Assembly: GCA_965240325.2 (NCBI GenBank)
Contig: OZ251231.1
Coordinates: 1,240,001 to 1,304,000, forward strand
Origin: Rebecca billardiae RCC1528
Taxonomy: Eukaryota > Protista > Haptophyta
Direction of reading: 5' to 3'
DNA: 64,000 nucleotides
Each line of letters begins with the position of its first letter. Position 1 is the stretch's first letter. This document shows positions 1 to 64,000 of this stretch, one piece after another. The notes under the pieces were generated by a model that ran no database searches, had not been told where the DNA came from, and saw only the letters and a program-made list of their open reading frames with translations. The translations under genes were made by a program, and so were the position numbers.

Positions 1-3000
1 TGATAGAGCATCTCGGCGAGATCGTTCTGAGTCCCCAGCAGCAGCAGGTCCCAACATGCGATATAAGCTGTGTACTGGCAGGCTGTCAAACACGTAGTTT
101 CCCGGAAGCCACTGGTCGTTACATACCCACCGTGTATATAGACGCCATTCTGATGAATACAGTCTCGTCTGATCTCGAGCCGCGAGATACGTTTTCAGAC
201 TGTGTATACGGCCACGCGTACGGCGTATTGCAGACATAGTAGACCCAAAGCACCGGCCCCATGTCCTCAGCCCGGGAGTACTCTCGGTCATAATCAAGGT
301 TTAAAGTCACTCGAGCCAACCGTCACCGCTCCATGGCCGAGACCTACGAGGCAGGTCAAATCTGTCGTCATCGCAGTGCGGCACAGTGCCGAGCATGCGA
401 TTCGGCAGCAAACGCCTGCTCCAGGTGGTGGCTGGCGTCTCTGCACCAAACCAGGCCGGATGGGATCGGTCCATATATGTACGCCCTACCCTGTTCCGCG
501 CTATTTCTGGGCGTTGGGGCGGATATTCGGCCTACAGAGGCTGATCCGGCGCTGTTCGGCGCTCCTGGCTGGCTGCGCGGAGCCCAATGGCAAGCGCCGG
601 CGTGTGCAAGGTGTCAAGATTGAGACGATCTCTGACGCTCCCGCCGGTCTTGGGCGCACCACGTGCATGGAGGCCCATCTGCGTCTGCTTCTGCAGGCAT
701 GCGCGTCACAGGGGCGCGCTTGTAGGCACGGTCGAGTGCACGTCGGAGGCCTGTCGAATGAGCCAACCGCTGCCTGCGAGCACGTCCGCAACGTCCTGAG
801 AGGCGAATGGGAGGCGCCCCGACGCCATCTGGGGGCACGCATGACCCATACCCAACGTGCTGACCATCGCCAGTGCCACGGCAGGTGCAAACACGGGCCC
901 TACGAGCGGAACATGACAGTTGCGGGCTCCGCGGAGGTGTTGCGCGCGAGCTCGCGCAGGTCTGCTGACGGCGATTCCGGCGCAGCAGGGCAGGTTAGGC
1001 GAGCTGGGCATCCACGGATACACATGAACACTCGGGGCGAGCATCGATCTCCCCGGGGCGAGTTGATCTTGAGCCACAAGGAGCGGTAGCGTGACGGGCG
1101 TACGCAGCGCACCAATTCAAGCCGGCCGACGCGCGCCGCGCACGGCGCGAGGTGGCCAAGAACCGGGTGGTGAGCCGCTGGTGGCGCAAAGACAAGGGTC
1201 AGAAGCGCCCACCAGCGTCACGCGCGCGCGCTCCCGAGACCATATCGGCGTCTCATGGGACGCGAGCGCGCGGCGGTCCACTGCCTCCGGCCGCTCGTGC
1301 TCGAGCGGAACCGAGCTCTGAGCGCCCGAACGCGTCGGAGCTCGATTTTCGAGCGGGGTCCGAGAAAAGGGCTCCGCGCCACCCTAAAAGGCCGAGGGAG
1401 GAGCGAAAATGCGCCGCGGCTTTGATTTTCTTTTTTTAATGAGCGGTTTGGCCCCCCTACTGACGGCTACGAGCGCTGGTCCTAGCGAGTGTTTAGCGCT
1501 GAATTGGGGCTGGATCATATGCCCTCTGGAGGGGTCTGGGCCAGCCAAGTAAAAAAATCAGGTGCACATACCCTGAATATAGGGCGTAACGGCTAGCATA
1601 TTTACTTATTAGAATGAGCCTGAACTTATTGGAAACGGCATGTAACGGCTGTCTTATATGTGACATATAGACCATGTCGACTTCACTTTGATAGAGCATC
1701 TCGGCGAGATCGTTCTGAGTCCCCAGCAGCAGCAGGTCCCAACATGCGATATAGGCTGTGTACTGGCAGGCTGTCAAACACGTAGTTTCCCGGAAGCCAC
1801 TCTGGTCGTTACATACCCACCGTGTATATAGACGCCATGCTGATGAATACAGTCTCGTCTGATCTCGAGCCGCGAGATACGTTTTCAGACTGTGTATACG
1901 GCCATGCGTACGGCGTATTGCAGACATAGTAGACCCAAAGCACCGGCCCCATGTCCTCAGCTCGGGAGTACTCTCGGTCATAATCAAGGTTTAAAGTCAC
2001 TCGAGCCAACCGTCACCGCTCCATGGCCGAGACCTACGAGGCAGGTCAAATCTGTCGTCGTCGCAGCGCGGCACAGTGCCGAGCATGCGATTCGGCAGCA
2101 AACGCCTGCTCCAGGTGGTGGCTGGCGTCTCTGCACCAAACCAGGCCGGATGGGATCGGTCCATATATGTACGCCCTACCCTGTTCCGCGCTATTTCTGG
2201 GCGTTGGGGCGGATATTCGGCCTACAGAGGCTGATCCGGCGCTGTTCGGCGCTCCTGGCTGGCTGCGCGGAGCCCAATGGCAAGCGCCGGCGTGTGCAAG
2301 GTGTCAAGATTGAGACGGTCTCTGACGCTCCCGCCGGTCTTGGGCGCACCACGGTGCATTGAGGCCCATCTGCGTCTGCTTCTGCAGGCATGCGCGTCAC
2401 AGGGGCGCGCTTGTAGGCACGGTCGAGTGCACGTCGGATCTGTCGAATGAGCCATCCGCTGCCTGCGAGCACGTCCGCGACGTCCTGAGAGGCGAATGGG
2501 AGGCGCCCCGACGCCATCTGGGGGCACGCGTGACCCATACCCAACGTGCTGACCATCGCAAGTGCCACGGCAGGTGCAAACACGGGCCCTACGAGCGGAA
2601 CATGACAGTTGCGGGCTCCGCGGAGGTGTTGCGCGCGAGCTCGCGCCGGTCTGCTGACGGCGATTCCGGCGCAGCAGGGCAGGTTAGGCGAGCTGGGCAT
2701 CCACGGATACACATGAACACTTGGGGCGAGCATCGATCTCGCCGGGGCGAGTTGATCTTGAGCCACAAGGAGGGGTAGCGTGACGGGCGTACGCAGCGCA
2801 GCAATTCAAGCCGGCCGACGCGCGCCGCGCACGGCGCGAGGTGGCCAAGAACCGGGTGGTGAGCCGCTGGTGGCGCAAAGACAAGGGTCAGAAGCGCCCA
2901 CCAGCGTCACGCGCGCGCGCTCCCGAGACCATCTCGGCGTATCATGGGACGCGAGCGCGCGGCGGTCCACTGCCTCCGGCCGCTCGCTCGAGCGGAACCG

Positions 3001-3149
3001 AGCTCTCAGAGCGCCCGAACGCGTCGGAGCTCGATTTTCGAGCGAGGTCCGAGAAAAAGGCTCCGCGCCACCCTAAAATGCCGAGGGAGGAGCGAAAATG
3101 CGCCGCGGCTTTGATTTTCTTTTTTAAATGAGCGGTTTGGCCCCCCTAC
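1..3149. repeat. Tandem direct duplication, period about 1.69 kb (copy 1 <1-1460; copy 2 1689-3149, with 1461-1688 either unit or spacer)
   Basis: TGATAGAGCATCTCGGCGAG starts at 1 and at 1689. Both copies end in ATGAGCGGTTTGGCCCCCCTAC (1460 and 3149). Only scattered substitutions and 1-2 bp indels separate them. Confidence 0.95.
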
Positions 3150-3418
3150 CGCGCCGGGCGGCCCGGCGCCGCCGAGAGACAGCTCCGCGCGAGGGTACCG
3201 TAGTTAGTCCGCGCGCCGAGACGGAGACCCGAGGGGCGGCCGAGGCGAGGGCGAGTGCCCGTGACTCCGTCTCCGACCCGGTGGCCGTTTTACCGGTAGG
3301 CGGTAGCTCGACAGTCGGCCCCGGTCTCCGCCGAGTCATTCGCCGGTCGGCGGCCCTGACCTGTCACTGAGTCACCTGAGTTCATCACTGACACCTCGGA
3401 TGGTGCGAGACGCCACGG

Positions 3419-5401
3419 TCAATCGTCCTTGGTCACCTGGACGACGACAGCCGGATGCTCGTCGCCGCCGCCGCCGCCGCTGTTGCCGCCGCCGCCGCCG
3501 CCGCCGCCGCCACCCGCCCGCCGTCGCCGCTGCTGCTGCCGCCTGCGGCACCACAGCCGCGCGCCGAGCCCGAGCAGCAGCACGTACGGTACGTACCCCA
3601 GCAGCGCGTCCAGGTCCCACACGGCGTTGTACACGGCGAGCTCGTACCACTCGAGCGCCGCGCGCGCGCGCGGCGAGGCGGGGTCGGTGAGCGAGCCGCG
3701 AGACCCCGTGCCGAGCACGTCGAGCCGTGGCGCCACCTCGAGCACAAACAGCGCCGCCCACGCCGCGATCTCTGCGAGCGCCGACTTGAGCGCGAAGCGC
3801 GCGAGGACGACGCCGCCGAGCGAGCCGACGAGGCAGACGGTGGAGAGCTTGGTCGCGTACTGCGCGAGCAGCTCGGCGCGCGCCGCCTCGCTCGCGGACT
3901 CGTGCCGCGCGCCGTACTCCGCCGCCGCCGGGCCGACGCAGCCGGCGAGCGCAGACGCGCATCGCTCCAGCGTCGCGTTGAGCCGCGCGCGAGACGGCAG
4001 CAGCGCGCCGCGCAGCGAGCGGAGCCCAGCCTCGCACGTGCGCCAGCCCCTCGCGCACCGCTCGTGCGACGCCTTGAAGTTGGCGTCGGCGCGCGCGCTG
4101 AACGCCGCGAGCGCGCGCTCGCGCAGCACCGCCTCCGAGTCCGCGGAGCCGCCGAAGCTCTGCGCGCGCAGCCGCGCGCTCGCGCGGCCGAGCGCCGTGT
4201 CGTTCAGGCTCAGCAAGGCCTCGTGCGGCGCCGGCAGCGGCTGCGACTCGAGCTCGGCGGCGTACTCGCGCGCGCAGCGCTCGACGAGCTGCGCGTTGAA
4301 GGTGTCCACGACCGAGGCGACCGACGGGATGTCCTGCGCGTTCAGCGCCTCGATCGCGCGCGTCGCGAACTCGGCGACGCCCGCGCCACCGCCGGCGCCA
4401 AACGCGCGCGCGCCGCCGTGCTGCGAGAGGTACGTCCGCACCGTGTCGAGCCGCGCCGTGTACTCGGCGGGCAGCTGGCCGGCGGCGGCGAGCTCGCAGA
4501 GCTTGGTGCGGTCGAGCGCGGGCTGCGGCACGCCGATCCCGCGCACGTTGCGGAACACGCCGAGCGAGCCGCGTATTCTGTTCAGCCGCGCGATGTGCTC
4601 GTCCGCAGACGGGTTGGGCACCGGCTGCAGCGACGCGCGCACGTGCGCGTCGGCGTCCGCGCCCTGCAGGAAGTCGCGCTGGATGAGCCAGAGCAGCGAG
4701 GGCGGCGCCCACGCGGGCGCGGCGGCCTCGGCCGCCCAGGGCGGCGCGCCCGCGCCCGCGCCCGCCGGCCCCACGCGCGACCAGAACTCCGTCGCCAGCT
4801 CGACGACGAACGCGAGCTTCTCAATGTCGCCCTCTTTCACCGCCTCGGGCACGTTGTACACGAGCACCGACGAGAGGAGCGCGGCGAAGGAGAAGATGCG
4901 GTCGTCGTACACGCCGGTCGCGCCGGCGCCCTCGATGCCCTCCGTGTCCACGAAGATGATCGTCGGCGCCGCCGCGTCGGCCGCCCTCGGCGCCGGCATC
5001 GGCGCGCTCCACAGCCAGACGCCTTTTGTTTGCGTCGAGCGCCTGTGGCCGACCGTGAAGCCGACGTCGCACCCCACGCCGAGGAGCTGGTTGAGCACGA
5101 AGGACTTGCCCGAGCGGTACGGCCCGATGATGGAGACGAGGGCCACCGGGCCGCGCAGCCCGCGCAGCCACTCGACCGCCTCCGGCTGCAGCACCAGCCG
5201 CGTGTGCGACTCGTCGGGCAGCGCGAGCGCGAGCGCGTGCGCGCCGCTCGAGGGCGCGGCGGTGGCGGCGGGGGTGCCGACGGGCACCGCAAGGGCACTG
5301 CCCTGTCGGCGCGCAGCCGTCGCCGCCGCCGCGACCGCCAGCAGCAGCCGCGCCGGCGGGAGCGATCTGGCGCGCGCGCGGCGGAGGCGCTGCACATCCA
5401 T
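3419..5401 (-). CDS. Guanylate-binding protein/atlastin-family GTPase with C-terminal membrane anchors
   Basis: Motifs VSIIGPYRSGKS (P-loop), TQTKGVWLW, FVDTEG, DDRIFSFAALLSSVLVYN and QRDF are present. There are three hydrophobic segments near the C-terminus. The ATG at 5401 (MDVQRL) is preferred over the AT-rich upstream extension. Confidence 0.9.
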   Translation of the reverse strand: MDVQRLRRARARSLPPARLLLAVAAAATAARRQGSALAVPVGTPAATAAPSSGAHALALALPDESHTRLVLQPEAVEWLRGLRGPVALVSIIGPYRSGKSFVLNQLLGVGCDVGFTVGHRRSTQTKGVWLWSAPMPAPRAADAAAPTIIFVDTEGIEGAGATGVYDDRIFSFAALLSSVLVYNVPEAVKEGDIEKLAFVVELATEFWSRVGPAGAGAGAPPWAAEAAAPAWAPPSLLWLIQRDFLQGADADAHVRASLQPVPNPSADEHIARLNRIRGSLGVFRNVRGIGVPQPALDRTKLCELAAAGQLPAEYTARLDTVRTYLSQHGGARAFGAGGGAGVAEFATRAIEALNAQDIPSVASVVDTFNAQLVERCAREYAAELESQPLPAPHEALLSLNDTALGRASARLRAQSFGGSADSEAVLRERALAAFSARADANFKASHERCARGWRTCEAGLRSLRGALLPSRARLNATLERCASALAGCVGPAAAEYGARHESASEAARAELLAQYATKLSTVCLVGSLGGVVLARFALKSALAEIAAWAALFVLEVAPRLDVLGTGSRGSLTDPASPRARAALEWYELAVYNAVWDLDALLGYVPYVLLLGLGARLWCRRRQQQRRRRAGGGGGGGGGGNSGGGGGDEHPAVVVQVTKDD

Positions 5402-5771
5402 CGTCGTCCCTCCGGTTTTTAATGTCGCCGAAATCACTCGAAATGGGATGGCTCTGCACGATGGCGACCACAACAGTCCGGTTCGGGTCACATCAAGAAC
5501 ACCGGATTCATTTCGTGGGCGTTTCGTTGTTCGCCTGGAAAAATCGCGCTTGAAAAAAACCGAATTATATATGATATATGTCGTCTGCTCGACTTTCATA
5601 TACTAAATACTAATGACTTTCCTATATCATAAAACCTATTGGGAGGTGCTCACCAATCTCATTATTGATTCATCGGTCGTAACGCCCGCACCCTTTTGGG
5701 TTGCCTAATCACACCCTAATATTCTTTTATACCGGATGGGAGACGTCGTATGACTGGAACATATTATATTA

Positions 5772-6394
5772 CCGATTTCAGGCACCCGTGGAAGTCAATC
5801 ACGATTCACTTTGACCCTCTTCGATCGTGCCGATTAGATCGATCGAGATCGATCGTGTTTGTGGATCACGAGTTCGATCGCGAATCGATCTGCCGATCGC
5901 GAACCCGATCACAACTCACGTTCAATCGACATCGATCGGCAAAGCGGGTGCGTTCGATCGTGATCGATCATCTACTCCGATTCACAAACGATCGTGATCG
6001 ATCGCAATCGATCACGAAGAAGCAAATCGATGGCTCGCCTTTTGTGATGACTGATACCAGCTAAATCGGTCGCAATTTTGTAAGTGATACATAGGCGTCA
6101 TGATGAGGTATCGATCGATTCGTTGAGAATGTGTTTCGTAAATCGATCGTTTCGATCTCAAACGCGATCGATCCCAATCAATCGAGGTTCGCCGATCGAT
6201 CGAGATCAAATCAGAATCACGAGCTGTTCAACTCAGTTCGGATCGAGATTGGATCGGCGAACTGATCTGGCCAATCACAATCGATCACAACCCACCCACT
6301 TCGATCGCGATCGATTCGGATGAAGGACCAAAGCAGAACTGATCCGAATTGATTCTGACTTCGACGATTGACTTCCACGGGTGCCTGAAATCGG
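5772..6394. mobile_element. MITE, Tc1/mariner-pogo-like (TA target), GATC-rich interior
   Basis: Perfect 29-bp TIR CCGATTTCAGGCACCCGTGGAAGTCAATC at 5772-5800 and 6366-6394, flanked by TA at 5770-5771 and 6395-6396. No credible ORF inside. Confidence 0.9.
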
Positions 6395-6986
6395 TAATAT
6401 TATTCGCGTGGTTCATACGCCCATCAATCACATCATTTATGAACAAGTCATCATCAGTCATCACACATCGTCAAAGTTTTGTATTGGCTGGTGATGAAGA
6501 CCCGGATACATGTTCTTCTGATCGTCAGTGATCACGAGGAGAATATACAAATATTTAATCACGATCGGCTCATCAATCAGAGCCCTGTCTGGGACTCCAC
6601 GCCGAATCACAAGTGGCGAATCACGTATAAGGAGGTGCGCGCGAGCTGGTAAGTCTTGGCCTTCGTCGACCAATCGCGTCGGTTGCGTCGCTGCAGCGAA
6701 GCGTGCCAATTGGCCCGCTCCGACAACCTATTGGTTCAACCCTACGTTTTCAGTTTTTTTCAGATCCCACTTTTCGTTTGAAAAGCCGATATCCTGTAGT
6801 GAATGAGCTGGGCCACGCGGGGCGGGTGGCGAAGGCGTGAGAACGATACCGTGCTCTGCGACCCCATTGGTTGCCCGCTTTCGGCGTTCGCTCGGCTGTT
6901 CCCCCGGTTGCGGCCGACCAAACCACGGCCGAGAACTGGCTCGGGACGAATTCGTTCGTCGGATCGAGGACCTCGAGCACCGCGCG

Positions 6987-7781
6987 ATGATCCACTCGCC
7001 GCGGCTCGCGCCGTGGGCTGCGGGTCCGGGCTCGTCTCCGACATCACCCGTCTCGATCAAGGTGCCGCGCACCGTCAGCCCCAACCGCCGCTGCGTCGGC
7101 TTCGACGTGGCGGCCCCGAGCGCGATACCGCCGCTGGCCCTGGGCACGGGGCCACTCGCTCGCGCGCCCGGGCACACGGCGCACCTGCCGGAGCTTGCGC
7201 GGGCAGACTCGATCGTGGGCATCACACAATGCACTCAACACATCGCCTTCCGACGGCAGGGCGACGACTTCGAGCGGGCGCTCAACATGCTCGTCGAGGA
7301 TGCGGCCGCCTTCGTCGACAAGCTCCTGGCGGCCCTCGTGCCGGCGTGCCGGCTGCAGGTGGTCACGCACCTGAGTAGCAAGCTGTCGGCGGCGCTCGCG
7401 CCGGACGGCACGAGCCGCAGGAAGCGATTCATCTCGCGCGACCTCGTGGCCGGCCATCTCGTTGTCTTTGAGCTCACCGTCTCGCAGCGCATGCAGTCGG
7501 TTGCGACGCCGCTCCAGTCCGCAGAGATCTTCTCGTTGGAGCTCGCAGGGCGCGCGGTGCTGGCGAGTGCAGCGGAGGCGGAGGGCACGCGTATGCTGCA
7601 AAAGGTCGCGCGCTTGCCATCCAAGCTCGTCCTGCCCGCCATCGGCGCGTCGCCGCTGCCGCCTCGCTCGCCGTCGCCGACGCGGCCCGCATCCTTTGCG
7701 TCGGACGACGACGATGCCAACCGCAATTCGGACGTGCCCTCGTCCGCGCTCGCGGGCTCCTTCACGGAGCTCTCACCCTGA
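6987..7781 (+). CDS. Hypothetical protein (264 aa)
   Basis: Long ORF with coding-like codon use and a globular-looking middle (FERALNMLVEDAAAFVDKLL). First in-frame ATG is at 6987. No family recognised. Confidence 0.6.
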   Translation: MIHSPRLAPWAAGPGSSPTSPVSIKVPRTVSPNRRCVGFDVAAPSAIPPLALGTGPLARAPGHTAHLPELARADSIVGITQCTQHIAFRRQGDDFERALNMLVEDAAAFVDKLLAALVPACRLQVVTHLSSKLSAALAPDGTSRRKRFISRDLVAGHLVVFELTVSQRMQSVATPLQSAEIFSLELAGRAVLASAAEAEGTRMLQKVARLPSKLVLPAIGASPLPPRSPSPTRPASFASDDDDANRNSDVPSSALAGSFTELSP

Positions 7782-9720
7782 CGCGCGGCGAGCTCGGGCT
7801 CGTCGCGCGTGGCAACCCTGCCTCGGCCACCCTGCCAGGCTTGGGGGTGCCCTTGGGTGTAATTATGTGCACGGTCCTGACTTCCTGAACCTCTCGGCTG
7901 CAAATGCAATGTGTCTGGCGATCCGGTCTGAACGCGTGGGGCGTGCAGAGGGCGGTCTTCGGACTCCGATGAGCGACTTAAGGGACTTGCGGGAATGCCG
8001 CGCCGCAGCTACTGCTAGCCAGTGACGGACAGACGGTCGGCGACTCGCGCTGGATCGGAGTGAACAGTTAGTGATAGTAAAATCAGTTATAATATAATAA
8101 TTTGTACGTACATTAATATTTAAAAAAGAAGTTAAATTTAAGAATTATTAGATATATCATTTGACATGCGACTCGGACTCTGATTCGTCCAATAATTTCA
8201 ATCAGCTCAGCTGACTCAGTTTCGGACTTCGGTACTACAGAGTACAGCTGCTAGAATACAGTCTGAGATACAAGTCACGCAGTTTCGGATTACCGGTCCG
8301 CGTACTTACGTATTAGCTACTCACGAATCTCGTACTCGTAGCCGTGCGCTCCGCAGCAGTCTGCGGCGACTACCAGTACCGTCACTACGCGGTCCGATTA
8401 AGACTCACGGAATCAGATGTAATTACGAGAGCACAGCTAGCAGCTGTCACATTTGATTTATTTATTCGCGTTCTCCTCCCGAGTCCCGGACCGTCGGCGG
8501 TCGGTGAGCCTGCTCATCACGAGTGAGAGTCACGACGCCCGCCCGGGCCCGGCGCGCCACGCGGGCGGGCCGGACGACTGCATCAACGGTGCATGGGCGC
8601 GGGACGCGGCGCGCGGAATCATCTCGGACACGGTCCGGACACGGTCACGGACACGGTCACGGGGCCCACGGGCAGGCGGGCGCCACGGGCGGCACGGGCT
8701 GACGGGCACGGCCACGGCCGCACAGTCATAATGCACGGGTCTGCCATCGCGCGACGCCGCGACGCGGCGCGGGGCGGCGACGCCGGACTGGTATCTGGCG
8801 GTGTCGGAACGAACTCGGATCTGATGAGTTTTAGACTTCCAATGTCGTCATAGTAATAGTGACTATAGCATACTGAACCGCCAGGCCGCGGGGCCGTCCC
8901 GGCCGCCGTCCGGGCCACCGCGGGCCGCTGCGGCTCGGCCCGCTTGCTGACCTTGTGACCGACGGCGCCGCACTTGGCACTGCGGCGCGCCACCGCGACC
9001 GCCCCGCACGCCCCGGCTTGACATTATTGACATGCAAGTTGACCCGCCCGCTAGCTAGTGAATCCTTAGTGCCATCGCTTCAGTAATTGGATTATTGGAC
9101 TGACTTGCTGATGATGGTTATTGATGCACTGACCGTCTGACGGCCACGGGGCCTGGGGGGGGGGGGGGGCTACGATCTAGGCGGGGCACCCGGTACCGCG
9201 TACGGTCTAGCCTCTAGCTTCTAGGGCGTCTAGGCGCCCGCTGGCACTCGGCCGGCCGGGTCTGCCGGCCGCCGGCGTCTGTCGGCAGATCATCAGTGAT
9301 CTGTGATATGACTGCGATATAGCTAGCAGCCGCCGACTCGCGTCATCGTCGGATTAACTCGCGACTATATAGCGTCGTCGGCGGATAGTGTCAAGTGTGT
9401 GATCAGGGACAAGGTCACGCGACGTACAGCCCGCGGTCGGCACGTCAGCAAATAACGAAGATGAATTCAGTGACGAGTTGTCGAGTCGTGATCAGTTGAT
9501 GCGGACGACCGACGACGGACGTCACGGACGAGTCGCGGACCGGAGCGGCGGATTGCGCGGAACTGACGGACTTGACTGCGCTGAGTGGATCGAGCCGCAG
9601 ACGTCCGACCGGGCGACCGGCGGCGTGGTCGTGGCTCGTGCGGCCCGTCGGCCCGTCGCCGTCGGCCCGCCGCCCGGCTTCGACGGCTGCTGATAATATA
9701 TGTTGACAATGAACATGTGA

Positions 9721-11130
9721 TCACCACCATCCTCGCTGCGACCGCGCACCGTTCACAGCACCGGCAGCGCGGGCCCACGCAGCGCAGCTGCCGTGCGAGC
9801 ACTCGATGCGCTCGATGGGCACGCCCGTGAATGCCTTGAGCCGGCCAGGCGCGGGCGCGCCGACCCTCGAGCCGTCGCCCAGCTGGCCGTTCACATTGTC
9901 GCCCCACACCATCACGTCGCCGGTGCTCAGCACGGCTGCCGAGTGCGCCTCGCCGGCCGCGAGTGCCGACGTGCGCACCGGCACGACGCGCTGCGCGGAC
10001 TCGTCCCACTCTCGTCGGTTGTTGATGGCCTTGAGCTCGCGCACCGCCGAGATGTGCCGAAACTGGCCGTCGCCGAGCTGGCCGAACCGGCCAAAGCCGC
10101 ATCCGAGCACGCGCGTCTCGCCGCTCGGCGCGTGCTCGAGCGCAAAGAGCGAGTGCGACGCGCCCGCGGCGACCGCCGAGACGGTGACGGCGGAGCGCTC
10201 CGCGAAGGGGCTGCTCTGATCGGGCCGCAGGTGAGCGAGGAGGTCCACCGCGACGGGCTCGGCGCGGTGGTCCGCCTCCGCCCTGAACGAGGTCACGCTC
10301 GAGTTGCGCACGCCCAGCTGCAGCCAGCGGTCGTCGCCAAAGGCAAACAGCGCACCGTCGGCGGTGCGAGCAAAGGTGTGCGTGCCGCCGCAGGCGACGT
10401 CGACGACGCGCTGGCCGTCGATCGCGCCGCGGACGAGCCGCGGCTCCTCGACCCGGTCGGGACCGACCAGCGCCTCGCCCAGGCCCAGCTGCCCGCGCTC
10501 GTTCGCGCCGCACGCCAGCACCTCGCCCTTGCTCGACAGCAGCACGACGTGCCGAGCACCCGCCGCCGCCGAGACGATGCGCCTGCGCGCCGCGTCGCCT
10601 GCGAGCACGGCCGGCGGCTGCGGCAGGCTCAGCGGCGCCGCGGCATCGGCGCCGACGGCGGGCTTCAGGCTCGCCGCCCACGCACGGAAGGCCGGCACGC
10701 ACAGCGCGCGCCCGCGGCGTGTGACGACGACGAGGTCATCGTGTGTCGTGGCGAGCGCGGCCAGCGGCTCCGAGAACGCGACGCGCCGCGGCGGCGAGCG
10801 GTCGGGGCGCACGCGGCCAAGCGGGCCCGTCCACAGCCACAGCTGGCCCTTCTCGTCCAGCGCGACGGTGTATCGCTCGCCGAACGCCACGTGCTCCAGC
10901 TTCGCCCCGCCCGCGGTTAGCTCAATCGGCGGCGAGGTCTCCTCTGCCGACGGCATCGCCGCCTCGCCCCAGACAAAGAGGGGGGTGGGAGCGGCGGCCG
11001 CCTGCGCGGCGGAGAGGCTGCCAGCGAGCGCGGCACCCGCACCCGCCGCGGCCGTCGCGGCCGCCAGCCGCGCCACACGGCGCGAGGCGGACGCAACGAG
11101 CGTGCGCCGAAGGAACCCGAAGGACGCCAT
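9721..11130 (-). CDS. RCC1-repeat protein, probably mitochondrial (FMP25/RCC1L-like)
   Basis: RCC1 repeats VSAAAGARHVVLL..CGANERGQLG, VDVACGGTHTF..FGDDRWLQLG and LAAGEAHSAA..WGDNVNGQLG. The N-terminus MASFGFLRRTLV is Arg-rich and free of acidic residues. Confidence 0.85.
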   Translation of the reverse strand: MASFGFLRRTLVASASRRVARLAAATAAAGAGAALAGSLSAAQAAAAPTPLFVWGEAAMPSAEETSPPIELTAGGAKLEHVAFGERYTVALDEKGQLWLWTGPLGRVRPDRSPPRRVAFSEPLAALATTHDDLVVVTRRGRALCVPAFRAWAASLKPAVGADAAAPLSLPQPPAVLAGDAARRRIVSAAAGARHVVLLSSKGEVLACGANERGQLGLGEALVGPDRVEEPRLVRGAIDGQRVVDVACGGTHTFARTADGALFAFGDDRWLQLGVRNSSVTSFRAEADHRAEPVAVDLLAHLRPDQSSPFAERSAVTVSAVAAGASHSLFALEHAPSGETRVLGCGFGRFGQLGDGQFRHISAVRELKAINNRREWDESAQRVVPVRTSALAAGEAHSAAVLSTGDVMVWGDNVNGQLGDGSRVGAPAPGRLKAFTGVPIERIECSHGSCAAWARAAGAVNGARSQRGWW

Positions 11131-11280
11131 CGTGTACGTCACGCCTTCGTGAAGCCGCGCTCCAAATTCTTAATTCGCATCATGGAGCGAATTCGCATGA
11201 CGAGTTGACGACCACCCGGACAACCAATTACGAACGTGCGTCAAACCGGCGCCCCCTCAATCCCTCATCGGTCGGTCGCC

Positions 11281-14200
11281 ATGGCGACGCTGGCGGTCTT
11301 CGGTGTTGCTGCCGCCGCGCTCGACGTTGGCGGCGGCGGATGGCAGACCGGCGTGAACATCTCCAGCCTTTGGCTCTGGGAAGACGCGCCCGGCCGCTTC
11401 CGCGGGCGCACGCCGTGCGATGCCTTGGGAGCAGGCATCGTCGGGACGGTCGGGATGACGCAGAGCGCGCGCTTCATTCCGGAGGCTTGCGCGTGGGACA
11501 CGCCGGTGCTCTGGTCGTTCCCCGGCTCGGGAAACACGTGGGTGCGGCACATGCTCGAGCAGGCCACCGGCCTCGCCACGGGCTCCGTGTACAACGACGA
11601 GTCGCTGCGCAAGATCTTCCGCGGCGAGATGCACTGCGCGCATGACACGCTCGTGAACAAGGCGCATGCCGTGCACACGCCGTACGAGGTGCTGCGCGGG
11701 GCGAACGCGAGCGCCGCGGGCCTGCCGTGGCACGGCGCGCGCTCGGCCTCCACGCTCGCGCCGCGCGCGGTGCGCAACACGTACGCTCACTTTGCGCGCA
11801 AGTGCGCCAAGTGGCGCGTGCGCCGGGCGGCCATCATCGACCGCGAACCGTTCGGCGCGATCTGGTCGGAGTACCAGCGGCACTTCTCCGCGGGTGACGA
11901 CGGCGGCCACGTGGCCGTCGTCACGCCAGCCGCGTTCTCGCGCGCGCACTTCGACGCCGCCGCCGTTCGCGCCGCCGCTGACTACGTCGCCGCTTGGGAG
12001 TCGCACCTGGCGTTTGCGCGCGCCGCATCAGCAGCCGGTGCCGAGCGGCGCGGCGCGGTGCTGGGGAGCGCCGGGCGCGCGGGAGCGGGTGGCGGCGGTG
12101 GCGGCGGCGGCGGGCCAGAGCCCGCAGCGCCGGCGGCGGCGCCGTCGACCGCGGCGGTGGTGCTCGTTCCGTTCGCCGACCTCGTGTCGCGCTGCGAGCC
12201 CACCCTCGCGCGGCTGCTCCGCTGGCTCGCCCCGCCGGTGCCGCGGCCGCGGCTGCCAGAGGAGGCCGCGCCCGCGGCCGAGCCGGCGCGCGCGAGCGGC
12301 GGTGCGGCAGAGCGGCTGCTGCTGTCCCGGGCGTCGGCCCACGCCGTCGGCACCGATCCCGCGGGTGATGGTGCCGATGCAGCACGCGACGACGACGGGT
12401 GGCGCGTGCGCGGCGCGTGCGCGTCTCGCGACCGCAAGATCAAACGAGACGGCGCAGTCGCCATGCCTGCGTCTGCCGCGTGGGCGGAGGCGACGGTGTG
12501 CCGTGTGTGGGCCGTGCTCGGCCACGTCGCGAGCGCCCTCGGCCACGCGCCGCGCGAGGGCGCGCGCTGTGCGCACAGGTACGAGCTGGCCGAGCAGCTC
12601 GCCGCGCGCGCCGCCGCCCACTCGCCGGACGGCCGCACGGTCGTGCTCACGTTTGCGAGCAACTCGCGCGGCGAGCTGGACGTGTTACTCAACTGGGTAC
12701 TCTCGGCATTAATGGCGCCCGCGCCGCAGCGGCCCGGCGCGGCCGGAGGCGCGGATGGCGGCTCGGCGGCCGCGGCGCAGCAGGCACGGGCTGCGCGCCG
12801 GGGCGGCGGCGTGCAGGGCGAGTCGGAGCCCGCGCCGACGCACCTCGGCGCCGCGCTGCTGCGCCCTCTGCTGATTGGAGCCCTAGACTGGGAGGCTCAC
12901 GACGCGCTGGCCGCGCTCGGCGCGCCGGTGCTTCCGCTCGCGCCGACGTTCCCCACGGGCGAGCTGCGAGCGCACGAGGGCGCGCGCCGGCTGGACGGCG
13001 TGCGGCTTGAGCGGCTGCGCCTCACGCGGCACCTGCTCGGCCGGGGCTACGCGGTCCTGCTCACAGAGCCCGGACTCACCTGGGAGCGGCCGGACTTGCT
13101 CAGCCGCACGCTCGAGCTCGCGCGCGCACACAGACTTGACGCTCTGTTGCTCGGGCGTGGCTCCGCGGTGGCGAGCGGCGCGGAGGAGGAGGACGCGGGC
13201 GAAGGCGGCGGGGGCGGCCGGCCGCTCGGGCGCGCCTCGTCCTCAGCACGCCGTGATGCTGCCCCGCCCATCTCGCACGGCCTCGCTCTATACAACCCAA
13301 CGCCCGCCGCCCGCGCGCTGCTGGCCAGTGCCGAGGCGCGCGCGCTGCAGTGTGGCTCGGACGAGCAGGCGGTGGCCGAGCTGCTGAGCTGGGAGGGTCT
13401 TGGGGCGTCGGCACGGCGCGGTGGCGCGCGCGCCGTGCCGTCCCATCGCGCCGCGGCAGACGCGCCAGCCTGGCTGGACGTGCGCACAGTGCAGCTGCCC
13501 ACGGCTGCTGCTGATGATGATCGGCTGAGTGTCGGGATTGCGGAGCCGGACACGTCGGCGCTCGTGTACACCGCCGCGGCGGAGGCGGCGGACGGCGCAC
13601 TCCGAGCCACCGCGCCGCGCGAGGCTCACGCTCCTCACGGCGCGGCGGCAGCGGTGCACACAGCACGGGGCGGCGCTGCCGAGGCTGTGGCGAGCGCGAC
13701 GCGCGGCGCGCTGCGCGCGGCCGGCCGTTGGCGACTCCCTTCACGCTGGCGTCAGCTGCTCGCCAACGCGCACGCCCGCGCCCATGCCGGGCCGACGGGC
13801 GCGCCGCCACGCGGCGCGGCCGCACGCGCTGGAGTGCCCGGCGAGTCCCCTCCGCCTGCACCGGACCCGCTCGAGGCGCCGCCGCGGCCCGCGCCCGGCG
13901 TGCCATCCGCGCGGCGCGCCGCAGGGTTTGAGCACACGCTTGGAGCGCTCGCGCGCGCCGCCGCAGCGGTCGACCTCTCGGTCGTCGTCTCGGCGGGCTG
14001 GCTGCTCGGGCCCGCGGCTGCGCAGGCGGCGAGCGCCGGCCAAGGCGAGCACCCAACGGTGCCGGGCGCGCCCGTGCCGCCCAGCCCGGCCGACACCAGC
14101 GCTGCCCTCCGCCGCCTGGCTATGGACCTGGGCGCCGGCGCGCGTGCGCACAGGCTGAGGCTCGAGCTCATCGTCGGCGTCTGGCGCCCGCTCCCCCGCG

Positions 14201-16578
14201 CACCCGCGGGGCCGACGCCGGCAGAGGCGAGCGAGGGCGACCAAGATGCCACCCAGGAGGGTGTGAGCGCGGCCGCGCTCGCGCGCGCGGCCGCGGCCGC
14301 GAGCCACGGCGGAGACCTCGCAGTGCGAGTGGTGCACGTGAGCGCGAGCTCGCGGACGGTTTTGCTCCGGCGCGCGCCGGCGGCGCTCTGGTTGGACTCG
14401 GCGGCGCTGAACGCCGGGATACGCCTCGCCGCCGCCGAGCACGTGCTCTGCCTCGGGCTGAACGCGCGGCTGCTCCCAGCCGCGTTCGATGCGATTGCGC
14501 GCGCGCTGCCGCCCCTGCCGCCGGCCGCCGTCGGCGAGGCTGCAGGAGGCGGCGCGGAGCGCGCGCACATCGTGGGCGCGTGCGCCCTGCGCTCCGTGCG
14601 CACCGTGGCCGAGCTCAGCGCACTGCCACTCCCGCTCGGCGGCGGCGGCGGCACAGCGGCTGCAGCCGCTCGGGAGGGCTCGGCCGCGCCGGCGGACAAC
14701 AACACCGCCGCTCCAGCGCCTCGCGAGCTCGCGGAGGGCCTCGCGCGCTGCGCGCGCGCGCGCGCCGAGCCGACCGGTGCCGTGGGTGTGCTGCTGCCCG
14801 CGCGCGCGTGGCACGCGGCGCGCGGTGTGCCGGAGGCGGTCGCGCTCGCGCCGCACGCCGACCTCTTGCTCGGCCACCGGCTGGCCGCGCAAGGCGTCGG
14901 CGTGAGCTGGCTCGGATGCGAGCCGGGCCCGGCGGCGTGCGCGCTCGCCGCCGGCCGGCAGTTTGCCCGCTGGTGGCGAATCGGCCCGGCAGCAAACGGC
15001 AAGCTGGACGAGGCGCACGCCTCCGACACCGCGCGCGCGGAGCCGTTCATCTCGCCCATGCACTTCGCCTCGGACCTCGCCGTTCTCCGCGCCGCGCGAG
15101 CGAGCGCGGGCGCTGAGCTGTCGTGCGCCTGGGGCTTGGTAGGGCACGCCGTGGACGTGGACGCGTCGGCTGGCGCCGCGCGCCGTCTTGGCTTGGACGG
15201 CGCCGCCGCCGGCGCCGAGGATCCGGCGCTGGCTCGCGTCGGCGCCGGTGGCCGCGGCCGCGACGTGAGCGGCGGTGGCGGCGGCGGCACACGCGCGCAC
15301 GTCCGCGTGCCCGAGCTCACCCACTCGGCGGATGACGCGGCGCGCGGCGGCGCCGGTGGGGATCAGTGCTGGTCGGCGGCTCGGCAGCGCGCGGCGTGGC
15401 GCGAATGGAGCGCTGACGCGTCGCACGCGTCGCCGCTGCTCGTCGTGCAGGTGGAGGGCGGCCTCGGCAACCGGCTGCGCGCCTTCGCCTCCGGCTGGGC
15501 CCTCGCCGACCGCCTCGGCTCCCGGCTCGTCGTCATCTGGCCGGTCAACATCGAGTGCGCCGCTCGGTACGACGACCTCTTCTCGCGCAACGCGAGCGTG
15601 CTTGTGCTTGACCGGCGCCCGCCGGCGTGGCCCGCGCGCGACTTCGCCGAGTACGACGGGATCGCGGCGGGCGCGCGCGTGCGGCTCAGCGCGGCGCACT
15701 CGCGCCAGCGCAGCGTCTTCGTGCGCACGCAGGACTTCGTCACGAGCGCAACCAGGCGGTACTCACTTCAAGAGTACGCGGAGCGCATGGCGTGGCTCGC
15801 GCCTCGGCCCGAGCTGGCGGCGCTGGCGGAGCACTTCGAGCGCGCCGCGAGGCTGCCCGCGGTGATCGGCGCGCACGTGCGCATGCAGGGCGACGAGGGG
15901 CGGCACGTCTTCGGCCTGACGGGCGCGGGCGCGGCCGACATGCGCGCGGTGCACGGCGCCGCGGAGCTGAAGAACTTCAACCTGGGCGACGCGAGCGCGA
16001 GCGCGGGCCTGCGCGCGCGGCGCGCGGCGTGCGGCTGGGCGACGGCGTTCGCGCCGGCGCTGCGCTCGCTCGCGCGCGCGCAGCCCTCGCGCCGCTTCCT
16101 CGTCGCGTGCGACGCGGACGGGTGCGTCGACGGCCTGCGCGATGCAGTCGGCCGCGCCGACAGCGTGCTGGCACTGCGCGACATGTTCGCGCCCGGGCTC
16201 GCGCGCGCGTGCGCGTCCGACTCGCGCTCGGCGTTGTGCCAGAGGCTCGCGCTGCTCGAGCTGCAGCTCCTCTCGCGCACGGAGCACCTCCTGATCAGCC
16301 AGCCCTCGTCGTTCTCCGACGCGGCGCGCTTCTTGGCATACGGCCGATGGCTCACCACGCGGCGCGTCTCGCGCGGCCTGCCGCGGCTCACAGGCCCGTT
16401 CGGCGTGCGCTCGACGATCATGTGCGGCAGGCCGGCCAACTTCAAGGCGATCATGCTGATGGAGGGCCAGCCGCTTCGGCAGACCAACCTGTCCATCGCG
16501 CAGCTCGTCGAGCGCGTACGCGGCGCCGCCCGATCCGCCGCGATGCGGCCGCGGGTTCGTCTGCCTGCGCGCGGATGA
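11281..16578 (+). CDS. Multidomain glycan-modifying protein: WSCD-like sulfotransferase, GT77-like, GT2-like and fucosyltransferase-like domains
   Basis: One uninterrupted ORF of 1765 aa. Sulfotransferase: LWSFPGSGNTWVRHMLEQATG. GT77-like: VVLTFA..LLNW..LLIGALD..LLGRGYAVLL..GRW. GT2-like: ALNAGIRLAAAEHVL..AWHAARGVPE. Fucosyltransferase: GGLGNRLRA, IGAHVRMQGD, LVACD, LELQLLSRTEHLLISQPSSFS. Confidence 0.8.
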   Translation: MATLAVFGVAAAALDVGGGGWQTGVNISSLWLWEDAPGRFRGRTPCDALGAGIVGTVGMTQSARFIPEACAWDTPVLWSFPGSGNTWVRHMLEQATGLATGSVYNDESLRKIFRGEMHCAHDTLVNKAHAVHTPYEVLRGANASAAGLPWHGARSASTLAPRAVRNTYAHFARKCAKWRVRRAAIIDREPFGAIWSEYQRHFSAGDDGGHVAVVTPAAFSRAHFDAAAVRAAADYVAAWESHLAFARAASAAGAERRGAVLGSAGRAGAGGGGGGGGGPEPAAPAAAPSTAAVVLVPFADLVSRCEPTLARLLRWLAPPVPRPRLPEEAAPAAEPARASGGAAERLLLSRASAHAVGTDPAGDGADAARDDDGWRVRGACASRDRKIKRDGAVAMPASAAWAEATVCRVWAVLGHVASALGHAPREGARCAHRYELAEQLAARAAAHSPDGRTVVLTFASNSRGELDVLLNWVLSALMAPAPQRPGAAGGADGGSAAAAQQARAARRGGGVQGESEPAPTHLGAALLRPLLIGALDWEAHDALAALGAPVLPLAPTFPTGELRAHEGARRLDGVRLERLRLTRHLLGRGYAVLLTEPGLTWERPDLLSRTLELARAHRLDALLLGRGSAVASGAEEEDAGEGGGGGRPLGRASSSARRDAAPPISHGLALYNPTPAARALLASAEARALQCGSDEQAVAELLSWEGLGASARRGGARAVPSHRAAADAPAWLDVRTVQLPTAAADDDRLSVGIAEPDTSALVYTAAAEAADGALRATAPREAHAPHGAAAAVHTARGGAAEAVASATRGALRAAGRWRLPSRWRQLLANAHARAHAGPTGAPPRGAAARAGVPGESPPPAPDPLEAPPRPAPGVPSARRAAGFEHTLGALARAAAAVDLSVVVSAGWLLGPAAAQAASAGQGEHPTVPGAPVPPSPADTSAALRRLAMDLGAGARAHRLRLELIVGVWRPLPRAPAGPTPAEASEGDQDATQEGVSAAALARAAAAASHGGDLAVRVVHVSASSRTVLLRRAPAALWLDSAALNAGIRLAAAEHVLCLGLNARLLPAAFDAIARALPPLPPAAVGEAAGGGAERAHIVGACALRSVRTVAELSALPLPLGGGGGTAAAAAREGSAAPADNNTAAPAPRELAEGLARCARARAEPTGAVGVLLPARAWHAARGVPEAVALAPHADLLLGHRLAAQGVGVSWLGCEPGPAACALAAGRQFARWWRIGPAANGKLDEAHASDTARAEPFISPMHFASDLAVLRAARASAGAELSCAWGLVGHAVDVDASAGAARRLGLDGAAAGAEDPALARVGAGGRGRDVSGGGGGGTRAHVRVPELTHSADDAARGGAGGDQCWSAARQRAAWREWSADASHASPLLVVQVEGGLGNRLRAFASGWALADRLGSRLVVIWPVNIECAARYDDLFSRNASVLVLDRRPPAWPARDFAEYDGIAAGARVRLSAAHSRQRSVFVRTQDFVTSATRRYSLQEYAERMAWLAPRPELAALAEHFERAARLPAVIGAHVRMQGDEGRHVFGLTGAGAADMRAVHGAAELKNFNLGDASASAGLRARRAACGWATAFAPALRSLARAQPSRRFLVACDADGCVDGLRDAVGRADSVLALRDMFAPGLARACASDSRSALCQRLALLELQLLSRTEHLLISQPSSFSDAARFLAYGRWLTTRRVSRGLPRLTGPFGVRSTIMCGRPANFKAIMLMEGQPLRQTNLSIAQLVERVRGAARSAAMRPRVRLPARG

Positions 16579-16814
16579 GCGCTCTGCAACGGCCCGAGCC
16601 GGCTGCGCACCGGCGTGCAGAGCGCACCGGCGATGCAGGACGTCTCGCGCACGCTGCCGGGTCCGAGCCTCGGGTGGGGCAAAGATGACATCCACCTTGA
16701 TGCTCACCGTAGTACTACGCCGCCATCGTGACTCGGAACGAGATCTCGAGATCGCGATGCCACGCGGACGTGCCAGCAAGGGCTGCCGTCGTCGTCACGC
16801 GGCCACGTGAAACC

Positions 16815-17684
16815 ATGGAGGGGGCGCAAGGTCACGTCGACGTCACGCGAGCGCTGCGTGAGGCCATCGGCGCGGCCAAGGCCACAGACGTGGCTGAGGG
16901 GCAGAAGCAATTCGATCTCAGCGAAGCCCGCAAGCTGCACCGCGAGCTGGGCGCCTTGCTCGACGCACGCACCGTGTCGGCCGCGCATCGCGATGCAGAG
17001 GCCGATGCGGCGGTCGTCACATCCAACGGCAAGCACGGGCTGGGCGAGCAGACGGTGGTGGACGCTGTGCACGCGCTGCGGCGCGGCGAGATCATCGTCG
17101 TCACAGACGACGAGGATCGCGAGAACGAGGGCGACCTCATCTTCGCCGCGGAGCACGCGACTGCCGAGACGGTTGCGTTCACGGTGCGATACACGTCGGG
17201 TGTCATCTGCGCGAGCATGCCTCCCGAGCGGATCGACGAGCTGAAGCTCCCGCCGATGGTGTCGCTGAACGAGGACCCGAAGGGCACGGCCTTCACCGTC
17301 TCCGTCGACGCGCGCGAGGGCACGACCACGGGGATCTCGGCGGGCGATCGCGCGATCACACTGCGGCAGCTCGCGGACCCGGCGCGCGGCGCGGCCGACT
17401 TCAACCGGCCGGGGCACGTGTTCCCGCTGCGCTGCCGCGAGGGCGGCGTGCTCGCGAGGGAAGGGCACACGGAGGCGACCGTCGACTTCATGCTCCTCGC
17501 CGGCCTGCGGCCGTGCGGCGCGCTCTGCGAGATCGTCTCAGCCGACTCGGTCTCGATGGCGCGCATGCCGGAGCTGCGGCAGTTTGCGCGCGAGCACGGG
17601 CTCGTGCTCACCACCATCGCTGACCTCGTCGCGTACCGCTCGGCGCACGGGATGGAGCGCGAGATCAGGCCCATCGCCGAGTAG
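16815..17684 (+). CDS. ribB: 3,4-dihydroxy-2-butanone 4-phosphate synthase (stand-alone; riboflavin synthesis)
   Basis: Motifs VTDDEDRENEGDL, TSGVIC, TAFTVSVDA, TTGISAGDR, RPGHVFPL, GHTEA and LCEIV. Confidence 0.96.
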   Translation: MEGAQGHVDVTRALREAIGAAKATDVAEGQKQFDLSEARKLHRELGALLDARTVSAAHRDAEADAAVVTSNGKHGLGEQTVVDAVHALRRGEIIVVTDDEDRENEGDLIFAAEHATAETVAFTVRYTSGVICASMPPERIDELKLPPMVSLNEDPKGTAFTVSVDAREGTTTGISAGDRAITLRQLADPARGAADFNRPGHVFPLRCREGGVLAREGHTEATVDFMLLAGLRPCGALCEIVSADSVSMARMPELRQFAREHGLVLTTIADLVAYRSAHGMEREIRPIAE

Positions 17685-18201
17685 CGCGCGACGCGGCGCC
17701 CCGCAGCGCGCGCGCGCCTGCCGCTCGTCCCGACGGATGTGCCCGCGCCATGCTGCCACGGGCTCGACCCAGCTTTTCAGCTTTTCTCCTTCGTCACCGC
17801 GGCCCGACCCGCAACGGTGACCGTGTCTGAGACAGCTCGCACACGCCATCGCGTCCTGCACCGCCCGCAGCTGCCACTTTTTGCGATAGACCGCCGAACA
17901 GAAGTTAGTAGAGCCGTAATCGCAGTTCTTAGATCACTACGACATCAAATCTGATGCCACACTGACACTGTGCGCGGCTGTGGCAGTTACTGAGTCTGAG
18001 ACAGGCAGTTGGCTGGCGAGTGACTGTGAGCCCGCGGCGGGGCGCCGTCTGGGCGTCGTCTGGCGACTCTGGGCCTGGCGTCTCGGAAGTGACTTTCAGT
18101 CATCGCCCACATCGGAGAGTAAACGGCAAAACGCCAACCGGCCCGATCACACGGCTGTTCAAGTCCGAAGATCGTGATGATCTCTCTCTCGGTCTCTAGT
18201 C

Positions 18202-18209
<8 letters not shown>

Positions 18210-18261
<52 letters not shown>
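18210..18261. repeat. (TC)n microsatellite, about 26 units
   Basis: Uninterrupted TC run read directly from the sequence. Confidence 0.97.
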
Positions 18262-18264
<3 letters not shown>

Positions 18265-18387
18265 GTCATTATTATTATGATACCACTCACTACGACCAGC
18301 TGCGCGCCGAGCCACAGTCGGCTGTGATCCGGCGCCGTCAGGCCATCAGCGTCAAGATCGTGACGATCAAAGTTACCGCCATCACCG

Positions 18388-19012
18388 CAGTTAATTAATA
18401 AGAGACGCACACAGCTCAGGCAGGCGAGATTGACGCCCGCCAACTGTCACCGCCCATGAAGCCGTCGCCGATGGTAGCGCCGCCGGAAAAATTCGTTCAG
18501 CCGTCCGCCTGCGAGGCCTGGATGAGGGCTGCGGCCGCCTCGCGGCGCGCCAGCGCCCGTCGTCCTCGCCCCACCGTCGTCCACAAAACGTCGTCGTCCG
18601 AACTCGCCGACTGGGCGCCTATGCGACGCCACACTGGGGCACATATCACCTGAGGGCCAGGCCTTCTGTGTGATAAGCTACCCCAGTCATGCCGCTTGAT
18701 ACACACCTTCCCCAACCGACAGTGGGGCTCTACATTCCCTACTACATCCTCATCCTGTCGGCGCGCTGTCGCATAGGCGCCCAGTCGGCGCGAGTTCGGA
18801 CGACGACGTTTTGTGGACGACGGTGGGGCGAGGACGACGGCCGCTGGCGCGCCGCGAGGTGGCCGCAGCCCTCATCCAGGCCTCGCAGGCGGACGGCTGA
18901 ACGAATTTTTCCGGCGGCGCTACCATCGGCGACGGCTTCATGGGCGGTGACAGTTGGCGGGCGTCAATCTCGCCTGCCTGAGCTGTGTGCGTCTCTTATT
19001 CTTAGTAAACTG
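18388..19012. mobile_element. Foldback/MITE element with about 230-bp inverted arms
   Basis: 18397-18627 is the reverse complement of 18768-19000, with 2 substitutions and one 2-bp indel, around a 140-bp spacer. The right end is TAGTAAACTG followed by TA. The left tip is degenerate (CAGTTAATT). Confidence 0.88.
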
Positions 19013-20498
19013 TACCAAGCTACCAGCTGCGCGCCGAGCCAGGCTCACCTCATCGGTCTGATCCGCTGCTGACGACACGGAGCAGCAGTCAGCCAGTCCC
19101 CATGGACGACCTGCTCGACGTGAATGCACGGCTGCCCGAGGGGCTGTCGGACGGCTGGTTGCGCCTCTACGTCCGCCTTTGGCGTGAGGCAGCAAGCTCA
19201 TCTCCGCCGACGGCCCCCCGCGCGCGGTGCACATCTCCCGCATGCCAGATGGGAGTGTCCGTCTGACGGTGTCTGTGAGGCAGCCTGACCCGCAAGGGCC
19301 TGATGCTTCTCCACAGGGAACCCCCGCTGGTGGCAGCCAGCGGTGAGGGAGGTGGTGGTGTGCCTCCTAATGCTCCCCCGCATCCCGCCCCGCGCCGAGC
19401 GAGCAAGTTGGCTCTGCCGGCGCGCCCGCTCGCCGCGCAGGGCTCGGGTACTGGAGCGCGGGCTGCAGACGGCGAGCAGCAGCACTCTCAGAAGCGGAAG
19501 AAGAAGCCTTGGCGCGGGAAGCGCATGCCTCGGCGTGACGCGCAGGCCAGACGGATTAGGTCCCCATCGAGCCGCCGCACCTCGTCGCGGCGCGCCAGAG
19601 AAACGCCAGGAGTGCAAGGTGGTGCGGCTGGCGGCCTCTCAGCCCGCAGCATCTGCGCGTGCCCCCGCTGCTGCCCCCCACGCCGACCGAGACTCGTCCA
19701 TGGACGATGACTCGGACGACGAGGACGCGCAGCAGTCGGGGGCAAAGCGTTCCCTGCACGCCGCAGCAGCGCCAGCTGCTGCTAGCAAGCCCGCTGAGCA
19801 GAGCGGCAAGCGCGCACGCGGCCGCGCAGGGCACACGGGGACGATTACATCACCGCTGGACCACCCGCCAGGGCCCAGCGGCTGAGACGGCCGTCCGCCA
19901 TCCGGTCCTACACCCTCGCCCCTGATCAGGGCGCAGCAGGCCCATGCGAGCTGCGCAGCGCAGGTGGATCGCCGGGCGGAGCTCTTCCACCAACGCCGAC
20001 TTGGCGCGGGACGAGGAATCGCGGCTTCGGAAACGCGACCACAGTTGGACTACTGCGGGACTGCCCGATTCTGGCGGCGGAAGACGGCATTCATCATCGC
20101 GAAGGCGCGAAAATTAATGACAGCCGCCAGCCGGTACGCCGCTGTGAATCACCGCCGCCGGTCGGCGTCGACAGGTTCAGGTGAAGCTTGAAAGCTACGA
20201 AACTCGGCTCACATTGGGCTCACTAACTAACTAACTACGTCGCTAGTGAACTGAAAGCCGATTAGAGCTAGTACTATTGGCAGCAGTCACGTGATGGGTG
20301 GATGCGCAGACGACAATGGCAGGATGTGTGCGAGCGTGTGCAAGACGGGAGCACGTTGTCACAAAGGTGCATGCTGGCAACTGACTGAGTGCATGTGCAA
20401 ATTGTGCAGGTGACTGCGGGACACGAGCGGGCGGACGGGGCTGAGAGTGCGGCTGAGCTGAGTGCGGCGGGAGGCGCGGAGGCGAGCCTTGTCCGGGT

Positions 20499-21444
20499 TC
20501 ATCCCACCGCCTGGGGCGACGTGCGCCGATTGGGAGCTGGCGGCACGAGCGCGCTAGCCTTTGCGCTGAGGTTGGAAAGCCACTTGCTCGTCCACGAGCC
20601 CGAGGTGTTCTCCAACAAGCCGCGTAGCAGCGGGGGCGAGCGCCGGGTCGGCGCGGGTGGAGAGAGGCTGTCCGCGCTGCCGAGGGTGTGCATCGCCTCG
20701 GGCTGTCTAGGGGATGCGGCGAAGTCCTGCGGGCGGGCAGGAGGGCGGCGGAGGGCGGAGAACAATAAGGGCACAGACGCGCTCGCGCGCGCTCGCGCGT
20801 GGGGCGCGCGCCGCCGCCGCCGCCGCCGCCCGGCGCGGCAGCCGCGCGCGAGCACACACCCTGAAGACCTGAAGGCACTCAAACTCGTCGAGCCATCGCC
20901 ACGCGACCCGGCTGGCGAGCTCGGCCACAGCGGCGTGCTCGTCGGCGCTGACGATTGTGCCCTCGTGGACAGACAGAATGGAGAGCACGCGGAACTCGAG
21001 CTGGCACATCTGCGCCGGCTCGACCGACAGGGCCGCCGCGATCATCGCGAGCAGATCTGTGAAAGGGGCGTCGTTCAGCAGCTTCTCCGCGATGACGCAC
21101 GCGACGAGGAGGTTGGGGCCCAGCTCCTCGGGCGAGATCGGCGGGAGCTGGATGACACGGTCGCACGCTGACACCAGCCGCGCGGTGAGCGCCATGCCCA
21201 ACAGCAGCGAGTCCGAGTGGATATCGCGCAACACGTCCATGATCCCGGCCGCATTCGCGGCCGGGCACACCGCGCGCAGCATGTACTGCAGGCCGAGCTC
21301 GAGCGGCGTGCGCTGGTGTGGAGCTGCCGCCGGTGCGCCTGCGGGCGCCGCCGCTGGCGCCGCCATGGGCGCCCCGTCGGGGGCGCGCACACCCCACTCG
21401 GCGGGTATGCTTGCAGGAGGGAGTTGTGGAGGAGGCAGCGTCAT
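20499..21444 (-). CDS. Cyclin, P/U-type (Pho80-like); one intron 20727-20859
   Basis: Cyclin box LLVACVIAEKLLNDAPF..IAAALSVEPAQMCQLEFRVLSIL. A GTGTGT..CCCGCAG phase-0 intron joins VFR to DFAAS. The start codon is uncertain. Confidence 0.72.
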
Positions 21445-22106
21445 GGGGCTGCTGCACTGGTGCACTTCCAGTCACGCCCCCACCGGCGCACCTACTCCCC
21501 AAGCCTGAAAAGGGGACCCTCAACGCCGGCGGTTTGAGCTCTCGTTGATTGAGTTGGGTGCCTGAGCAGCACGTGACGCGTGAACTTTCAGTGGCGCCGA
21601 TCCCCGCGTGTACTCACACGTTCTCAACGCTGTCGGTCGCGTGGCTTCCGCGGGGCGCGATTCGGCGGCACACCATCAACGTGACGCAGCACGGGTTGGA
21701 ACACGTGCGCTAAGATTCCTTGAATACTTACAGCTCCAAAATCTCCCGCCACTGCATAGTAATCACCCTGCGTAATTGGGTAATCTCACAGCACCTCAGA
21801 TTTCACTGCAATCGATTAGGTACGGATATGGACACAAGGCTCCCAAACCTTAAACAAATACCATCCTCATCAACCACGTTTCGTCATACACTCTCGCCCT
21901 GAAACTTGACTACTGTAGGGGGGTACTCCATGTGTACTCAGATACTCCGGATTTACCTCGCTCACGAATAGGTGAGACCCAATTGACTTGAATGAAACAT
22001 GGGTAACCCAGAGCTGGAATTTCGAATAGAGTCGTTCGTCAAACATTAATAATATAAATACTCGCGGGTCTGATGACCAAAAAAATATTCTACGGATCAA
22101 CGATTC

Positions 22107-23468
22107 TCACTCCGCCTTGGCCGACTTCGTGCGCGGGCCGGGGGCGCTCGCACGCGCGACGGTGGCGGCCGGGTCGACGGCGGCGCCGGTCGAGGTCGCG
22201 CATAGCGCGACGAGGAAGACCACGTTGAGCGCGCAGCACCCGAAGAAGTAGAGCGGGTACTCGAGCGCGAACCCCTTGAGCATGCGCACGACGCTGAGCA
22301 GCGTGCCGAGCACGCCGCCGGACTCGCCCGACTTGACCGACTCGAGCTCGCCCGCGACGATGGCGCGGAGGAAGGCGGCCTGCTCGTCGGCGCGCACAAG
22401 CGGCGCTGTGCCGTTCAGCGCGACCCAGTGCCGCTCGTCCTCCTGCTCCGCCGTCCGCGCCTCGAGCACGAGCAGCGTCGGCATGCCCTCCGGCGTGATT
22501 CCGTACTGCAACGCCCAGTAGTCCGGCCGGTCGCGGCCGTTGATCCACGCGAAGCGGAAGTGGGCGTCGAAGGCGTCGGCGTGCGCGGCCAGCTGCGCGC
22601 GCTGCGCCTCCGCGCCCTCCGCCTGGCCGTCGAGTACGCCCAGTGCCACGCGCCGGCCGCACCGCTTGAGATCGTACAGGTTGTGCGAGCCGGCGCCGAG
22701 CACGCGCGCCTCCGCGCGCTCCGAGACCCATGCGCGCACCGCGTCGACGGCGGCGGCGTCCGCGGGGGCCTCGGCGTCGGGCTCGGGCGTGAGCGGCGGC
22801 ATCGGCTCACCCCAGCGCGCGCCGTCGAGCACCGCGACCACTGGCCCGCCCTCGCCGCCGGCGGCGCCGGCGCCGAGCGCGCGCATCTCGCGCGCCGCGG
22901 CGCCGCCGTCAGCGCCTGCCAGCTCGAAGAAGCGCAGCTCGTCGTGAAGCTCGGCGGCCACTGCGGCGAAGGCCGCGGGGAGCGGGCTGGGCGCGCCGCT
23001 GGCCTCCGACCCGCGCGCGAGCACGAACGCGCGCCCCGTCGTCCCGAGCGTCGCGCGCACGTCGGCGATGCTGGCGGCGCGCGACACCGGCGCAGACGTC
23101 ACGCGCTCGGCGTACGCCTCGAAGCCTGCCTGCGTGCGCGGGCCCTTGTAGTCGCGCACGCGGCCGTCGTGGAAGTACTTGATGGTCGGGTAGCCCTTCA
23201 CGTCGAAGCGCTTGGCGAGCTGCCTCTGCTTCGTCGCGTCGACCGCGCCGAAGCGCACCTTGCCGTCGAGCGTGTCCGCGGCGGCGGCCCACGGCTCTTT
23301 GAGCTTCTTGCAGTGGCCGCACCACGGCGCGGTGAAGGCGACGAGCCAGTGCTCAGGCGCGCCCACGACCGCCTCGAAGGTGCCATCCACCAGGTCCGTC
23401 ACCTCGGCTGCGCCCAGCGCGCTCAGGAGGCACAACGCCAGCCATCTGCGCATCAGCGGCGCCGCCAT
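22107..23468 (-). CDS. Membrane-anchored protein disulfide isomerase (TMX3-like)
   Basis: Signal peptide (RRWLALCLLSALGAA), APWCGHCKKL, GYPTIKYF, redox-inactive thioredoxin folds, a C-terminal transmembrane helix and a Lys-containing tail KSAKAE. Confidence 0.9.
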   Translation of the reverse strand: MAAPLMRRWLALCLLSALGAAEVTDLVDGTFEAVVGAPEHWLVAFTAPWCGHCKKLKEPWAAAADTLDGKVRFGAVDATKQRQLAKRFDVKGYPTIKYFHDGRVRDYKGPRTQAGFEAYAERVTSAPVSRAASIADVRATLGTTGRAFVLARGSEASGAPSPLPAAFAAVAAELHDELRFFELAGADGGAAAREMRALGAGAAGGEGGPVVAVLDGARWGEPMPPLTPEPDAEAPADAAAVDAVRAWVSERAEARVLGAGSHNLYDLKRCGRRVALGVLDGQAEGAEAQRAQLAAHADAFDAHFRFAWINGRDRPDYWALQYGITPEGMPTLLVLEARTAEQEDERHWVALNGTAPLVRADEQAAFLRAIVAGELESVKSGESGGVLGTLLSVVRMLKGFALEYPLYFFGCCALNVVFLVALCATSTGAAVDPAATVARASAPGPRTKSAKAE

Positions 23469-23631
23469 CGTCCCCTGCGAGGTCGTCGTCAAGACGACAA
23501 GGCCGTCGCTGTCGAGCAAAGCGCGGGCCGCGGGTACCCCACACGCTCGGCGGCACGGCAGGGCGCGGCCGCGCGCAAGCCGGCGTGTGGCCGGGTTGGG
23601 CGGCGTCCACTGGGGGCGGCGGCGTCCAGCC

Positions 23632-24888
23632 ATGGGCGACATCGCCGCGGAGCTGGTCGTCAAGATCAACCACATGCAGGAGAAGGCGGAGCTCGGGCCG
23701 CTCGCCGACTTGCTGCTCTCGCTGCGCGAGCACGACTTCGACGCGAAGCGGCTCGCGAGCTCCGGCCTGTCAAAGCTCGGTGCGTGGCGCGCGCGTGCCG
23801 CGTGCGCGCGGGAGGTGTGGTGCGCGGCGGCTGTATCGACGCGCGCGCCCCTCGCGCCCCACCGCGCGCCATGTGCCGCACCGCCGCGCGGCGGCCGGGC
23901 CGCTCCCGCGACGCGCGTGCGCGCCAGTCTACAAGCTTCGCAAGCACGAGGACGAGCGCGTGAAGAAGGCGGCTGCGGAGGCGGTGGATCGGTGGAAGGC
24001 CGCGTTCGTCCCCGGCGACGCCGCGCCGAAGTCGAATCCAGCCGCAGGCAAGGCCGCGGCATCGACGGCGCCGAGCGCATCGGCGGCCGCGTCCGCGGCC
24101 GCGTCGTCCGCCCCCAAGCTCGACAGGCCACCGCCCTCTGCGAGCACGCAGATCAGCGCGACCTCGGCGGACGCGGGCGTGCGCACAAGCGCGCAACAAA
24201 AGCTCGCCGAGGTCTTCAACAAGGTCGTCGCCGGGCCCGAGCAGTACAGGCTCTCCGCAGGTGCGCGCGGCGCTCCGGGGTCGGCTGCGCACGCGCCGCG
24301 CGCTCGTCGCGCGGCGCTCGTGCCGGCGCCCAGCGCCCTCCTCTCGCTCCTCCGCGCGGCGCGGCGCCACACGCTGGCAATCACGCGCCGCCGCGCGCCG
24401 CGCCGCCGCGCGCCGCGCCGCCGCGCGTAGACGAGCTCGAGGGCGTGGACCCGGCCGCGCTCGCCGCCGAGATCGAGTCGACGATGCACGACAGGCTGGG
24501 CGGCGCCACGACCGCTTACAAGAACAAGCTGCGCTCGCTGCTCTTCAATCTGAAGGACTCGAAGAACACCGAGCTCGTCACGCGCGTGCTGTGCGGCTCG
24601 ATCACGGCTGAGAAGCTCGTGGTGATGGACCCGAAGGAGATGGCCTCCTCCGAGACCAAGAAGTGGCGCGAGCAGATCTCAGAGTATAAGAAGATGGAGC
24701 TTATGGACCAGCAGTCGTACCAGCGGTACGCCTACAAGGACCGCGAGCTCCCCGACGGCCTCTTCGAGTGCCCAAAGTGCCGGAGCAAGAAGACGGAGTA
24801 CTCCGAGAAGCAGACGCGCTCGGCGGACGAGCCCACGACCAAGTTCTGCCACTGCTGCGGCTGCGACTACCGGTGGAAGTTCTGCTGA
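23632..24888 (+). CDS. TFIIS: Transcription elongation factor S-II; introns 23780-23927 and 24261-24430
   Basis: Splicing gives 312 aa. N-domain LSKLVYKLRKH..VDRWK; central YKNKLRSLLFNLKD..N; Zn ribbon CPKC..QTRSADEP..C..C..RWKFC. Confidence 0.96.
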   Translation: MGDIAAELVVKINHMQEKAELGPLADLLLSLREHDFDAKRLASSGLSKLGAWRARAACAREVWCAAAVSTRAPLAPHRAPCAAPPRGGRAAPATRVRASLQASQARGRAREEGGCGGGGSVEGRVRPRRRRAEVESSRRQGRGIDGAERIGGRVRGRVVRPQARQATALCEHADQRDLGGRGRAHKRATKARRGLQQGRRRARAVQALRRCARRSGVGCARAARSSRGARAGAQRPPLAPPRGAAPHAGNHAPPRAAPPRAAPPRVDELEGVDPAALAAEIESTMHDRLGGATTAYKNKLRSLLFNLKDSKNTELVTRVLCGSITAEKLVVMDPKEMASSETKKWREQISEYKKMELMDQQSYQRYAYKDRELPDGLFECPKCRSKKTEYSEKQTRSADEPTTKFCHCCGCDYRWKFC

Positions 24889-25358
24889 GAGAGCGCGCGC
24901 GTGGGGCCCGCCGCGAGAGCCGGTGCGGCGCCGGCCAGGCCGATCGCTCACGCGGCCGCGCAGCGCGCGCGCGCGCGCGCGCACGGCAATGCCGGCCGCT
25001 CAAGTCGCGCGCACGCCTGGCCGCGCCGGGCTGGCGTCGTTCGGCGCGAATGTCGTCGTGCCGGCGGCGCGCGTCTTGGCTCTTGCCGAGTCTAGCCAGT
25101 GGCTCACGGTCAGCTGCTCAGCGGTCAGCCTCTGAGCGGCTCAGGCTGCATGGTGCCAGTGGCAGCAGTGTCCCGGCACTCGCGCTCCGTAACGTCGGCG
25201 AGCTCGTCGGAGCTGATGAGCAGCTTGAGCTCACGCGTCGCAGCCAGCTAGTCTCTTTCCGTAGACTAGCTGACCGTACTGCAGTGCACGGCTCGACGAC
25301 ACAATGACGTTCTCATTGATGACGACTGGAGAATCAACGACGACGACAGCTGCCTCTA

Positions 25359-26028
25359 CAGGTCGATGAGGGCAGAATGAGACAGAGGGCACTTTGAGAC
25401 AAAGGCGGCGGCCCAGTGGCGGCCCAGTGGCGCCCACTGGGCGTGGTGCATGGCGCCCGCCTCGCACGCGCTACAGCGCCCGGTGAGGTGGACGCAAGTC
25501 TGTCAAGACGCGTCGCATGTGTGCCCAAGGTGCATGCCTGGCACCTCCGCTCGTTTGCCGGCCGCTCCGCTGCCCATGCCTGGCCTGCACGCACCAAACG
25601 TAGCCGCCGAACGTGCCCCGCCACTGTGAGACGGCCGCGAACCGCGATGCACGGTGCCCTTCAGTGACGTGAGCAAGGTAGTCTACTACTGCAAGGGGAC
25701 GCCAACCTGACGGCTGGCCATGCAATGGGAGGCAGTAGGGACGTCAGACACGCGCCAAGAGCCCATGGGAAGCTTGCTCTCCCCAGTTGGTGAGCTCGTC
25801 GGGCGTGCGCACGCGGTTTGTCTCAAAGTGCCCTCCCCCCCCCCCAAAGTGAGACAAACTTGATGGTGCTCGTGCTCCTCAACGACATGGAGTTAGCCCA
25901 CGAGACTCGCAGCTTGAACTCTTCGTCTGATGCCCTCCACGACGACGTGCGCGAAGGGCGTGAGCGCCATCGTGGTGGAGCGCAAAACACGATCCGGGAT
26001 TTTGTCTCATTCTGCCCTCACCCACCTG
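25359..26028. mobile_element. pogo/Tc1-like non-autonomous element (670 bp)
   Basis: 26-bp TIR CAGGTCGATGAGGGCAGAATGAGACA matches 26003-26028 at 24/26 positions, with TA on both sides. An inner inverted pair GAGGGCACTTTGAGACAAA lies at 25385-25403 and 25817-25835. Confidence 0.88.
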
Positions 26029-26169
26029 TAGAGCCGTCGCGAACTTTCGGGAATTCGGGAGATCGAAGGTTTTCTGGCTCGCCAGTCTTCTCAAGAGCGG
26101 CTTCGGCCTCCATCAGGGCGGCGGGCGCCGGCCTTCTACCTCGCTCCCGCCTCCCCCGGCGCGTCCAGC

Positions 26170-29100
26170 ATGGCGAACGTGGCGAGGGCGCCGGAGGCCA
26201 TGACGGGTACAGAGCCGCAGCGGCAGAACACGTTTGCGCGCCTCCTCGCGCGCGGCGGCTCGAGCTGGAAGGCCTCTTCCGGCCCCCGCACAGGCGGGGC
26301 GGCCGAGCTGGGCGCTGCGCAGGCCACGCCGCACGCAGCGTCGCCGCGCAGCCAGGCGGGCATCATCTCGCGCATCTTCTTCTGCTGGGCGTGGCCCTCG
26401 CTGCGGCTGGGCCACCAGCTCGGTAGCGCGCTCACCACCGACGACCTGCCCCCGCTCGACGACTCGAAGCGGCCCGAGCGGCTCGCGGCCGCTCTGCTCG
26501 AGTTCTGGATGGCCGAGATCGCAGCCGCGCGCGCCAAGGGCCGGCCCCCGTCGCTGCTGCGCGCGCTCTGGCACTTCTACGGGAGCGTGAAGACGATCAT
26601 CGCCGTGGTCTCCGTCACGATGACCGTGCTGCTCATCGCCATCCCGATGCTCTCGCAGCTCCTGATCCAGGTGATCGAGACGGACGGCGAGCTCACGACC
26701 GGCGTCGCGGCGATCGTCGGCATCATCGCGTGCGTGCTGAGCTCGAGCGCGATCCAGCAGCACGCGTGGTACGCGACGTCGACGAAGGCGGTGCACTCGT
26801 GGATCGCGCTCACCTCGCTCATCTACTCCAAGCCCGCGCACCTCACGCGCGGCTCGCTCTCGGCCTTCTCGGAGGGCGAGCTGATCAACCTGATGACGGT
26901 CGACTGCCAGGCGTTCCTCGAGGTGGGGCAGTTCCTCTTCTTCTTCGCGGCGATGCCGTGGCAGTGTCTGATCTCCGCCGCGCTGCTCTTCTGGCTGCTC
27001 GGCTGGCCCTTCGTCGTCGGCGTCGCCGTGCTCGCCGTGAACGTCGTCGCGGTCGAGCGGCTCGGCGACGCGATCAAGAGCGCGCAGCAGGCGAAGAACA
27101 AGCTGGCCGACCAGCGCTCCGTGCTGCTGAACGAGTCGATGCAGGGCGTGCGCACGGTGAAGCTGTACGCGTGGGAGCAGGTGGTCGAGCGCCGCGTCGC
27201 CGAGATGCGCGCGCTCGAGCTCGACCAGCTGCGGCGCATCGCGCTGCTGCGCGCGCTGCAACAGTTCCTCTCGTTTGGCGTGCCGACGATCACGGTACGC
27301 GCCGCGGCGGCGGCGGTGGCCGCGGCGGCGGCGGTGGCCGCGGCGGCGGCGGTTGCTGCGGCGGCGGCGGCGGGCGGGCGGCGAGTGGGGGTCGGTGGGG
27401 CGCGCGGCCGTGATGCGCGCGCGCTGGTGGCGCGCGCGGCACTCGCGCGGGCCGGCAGGGCACCGCCATGCAGCCGCCCACTCTGACTCTCGCACCGCGC
27501 GTTTGCCCTGGCCGCCATCCCGGCCGCATGCCCGCGCCCGCCGCCCGCCCGCCGCCGCCGCCGCAGACTGTGCCCGTGTTCATCCTGTACCAGAGTGTGC
27601 AGGGAGGCGAGCTGCAGGCGTCGATCATCTTCACCGCGGTCGCGGTGTTCGAGTACCTCAACATGTCGCTCGTCGTGCTGCCCAACCTGCTCAACGAGGT
27701 TCGGCGGATGCTCGTGTCCGTGCAGCGCATCGGGCGCTTCCTCGCCATCGACAACACGTATGAGCCTGCCGAGAAGCTGGAGGGCAGCACGGGCCGCGTG
27801 CGCATCGGCGGCGAGGGCGTCTTCTCGTGGGGCGCGAAGCAGATCTCGGCGAGCGCGCCCGCCGCGGCGTCGCCCGCCGCGCCGCCGTCCGCCGCGACGG
27901 CGGCGCCGAAGAAGCGGCAGGGACGACAGCCGGGCGGCGCCGGCGGCGCCGGCGGCGCCGGCGGCGCGGGCGGCGCCGAGACCTCGCCGCCCGTGCTGCA
28001 CTCGATCCGGTTCGAGGCGACGGACGGCGCGCTCGTGGTCGTGTGCGGCCGGGTGGGCTCGGGCAAGACCAGCCTCGCCTCCGCCGTGCTCGGCCTGCTG
28101 CAGCACTCGCCGGGCACCACGCTCGAGGTGATGGGCCGCACCGCGTACGTGCCGCAGCAGGCGTTTGTGATGAATGACACGGTGCGGAACAACATCCTGT
28201 TCGGCGCGCCGTACGACGAGGAGGCGTACAGCCGCGTGGTGACGGCGTGCGCGCTGGACGCGGACCTCGCCGCGCTGCCGTCGGGCGACGCGACCGAGAT
28301 CGGCGAGCGCGGCATCACCATCTCGGGCGGGCAGCGCCAGCGGATCGCGATCGCTCGCGCGGCGTACGCGGCGGCGGACGTGGTCGTTCTTGACGACCCT
28401 CTGTCGGCGATGGACCCGCACGTTGGGCAGAAGGTGTTCGACGCGTGCATCGGCGGGGTGCTGGGCGCGCGCACGCGCGTGTTCTGCACGAACCAGCTCC
28501 AGTTCGCGCCGCACGCCGACTCGATCTACTTCCTCGACGGCGGGCGCATCGTCGAGCACGGCTCGTTTGAATCGCTGCGCGGCCGCGCGGGCGGCCACTT
28601 TGCCGCACTCTACTCGCACGTCTCATCGAGCGGCGGCGCGGGCGCCAAGCCGCCGCAGCTGCCGGCGAGCGAGAGCGCGGCGAGCGCGGCGAGCGCGGCG
28701 AGCGCGGACACCGAGGCGCGCGCGGACGCCGACGCCGCTACCGCCGCACCCGCGCCGGGCGACAAGCCCGAGCCGCCGCCGCCGCCGCCGGGCGACGGCA
28801 AGCTCGTGCAGGCCGAGAAGCGCTCGCAGGGGCGCGCGGGACTCAAGGTGTTCGTGCCGCTGGCCAAGGCGGCGCGATCGTTCTGGCTCGGGCTGGGCGT
28901 GGCCTCGCTCGTCGCGCTGATGCCCATGTCGCAGTACACGGTGAACGTGCTGCTCTCGCAGTGGACGGACGCGGCGAGCGCGGGCGACGCCGACTCGGCG
29001 CCGCACGCCAGCCGGTACGTCGGAGCGACGATTCTGTTTGCGGTGATCGTCGGCCTGCGCGGCGCGTCGTGCTCGATCTTCTTCCTGCGCGCGTCGCGCC

Positions 29101-30891
29101 GGCTGCACGAGGGCATGCTGCGCTCGGTGCTGCTGCAGCCGATGCGCTTCTTCGACACGACGCCGGTCGGCCGCGTGCTCAACCGCTTCACCGGCGACAC
29201 GCTGCAGATGGACGTGATGCTTCCGCGCTTGTTCGACATTTGGTCCTTCATCGTCGGCAGCCTGCTCACGACGATGATCATCGCGATGGTCTTCGCGCCG
29301 CCGATGGTGGTGGTCGTCGCGATCCTCGGCTTCGGCGTCCGCAAGCTGTACACGTACTACGCCGCCGTCGCCATCGAGCTGCAGCGCCTCATCCTCACGG
29401 CGATCTCGCCGCTCGTCGCCTCCTTCTCCTCGTTTCTGATCGGGCTCGAGTCGATCCGAGCGTTCGACCGCGTCGGCACGTTCACCGACCAGTTCCAGGC
29501 GCGGCAGCTGGCGTTCGCCAAGACGTTCACCACGCTGATCGCGATCGAGCGCTTCGTGCTCACCTCCGCCGTGTGCATCGGCGTCTCCTTCTTCATGGCC
29601 GGCCTCGCCTTCTCCCTCCTCTTCCTGGCGCGCGCGCGATTTCTCGTCACACCCGGCACGGCCGGCGTGTCGCTCGCGTATGCGTCCATCATCTCGTTCC
29701 GGGTGCCCGCCGTCTTCCTGATGTCGAGTGCGCGCGCGCGCGGCCAGCGCGCGCCGTCCGCGCCGCCGTGCCGCTCGCACCGCCGCCCACGCCCGCGCGC
29801 CGCCAACCTCCGCCGCGCCGCGCCCGCCCCCGCCGCTCGCTCGCCCGCCCGCGCGTGCGCCCGCAGCGGCTATGGAGCGCATCGGCGCGGCGGTCGAGCG
29901 CGTGATTGAGTACGTCAAGCTGCCGCCGGAGCTGGGCGCGGACACGCCCGAGGGGCAGGACGTGGTGCTCGAGGGCGGCGCCGCCTCCACCCCGATCGGG
30001 ATGCCCCCGGCGCGCGGCTGGGCGGGCGACGAGCCCCAAGACGGCGGCGTGCCGCTCGACTGGCCCAAGGCAGGGACCCTCTCGCTGCGGCACGTGACAC
30101 TGCGCTACTCAGAGGACATGCCCGCCGTGCTGAAGGGCGTGTCGGTGGACGTGGCGCACGGCGAGCGCGTCGGCATCGTCGGGCGCACGGGCGCGGGCAA
30201 GTCCAGCCTCCTCCTCGCCGTCTTCCGGATGGCGCCCACCGAGGGCTCCATCCGGATCGGCGGGCTTGAGGTGGCGGGCGCGCAGTGCCAGGTGCCGCGC
30301 CGGCTGCTCCGCTCGCGGCTCGGGATGATTCCGCAGGACAGCTACCTCTTCTCGGGCACGATCCGCTCGAACCTCGACGTGGAGGGCATCTACCCGGACG
30401 AGGAGCTGCGTCGCGTGCTGCGCCTCGCGCACCTCGAGCAGATGGTCGACGCGCTCGACGGCGGGCTCGAGGCGGAGGTGAAGGAGAAGGGAGACAATTT
30501 TTCTGCCGGGCAGGTGCAGCTGCTCTGCCTCGCGCGCGTGCTGCTCAAGCAGCCCACGCTCGTCTTCATGGACGAGGCGACGGCGTCGGTCGACCTGAAG
30601 ACGGACGCGCTCGTGCAGGCGACGATCCGCGAGACGCTTACGCAGTGTACCATCGTCACGATCGCGCACCGGCTCGCGACCATCATCGACTTCGACCGCG
30701 TCGTCGTGATGGACGCCGGCCGCGTGGCCGAGCTCGGCGCGCCGCACGAGCTGCTCCAGAATCGGAAGGGCCACCTGACCAAGCTGGTCGAGGCGACGGG
30801 CGCGGCGAGCGCGGCGGAGCTGCGCGAGCGCGCGCAGGCGGCGCAGCGGCCCAACGCGGCACGGCGGTCTGGCGGCGACGCACACGTGTGA
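26170..30891 (+). CDS. ABCC/MRP-type full ABC transporter; introns 27295-27566 and 29728-29866
   Basis: TMD1-NBD1 (GRVGSGKT, ISGGQRQR, VVLDD), TMD2 (FFDTTPVGRVLNRF) and NBD2 (GRTGAGKSS, FSAGQ, MDEATASVD, IAHRL). Both introns restore the frame, giving 1436 aa. Confidence 0.95.
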
Positions 30892-31289
30892 TGATACTAT
30901 GACGAGTCACTCGGAAGCTTACGACTACGAGTACGCGCGACGACTACTGACCCTATGATAAAGCGGGTTGGACGAGTCAAGGTCAAGACTACTATCAGTA
31001 CTACTAGCTCTTGTCAAAATAAGGGCGTGATGCTGTGCTAGGTTGTCCTTTATTTCCTGATCTATTAGACTCTGACGATGACGCGACTCGTCGACGTCTG
31101 ATCGCGCGCGGGCCCGCTCACGCTGCCGGGCCGCTGCCTGCTGATCGACTGAGCCAGTGAGAGTCCAGAAGCACTCCGAGGGCATCATCCGTGACACAGA
31201 CAGTCTGAGTCGTATATAGTCGGTAGTGACGGTAGTAATTATTTATTAATATAATATATTATAAATGACCGCGTTCCGCGGTCCTTCCG

Positions 31290-32635
31290 TAGGGGTGGAA
31301 TTCCCATTTTCTGGCGCACTTCCGCACTGGGGAGGCGGAAAAGCGGCATTTAATACGCGAATAAGGAATAAAATAATAATGGGAATAAAGCGCACGCAGT
31401 GCGAAGAAATTTTTTCGGGTACTAGCTTATCAGCGTAGTTATAGTATGCGAAGCACCAAGTGCTGCGAGGCGGCCTGCTTGCGCACGCGGCGTCCCGAGC
31501 ACCCTCGGGGCTCAGCTGCGGCTCGGCCTGCGCGCGCTCAGCAAGCTCGCGTGCGGCCTGCACCTTGCCCGCCGCCTCGACCGTCTCGAGCAAGAGGATC
31601 GACGTATGAGTGAGCGTGTGCCGCCGAGCTGCTGTCCGGCAGCTACCCGCGACTGCAGCCGCTGGCCGCGGTGCCTGGCCTCGGCGCGGCCCCACAGGCT
31701 CAGCGCTGGGAGCTCATCCTCCTCCTGCGCTCCTCCTCCAGGCGTTTGAGCCGCCGCCGCCTTGGCCGCCTCGTCCTCGTCGATCAGCTGAACGGCGGGA
31801 GTGATGTCTCTGCTCAGCTGAGTGTGACGTGACAAGCGAGGCGACGAGCGACAGCAGCCCGATGACCAAGCCGACGAGCTCATCGTACGAGCCGTCACGC
31901 GTGCGCTCGTGCCGTGTCTGAGCTGGCTCGCGCTCGTACGCCGACCAGGCTTTGCTCGGACTGAACGCGTGTGCTCAGGCGTCCTTGCGTGTGCGCTTGG
32001 ACGGCCGCGGGCCGTCATCTGGTCCGACCGCGCGCAGCTCGATCTCGGAAGCGTTGAGCTCCTCCGCGGTTGACTCACCCTCTGCCTCAGGCTCGACCAC
32101 GGCAGCAGGCCCCGCAGCAGCCGCCAGGTAGCATCGGCAGGAGCCCCTGCGCCACCCGACGCCGTCCGCATATCGGCCAGCTTGCCGCACACGCGCTGGA
32201 CCACGGCCTCGCCGCGCTTGACGCGGATGTGGTGCCAGGTCGTCGTGCCAATCGTTTGGCTATCGACAACGGGCACGGGCACCTCGATCACGACAACGCC
32301 TGTCGCGTAGGCTGTGTAGCGATGTCCGTCCACGACTCCGTCGTGGGTGGACGGCGCACGGGGCCATCGCGGCCGTGGGCGCAAGTGTCTCGTGAATTGT
32401 TTTTTTAATTCACTAATTCGCCCAGCCGCTACATCGAACTCGACAACGGTTGCTTTTACACCCGCGGTCTTTTGACTGTGCAAATGGGGCGCCGCCCCAT
32501 GCTCAAATCCAAAGAGAACGAAGATGTAAAAGTGTCTGGTCCCTAGATACTGTGCTGTCCGGGTCCCGGTCCGGTCAGATCTGAGCAGCCGGATTTTCCG
32601 CCCGGACAGGCCAGAAAATGGGATTTTCACCCGTA
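31290..32635. mobile_element. Probable non-autonomous hAT-like element with coding-like cargo
   Basis: TAGGGGTGGAATTCCCATTTTCTGGC (31290-31315) matches the reverse complement of 32610-32635 at 23/26 positions. Subterminal CCGG repeats are present. No target-site duplication is visible. Confidence 0.65.
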
Positions 32636-32693
32636 GAACCAACGTAGTTAGGGGCCCGCGGTGCACCCTCCGTCGGCTGCTGTCTCAGTCTGG

Positions 32694-33760
32694 TCAACAT
32701 GGCGGGCCGATGAGGACTGTCGCCGCGGGCCCGCGCGAAGAAGTACGGACGGCGGCCGGGGCAGCGGCGCGCGCGCGCAGGGCGAGCCTGCCTTGAGGTG
32801 CTCGCGCTGCGCCACGCGCTCGACGACGGGCCGCTGGTCGCTCAGCCGGCGCGCCTCGTGCCGGCAGAGCGAGAGCGCGCACCACTCTGCTGGCCCCACC
32901 CCCAGCGGCCCCAGCCTGCGCTCACGGCGCTGCGCAGCCGCGCACCGAGAGGCGAGACCGAGCGGAGCTCGGGGTGGAACGAGGCGAGCGGCGGGTCGCG
33001 CCTGCCGCCGCGCGTGCGCGCCTGCTCGGCCTGCTCCACCGCGCCACCGTGCTCGCCCGCCGCCTCCTCCGCCGCGTCGGCCTCGAAGCCACGGCGGCGG
33101 CCAGCCAGCCTCCGACCGAGGCGGAGCCCGTGCGTGCTCACTCACCCGGCGCGGTGGCGCCCTCGAGTCGACGGCCGTCTACTCCACAGCTGGCTGCTCG
33201 AGCTGCTGCACGGGGCGTCGCGACGAGGGCGCCGCGCGCGCCCAGCGCGTCCGTCGCCGCGTCGCGCAGCGCGTCGAGCTCGGCGCCGCGCTTCGCCAGC
33301 TCGGCGCCCAGCGCCTCCGTGCGCACTCGTGCTCATATTCGATTGTCGTCATCGCGCTCGTCGGCTCCGTGGCGAGCCCGCGGGGCGGACGAGCGGACTA
33401 CTGCGCGCCGCAGCAGGAGCAGCGCGCGGCGCGCAGCGCTCCGCGCGCAGCAGGGCCGTCTCCTCATCCACCGAGTGCACGGCCTGCGCGGCGGCGACGG
33501 CGGCGCGCGCCGCCGCGGGGGGACGCAAGCGCTGCGGGCCGAGATGAGTCCGGCCGCCGAGCCGCGGTGGCGGCGTCGGCGTGCGCGCCGGGCGAGGTGG
33601 GCGAGCTCACGCGGCCCGGGCTCAGCACGCCCGTGCACAGCGCCGGCCGCGGTGGCGAGCGCGCACCGCTCGGCCGCGGTGGCAACCGGCTGAGCGGTTG
33701 ATGTTTGATTGTTTGAACTTGAAGCCGCGAGGTCAGCGACGTCTCCGATGACTCGGCCAT
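32694..33760 (-). pseudogene. Fragmented coding-like region with a coiled-coil piece
   Basis: Pieces MAESSETSL, DDDNRI*..RTEALGAELAKRGAELDALRDAA and FEADAAEEAAGE fall in different frames with stops. No clean splice solution was found. Confidence 0.3.
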
Positions 33761-35048
33761 GATTGTGGTCCTCCTTCGCCCACGGGTGCTTTGTCGACCA
33801 TCCGCTGGAGGCGCGCCAACGTCGACGGTACGGACAGCGCCTGCTTGAGCGTCGTGATGTGCATCAGCTCGAGCCGGCCGAAGATGGGCCCGCCGACGGC
33901 GATGATCATGATGTGCGCGCTTGCCGCTTGGGCACCCGTCCTCGTCGCGAGACGCTGGCGGGCGGGTAACCCGTTTTTCTTTCATATTATGGCAAAGGAG
34001 GTTCATCCATCTCGCGCTCGAGCCACGCGAGCGCAAAGCTTCGTCGTTAGTATTCTTCAACCCGATATTCTACCATTTACCATGTTTTAACGTGCACACT
34101 TGGTTAAGGCGTGATTACAGTTTACTACGGTTTTTTTCAATATGACCCCCGCGTGCGCAAAATAATGCAAACCGGCAAACAGCGCGCTCGGTACGCCGAC
34201 ATGCAGTTTGAAACAGTCGTAGTATATGACCCATGCACATGCACTTTGTCAAAACAATACGGCCCTTGGACCGGCGACCAAGTTTTCAATAGCGTCGATG
34301 ACACGATGACTAAACTTTACTGACAAAGTGACGGCCAGCGGCCTTCGATCTTTCTTATTACTCACGTCCGGGCGCGCCTATTTCGTCAACCGCATCTTGC
34401 GATAGAGAGCTATCTACCCCTCGAAAAAGCGAAAACTCACCCTCCAACAACCGTAAAAATCGTCCCCCGTCCCCTTTTCTTTGATCAAAAGATCTTTTTG
34501 ACAACGTAGTGAGGGCCCCCGGCGGGGCTCCACGCTACGCGCTCCGCCCTGCACCGCGGGCCATAAATAGTATTATTTTTAAAGCAGAATGTTACGAGTA
34601 CGACGTACGCGTCGTAATAATCGTCGTAGTTCGGTGCGGCCAGCTGGCACCAGCGGCTATGATTACGACACGACTCAAATTTCATACATCATCAGTGTCA
34701 GCGACATTTGATACGACTTGCGAGCAGTCAGCGAGCACGCGCGCGCCGCCGCCGCCGCCGCGCGGGCTACGACGCTGCGCCCCGTAGCGGCGGCGTAATC
34801 GTCGCGTTCGTCAGCATGCAGCAGCAGGTTATGCAGGCAGTGGTAGGTAGGACACGCGGTACTGCGGCGATGATTCCGGTAGCCGCGTAGGTAGGTAAGT
34901 TCCCCGGTGGCCAGGATGGATGGGCGAACGACAGCAGCCAGCCGGCGCTGCCAGCGGCGTCATGCCTGTCAGTGGCCGTGGGCGGGCCGGGCGGCCGGGC
35001 GGCAGCGCCGGCAGTGTGCGCCCAGTCCCCCGCCAGCGCCGCAGCGGG

Positions 35049-36893
35049 TTACAGGGAGGTCAGCGAGAGGAAGTTGGAGCCGCTCGTCCTCGGCGCCGAC
35101 GACGCAGGCCACAGGCCGAGCACGTCCGTGACCGCGATGCCGCCGGGCGCGGTGGTGGGCTGCGCGGCGCCGCGCGCTGTGAGCGAGCAGAGCGCCTTGT
35201 GCGTCTCCCGGATCCGATTCCGCAGCACGAGGTCCGCCTCGATGTGCATGTGCCGCTGCTGCGCGGAGAGCGTCGTCCACTTGTGCAGCTCGGCGTACGG
35301 GTTCGTGCCGCACGCGTGCGGGTGCAGGCCCTGCACGTGGTTGATGTTGCGCAGCATGCGCACCCACACCTCGCGCACACCACACGGCTCTGCGAACTCG
35401 TCGCGCCACACGATGCCGCCGACGCGCTCGTTGAGCAGGGTCGCGCGCGCGTCGTCCACCGTGAGGACGCGGCCGTGCGCGAACACGTCGACGAACAGCC
35501 GCTCGACGCCCGCGCGCGCCGCCGCGGCCTGCGGGATGCCGAGCACAAAGTGCAGCGGCATCGAGACAGGCTCGAGCGAGAGACCGGCGCGGCGGCAGAC
35601 GGCCGCGTACACGATGGCGAGGGTGATCGGGATGCCCTGCCGCCAGCCGCCCGAGACGACGTAGTGCAGCAGCGAGTTGCGCATGTCGTAGTAGAAGTCG
35701 TTACTCGGCTGCAGCCGCGCTTTGTTGAAGATGAGCTCGTTGGCCGCCTCCAGCTGCTCGCGTGGCAGCGCGGGCGCGCCGCCGTCGTCTTCCGAGTCGT
35801 CCATCTGCTGCGGCGCGACGCGCGCGCCCCCCTTCGGGCCCCACGAGCCGCGCTCGCGCTTCTCGCACCGGTGCGCGAGCTGCGCGCCGAGCGCGTTGAT
35901 CGTGCTCATCACCGCGCCCACGTTGCACAGCGGGTCGTCCCACGCCGCGATCACGAGCGCGCCCGCCTCGATCGGCACGTCGTGCTCCGCTTCGAGCAAA
36001 GCCTCCAGGCGGCACCAGTCCTGCAGCCGGACGTCGCGGTTGATCTCGCGGAGGTACGCGACGGCGATCGGCACGGGCGTGCCGCGCCACTTCTCGTCCT
36101 GCAACGCCGCCTCCAGCATGATCGCCTCGGCCACGCACCGCTTGGCGAACGCGTCGGGGACGGCCGCGCGGAGCGATTCCCACGCGCTCTCGCCGAGTGA
36201 GCGCGCGGCGAGCAGGCTGGGGTGCGAGTCCATCAGCCACTGCCGCTTGAGCGTGAGCATGGCGCGCGGCTCCGAGCCCGGCGGGTACGTCTCGGCGTGC
36301 GCGCGCTGCAGCTCCGCCGACATCAGCCGGTCGATGAACGTGCGCCGCCCCCACTCACACTTCCAGCACGGGCGCGTGAGCGGCGCAAACGGCGTCAGGT
36401 TGTCGGGCTGCAGCTTGAGCAGCGCGCCCTCGAGCTGGGCGCCGAGGGCGGCGTCGACGGGCGTGGAGGGGCGCGGCGGCGCGGTCAGCGTGACGGTCGG
36501 CGCGACGACCCAGCGCGCCTGCTTCTCGTCGAAGGCGATCGCGAGCGCCAGCTGTCCGTTTCGCTCGGGCTGCATCCGCAGCTCGCGGATGACGACGAAG
36601 CGGCCGCTCTCGATGGCGGCGGACACGTCCGGGGCGGGGTCCATGCGGAAGCTGGGGCCGCCCTCGTCCAAGCCGGGCGTCGGCCACGTGGACGCCATCG
36701 ACGCCCACCACGTCGGCAGCGCCCAACGTCGCGCGCACATCGGCGCCCACACCGAGCATCGGCCGGCGAGCTCGTGCATCCGGCGGTTGCTCTGGCCGAG
36801 CGCCAGCAGCGCGTTGCACGGGAGCATGCCCATGATCTGGAGCACGATGTCGTCATCGCCCTCCATGAGCGCCGAGGCCCCACCGGCGCTCAT
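35049..36893 (-). CDS. F-box protein with SirB1/transglutaminase-like domain (FBXO21-like)
   Basis: F-box DDIVLQIMGMLPCNALLALGQSNRRMHEL..W..MC.RRW. SirB1-type motif YYDMRNSLLHYV..RQGIPITLAIVYAAVCRRAGL..MPLHF..FVDVF..RMLRNI. Confidence 0.85.
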   Translation of the reverse strand: MSAGGASALMEGDDDIVLQIMGMLPCNALLALGQSNRRMHELAGRCSVWAPMCARRWALPTWWASMASTWPTPGLDEGGPSFRMDPAPDVSAAIESGRFVVIRELRMQPERNGQLALAIAFDEKQARWVVAPTVTLTAPPRPSTPVDAALGAQLEGALLKLQPDNLTPFAPLTRPCWKCEWGRRTFIDRLMSAELQRAHAETYPPGSEPRAMLTLKRQWLMDSHPSLLAARSLGESAWESLRAAVPDAFAKRCVAEAIMLEAALQDEKWRGTPVPIAVAYLREINRDVRLQDWCRLEALLEAEHDVPIEAGALVIAAWDDPLCNVGAVMSTINALGAQLAHRCEKRERGSWGPKGGARVAPQQMDDSEDDGGAPALPREQLEAANELIFNKARLQPSNDFYYDMRNSLLHYVVSGGWRQGIPITLAIVYAAVCRRAGLSLEPVSMPLHFVLGIPQAAAARAGVERLFVDVFAHGRVLTVDDARATLLNERVGGIVWRDEFAEPCGVREVWVRMLRNINHVQGLHPHACGTNPYAELHKWTTLSAQQRHMHIEADLVLRNRIRETHKALCSLTARGAAQPTTAPGGIAVTDVLGLWPASSAPRTSGSNFLSLTSL

Positions 36894-37242
36894 TGTGGGC
36901 CGAACCTCCTTCGCCGTGGGTCGGCTCGCCGTCCCGCCCGCCCTTGCCCACACGAGGGGTTGCGCGGCCGCCCGCCTTGCCGAGGCAAGCTCGTGAGTTC
37001 CAGAGTGCTCGCATTCGCCATCCATCCTTGAAGCTGCTCGCCGTGCGTCCACCCTTGCGTCCACGGTCTCGATCCCCACCGGCACAGTGACTCTGCCGAC
37101 TGAACAACTCGGTGGCTGGCCTCCAGTGGCAGCCCCGGTGTTTTCCGGCAACTTCGCGACGCTCCGTGGGCCACTTTGGTGTCGTCACTCGCGCGTCCAA
37201 CAGCGCGGGGTTGGCGCTGGGCGCGGACTGAGGATCAGCATC

Positions 37243-38113
37243 ATGAGGTCAACGGAGCGCGACAAGCTCTGAAACTGCGAGGCTGAGCTTCCTATGCTCG
37301 GCCTCCCCGATGAGGAGCTTGCTCCCGTCTCGATGGGCACATACCAGCGCGCACGCCTATTCTGGCGCCGCTCGTCCCCGTCAGCCCTCGACCCCAAGGG
37401 CGGGCGCGGCCGCGACCAAACGTTGGCGGAGTACATCGTCGCGGAGATCCGATGATATGCCACGTACATCATCCCCGTGGTGGTGGTCAACGCCGTGCTC
37501 ATCGGCGTACTCGTTGTGGTCCTCTGAGTTGGGACTGCTACCCCCTTGGCTGCGCGTAGCACATGACCCGGGCCGCGCGAACCGCGCATGCGGTGGCGAC
37601 CCGGTGACCGACCCTGCCCGCGAAAATGGCCAATTGTGCAGGGGACTCGAGCTGCGCCGTGAGTTGACGAATGTGCCCAACGCCCAACGTCTGGCGCAGA
37701 GCCTACGTCGTCGACGCTCCACAACCTCATGCCAGCTGCTACCGAGCTCGTCCTCAATCACGAGCCCAAGGTGCTGCTGCTTCACTTGTGGACTGTGAGG
37801 GATGCGCTCGGGTTCCGGATCGGTGTTCCGCCGCCCGGCTGAAGACAACGTGCTCCTCGAGGAGGCTGGGTACCACAAGGCGAGCTACGTGCTGCGCGCG
37901 GTACAGTTTCCCTCTCTCCGCGGTCACGGCTTCAAGCGAATGTGGTACGATGGGCAGGCCGCACCGGCAGTCACACAGCATAGCGGTCCTACTACTACTC
38001 GACCGGTCTCGCGGCGCCCTGGGAGTGCCTGCCGGCCTGCCGCCAGTCGAATGTCGACAGCGCGTGGTTGTGAGCCACTACCTTACGCCCAAGCAAATTT
38101 GCCAGCCACCTGA
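37243..38113 (+). pseudogene. Decayed coding sequence with a transmembrane helix
   Basis: The frame from ATG 37243 reads as protein-like through TGA stops at 37270, 37453 and 37525, and includes YIIPVVVVNAVLIGVLVVVL. A further piece reads LLEEAGYHKASYVLRAVQFP. Confidence 0.35.
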
Positions 38114-38696
38114 GACTAGTCGATGTCGCGGATCGGACTGACACTGTCTGCTCCGGATCGGAGTCCGAATCGTCTGGTTCACGGAGCCGTCACGACTCAC
38201 GGGCTCACCCGAGGGGGCCCAGCCCGCCAGGCAGGCACTCACTAGGCAGGCTGCGAGTCAGAGTGCGGCGGCGCCGGCGGCCGGGGCCGGGCGCAGCGCG
38301 TGACTGCCGCCCGGGCCGTCCCGGGACGGCGGCACGAACCTCCGAGGACTCACGTCTCCGCGCGGCTCCGCGGACGATATTCGATAACACCAGCTGAATC
38401 TATACTGCAATAATGCATGACTAAGCTACGTACTCTTACTAGTAGAATTGATGTCTGCTGACGACTGAATCACGGTCGTGTGATCAAGACGCTATGTCAC
38501 TGACAGTGTGCGTCCACTAAGACTCGTCTCCGAATTCAATAAAGAAAACGCCGGCCGCCGACTTTTGACGACTTTTCATTTTCATTTTCGGAGTTTTTTC
38601 GCCTGCTGTATTTCTGCGCGCAACACGTCGCAACAACCCGCGGGTCGCGCTCGACGGCGACGGCGGCGAGGCACACGCGCGCGCCCTCGCGGCACC

Positions 38697-39575
38697 ATGG
38701 TGGACCACGCTGAGGAGCAGCAGATGGAGATGGAGATGCTGCAGGCGATGTTCATGGAGGAGCTGAAGCTAGGTGACTCGCCCAAGTCGTTCTCGATCGA
38801 CCTCTACCCAGAGACGGGCGGCGAGAACCACGTCGTGGCCGAGCTGCACGTCAGCTACCCGGATCGATATCCCGAGGAGCTGCCTGAGCTGCGGGTGGTG
38901 GGGAAGGAGGGCCTGTCGGACGAGATGTGCGCCGCGGCTCAGGGCGAGCTGCTTGCCATGGCGGCTGATCTCGCCGGCACGGCGATGATCTGGCCGCTTG
39001 CCGAGCACCTGCAAGGGTGGCTGCGTGAGCACAACAAGCCACGCGAAGCGAACATGCACGATGAGATGATGTCTCGGATGGCCTCCAAGGGCGGCGCAGG
39101 CGCGGACCGGGCGGCGGACGATGCGGACGAGGACGAACACGGCGATGACGAGGGCAGCGGCGGCGGCGGCGGACGCACGCGCGCGTCCGACGTCGACGAG
39201 CGCAAGATGCACGACACGTACACGCCGGTGACCGCGGAGAGCTTCGCCGAGTGGCGGAAGGCATACGACGCGCGCATGCGGGCGGCGGACGACTCCGGGC
39301 CGACAGCACCAGGTGCCTTGCTTGCGATGGACAAGCTGACTGGCAGGCAAATCTTCGAGTCGGGCAGGCTCGGCGCCGCCGATGATGGCGGGGGCGACGC
39401 AGACGCAAACGACGGCGCCGTGGATGCCGATTACACACGGCGCGAGTCGGACGAGGAGGAGGATGCTGCGGACGCGAGCGGTGTGCAGGCAGTCCCGGGG
39501 TCAGCGGATGGAGGCGTTACCATCGACGAGTCGCTCTTCGTGGATGACGATGACGTGCCGGATGAGGACGATTGA
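38697..39575 (+). CDS. RWDD1: RWD domain protein 1 (DFRP2/Gir2)
   Basis: EEQQMEMEMLQAMF, YPDRYPEELP, GTAMIW, TPVTAESFAEWR, KLTGRQIFE and an acidic tail. Confidence 0.92.
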   Translation: MVDHAEEQQMEMEMLQAMFMEELKLGDSPKSFSIDLYPETGGENHVVAELHVSYPDRYPEELPELRVVGKEGLSDEMCAAAQGELLAMAADLAGTAMIWPLAEHLQGWLREHNKPREANMHDEMMSRMASKGGAGADRAADDADEDEHGDDEGSGGGGGRTRASDVDERKMHDTYTPVTAESFAEWRKAYDARMRAADDSGPTAPGALLAMDKLTGRQIFESGRLGAADDGGGDADANDGAVDADYTRRESDEEEDAADASGVQAVPGSADGGVTIDESLFVDDDDVPDEDD

Positions 39576-40465
39576 TCGCTGCGGCAGGCGTTGCGGTTGC
39601 TGCTGTGAGTTCCGGGTGACACTGGCGCCGCAGGTGGCAGCTCGGGCCGTGCGCAGACGCCATCGGACGGCAGAGCTCTTGAATCGGACTGCCGCCTGCG
39701 ACGTCGGGAGACACTCGGTATAGTCACTCGGACTCTGGTTTTTTTCTTCGGACGTTCGACTAAATATTGGCCAGCCTTAAGTGCTCAGCCCGTTATAAAG
39801 GGGAATTTTAATAATAAAAAAGCCGCCAGGACCGTACGGCGTACCTGCGGGTTAATAATAATATGTAACGGTCCGATCTCGCGACGACACACATATATTT
39901 AACGACACACACATATATATATATGTATAAAACTAAACTTACTTTTAGACGCGATGCCGATGATGATAATGACGACGCTCACTCAGACTCTCGACTCTCG
40001 ACTCTCGAGCGTCGAGCCCTCGTAATTATTGAGTCGAAATTCGGAGTTGGGTGTCAGGTGACGACTCTGCGACGCGTGACGACTGTCCACTGCGGTCGTC
40101 TGTCACTGCGATGATTGCCTTCTACTGGGCCGCGGTGAGTCGAATGCTGTCGTCTGGCACGGCGATGCGTGCCTTCTGGGCCGCGGTGTCGTGGTAAAGA
40201 ATGTCTGAAACGACGTGGGGCCGGGACGCGGCTTGCACGCAGGCACAGTAGCCGTTCAGTAGTCCGTGATCACGATATGAGTTATGACCCACGACGGATG
40301 GTTGGCACAGAGCGCGCGATACGAGCCACAGGTCATAGGAACGATGATGTGGGCTGGGTTGTGCGTGCGATTTCGTCCATTGAACATCGAGCGATATGCC
40401 ATCACAAACATCAGCACGTTCAGCGGGTCGTTGAGACTGCATGCGGACAATGCCTGTTGTTGTGC

Positions 40466-40756
40466 TCAGCTTGGTACTGGTGCAGGTGCTGTCGGCGACT
40501 CGCGCGAGAGAACTTTCGGTTCACCAAGCATGACGACGGCCTTCTTGAAGACCTTCGACGAATCGCCTTTCTTTGGTAAGTTGACTGTGAAGACGCGCGT
40601 GACATTCAACGAGTAGACCTTTCGCAAGTACTCCTGCAGCTCGAGCTTGGACATGCGTGGCTCGATGATGAACGTGGCCTGATTGGGCATGCCGTATGTC
40701 TTTGCGAACTCGTGGTGCATCAGCACCACCCTCCAGTTCGGGATCAGGCGTACCAT
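40466..40756 (-). CDS. MRPL23: Ribosomal protein uL23, mitochondrial type
   Basis: NQATFIIEPRMSKLELQEYLRKVYSLNVTRVFTVN..FKKAVVML. Confidence 0.88.
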   Translation of the reverse strand: MVRLIPNWRVVLMHHEFAKTYGMPNQATFIIEPRMSKLELQEYLRKVYSLNVTRVFTVNLPKKGDSSKVFKKAVVMLGEPKVLSRESPTAPAPVPS

Positions 40757-40931
40757 CGAGCGCGCCCCAACAACGACTCACGCACGAGGCGGCGGAAATC
40801 ACGATGGCTGCTTTGCGTCGTTCGGGATTACGTGGTGCCCGCCGAACTCCCATCTCAGTGTCACTGACGAATCGCGACTCGCGTTCGTAATCGTGACGCC
40901 GACAGTAGTTACGGTATGTACTGTCAGTCTG

Positions 40932-40979
40932 TCTCGCCTGCCTGAGCTGTGTGCGTCTCTTATTCTTAGTAAACTGTAC
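40932..40979. repeat. Lone 48-bp copy of the foldback element end
   Basis: Identical to 18968-19015 (TCTCGCCTGCCTGAGCTGTGTGCGTCTCTTATTCTTAGTAAACTGTAC). Confidence 0.93.
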
Positions 40980-41434
40980 AGTAGCTAAAGTTAGTAGCTA
41001 GTAACTGCCAGCTAGTAGCTCCCTCAGTGTCATGAGTGTACCACCATGACTCTGAGTCATGCGGCATGCCATGAGGGGTTTACACTATCGTCATCGATTG
41101 CCAATAACCCCCTTGCCCTTGGTACTCGGGCCGCACTCTCTGAATCTGATGGCCGCTCCGGGCAGACGACAGACAGTCACTAGTCAGACTGCCACCCGAG
41201 ACAGTGACACCGTGTGACCGTCACTCACTAGATTGGCACTACTATACTGCTACCGCGCCGACAGTGGACAGTGGTCCGTGGCCGAGTCAGAGACAGAGTG
41301 CGGATCGTGCGGGCCGCTCGCCCAAGGGCCGCTAGCTCCGCACCCGGTCTCATCCCTCGCGTTCACGTCGAAGCAGCCTGCCGAGCAACCGACTGTGGCA
41401 GTGCGCCGTACCGACGCTATGTCACCTAGATATA

Positions 41435-42406
41435 TCATTTGCGGGCTCGCTTGGCCGCCCGCTGGCCGGCGGCCGCGCTGCGGCGAGAGCCTTGGCGCTC
41501 GAAGCGCTCGCCAAAGTTGAACGAGAACGAGATGCGCACGGTGCCTCCCTGTTCATCCTCGCTCATCCTCGTCCCTGCCGCGGCCACGCCTGCCACGGGC
41601 AGCACGCAGTGCTCCAGCCATGACGGAAACAGGAGCAGCAGACCGGGCTGAGGGTCAACGTGCGCGATGGCAGACCAGCCCTCTGGCCGCGCCGGGTCGG
41701 TGGCAAACTGGCCTCCAGCGCGCTCGGGCGGCACGCCTCCGACGGCCGTGCGAAAGACGAGGCGGCCGGACTGCACGGCGCCACTGCCGGCTGGTGCGCG
41801 CGTGCCAGCTGACGACGACGACGCGCGCGGCGGCGGCGCGACCCGCACGTAGTACACACCGCTCCAGGTGGCGCCGGCGTGGTCATGCAGTCCGTGGTAG
41901 TGCGTCGGCCGCGAGACGTTGCACCACAGGGAGGTGAGCTCCGGGCGGGCTCGAGCGGTGCGGGACCCCAGCTCGTCGGCCTCGGCCTCGCGCACCGCCT
42001 GCTCCAGCTTCGCGGTGAGCGCGCCCAGCCGCTTCGACGAGCGCGGCGCGAGCCGCTTCGAGTGGTACGCGCCGACGTTGGAGACACTGAGGCCGCGCAG
42101 CGTGCCCTCGAGGTGGAGAGCCAGCGCCTCCAGTCGCCGGTTGAGCGCGGCGGCTAGCATGGGCCGCAGCGTGAAGGCGTGGAGCGTCACCTGATCCCAG
42201 CCCGGGTTGACACTCGCCATCGAGAGCTCGTCGTCGAGAGAGAGGTCGAGCGCGACATGCCGCGCGAAAGCTTTGGACGGAAGTGCGCGCGCAGATGTGC
42301 GCGCTGGATGGAAGGTCTCGAAGGCGCCGACCACTTTGCGATACAAACGCAAAAGCTCGTCCGACTTGTGCTCCTCGCGCTCGCCGGCCGAGCGCTTGCG
42401 CCCCAT
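41435..42406 (-). CDS. Putative 2OG-Fe(II) oxygenase (TIGR02466/PF13759-like)
   Basis: SNVGAYHS, WCNVSRPTHYHGLHDHAGATWSGVYYV, GRLVF, PQPGLLLLFPSWLEHCVLP and RISFSFN. Confidence 0.88.
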   Translation of the reverse strand: MGRKRSAGEREEHKSDELLRLYRKVVGAFETFHPARTSARALPSKAFARHVALDLSLDDELSMASVNPGWDQVTLHAFTLRPMLAAALNRRLEALALHLEGTLRGLSVSNVGAYHSKRLAPRSSKRLGALTAKLEQAVREAEADELGSRTARARPELTSLWCNVSRPTHYHGLHDHAGATWSGVYYVRVAPPPRASSSSAGTRAPAGSGAVQSGRLVFRTAVGGVPPERAGGQFATDPARPEGWSAIAHVDPQPGLLLLFPSWLEHCVLPVAGVAAAGTRMSEDEQGGTVRISFSFNFGERFERQGSRRSAAAGQRAAKRARK

Positions 42407-42538
42407 ACTGTACTAGGCCAGGGAGTGGCGCGGCCGAGCGGCCAGCATCGTTCGCAACAGGACCCAAGCTGAAAGCGGCAGTGACGAGCGCGCGATCGGG
42501 CGCCACGGGCGGCCTTCCGGCAGCGTCTTCGGCGCGTC

Positions 42539-43267
42539 ATGTCGACGGAAACCAGCGTGCCGGGCATCACGGTTGCGGACTTCCTGGCGGTTGGCCTGAC
42601 CGAGGAGGACGCAAGCAGAGCAAAGACGCCAGACGAGCTCGCGCGCATCAGCTACTGGCAGACGCAGTCCAAGAAGGAGCTGTCCGTCGCGTGCGGCATG
42701 GTCGGCATGAAGCCAGACGGCAGCTACGCGCAGATGGTGCTGAAGCTCGCGCTGATCAAGCAGCTGCCGGACGACGTAGAGGTGCCTCGTCCCCAAAAGC
42801 GCGGTGCCGAGGCGCAGTTCTCCGAGAAGCCGACGTTAGAGCATCTTCGACGCGATCTGCACGCCTTTGCAACAGAGCGCGACTGGCACCAGTTCCACAC
42901 ACCGCGCAATCTCGTGCTCGCCTTGGTTGGCGAGGTCGGCGAGCTGGCCGAGCTCTTCCAGTGGCGTGGCGACGCGCAGTGCGCGCCCGGCCTGCCTGGC
43001 TGGAGCGACAAGGATCGCTCACACCTGGAGGAGGAGCTCAGCGACGTCTTGCTCTACCTTGTGCGCGTCAGCCACATGTGCGGGGTCGACCTGCCCAAGG
43101 CCGCTGCTTCCAAGATGGCTAAGAACGCTGCTAAATACCCAGCACACCTTGTGCGCGGCTCTTCGAAGAAGTACACAGAGTACGCGCGGAGCACTGGCGA
43201 TGGCGAGAGGTCTCCGAAGCGTCACAAGTCTGCGGAGGACGATGCGGAGGACAATGTCAATGAATGA
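42539..43267 (+). CDS. DCTPP1: dCTP pyrophosphatase 1 (MazG-like) with N-terminal SAP-like extension
   Basis: FATERDWHQFHTPRNLVLALVGEVGELAELFQW, EEELSDVLLYLVR and KMAKNAAKYP. Confidence 0.93.
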   Translation: MSTETSVPGITVADFLAVGLTEEDASRAKTPDELARISYWQTQSKKELSVACGMVGMKPDGSYAQMVLKLALIKQLPDDVEVPRPQKRGAEAQFSEKPTLEHLRRDLHAFATERDWHQFHTPRNLVLALVGEVGELAELFQWRGDAQCAPGLPGWSDKDRSHLEEELSDVLLYLVRVSHMCGVDLPKAAASKMAKNAAKYPAHLVRGSSKKYTEYARSTGDGERSPKRHKSAEDDAEDNVNE

Positions 43268-43668
43268 TCACTTCGCCTGATTAGTGATTGAGCCTGCCGT
43301 GAAAGTTAGCTCCGGCCACTGCCCGCTGCCTTGGCTGGTGAGTGGACAGACTGTGGTGCGCTGACACTTGAATACAGTAGCTCTTCCGGCAACGTATGCT
43401 CGTGTAGCTTATGGTGCTCCATGATGAGCGATCTTTGGGGTCGGCCCAAGGGGGTTTCACCCGATTGGACATTGGTGGTCGAAGGCCGACGACGGCGGCG
43501 GCGGGCGCCAAGTGCCGCCATCGCTGCACCGTTCGTTTTTTTCGCTAATTGCCGAAACTGGTCAGGACCGTAGTAGTAGCGCTATCGGTAGCTGCTCAAA
43601 AAAACTCATATGCACAAAGCTGGGCCGCCTGGGCGCCGCCCGATGGACTGATGAGCCGCTCGGACGTG

Positions 43669-44432
43669 ATGATGTCCCTCGGCGTGGCGGCTCTGCCAAG
43701 AAGAGCGCGGCTGACCGCCCTTGCGATTGGCCTGACGGTCACCTCTGTCGTCTTCGTGCTCGCGATCGCAGGCCATTCGCACGTTGGCGCGCATGCGCTG
43801 CGCTACACGCCTTCCCTGGAGAAGCTCCAGCGAGCTCCAGAAGGCACCACGTGCGTGCAGCCGGGAGCGATTGCCATATGCGTGGCGCCCGTGCGAGCGG
43901 CGCCTGAGCCCATCTGAACTCGCTTCGCTCCCTCCCGTGCGTGCCCACACGTAGGTGCGTACCGCTGCGCGCGGACAACCACAAGGGCCAGTGCCCGGAG
44001 CTCGCCTACTACGAGACTGGCCGCTGGTGGGGCGGCACGTGCTGCCTGCCGCAGAACTTTGCCTGCAGGCGCAGGTCAGGGTACACGTGCGTCGCCGGCG
44101 AGCTCAGCGTCGTAGAAGTCGACTGGGCGAGCGCCTACGGCGGGCTCGACCAGTGCTGCCACGACTACCGCGGGACGACGTGCCCACCCTGCTTTGAGAT
44201 CCTGGCCAACACAGCCGGTGAGTGCCCGAAGCAGGCTGTCTACCAGATGACTGGGCACGTGTTCGGTGGCATGTGCTGCATGCCGCCGGGCTGGCTCTGC
44301 AGCGTCAAGAGAGACGCCCCCTGCGCCGACAAAGAGGTCCAGGTGCGTGGGGTAATAGGTGAGGCAGAGGAGCACTGCTGCCGGTTCGACAGCCACGAGA
44401 CTGCGGCGATGCACGATCAATGTGTGGCCTGA
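43669..44432 (+). CDS. Signal-anchored Cys-rich protein (219 aa); intron 43851-43954
   Basis: The hydrophobic segment LTALAIGLTVTSVVFVLAIAG is joined in frame by a GTGCGT..CGTAG intron to an exon with 18 Cys in two repeats. Confidence 0.8.
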
Positions 44433-45628
44433 CAGTGTGGGACCGTGATGGGCGGGCACAGGAACCGCCGTGAGGCAGCCCCGGCGCAGCTTCGAGACTA
44501 TGCTGCCACTGCGCGGCCGCCATGGCCACGTCCATGCCGACGGTCACATCGCGTGGTCTGCATTCTCGAGGTCGCGCCGACCAGACTACGGTACTCTCAC
44601 TATATACCGGATTCGGCCCGACATCTAATAATGCCCGCGGCAACTCGGCAAGCTGACGCGTGCCATTAATTCATCCGGTCGAGCACTACCGATGGCGATA
44701 TCGGGGACTGCTGATCTCTGAATTCTCTGATGGCAGCAACTTCGCGTTCAGAACTCCCGCTGCGGTGAGTGCGGCCCGCGCCGCTCCCGGAGGCGGAAGG
44801 AGTCAGGGGCACCCCGCGCCGCCGAACGCTTACGTGACTCGGACGACTCAGCACGTGACAGACGCGGTGAGCAGCACTGCTACGACCGAATAATAATCAT
44901 AATGGCGATGATCATCGCATCGATCGAATCTTGGCCGAATCACGTCTCGGAATAGCCTTAGCAAATAGCAATAGCAATAAGTATAGTACGACAGTAAGCA
45001 TCCGCCTTGTCGCGCAGCTTAGCGGGCGCGCCGCACTGAGCACTCTCCGGACTCGGCCGCACGCCAAGCCTGGCCCGCAGCCCCGGGCCCTGCAGGCCTG
45101 CTGGCTGCTGGCCTGCTCACTGCCTGCTGCCACGGTGGTGACTGGGGAGTGAGGGCGAGGCCCTGATGCCCCGAGTACGCCGGCGTGCGCACTCCCCCGC
45201 CGGCATCGGACATCGTCTGGACCGTCTGTCTCTACTGAGTCTCTAGGGGCACTCAGCACTCTGGAGTCTGGTCGCGCGCGTTGCTGATGCCTGATTCCAG
45301 CGTCGCGTACGCCTAAACGAAGTGTGCACGTTAAATCATAGCAGCGCAGTAAACTGTAGTTATTACTATTGTTATAAATTTAATTTATTATTTAAATACG
45401 ATTCAATGATTTACGTTATTGCCATCCATGATATCACTGCGCTATCAATTTTTCAGAAGCAGTCCAGAATCAGTGACCCGGGCCGCGGCGTGAGACGCCG
45501 ATAAGTCCGCGAGGCGGCCATATTATAGCCGATCATCCATTCATCGACGTATCATTGGTAGTACGACTCGGCTATGATGACATGGCGTACATGCGCAGCA
45601 CAATGCCGCTGAATCCGCCTGCCAGTCA

Positions 45629-47205
45629 TCACAACTCATCAGGTCTGATCTGAGGAGCTTCTACCCTCGATCTCTGCGGCGTGCGCAACTCCGACGGCGG
45701 TGTGATGCAGTCCAAGTCGCGCTCGTCGACCTCCCTCACGTCCTCGACGGGCAGTGCGCCGTGCAGGTTGATGTCCGCCCCCGGCCCCGGCTGCACCGTC
45801 GCCATGCCCTTCTGCCTGGAGGACGCCGTCTTCGTGCCGCTGCTGCTCGCCCTCGCCAGGAACGACACGTCCGGCCCGCAGCCGAGCGAGTGCAGGAGGC
45901 CGCGCGGCGACGCAGCGACCAGCTCACGCACGACCGGCTCGCCCTCGGGACGGCGCCAGCGGGCGAGCGTGCCCACGATCTCGCGGAAGGGCGGGCGCTG
46001 CGCCGGCTCGGAGTGCCACACGCGCGCCTGCAGGGCCGCCACCTCCTCCGGCCAGCGCGTGGGCAGCTGCGGCCGCAGGCCGCTGTTCGCGGCCTCCATT
46101 GCGATCCTCTCCGCCGTCAGCAGCAACTCCTCGTAGGCCCTCCGCCGCGAGAGCAGCTCGTACATGATGATGGCTGCGGGCGCGCGCGACGGGTGGCGGG
46201 GCGCACGTCAGGGCCGGCGCGGCGGCGGCGGCGGCGGGCGCTGCTGCTGGCGCCGCGCGCACGGCGCCCGCGCGCACCGAAGCTGTAGACGTCGGTGCGG
46301 TGGTCGTACGCGTCGCCGCGGAAGTTCTCTGGCCCCATGTAGCGCAGCGAGCCGACCTGGCCCGTCATGCGGTACGGCGCGCGCTCGGGCGAGACGTCCG
46401 GGCTGGTGGCCTGCGCGATCCCGCCGCGGAACGACATGCGCCGCTCGGTGCGCCGCTCCTCGTACGCGACGAGCCCGAAGTCGCAGATCTTGGCCGTCGC
46501 GCGCGGCCCGCAGAGCAGTATGTTCTCCGGCTTCAGGTCGCGGTGCATGACGATGGGCTTGCAGTCGTGGAGGAAGGCCATGCCCAGCGCGACGTGGTGG
46601 GCCCAGCGCAGCCCGTCCTCCACGCTGAACCGCTTGCGCAGCACCGAGTGGTCGTTGATCAGCTCCTTGAGCGTGCCGTGCATCGCGTACTCCTGCACGA
46701 GCGCGAGCTGGTCGATTCCCTCGTGGCTGTACAGCGTGCAGCCGATGTACGCGATGACGTTGGGGTGGCGGATGGCGCGCAGGGTGAGCAGCTCGCTCAT
46801 GAACATCGCGAGCGCGCCCGAGCTCGGCGCCTCATCCTCGCCCGAGGCCGCGCCAGAGCCCCCGCCAAACGCCGCGGCAGCGGCGGCGCCCGGCAGCTTG
46901 AGCCGCTTGACCGCCACGTAGCCGCCGCCGTCCTCGACGTGGACGGCGGCCGGGCTGCCGGGTGGCGGCGCGTACGCGCACTGCCAAACGACTCCAAAGG
47001 CCCCCTCGCCGAGCACGCGCACCTGCGCGAGGTGGTCGGCCGGGATCAGCAGGCCTTCGCCCGCGGCCGAGCTGCTGGAGAGCGCAATCTCGTGCAGCTT
47101 CTGCAGGCTGGTCGCGGAGCCTTTGCGGAAGCAGACGGTCACGCCCGACACGTCGCGCCCGCTCAGGTTGCGCTCGAGCGTCAGATGGCGCATGAGCGGC
47201 TTCAT
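45629..47205 (-). CDS. TKL-family protein kinase; intron 46174-46277
   Basis: LGEGAFGVV, VAVK, HRDLKPEN, DFG, GSLRYMGPE; splicing gives DVYSFAIIMYELL, then QRPPF. An upstream exon is possible. Confidence 0.92.
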
Positions 47206-48450
47206 TGGCCCGAGCTGCCCGCGGCTGTGCGCGTGTCCAACAAGACGAGCCCCCCCCGACCCCCCGAGGCCGGCACCGCCGCCCGCGAAGCACTGCGCGA
47301 ATAATGCGTTCGTCCATTTTCACGAGGCGCACCAGCCACCAGCTGGTTAAGTAAATAGGTACTAGTATGAGATTTAACAGCAGAACTGTTTGTGATGATT
47401 AAGAACTACGGCGTATTGATGAGCTAAAGTACGGTGACGATGAATTTACGGCTCACTATGATGATACAGTACTCGGATTACTCGCTGATACGCGCCTCCC
47501 CCGGCCGCCGAGGCCGCCGGCTGCCGAGAGTCGTACGCGCGCTTCCCCCCGGGGTAGCTCTGTGCCACTCGGTGGCCTTCGGTTTGTCTCGGTTCGCTGA
47601 CCTCCCCGCGCGTCGGACGACAACGCTTCACCACCATGTCGGCAGGTGCCAAGCTCGCAGCGTCAGGCTGCGGCACCCCGACTTGACGTGATTGTTGAAT
47701 CCGTGAAGACGGCTCACACTTCACAGTGTTCTCCGTGCAGAGGTTACTTTGCGGGCGTCCAGGAGCTGCGCCGGCACGCACGGGGCTTCGTTGAGCGTCT
47801 TTCCGGCTGTATCGCTGGCTAGGGCGGTGACTCGGTGTAGCGTGTTGTGTGACAGTACCCTTTGGTTTCTTGCTGCATGAGGCCGCTTACGGTTCATCCG
47901 CGGCCCACGCAGCTGACGCGGTCACGTGCCAGAGACTGGTTCCGACGCGTCAGGTACGAGCAGCCTCGATGCTGCATGGCAGCTTTGTTTGGAAACATCC
48001 GCAGTGCGCCGGAAGGGGCAAGCGGTTCGGCTCAGGAAGCGCTCAGCATGGTGTCACCCAAAGCCCGCGCTCAAGTCAAGGGTCGCCGGGCCGTTCATCA
48101 AGCCGGTCCGGCAGGCTCATGATCAGCCGGGCAGCCGGCCGCCCGGCGCCCGGCAGCTGGCAGCAGCCTGGCACCGGACGCGTGTTAAACTGACCAAGGC
48201 AGTGACCAACGGTCCGGCTTCATCCGGAACGAATCCACTGCCGGGCTGGGCGCAAGCTGAAGAAGCTGGGGCGAGGCGGGCGCCAAGCGCTCGCGGCCGG
48301 CCGCTGCGCAGGCGGGTGAGCAAGCAGCCGCAGAGCGGCTGGATGAAGGCAGCTGCGCCGGGAGCCAACAACTGGGAGCTCGTCGCAGGCGTCGCCGGTG
48401 CACGCGCGCGCGCTCGAGCCGAGCCTGCCGCGCGGCGGGCTCGGCGTCGC

Positions 48451-51044
48451 ATGCCCATGCGCAAGACGCGCGGCGCGACCAAGCGCGAGCCCGATGCGCC
48501 GCTCTACGCCGAGGGCCTCCTGCACTCCGAGCACGTGCTCAAGCGTCGCTTCCTCGGCGCGGGCACGGTGCGCCGCCTGCGCGCGCGCGCGCGCGCGCGC
48601 GCGCGCCCGGGGGGGGGGCGGGGAGGCATGCGGCGCACGCGCTCGCCCCGGCTCGGGGTTGGAGATGGGATGCGTCCTCGCGGCCGGCCTTCGTCCGGCC
48701 CTGCCGCGCCATGCCGTGTGCTCCGCGCGCGCGCGCGCGCGCTCGCCGGTAAACGCTGTGCGCCCTGCACACGCGTCGTCTGCGCGGCCCAGCGCACGAG
48801 CGCACGCCCGCGCGCCGCGTGTGCGCGCACGAGCGCTCTTGCCACGTTGCGTGCCGCCCTGGCTCTCGCCTGCCGCGCGCTCGCGCGCGCCGCTGCGCCG
48901 AGCTCACGCGCGCGTGCGCTCCGCGCGCGCGTGCGCACGCCGCCTCGCCGCTTCGCCGCGCAGGACGGGCACGCGGTCTTCCGCAGCGAGGCCGACGGCC
49001 CGGCGGAGGCCATGGCTGTGGACGTGCCGCACGACGACTCGTCCCCATCCGCCTCGGAGCCGCCCACGCCCGCCGCCGAACGGCCGCCGCCCCGCGCGGC
49101 CGTCGGCTGCCACGGCTCCGGTCGGAGTGACGAGTGTGATGTGCGGCTGCTGCCGGCGCGCTCCGCCGAGCCGGCCGACGCCGCGGCCGCGATGGAGGTG
49201 GACAGCGAGCGGGTACACGGCGGCGTGAATGGCCGCGCCACGCCCGACCTCAAGGCCGTCCGCGTCTCCGTCCCATCCCTCGCCCTCTCCATGTGCTCAC
49301 CCGTGCAGCCGCCGCGCGCGGCCGACCGCGAGCGCGCCGCCGACGGTGGCCGCCCGGCGGATGCGCCGCTCACGCCGCCCGCGGTCTCGCCGGCGATGGC
49401 GACGGAGGCGACGGGCAGCGTGGACGTGCTCCTCGCCGTGTGCCGCCCGGACCCGCCGCCCGCCGCGGACGAGCCCGCGCGCATTGTCTGTGCGCTCCGC
49501 TCGCAGCCGGCTCAACTGGCGCTGCGGCCGGCATGGCTGGCGGCCGAGCTCGCGCGCGCCGCCTCGCGGCTCGGCCTCGGCGCGCGCGCTCTGAGCGCGG
49601 AGCTCGGCGTGGAGCCGAGCTGCCTGCGCGCGTGGTGCCGCGCCGCGGGCGACTCCGCCCACGCGCCGGACCTGAGCGAGCGCGCGCGCGCCTGGCTTGC
49701 CTCCGTGCGCACGGGACAGCGCCGCGCGCGCGCCGAGGCGCTGGTGCCTGACGAGAGTCCGGGCGACGAGTCCGGCGCGGTGGACGCGGCCGGGGGCTCG
49801 ACGGTGACCCCCGTGCAGCCGCCCGGCGGACGCGCGCTGCACACGCCCCTCAACGCGCACGCCGGCACGCTGATCACGCCGGTCACGCTGCCGGCGCCGC
49901 AGGATGCGCGTGCGCTCACTCTGTCGGGAGAGAGCGGCGGTGCGGCGGACGCGGAGGAGGACGATGGCGGCGCGTCGCGTGGCAGCCTGGGCGCGCCGGC
50001 GCCGGCGCGCAGCGCGGTGGCGGACGGCAGCCACGAGGGCGGCATGCCGCGCGGCGCCGTGCAGCTGCCGCGCAAGCGCTCGCGCCACGCCGCGTCAGCC
50101 ACGCTCGGCGGCGGCGCCGCCGGCGCGGACGGCGGCGCGGAGGGCGGCGGCGCGAGTGCGGGCGACTCGCTCGACGCGCAGGCGACCGAGCGGCTCCGCG
50201 AGCGCCTGCGCGCGAAGCTCGCGCAGCGCGCGTGCTCCGTCAACGCCGCCGCGGTCGAGATGGGACTGGAGATGGCCGCGGTGCGCAAGTGGCTCTCAGG
50301 TCTTGATCGGCCGTGGGTGACGCCGCACGTCGCCCGGTGGGTGGCTCAGGAGGCGCCGCTGCGAGCCGGCGGCGGCGGCGGGAGCGGCGCGCGCACGCCG
50401 CGCACGCCGCCCGCCGCCGAGGAGCGTGGCGCGACCTCGCCGGGGCGCAGCGCGCAGCCCGCTCACGCGCAGCGCGAGCCGCCGCCGCCGCTCGAGCCTA
50501 GGCCTGCGCACGGCGGCGCGCGCGGCGCCGAGCACGGCGACAGGAGCGGTGGCGGCGGGCGGCCGGGCGCGTGCGCGCGCGCAGCTGATGCGGACGCGCC
50601 GCCGCGCGACGCCGCGCCGCCGGGCGGCATCGGTCCGGGCGGCGCTTCAGTCCGGCTCAAGCTGAACCTCGGCCGCTTGCCGTCAGTGCACGGCGCGCCG
50701 CGCGTGTGCGCGCAGCTGGACGTGCTCCGGTACGGCGGGCCGAGCCACGCCGAGGGCCTGCGCGCGCGGTGCCACGCGGCGCTGAGCTCGCTCAACTGCC
50801 CCGTGAGCCAGGCGGCGAAGCAGATGGGCGTCGAGGTGACGAGCGTGCGCCGCTGGCTGCGCGGCGAAGACAAGGGCTGGGTCACGCCGCGCGTCGAGGG
50901 CTGGCTCCGGCACCGCGTGCGCGAGACGGCGGGGCTCGCGCCTCATCTGCTTCCGTTTGCACACCGCGGGCACACACCGATCATCACGGCCGCTGCCGGT
51001 GGCGGTGGTGGCAGCGGCGCGGCGCACGAGGCCGACGCGCATCT

Positions 51045-51080
<36 letters not shown>

Positions 51081-54000
51081 GGGCCGCAAGCGCGCGCTCA
51101 GTGCGGACGCTGGCCGCGGCGGCGGTCACGGCCCGCTGCCGCCGTCGCCTCTCCTCACGTGGAGCGCACACGGCGCGCTCGGCGGCGGCGGCGGCGGCTC
51201 GGCGGCGGCGCTCGCCGGCCGCATCTCGCCGTTCGGCGCGCACTCGCCCGCCGCCGGGTGTCACCGTCCAGAGAGTGCTCCCCCTGTGCTCAGCCGACCG
51301 GGCTCGGCTGGACCTCCGGAGGATGTCTGGTGCGGTGACGAGCTGGGCGGCCTGCCGCCGCTGCACGGCGGCGTCTGGGGCGGCGCCGAGGCGGCGGCCA
51401 TGCTGGACGGGCTGCGCAGCGCGTGCCACCGCCGCCTGGCGGAGCTCAAGTGCCCCGTGAGCCAGGCGGCGAAGCAGATGGGCGTCGAGGTGACGAGCGT
51501 GCGCCGCTGGCTGCGCGGCGAAGACAAGGGCTGGGTCACGCCGCGCGTCGAGGGCTGGCTGGCCGCCACGGCCGAGAGCGCCGGGCGCGGCTCGCTCGGC
51601 GCCGACACCTTGCTTGCCGGCCGCACGGCGACGCCGTCGCCGCGCCTCGGCGCGGGCGCGGGCGCGGGCTCGAGCGTCGCGCCGGGCGCGGCCGGCGGCG
51701 CGTGGCTCGGGCGGCAGCTGCCGGCGAGCCCCCTCCCGGCCTCCCCGCACCCGCAGCACAGTGGCAGCTTCTTCTGCGCCGACATCGGCAGCGGCGCGCT
51801 CGAGCTCGCGGGCCCGCCGCCGCCCTCCGAGCTCACCGCCGCGACGGCGCGCGCCGCGCCGGACGAGAGTGTCGCGCACTGGCTTGCGCACCGACTGCAT
51901 GCACTCGGCGTGTCGCAGGCGCAGGCGGCGCACCAGATGGGCGTACGGCAGGAGATGCTCGCGCGCTGGCTGCGCCGGCTGCGCGCGCCCGAGCGCGCGC
52001 ACTCGCTCTCGGCGCTGCAGCTCGCCAACATGCGCGCGTGCGTGCTGAACTGGCTGGCGAGCGACGCGCGCGCGCGCTCGCACACGCCGCAGCCGCACGG
52101 CTGCGGGCACGACGCGGAGCTTGCGGGGCCGTACACTGCCGCGCTGCTCGCGGCGGGCGGCGGCGGCGCGGGAGGGCTCGGCGCGCTGGTCGCTATGGAC
52201 GACGACGCCGGCGGCGCGGGCGCGTGCGGCGCGCACGGCGTGGATGCGGAGGACGACGTGGCGCGCGAGCTCGAGCTTGCGGACGGCGCGGACGACGGCG
52301 CGGATGCGGAGATGGGCGCCGAGGCCGACGAATGGTTCGGCCACGCCAAGCCGGGAGCAGCCGACGCGCGCCCGTGGCGCACGCACCCGCTGCACGCGCC
52401 GCCGCCGCCGCCGCCGCCGCCTGTCGCGCTGGCCGCCCGGGCCGGCCTTGGCGGCGGCGCGGGCGGCGCAGAGGACACTCAGGGAGATAACGGGCTCGAG
52501 GATGCAGTGCGCGCGGCCGCGCGCCGCGTCGTCCTCTCGCGGCCCACGCCGCGCTGGTCGCACGCCGCGCCGCTGCCCGGCCGGCAGCACTCGGCGGGCG
52601 AGGCGTTGGAAGCGAGCCGCGCGCCCGCGGCCGACGCTGCCGGTGGCGGCGGCGACGCGGCCGCGGCGGCGGCGGCCGCGGCGGCGGCTGCGCGCGCCGC
52701 GGCGGCCGAGGACGAGGAGCTGATCGACACGGTCTCGATCCTGCACCGCCTCTCGAACGCGCCCTCGCCCGTCACGCCGCACCACAAGCGGCTCGCTGAC
52801 ACGCCGCTGCACTGGGCCTCTGGCGGGATTGGCGGCGGCGCGCGCAGCATGCTCGGCGGCGCCGGCCACGGCCACGGCGGCGGCGGCTGCGCCGGGCATG
52901 CGCCCCCCCACCCGCCTCTGTTTGGCGGTGCCGGCGGCGCGAGCGGCGTCTCGATGGGCCGCGCGGCGCCGGAGCCGAGCCACGGCGCGAGCGCGCCGCC
53001 GCCGTGCTCCGCAGGGCTGGCGGCGGCGGCGGCGACGGGCGAGCCCGCGGCCGCGCCTGCCGAAACGCTCACGCCCGCCGCCTCAGGCCGAGTGACGCCT
53101 CCGCCCGGTCACGGCGCGCGGCTGCAGCGGCCGCAGCCGCCGCCGCAGCCGCAGCCGCAGCAGCAGCGCGCGCGGCTCTCGCCCTCGGAGTGCGCGGCGC
53201 CCGACGCGGCGGAGGCGATCCTCTCGCTCTCGGCCGCGCCGTCGCCGGTCGCGCCCGCGAACACGCGCCTGCTGCTGCCTCGTGTCGGGGCGACAGTGCG
53301 CGCGCGCCCGCCCTCGCCGCTGGTGCGGCCTCCCTCTGCGGCGGGTGCGGCCGGCTGCGGCTGCGGCGCGCAGCCACCGAGCGCGTGCGCTCTCGGCAGC
53401 GCGGCGGGCGCGCTCGGCGCGCTGGCCGCCGCCGGCACCGCGGCGCCCTCCGCCTTCGCGCCGGACGCGGCGTGGGCGCACGCGCGAGGCTCGGCTTCGC
53501 TCTCGGCGCAGCCGGGCTGCTACGGCGCGCCGGGCTGCGGCGGCGGCTATGGTGGCGGTGGCGGCTGCGCCGCGCAGCAGCAGCAGCAGCAGCAGCAGCA
53601 CGCGCTGGTGATGACTCCGACACGCTGCGCGCCGCCGTGCGCGCCGCCCGCGCACAAGCCGCCGCCTACGCCGCCCCCGTGCGCGCGCCGGATGCCTCTG
53701 TTGAACGGAGCGGCGGGCGTCGGACTTGGCCACCTGGGCGGCGCGCACGGCGCACCGTCGGCCGCGGGCGCGGCGCTGGCGCTCGCCGAGGGCGCGGCCG
53801 GCTGCGCGCTGGAGGACGACAGCGCGCACCGCGCGCACCGCGCGCCCACCACACCCTCGCGCTCAACCGACGGCGGCGGTCGGCTGGCTGCCGGCCTGAG
53901 CCCGCCGCCTACGCCGCTCAGTCAACCGTGCGCGCCGCGCGCCGCGCGATGCACGCGCACACCGCGCGCTTTGCGCCGCGCGCGCTCAGCCGCGCCTCGC

Positions 54001-54781
54001 GCCGTGCCCTCCCCACGTCTCCGCGCGCGCGCGCCGCCGCCATTCCTTGTCCCCCTTTGTCTCCGTGTATTCCGCTCCGCCAGCTCGTCCGCGCGCCGCG
54101 CCAAGTCGTGGACGCGCGAGGAGGACGAGCGTCTCCGCGATTACGTCCGGCAGCACGGCGCGGGCAAGTGGTCGCGTGTGGCGCACGAGCTGCCGGGTGC
54201 GTGCCGCCGCCGGTGGCGCCGCCGCCGGTGGCGCCGATGGCGCCGCGCCCTCCGCGCGGGGCGCGGGCGCGCGCGCGCCCGCCCGGGCCAGCCGCTCACG
54301 CGCGCGCTCTTGTACCCCTACCCCTTACCCCTTACCCCCTACCCCTACCCCTACCCCTACCCCTAACCGCACGACAGGCCGCACCGGGAAGCAGTGTCGT
54401 GAGCGCTGGTGCAACCAGCTGAGCTCAGACATCAACCGCGCGCTGTGGAGCATGGAGGAGGACCGGACCATCATCGAGGCGCACCGGACGCACGGTAAGC
54501 TGGGCGGCGCGGCCGCGCGCGCCGCGCGCGTGAATGGTGCCGGCCCAGCCCACGGCGCGCGCGCCCTGTGCTGCATCGTTCTGAGTGTCTCGCCGCCGCC
54601 GCCCCGCCGCCGCCGCCGCCGCGCGCGCGGCGCAGGCAACAGCTGGGCGCGCATCGCGCGGCTGCTGCCCGGCCGCACGGACAACCAAGTCAAGAACCGC
54701 TGGAACTCCACCCTCGCCAAGCGCGCGGGCTGCTCCCCGTCGGCCGAGCCGTCGTGCGACTCGCCGCGCGCAGGCGGGTCG

Positions 54782-54816
<35 letters not shown>

Positions 54817-55012
54817 GCACCGCGGCGGCAGCTCGGCTGAGCCGAGCGAGGCCGACGACTCGGTGACGGACGCCGGGAGCACGGCCGGCGGCGTGGGCGC
54901 GCGCGCGCCCAGCGACGGCGCGAGCGCGGACGGCAGCTTGAGTGTCGGCGCGGGCTACGCGGGTGGCGCGGGGCAGTGGATGCCACGCGGCCAACCGGCG
55001 GAGGCGCGCTGA
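48451..55012 (+). CDS. R2R3-MYB transcription factor with five Cro/XRE-like HTH repeats; introns 48568-48963, 53928-54083, 54197-54377, 54495-54635
   Basis: The spliced C-terminus gives [31 protein letters not shown] and [34 protein letters not shown]. Total about 1895 aa. The first two introns are in frame and therefore inferred. Confidence 0.85.
50797..51560 (+). repeat. 110-bp exact direct repeat within the CDS (50797-50906 and 51451-51560)
   Basis: Both copies encode [37 protein letters not shown] with identical DNA. Confidence 0.93.
54313..54368. repeat. Telomere-like (TACCCC)n tract inside an intron
   Basis: About 8 units of TACCCC/TTACCCC ending in CCCTAACC. Confidence 0.85.
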
Positions 55013-55619
55013 GCCACTCACTGAGCTGAGCAAGCCTGGGCATGCACACAGGGAGCCACTACATGCGAGGGGTCGAGTGGCGCGGGCGAGGGCGAGCTCG
55101 AGGCGGGCGCATTCCAGAGGCGATCGCGCGCTCAGGGCGCGTCGCTCGCCAGCCGGCGCAGAGCCGCCACTCGCTCCACTCAGCACTCGCCACTCGGTCG
55201 AGCCGTCAAGGGCGCCGATCGGCCGCGGCGGCGGGGTCAGCCATACGTGATACGTGAAGACGTGTGGACAAGGGACATCACGGTACGAGTACGTCATCAG
55301 TCTAGCTGTCAGTGTTGCTTCGAGCGGTGGCGACGTGGAGTCTGCACCAACTGATGATGACACTCTTGTCAGCCTCATCATCGACGATGACAATGACTGC
55401 TCTGGCTAGCAAGTTTTGGTACAGTAGCACTAAGCTAAGTGTAGCGGCAAGTCTTGATACTAAAGTAGTTAGTACCAGTAACTACCGTACTGACTAAGCA
55501 GACAGACTAACTGACCCGCCGCCATCGTGCGGCACGACAGACGACGAGCTCTAGCGGTCGATCACCGACACGCGACGGCGTGACCGAGGGCGGCGCGCGG
55601 CGCGGCCGACCGGCGCGCC

Positions 55620-57896
55620 ATGGCGCCCGGGATCATGGCGTACGACGCGTTCCCAAAGACGCTGGACGAGCTCAAGGAGCGCACGCTCGGCGGCGCCCTG
55701 AGTACGCTGCGCCGCGCCGGCGCGGCGCGGGCGTGCGAGCGCCGCACGGGCAGCGTGCCTGACTCGCGCCGCTCTCACTCCCTCTCGCGCGTGCGAACGC
55801 CGCCGCCCCGCGCCCGCGCGCAGTCTCGATCGCGGCAACGTGCCTCATCATCACCCTCTTCTTCTCCGAGCTCGCCCACTTCCGCACGATCGAGACGGTC
55901 GACCAGCTGGACGTGGACGTGTCGTCGCAGGGCAAGATCCTGATCAACCTCGACATTGAGCTGCCGTCGATCCCGTGCAGCGAGCTGGTGGTCGACGTGG
56001 TCGACGAGTCGGAGACGCAGCAGCTCGCGGTGAACGAGAGCCTGCACAAGCTGCGGCTCGACCGGCACGGCTCGCCCATGGAGGTGCCCCGCCGGGTCGA
56101 CTGGGGTCACACGCTCGCGGCCGGCTTCAAGCACCGCAAGGTGCTGGGCGGCGCCGCGCCCGCCGCGCGCGCCGACGAGCCGCGCGCCGACGCGCGCCCG
56201 AGCGCGTCCCTCCGCGCGGCGTGGCGCCCGCAGGTGATGAGCCTCGTCGACTCCGTCTCCTCCGCGCTGCACGAGACGATCGACGAGCTCAGCGAGGACG
56301 AGGCGGCCGAGCGCTCGCACGACCAGCACACGCACGAGGAGCACGTCGCACACAGGCGGCAGCTGGCGCACCGCGCCGTGGCGCTGCAGGAGCAGCTGGA
56401 CGAGCTCACGTCGGTGGCGGACTCGGCGCAGAGCGCGAGTGATGTGCTGCAGCTCACGCACGACGAGCTCGTCGCCATCCGAGTGCGTGCGCCCGCGCGG
56501 CTGCCCGCCCGCCCGCGCCGCGCCCACGTGCCGTGCCACGGTGCCGCGGTGCCGCGCCGCGCGCCGCGCGCCGCGCGCCGCGCAGTTGCCGCGCCGAGCG
56601 CCGGTCGCGTCGGCGCGCGCGTGCGCGCGCGGGCTTGCGCGCTGAGCGCCCCGTCGCGCGCACGCGCGCGCGCCGCGCGCCGCGCAGGCGAAGATCCGCG
56701 ACGCGCGGCTCTACTCGGACGAGCAGGAGGAGCACGTGGCGGCGAACCTGGACGCGATGGAGCGCAACCTCGTCAAGCTGCGGATGGGCGGCCACGGCGG
56801 CGGCGCGGCGGACGAGACGGCGAACCTGCAGGAGGCGCTGCGCATCCGGCTGTCGATCCTGCAGGACAACCTGAAGGGCTTCGTCTCGCCCGAGGACATC
56901 GACCGCCGCGACCGCTACCGCGACCTCGCCGAGATGCTCTCCGAGCTGCAGAACACCACCAGACTGCTCGCGCTGCCGGACGAAGACCGCTCGGCGCTGT
57001 TCCACACGGCCTACTATCTGCAGGACGCGCTGGACGAGCTGGCGGCGGGCGCGACGGGCGCGGCGCGCGCGGACGCGGAGCGCAGGCTGGCGCAGCACCT
57101 CGAGCTCTTCCGCGTCGAGCTCACCGGCTCGTCGCTGCCCGAGAACTACTGCGGCTCGTGCTACGGCGCCGCGCGGCCGCCGGTCAAGTGCTGCAACACG
57201 TGCGACGACGTGAAGGCAGCGTACCGCGCGCGCCGCTGGGCGGTGTCGGACGAGACGACGTTCGAGCAGTGCCGGCGCGAGAGCAAGCAGCGCGCCGCGG
57301 TGATCGCCGACGGCGAGGGGTGCAACGTGTACGGCACGCTCGACGTCGAGCGCGCGCTAGGCACGGTGCACATCGCGCCCGCCTCGAGCGCGAGCTTGAG
57401 CTCAACCGGGCAGCCGATCGCGCAGGCGGCCAACCTCGTGCACGAGGACGTGGCGCACTTCAACGTGAGCCATCGCATCAACAGGCTCAGCTTCGGCGAC
57501 GACTTCCCCGGGCAGGTCAACCCGCTCGACGGCGTGTGGCGCGCGTCGCCCTCCGGCCCGGGCGTCGCGCGGTACTTCATCAAGGTCGTGCCGACCGTGT
57601 ACACGGGCATGGCTGGCGCGCAGCTCCGCTCCAACCAGTTCGCCTCCACAGAGTACTTCAAGGAGGTGCGCGAGGACGACCGGCTCTTCCAGATGCCGGG
57701 CATCCACTTCACGTACGACGTCACGCCGCTGCGCGTCAAGATCACTGAGCGGCGCGGGCGCACGCTGGTGAGCTTCCTGATGCGCTGCGCGTCGACCATC
57801 GGCGGGGTCTTCACCGTCGCGGGGATGGTCGACCGCATGCTCTACTCGTCGCAGCGGATGATGATGCAGAAGGTGCAGATCGGCAAGGCGAGCTGA
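55620..57896 (+). CDS. ERGIC3: ERGIC3/Erv46-like protein with a large helical insertion; introns 55702-55823, 56141-56233, 56483-56687
   Basis: YDAFPKT..RTLGGA, INLDIELPSIPC, CGSCYGA..CCNTCDDV, EGCNVYG, FNVSHRINRLSFG, NPLDG, YFIKVVPT, IGGVFTV and tail KVQIGKAS. Spliced length is 618 aa. Confidence 0.92.
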
Positions 57897-58374
57897 CGCG
57901 AGCCATGCCCATCGGATGCTGCGGACTGAGCTCCCGCGACGCTGCGAGACTAGCAGCTATGCGCTGTAATTAAATATGCGCGCTGCTATATCGCTAGGCC
58001 GGCTAGCCTAGGCCCGACGGCAACGTCGGACTCGGAGTACCTGTACTCTGTAGGCTGTACTCTGGCTGTCTCAGTCTGTCTGTCTCTGTTACTGATGTAG
58101 CATCAGTTCATCGCGTCACGATAGATATATCGATGACGAGCAGTGAGATGCCGCCACTCCGACTCCGAGCAGACGACTCATCCGTCATCGGTCTCGGTCT
58201 CGGAGACAGACGACGTATCTAGTCGGACGAGTGACGGAGTAGTGACGAGTATGGACTACGGTCAAGCCTCTGCTCAGAGCCTCAGAGTAGTCTGACTGAG
58301 CGCGCAGTCAGCATGCGCGCGCATCATCATCTGATCATGATGCATATATGTAGTAGTCATCATCAAAATAAAGA

Positions 58375-60768
58375 TCATCCACGCGCGCAGTCTGGCAGTG
58401 CAACCGTCGACGTGACGTTGGCGCCGTCGCCGTGAGCGAGATCCGTGTCATTGACGAACTCTGCTTGACGCGCCGCTTCGAGCCGCAGTGCAACCGTCGA
58501 CGTCACGTTGGCATCGGCCGCAGCATCATCGTCCTTGCTGGCCAGCCAGGCCGGCGGCTTCGCGGGCGGCTTGCAGCCGAAGCCGAGGCAGTCCGACACG
58601 ATCGTCATGACGGCGATGCTGCGAAAGTGCACCTCGTGCCTCGAGTAGTTGCTCCACCACGTCGCCGTCCAGTCCTCGCTCGCCCCCGCCGCGCGCAGCG
58701 TGAGCGTGTGCTCGCCCTGCGCGAGCGTGCCGCGCACCTCGCCCGCCTTTGCCCACGCGAAGGGGAGCACGTTGTAGAACTTCTCGACCGTGATGAAGCG
58801 CTTGGCCTGGCGCAGGGCGAGGGACGCCAGGTTGAACGCCGCGACGAACGCGCCGTCGACGAACGCCTCCACCACCCCGAGGGGCTGGTAGCTCTCGGAC
58901 AAGCCCACCGAGAGCGCGCACCCGCTCGCCGATTCGCACGGCACGCGCAAGTTGAGCTCGGCGCCGGCGTCGCTCGCGTACAGGTAGCGCTGCTTGCCGT
59001 CCAGCCGCCAGCCGGTGCTCGAGGCGAGCATGGCGTCCGCCGTGCCCGACTGCACGTCCGCGCATCGCGTCTGCTCCGGGAGCAGCATCGCCCGGTGCAG
59101 CTCGAGGCTGATGGGTTTCGGCGGCGGCCCGAGCGAGTTGGACGGCTCCCGCACGACGGGCGACGGCGCGGCGTGCTGCCCCGCGCCAAAGCGACGCTCT
59201 GCCTGGAGCATGAGGTCGAGGAGGGCGCAGGCCATGAGCTGGTGGCCGCGCACGTTGGGGTGGTGGAACGCCGCGGGCTGGAGCACGTCGACGGGCCTGA
59301 GCTCCCCCGAGACGAGCAGCGGCCACAGCCCTGCCTTCAGCGAGACGGAGGGCAGGCCGTTCCACAGCGCCAGCGTGTCCCAGCACGCGCTCGAGTCGAC
59401 AAACGCGTCGAGCGCAAAGGTGTGCGCGAAGACCACCGCGGCCTGCGGCGCGTTCGCGCGGATGCGCCAGAGCAGGCGGTCGGCCTTGGTGACCACCTGG
59501 CCGAACCCGCTGCCCGCGCACGCCGGGGACGTGTTGATGGCGTACTCGACGAGGAACAGGTCAATGGCTGACAGGTTGGTGCCTGCGAATGCGGTCCTTA
59601 GGCACACGGTCAGGAGGTCGGGGCCGGTGCCGCCGCGTGCCTTGTTGGTCACGTGCGTGGAGATGCCGGCCCGGCCGAGGAGATGGGCCAGCTCCTGCAC
59701 GTACCCCCGCCCGCAGCACGCCGCGCCGCACGCCGACGCCGGCTTGCCGCACTGCGTGTAACCGCCGCCGTTCGAGGTCGAGCCTCCGACGACTGCGATG
59801 CGGAGCGTGCGCCCGGTGGCGCGCGCGCGGCCGAGCGCGGAGCCGAGCGCTCGCAGGTCGCCGTAGTTGGCGATGCTGCGGCGCAGGAAGTCGGCGGCCT
59901 TGGACGCATCCCCGAGGTTCGCGCCCACCACCTGCAGGGGCACCAACGACGAGCTCGAGAGCGAGATGCGACCCACAGCGGACCCAGCGGCTACGCTGCT
60001 GCCGCTGCCGGCTCCCTGAGCGGCCTCCGGCTGCGCGGTGCCGCTCGCAGTGGCCTTCGTGTCGCTCGGCCCCTGAGGGTGCGGGTATGAGCGCGCAAGG
60101 GCCGAATCAGACGGGCCTTCTCCGCGGCCAACGCCGCTGCCGCCCTGTCCCGCAGCCGCCTGCTGAGCTGTGCCGCTGCGATCGCTTGAGCCGTTGGTCC
60201 CGACCTCGCGCAGGCGCGAGCTGGGCTTGTAGAAAGCCACGTGGCGGAGGCCCTTCAGACCAACGATCCGCACCCGGCTCTCGGGCGCTCTCCAAATGGC
60301 CTTTGCGCGGCCAGCCTCGCAGCACAGCCCACGCGCAACCGCCCCACCCTGCGGGCAGCGCGTGCGCTCGTCCAGCGGGCCCTCGCGCGCGCGCACGAAG
60401 GCTAGATCGCGCTCGGACGTGAGGCAGAACTGGCGGCAGGTCGAGCGCTTGTGCTTCCAGTTTGGACACGAGAAGACGTACGTCCCAGTGCAGTTGTCCA
60501 TCACAGACGAATGCTCCTGAAAACAGGTGGAATCGGATGAATGATTATGCCTCATTCGCCGGCGTGCGGGCGCATCCGTGGTGTTGTTCACGCTCTGCAC
60601 AGTCTCCGGGCTGTGGCCGAGGCCCGAAGCATGGCGCACTGCTCGGCGCGAGGCGTGAGACGCAGGAGCGTCGGGCGCCGCCCACCGCGCCGCGTGGCCC
60701 ACAACTGGTGCCAGCGCCAGCAGGCAGGCGGCGAGGCGGCAGCAGCGCGGTCCCGACTCCGCCATCAT
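58375..60768 (-). CDS. Secreted SGNH/GDSL hydrolase-like protein
   Basis: Signal peptide; IAVVGGSTSNG (block I), NKARGGTG (II), DLFLVEYAIN (III), HHPNVRGHQLMA (V); a beta-rich C-domain; ANVTSTVAL occurs twice near the C-terminus. Confidence 0.82.
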   Translation of the reverse strand: MMAESGPRCCRLAACLLALAPVVGHAARWAAPDAPASHASRRAVRHASGLGHSPETVQSVNNTTDAPARRRMRHNHSSDSTCFQEHSSVMDNCTGTYVFSCPNWKHKRSTCRQFCLTSERDLAFVRAREGPLDERTRCPQGGAVARGLCCEAGRAKAIWRAPESRVRIVGLKGLRHVAFYKPSSRLREVGTNGSSDRSGTAQQAAAGQGGSGVGRGEGPSDSALARSYPHPQGPSDTKATASGTAQPEAAQGAGSGSSVAAGSAVGRISLSSSSLVPLQVVGANLGDASKAADFLRRSIANYGDLRALGSALGRARATGRTLRIAVVGGSTSNGGGYTQCGKPASACGAACCGRGYVQELAHLLGRAGISTHVTNKARGGTGPDLLTVCLRTAFAGTNLSAIDLFLVEYAINTSPACAGSGFGQVVTKADRLLWRIRANAPQAAVVFAHTFALDAFVDSSACWDTLALWNGLPSVSLKAGLWPLLVSGELRPVDVLQPAAFHHPNVRGHQLMACALLDLMLQAERRFGAGQHAAPSPVVREPSNSLGPPPKPISLELHRAMLLPEQTRCADVQSGTADAMLASSTGWRLDGKQRYLYASDAGAELNLRVPCESASGCALSVGLSESYQPLGVVEAFVDGAFVAAFNLASLALRQAKRFITVEKFYNVLPFAWAKAGEVRGTLAQGEHTLTLRAAGASEDWTATWWSNYSRHEVHFRSIAVMTIVSDCLGFGCKPPAKPPAWLASKDDDAAADANVTSTVALRLEAARQAEFVNDTDLAHGDGANVTSTVALPDCARG

Positions 60769-60826
60769 CGCTCAGCATGCATGAATCAATAACAATAATA
60801 ATACACAGACGACGACTACGGCATAC

Positions 60827-60856
60827 TGTGCGTCTCTTATTCTTAGTAAACTGTAC
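60827..60856. repeat. Lone 30-bp copy of the foldback element end
   Basis: TGTGCGTCTCTTATTCTTAGTAAACTGTAC, identical to 18986-19015. Confidence 0.9.
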
Positions 60857-60959
60857 GCGAATATTTCTGATTATTTTGCCGCCGCAGGGCAGGGAGCCCT
60901 GGGCTGGGAGTGCTTTGTGATCGTCACATAAAAAAAGTGATATCATCACAGCGTCGTGA

Positions 60960-61093
60960 TCACGTGACGCGTCACGTCACGTGAAGTCACGTCGGCAATC
61001 GGGGCATTGTCACGTGACAGTCAAGTAGTCGGTGCCGGACTCGTCACGTGATGTCACGTGATCATGCCTGTTGGGCAGACGTGACGACACGTG
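60960..61093. promoter_or_regulatory. Cluster of six CACGTG boxes (regulatory sites or transposon subterminal repeats)
   Basis: CACGTG at 60961, 60978, 61011, 61045, 61055 and 61088; five are TCACGTGA. The function is inferred. Confidence 0.45.
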
Positions 61094-61271
61094 GTGGTCA
61101 CGGCACGACGAATATTCCCATGCAGCCCTCTGCCCTGTCGGATTGCCGCCGCGAGGCGCGACTCGCCGTTGGCGCGATCGCTCGGCGGCTGGTTAGTGGT
61201 TCCGTTCCGCCGAACCACGTCTACTGACGATACGACATGCTAACGATGATGTGACGACGAAATAAAAATGC

Positions 61272-61362
61272 TACAGATCGACTCATTCAGAATATCGATC
61301 AGAATAAGAGACGCACAAGCCCGAGGACAGCTCGTCACTCATCACTATCAGGCAGGCGAGAT
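61272..61362. repeat. Interrupted, opposite-orientation copy of the foldback element end
   Basis: TACAG..AGAATAAGAGACGCACA..CAGCTC..AGGCAGGCGAGAT appear in order, separated by short inserts. Confidence 0.8.
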
Positions 61363-61514
61363 GAACTGAATAATAATGACTGACTCGTACCGTCAAATAA
61401 CGTATATGACTAATGTAGCCATTATTATTTTATGATCGGCTACGCCGATCTTCGGGTAGTGAACAACGAAGTTGGGGGCGCACGGCCCTAGTGGCTAGTG
61501 CTCAGAGTCACCGA

Positions 61515-62610
61515 TCACGCAGCTTGTGAATGTGAGCAGCAGCCGCGGCTTGTGACGACACGGTCGGACGGTCGGACGGTGCCGGTGCGGCGGGGGCAGC
61601 GGCGGCGCGACGGCGTCGGCGGTGGCGCGCTCGCACAGCGTCCTGCAGCACGTAGCAGCGCGCCGCTCAGCTCCCGCCGCTCCACGCCGCCGCAGCGGCG
61701 CGCGCGGCGCGCGCCCGCTTCGGCCGCGGCCGCGCCCGCCACCGTCCGTCGCGCCGCCGCCAGCTGCTGCGCCGTCGGTGACGGCGGCGGGTCGAGTGCG
61801 GAGAGGAGGTGGATGAGCCAGTGCAGCCCGGACTGCGTGACGTCCACGTCCACCACCGCGTCCTCCTTCGCCACCGCCATCTCCTCCGCCCGCCCCGCCC
61901 CCCAGCGGCGGTCCCACCACCCAGGCGGCGACCGGCCCGGCGCGCGCTGCGGGCGCCCGCGCGCCGCCGCTGCCGTCGGCGGCGGCGATCGCGGCGGCGA
62001 GCGGCGATCGCGGCAGCCCGTCGGGCGGCGGCGGCGGCGCGCCGCCGCCCTCCGCTCCGCCCTCCGACGCCGCCCTCCGACGCCGCCGCCTCCGATCCGC
62101 CCCGCCGCCGCCGGGCGACTGCGCTCGGATGACGAACCGGCTGGGCGGCAGCGACCAGCCGCGTGGGCGGCGTGACGCGACGCGCTCTCCGCCGCTGACG
62201 GAGGAGTTGACGGAGGTCGTGCGCGCGAGGTCGGCGGCGGTGTGCGCGGCGGCGCTGGGCGAGTGCGCCAGCCTCTCGGGCAGCACATGCCCCGCCGCGC
62301 GCCCGCCGCCGCCCAGGCTCCCGCGCTCGGCCTCGCGCCGCACCGCCGCGCGGTCCGAGTGCAGACGCCTGTCGACCGGATAGGTCAGATTTGCGACGCA
62401 GCCTGCGGAGAGGGTGGCGCATGCGGCGGGCTCGGCGGGGTCGAGCGCGCAGTGCGCGATCACCTCGAGCAGCAGCTGCGCCACCCCGTACGCGCGCAGC
62501 ATCGGCGCGTCCGGTCGCATCACCCGTGCAGTCCGGTCGCCAGCAAGCCGCGGAGCCGCGGCGGCGGCGGCACGCGGGCGGCCGCCGCCGGCGAGGGTGA
62601 GGACGGACAT
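61515..62610 (-). pseudogene. Coding-like fragment (possible armadillo-type helices), frame-broken
   Basis: LRAYGVAQLLLEVIAHC..LSAGCVANLT and DVTQSGLHWLIHLLSAL lie in different frames. An unresolved intron cannot be excluded. Confidence 0.35.
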
Positions 62611-63705
62611 GCCATTCGGCGCACCTCCCTCGACTGCGCCGCCACCATCGCCCTCGCTCCCTTCAGCCGCCTCCCCCGACGCCTCCGCCTCCGCCTCCGC
62701 CGCACCGACGCCGCCGCACCCGCACTCCACGCAGACTCACGTGCCGGTGGCACTTTGCCGTTGGATCGTCGTCACCGAGCCGTCACGCGCAACTTTTCGC
62801 GCCGATCATCAATATTGATCAGAGTCTGTCCAGGACAGCGTACACCCATTTGAATCAGAGAGCTCTTATTGATCGCAGATAGAGCACAAACGCGTCGATT
62901 CATACCCGCATTGGCTTTGAATCAGTTGGCAATACGGGGTGAGGAATCTTGAATCACAACCGCGATTATTGACCTTTCCGCTCAGGCTGTCCAGGACACA
63001 CTCACCACACTATTCTAGCGCAGTTCTCTTAAGAGAAGAGGGATGCGTCTAATCTAAAACGCTGTTTTTCAGAAGCGCGTGAATCAAAGCTGACGACCCA
63101 ACCTATCGTTTCTATGGTTGGCGAGCTGTTTCAGGCTCTTACAATTCAGGCATCTTACTATGACGGAATGTTCTAACACACGGCTGGTGTTATGTGCTAT
63201 TCCACCCTGCATTCCCCTAAGTGTTACTATCGTTAAAATTAAGGGGCAGTACAAACGCAATCATTGCGGCAGCGATATCCACTCATACGCGGTGGCCACC
63301 TACCGAAAAATCCCCAAAATCCTGCGCGCATCCTCTTTTTGATTTTGCGGAGCACGTGCGCCGCCCCCCCCCCGGCTTTCGCTCACGCTCAGACCTTTCG
63401 GGGGGGGGGCCGTGCGCCATAATAAATAACTTATATTAGCTATGTATTTAAGCTGCTAGAATTTAATAGCCGTCGCGACGACTGACCGCCACGACTGTCA
63501 CATGACCTCACAAACTGCCCCTCATCAGTGCCTGAGGGACCCAACCACTGAGGCCAGCTGTCGCGCTTGCGCCACGGCGGCCACGGCGGCCTGCTCAGCC
63601 GCTCAGCTCAGCCGTCAATCACTCATCAGATAATCGTCACGGCGCGCGCACGGCTGCGCCAAGTCAGGCCCGCACGCGTGAGCAGCGTGGGCTCGCGGGT
63701 GACGC

Positions 63706-64000
63706 TTACCCCGCCGCCGCCTTCGGCGCGCCCTTCGCCCCGAGCAGCCGGCGCGCCGTCTCCTCGTGCAGCGCGTCGAGCGTCCCGAGGCACGCGTCGC
63801 GCAGCGCGCCGAGCTCTGCCGCGCCGAGCTCGGCGAGCGGCTCTGAGGCGAGGACGTCGCGCAGCAGCCGCGGCAGCTCGGACGCGGGCGGCAGAACGTC
63901 GCGCGGGCCCAGCCGGCCGGCGTACCGCCTGCTCCACGCCGCGAGCGCGTGCGACGGCAGCTCGTCCACGATGAGCCCGAGCTCGCGCTCAAAGTGGGCG
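63706..64000 (-). CDS. 3' part of a hypothetical helical protein entering from beyond the window
   Basis: Open frame from the window edge, AHFERELGLIVDELPSH..LDALHEETARRLL. The stop at 63706 overlaps a possible GTAAGC donor. Confidence 0.6.
   Translation of the reverse strand, partial: AHFERELGLIVDELPSHALAAWSRRYAGRLGPRDVLPPASELPRLLRDVLASEPLAELGAAELGALRDACLGTLDALHEETARRLLGAKGAPKAAAG

What the first reader, a model, noticed from the sequence alone, without database searches (positions are those of the whole stretch)
48451..55012. Transcription factor combining five phage/bacterial-style Cro/XRE HTH modules with a C-terminal R2R3-MYB
Seen: five roughly 50-aa modules of the pattern L..L..S...AA.(E/Q)MGV.....R.WL.G...(V)..WL at about 49531, 50188, 50752, 51406 and 51877. 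They sit in low-complexity linkers in the same frame as MYB repeat R2. A duplicated short helix ([14 protein letters not shown] / [14 protein letters not shown]) is also present. Known: this pattern matches the lambda-repressor-like HTH fold (XRE/Cro, MuB N-domain, POU-specific/CUT relatives), and R2R3-MYBs normally carry only an N-terminal MYB domain. Inference: this is a multivalent DNA-binding architecture that I do not recognise as described.
Basis: partly seen in the sequence, partly recalled or inferred. Interest (0 to 1): 0.75.

Follow-up and report, generated by a model that had tools for sequence, protein, structure and literature searches.

The report
Multi-HTH plus MYB algal regulator gene
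A GC-rich alga, apparently a haptophyte, has a real gene whose protein strings five small phage-repressor-type DNA-binding modules on floppy linkers in front of a MYB DNA-binding domain, a layout I found described nowhere and in only two other genes.

Summary
One open frame (window 47926-54366, 2146 codons, about 80% GC) carries five HTH-like modules and the first half of MYB repeat R2. Two GT-AG introns complete a canonical R2R3 MYB that ends at 55012.

Third-codon-position GC bias (0.87-0.98) marks this frame as coding from about 48.9 kb to 53.9 kb.

A profile built only from relatives outside the window finds modules 2-4 at 35-41 bits. Module 5 scores 10 bits and module 1 is not significant. 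The best hit elsewhere in the window's six frames is 6.9 bits.

AlphaFold models of module 3 (pLDDT 90.5) and module 1 (85.9) are four-helix bundles. Every top structural match is a lambda-repressor-like domain: Oct4 POU-specific Z 9.1, MuB N-domain 8.9, CUT, HipB and Cro-type regulators. The closest sequences are small bacterial or phage Cro/XRE proteins.

A paralog on contig 34 and a metagenomic ortholog (P0008) each put two modules, the same two short motifs and a C-terminal R2R3 MYB in one uninterrupted ORF. This argues strongly for a single protein.

No other such protein turned up, and a haptophyte transcription-factor catalogue lists no such class.

DNA binding by the modules is inferred, not shown. 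The 5' end is uncertain.

Verdict: a real, rare, lineage-restricted new variant built from known folds.

The parts
48451..48567 (+). Possible first coding exon: first in-frame ATG, peptide begins MPMRK (the paralog and P0008 begin MKRK). Uncertain.
   Evidence: GC3-GC2 is +0.25 at 48406-48585 and is then lost. Sequence read. N-termini of the relatives.
48568..48963 (+). Possible in-frame intron of 396 nt (GTGCGCC...GCGCAG) rich in (GC)n and G runs. An alternative start is ATG 49012.
   Evidence: No codon-position GC bias at 48526-48885. Splice-like ends read. Not verified by any transcript.
48964..54196 (+). Long coding exon: five HTH modules, low-complexity Gly/Ala/Pro linkers, two short motifs and the first half of MYB R2.
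   Evidence: Uninterrupted frame. GC3 0.87-0.98. Pfam hits.
49501..49722 (+). HTH module 1, the most divergent (recognition helix [11 protein letters not shown]).
   Evidence: Alignment A1. AlphaFold pLDDT 85.9 with four helices. Structural search: MuB-N Z 8.0, HNF-6 CUT 7.8, SATB1 CUT 7.3. The external HMM is not significant here.
50170..50349 (+). HTH module 2 (recognition helix [11 protein letters not shown]).
   Evidence: External HMM 36.6 bits. 41% identical to paralog module A.
50734..50913 (+). HTH module 3 (recognition helix [11 protein letters not shown]).
   Evidence: External HMM 40.5 bits. AlphaFold pLDDT 90.5 with helices 3-19, 24-31, 35-42 and 50-59. Structural searches.
51388..51567 (+). 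HTH module 4, with helices 2-4 identical to module 3.
   Evidence: External HMM 34.9 bits. 117 nt are 99% identical to module 3.
51856..52080 (+). HTH module 5, divergent, with a longer loop between helices 3 and 4 (recognition helix [11 protein letters not shown]).
   Evidence: Pfam HTH_3 20.1 bits alone. It is the best stretch of the whole-protein HTH_3 hit of 28.4 bits. External HMM 10.3 bits.
50790..50906 (+). Gene-conversion-like tract shared with 51444-51560. Identity is 99% inside and falls off sharply in both flanks.
   Evidence: the repeat finder family D3. Pairwise DNA alignment.
52738..52779 (+). Short motif copy 1 ([14 protein letters not shown]): an amphipathic helix followed by a Pro-rich tail.
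   Evidence: Similar motifs occur twice in the paralog and twice in P0008.
53215..53256 (+). Short motif copy 2 ([14 protein letters not shown]).
54103..54196 (+). MYB R2, helices 1-2 ([10 protein letters not shown]...HELPG), at the end of the long exon.
   Evidence: Pfam Myb_DNA-binding 39.6 bits on ORF residues 2060-2099.
54197..54377 (+). Intron of 181 nt (GTGCGT...ACAG) containing a (CCCCTA)-like repeat. It splits the Gly codon of LPG|RTGKQC.
   Evidence: Read from the sequence. The frame shift matches the change from the long ORF to ORF 54047-55012.
54378..54494 (+). Exon holding MYB R2 helix 3 and the first half of R3 ([14 protein letters not shown]...EAHRTHG).
   Evidence: Pfam Myb hits in ORF 54047-55009. 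Sequence.
54495..54635 (+). Intron of 141 nt (GTAAGC...GCGCAG), in frame.
   Evidence: Read from the sequence.
54636..55012 (+). Last exon: the rest of MYB R3 ([24 protein letters not shown]), a Gly-rich and acidic tail, and the stop codon TGA at 55010-55012.
   Evidence: Pfam Myb_DNA-binding 64.7 bits for ORF 54047-55009. Sequence.

Best explanation
This is one nuclear gene of a GC-rich alga, apparently a haptophyte. It encodes a long, mostly disordered protein of about 1,800-2,000 residues. Five small four-helix domains of the Cro/XRE (lambda-repressor-like) type are spaced along Gly/Ala/Pro-rich linkers. Two copies of a short helix-plus-proline motif follow, and a canonical R2R3 MYB domain sits at the C-terminus. 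The most likely working model is a sequence-specific transcription regulator. In this model the MYB domain supplies the main DNA anchor. The tethered HTH modules add weak, independent contacts with nearby short sites, giving avidity for clustered or repeated sites. This is the same logic as metazoan Cux/CDP, ONECUT, SATB and POU factors, where lambda-like CUT or POU-specific domains are tethered to a homeodomain. Shown here: the architecture, the predicted fold, its conservation in a paralog and an ortholog, and its rarity. Inferred: nuclear role, DNA binding by the modules, and cooperation with the MYB domain. The sequence kinship of the modules with small bacterial or phage Cro-like proteins suggests an acquired prokaryotic or viral domain that was duplicated in place. 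Modules 3 and 4 were then homogenised by gene conversion.
For: Coding and single gene:
- The frame is 2146 codons without a stop at about 80% GC.
- GC3 greatly exceeds GC2 continuously from about 48.9 to 53.9 kb.
- MYB R2 starts in the same ORF, and two GT-AG introns restore the canonical LPGRTGKQC and HGNSW junctions.
- The paralog G000:C34:951527-956236 has two modules, two motifs and a complete R2R3 MYB in one 1569-codon open frame without introns.
- P0008, a 1060-aa single ORF on a 4.9-kb JGI metagenome contig, has the same layout.
- Against the paralog, P0008's MYB is 87% identical, module A 70% and module B about 43%, while the linkers do not align.

Fold:
- AlphaFold gives pLDDT 90.5 and 85.9 with four helices each.
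- Foldseek's top rows are all XRE, HipB, MuB-N, P22 C2 or MBF1, with TM 0.65-0.77.
- VIA-align gives Oct4 POU-specific Z 9.1 (rmsd 1.7 A over 60 residues), MuB-N 8.9 and HNF-6 CUT 7.6. All 50 rows are lambda-repressor-like.

Sequence:
- The PDB profile search is led by XRE (3bs3, E 0.005), HigA and Cro.
- Whole-protein Pfam HTH_3 scores 28.4 bits in the window gene and 26.2 in the paralog, against a cut-off of 23.
- The best single-domain matches among 1.84 billion proteins are 62-97-aa Cro-like proteins sharing the (S/T)V(S/R)RWL(S/R)G helix.
- The nearest ESM Atlas clusters are phage and bacterial Cro/C1 HTH proteins.

Specific association:
- In this genome the module profile matches only these two MYB genes.
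Against: - No transcript, protein or binding data exist here. The exon joins are read from the sequence only, and I did not build or search the joined spliced protein.
- No single module reaches a Pfam gathering score. The sub-threshold hits include transposase-type and homeodomain-like HTH families (HTH_28, HTH_29, HTH_23, HTH_Tnp_ISL3), so sequence alone does not fix the HTH class.
- The structural Z scores (7-9) are in the range the tool warns can reflect a common helical arrangement.
- The AlphaFold alignments held only seven sequences. For module 1 the other modules served as its alignment.
- Lambda-like domains can also serve protein binding (MuB-N, MBF1, antitoxins), so DNA binding is not assured.
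- dN/dS between the paralog and P0008 is unconvincing for module A (about 0.76 over 37 codons).
Confidence: 0.7

Rival explanations
1. The architecture is the same, but the HTH modules are protein-interaction or scaffold domains rather than DNA readers. They might recruit partners or mediate self-association on a disordered scaffold, and only the MYB domain touches DNA.
For: Structural neighbours include non-classical users of the fold: the MuB N-domain (Z 8.9 and 8.0), MBF1/EDF1, and HipB and HigA antitoxins. The modules are monomeric units on long linkers, whereas most XRE repressors need dimerisation for tight binding (established knowledge). Conserved short motifs between the array and the MYB domain suggest partner binding.
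Against: The helix-3 signature (S/T)V(S/R)RWL(S/R)G is Arg-rich and matches that of small bacterial or phage Cro/XRE-type proteins. The best structural matches, POU-specific and CUT domains, bind DNA as tethered monomers. Fusion to another DNA-binding domain is typical of composite DNA readers.
Confidence: 0.2
2. These are two genes. An HTH-array gene and a separate downstream small R2R3-MYB gene happen to be in frame in a stop-poor, GC-rich region.
For: No transcript evidence is available. Codon-position GC bias weakens at 53926-54225 (GC3 0.83 against GC2 0.74). A pyrimidine tract followed by CAG at about 54083 could be an acceptor or part of a 5' region.
Against: The paralog and P0008 carry modules, motifs and MYB in the same order within single uninterrupted ORFs. 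The module family occurs nowhere else in the genome. There is no stop between the array and R2. R2 has no nearby in-frame ATG with its own coding signal other than M at about 53690, which lies inside the biased frame.
Confidence: 0.05
3. The modules are relics of a transposase or paired-type three-helix HTH (homeodomain-like), not of the Cro/XRE class. This would make the gene a domesticated transposon DNA-binding array fused to MYB.
For: There are sub-threshold Pfam hits to HTH_Tnp_ISL3 (22.3 bits), HTH_29, HTH_28, HTH_23 and DUF746 on modules 3-5.
Against: The predicted domain has a fourth helix carrying an invariant Trp, and all 60 residues align to lambda-like domains. HTH_3 passes its whole-protein cut-off in two genes. 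The nearest full-length sequence matches are Cro/XRE-like. No transposase catalytic domain or terminal repeats were seen around the gene.
Confidence: 0.05

Closest known systems
Metazoan CUT-homeodomain and POU factors (Cux/CDP with three CUT repeats plus a homeodomain; ONECUT/HNF-6; SATB1/2; Oct/Brn POU factors)
   Same: One to several lambda-repressor-like four-helix domains are tethered by flexible linkers to a C-terminal homeodomain-like DNA-binding domain. POU-specific and CUT domains are among the best structural matches: Oct4 Z 9.1, Brn-5 7.6, HNF-6 7.6, SATB1 6.9, Cux-2 6.8.
   Different: No sequence membership: Pfam CUT and Pou models gave no hit at E<=1. The partner domain is R2R3 MYB, not a homeodomain. 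There are five modules, with much longer low-complexity linkers. The lineage is an alga, so this is best read as convergence.
Bacterial and phage Cro/C1/XRE-family HTH proteins (Pfam HTH_3 clan; P22 C2, lambda cI, 434 repressor, HipB, HigA, C-proteins)
   Same: They share the fold and the recognition-helix signature (S/T)-V/I-S/R-R-W-x-x-G. They are the nearest sequences (P0133, P0125). PDB profile hits and ESM Atlas neighbours point the same way. Tandem arrays of such modules also exist in bacteria (P0005, P0047, P0083).
   Different: The modules here are embedded in a eukaryotic, intron-containing, roughly 2,000-residue protein with a MYB domain. No dimerisation or sensor domain is present. 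Single modules fall below Pfam gathering scores.
R2R3 / c-Myb-type MYB transcription factors
   Same: Two canonical MYB repeats with regularly spaced Trp residues and the LPGRT(G/D) motifs. The nearest MYB domains to P0008, the ortholog of the paralog, are A-Myb/c-Myb-like at 54-61% identity.
   Different: The MYB domain is C-terminal, behind a long HTH array. None of the 69 nearest MYB proteins of 583-1855 aa carries the module.
Prymnesium polylepis PWWP protein with two HTH modules (P0067, EukProt EP00966_P127643)
   Same: A haptophyte protein with two full-length copies of a related XRE-type module (HTH_3 31.7 bits, HTH_37 32.9 bits) on acidic linkers.
   Different: The partner is a PWWP chromatin-reader domain, not MYB. 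The module scores are lower (27.5 bits against my profile). I found no clear counterpart in this genome.
MBF1/EDF1
   Same: The one widely conserved eukaryotic protein with an XRE-type HTH. It appears among the structural hits.
   Different: It has a single domain, acts as a ribosome and co-activator bridging factor, and has no MYB domain. There is no specific sequence similarity.

Membership tests
Lambda-repressor-like / Cro-C1-XRE HTH (Pfam HTH_3 clan) | Compact four- or five-helix domain with the helix-turn-helix at helices 2-3 | tested here: met
   AlphaFold models of modules 3 and 1 (pLDDT 90.5 and 85.9) have four helices. All top Foldseek and VIA-align rows are lambda-like domains aligned over 55-60 residues. 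These are predictions, not solved structures.
Lambda-repressor-like / Cro-C1-XRE HTH (Pfam HTH_3 clan) | Sequence match to the family model above its curated threshold | tested here: inconclusive
   Whole-protein HTH_3 scores 28.4 bits (window gene) and 26.2 bits (paralog) against a cut-off of 23. The best single module scores only 20.1 bits, and modules 1-4 hit other HTH families below threshold.
Lambda-repressor-like / Cro-C1-XRE HTH (Pfam HTH_3 clan) | Sequence-specific DNA binding through helix 3 | not testable with these tools
   Only the conserved, Arg-rich helix-3 signature is seen.
R2R3 MYB | Two adjacent MYB repeats with conserved, regularly spaced Trp residues, matching Pfam Myb_DNA-binding | tested here: met
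   Tested exon by exon: 39.6 bits on the end of the long ORF and 64.7 bits on ORF 54047-55009. The junctions restore LPGRTGKQC and HGNSW. The joined protein was not built or searched.
POU-specific / CUT domain families | Sequence match to Pfam Pou or CUT, with an adjacent homeodomain | tested here: not met
   Neither model appears at E<=1 in the Pfam scan. No homeodomain is present. The resemblance is structural and architectural only.
Transposase-type HTH (HTH_28, HTH_29, HTH_23, HTH_Tnp_ISL3) | Score above the gathering threshold, and association with a transposase core | tested here: not met
   All scores are below the cut-offs (at most 22.3 bits against 24.6-28.1). No transposase domain is in the ORF.

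The most novel reading that the evidence does not exclude
A previously unrecognised class of eukaryotic DNA-binding domain, possibly restricted to haptophytes. A Cro-like domain captured from bacteria, phages or giant viruses became a modular building block of nuclear regulators (MYB fusions here, a PWWP fusion in Prymnesium). In this gene five independently binding modules plus MYB would read arrays of short sites, an independent reinvention of the metazoan CUT/POU-homeodomain principle, with gene conversion keeping two modules identical.
Probability: 0.35. Interest if true: 0.65.

Novelty: new variant of a known kind. Interest (0 to 1): 0.45.

Why it matters
Outside MBF1 and the animal POU, CUT and HNF1 families, lambda-repressor-type domains are rarely recognised in eukaryotic transcription factors. 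Haptophyte regulators are almost unstudied. The catalogue of haptophyte transcription factors I could read has no such class (PMC4827209).

The module is missed by Pfam at gathering thresholds. P0008, for example, is annotated only as MYB. These proteins are therefore currently filed as plain MYBs.

If the modules bind DNA, this is a natural example of an extendable multi-reader factor. It would be a convergent parallel to Cux, ONECUT and POU logic, and a possible case of a prokaryotic or viral DNA-binding domain being co-opted.

It is also a tractable test case. The domains are small and well predicted, and there are two paralogs with five and two modules.

Tried and rejected
1. Word-index protein searches found nothing beyond P0008 itself. 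I used the paralog's module region and P0008 module A. Low-complexity words probably swamped.
2. A search with P0008's MYB domain returned only generic A-Myb/c-Myb-like proteins at 61% identity or less. None of the 69 carries the module.
With A6, the metagenome scan confirmed none of its 468 pattern matches.
4. In the search of 1.84 billion proteins, most top hits are bacterial tandem-HTH arrays that score by summing generic HTH matches. I do not count them as relatives of the architecture.
5. Own-genome searches with Pfam HTH_3, P0041 and P0067 gave nothing useful. I therefore could not link this gene to the other tandem HTH array noted earlier in this genome (s1-363234).
6. dN/dS between the paralog and P0008 used too few codons, and the strong GC3 bias makes it indecisive.
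7. I rejected a spurious high-GC ORF as the explanation, on ORF length and GC3 periodicity.
8. I rejected an assembly-collapse explanation for the identity of modules 3 and 4, because the flanks differ.
9. Six literature searches found no XRE-plus-MYB description.
10. I did not identify the species. 'Haptophyte' rests on earlier notes of this scan and on the Prymnesium relative.
Full report
**What is there.** The window is G000:C14:1240001-1304000 of a 72-Mb, 41-contig, very GC-rich eukaryotic genome. Earlier notes of this scan call it a haptophyte; I did not test that myself. The + strand has an open frame from 47926 to 54366, 2146 codons in a region of 78-81% GC.

- At that composition a stop is expected roughly every 110 codons. 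The next-longest overlapping ORF is 766 codons.
- Codon-position GC shows a clear coding signature in this frame only. GC3 is 0.87-0.98, above GC1, which is above GC2 at 0.56-0.79, from about 48.9 kb to about 53.9 kb.
- Between about 48570 and 48880 the signature is absent and the sequence is (GC)n and G runs.
- So either ATG 48451 (MPMRK...) is the start and 48568-48963 is an in-frame 396-nt intron (GTGCGCC...GCGCAG), or translation starts at ATG 49012.
- The paralog and its ortholog start MKRK, a weak hint in favour of 48451.

**MYB end.** Pfam Myb_DNA-binding matches ORF residues 2060-2099 at 39.6 bits, the first two helices of R2. It matches ORF 54047-55009 at 64.7 bits. Reading the DNA gives the following structure:

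- The long exon ends at 54196 (..HELPG).
- Intron 54197-54377 (GTGCGT...ACAG, 181 nt).
- Exon 54378-54494 ([14 protein letters not shown]...EAHRTHG).
- Intron 54495-54635 (GTAAGC...GCGCAG, 141 nt).
- Last exon 54636-55012, with TGA at 55010-55012.

Both junctions restore canonical MYB sequence.

To avoid circularity I built an HMM only from the four modules of the two relatives and searched all six frames of the window.

| Module | Score (bits) | Note |
|---|---|---|
| 1 | 1.0 | not significant |
| 2 | 36.6 | |
| 3 | 40.5 | |
| 4 | 34.9 | |
| 5 | 10.3 | E 0.028 |
| best hit elsewhere in the window | 6.9 | |

- Scanned alone, no module reaches a Pfam gathering score.
- Module 5 gives HTH_3 at 20.1 bits. 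Modules 3 and 4 give HTH_Tnp_ISL3, HTH_29, HTH_28 and HTH_23 at 16-22 bits.
- Summed over the protein, HTH_3 reaches 28.4 bits against a cut-off of 23. In the paralog it reaches 26.2 bits, with HTH_31 at 27.3.

**Fold.** AlphaFold2 on the seven-module alignment gave pLDDT 90.5 and pTM 0.70 for module 3, with helices at 3-19, 24-31, 35-42 and 50-59. Module 1 gave pLDDT 85.9 with the same four helices.

- Foldseek against the PDB returned only weak E-values (0.3-1.4), as expected for 60 residues. Every top row is an XRE/Cro-type domain: HipB, ClgR, MuB N-domain, P22 C2, SinR, C.AhdI, lambda cI, MBF1. TM scores are 0.65-0.77.
- The Foldseek-independent search gave Oct4 POU-specific Z 9.1 (rmsd 1.7 A over 60 residues), MuB-N 8.9, HNF-6 CUT 7.6, Brn-5 7.6, and ClgR, C.AhdI and HipB at about 7.5. 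All 50 rows were lambda-repressor-like.
- Module 1 gave the same list: MuB-N 8.0, HNF-6 7.8, SATB1 7.3.
- The tool warns that Z below 8 can be a common helical arrangement. The weight here lies in the complete uniformity of the lists and the full-length alignments.
- A PDB sequence-profile search is led by an XRE protein (3bs3, E 0.005), HigA antitoxins and Cro proteins.
- ESM Atlas feature neighbours are phage and bacterial Cro/C1 HTH clusters at a score of 0.91.

**Relatives.** In the alga's own genome the module profile hits only one other locus, G000:C34:951977-952810.

- That locus lies in a 1569-codon uninterrupted open frame. It holds two modules near the N-terminus, two short motifs and a complete intron-less R2R3 MYB at the C-terminus (Myb 117 bits).
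- A profile search of 1.84 billion representative proteins gave 1271 hits at E<=1e-3. Most top hits are bacterial proteins with 5-12 generic HTH repeats.
- Among the 150 hits listed, only P0008 also has a MYB domain. It is a 1060-aa single ORF on a 4.9-kb JGI metagenome contig.
- P0008 is the ortholog of the contig-34 paralog in another organism. The MYB domain is 87% identical, module A 70%, module B about 43%, and the linkers are unalignable.
- This pattern of conserved islands in diverged linkers, and the same domain order in three genes, is the main argument that the modules are functional domains of one protein.
- The best single-domain matches are 62-97-aa Cro-like proteins (P0133, P0125). 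They share the (S/T)V(S/R)RWL(S/R)G helix at 49-57% identity over 28-37 residues.
- One named eukaryotic relative exists: a Prymnesium polylepis protein with a PWWP domain and two such modules (P0067).
- Word-index searches and a metagenome scan found no further HTH-plus-MYB protein.

**Short motif.[14 protein letters not shown] (52738-52779) and [14 protein letters not shown] (53215-53256) have counterparts in the relatives. These are ..MELVSLASTPPP and ..ALQELAALACASP in the paralog, and LELVSLASSPAP and ALQKLAALACG in P0008. In all three proteins they lie between the array and the MYB domain. I read them as a conserved linear motif: an amphipathic helix followed by Ser/Pro. Its function is unknown; a partner-binding or phospho-regulated site is a guess.

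**Gene conversion.** Modules 3 and 4 share 117 nt at 99% identity (50790-50906 and 51444-51560), covering helices 2-4. Helix 1 and both flanks are diverged. The synonymous sites are identical, so this is recent conversion or duplication of the core. The two modules would read the same target.

**How it probably works.** Shown: the architecture, the predicted fold and its conservation. Inferred: it is a nuclear regulator in which the R2R3 MYB binds a MYB-type site and the tethered monomeric lambda-like modules add contacts to nearby short sites. This gives avidity and selectivity for clustered sites. Cux/CDP (three CUT repeats plus a homeodomain), ONECUT, SATB and POU factors work this way (established knowledge).

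It is not a member of those families. The Pfam CUT and Pou models do not match and there is no homeodomain.

The main rival is that the modules bind proteins rather than DNA. Two genes, a transposase-type HTH origin and a chance ORF are all unlikely.

**Novelty.** I found no description of an XRE-type array fused to MYB. The haptophyte transcription-factor catalogue PMC4827209 contains none of the terms HTH, helix-turn-helix, XRE, lambda or MBF1. Absence from a limited library is not proof. I rate it a new variant of known kinds: real, rare and lineage-restricted, of moderate interest.

Noticed in passing
G000:C34:951527-956236 (L010:528-5237): A paralogous gene with two HTH modules, two short motifs and an intron-less C-terminal R2R3 MYB in one 1569-codon open frame. 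The window gene has two introns in its MYB domain, so intron content differs between the paralogs.
   Followed up: yes
window 50790-50906 and 51444-51560: A 117-nt tract is 99% identical between modules 3 and 4, with sharply diverged flanks. It looks like gene conversion confined to helices 2-4.
   Followed up: partly
window 54310-54367: The first MYB intron contains a run of CCCCTA/CCCTTA-like hexamers that resemble telomere repeats on the opposite strand. Translated in the long ORF's frame, this gives the [13 protein letters not shown] tail.
   Followed up: no
window 48575-48620 and 48720-48745: Long (GC)n tracts and a G9 run lie in the stretch without coding bias near the 5' end. They could form Z-DNA or G-rich structure in a possible first intron or 5' region.
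   Followed up: no
P0067 (EukProt Prymnesium polylepis P127643): A haptophyte protein joins a PWWP chromatin-reader domain to two XRE-type HTH modules on acidic linkers. The module type therefore appears in another regulatory context in haptophytes.
   Followed up: partly
P0041 and its cluster of 16 (P0151-P0164), marine metagenome contigs of 0.8-4 kb: These are 184-aa proteins with a coiled-coil-like N-terminus and two full-length XRE-type modules (HTH_3 44.6 bits). The origin, eukaryote or virus, is unknown.
   Followed up: no
window 51046-51079, 53577-53600, 54782-54815: In-frame (GGC)n and (CAG)n microsatellites encode poly-Gly and poly-Gln runs inside the linkers and the C-terminal tail. 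They are likely length-polymorphic.
   Followed up: no
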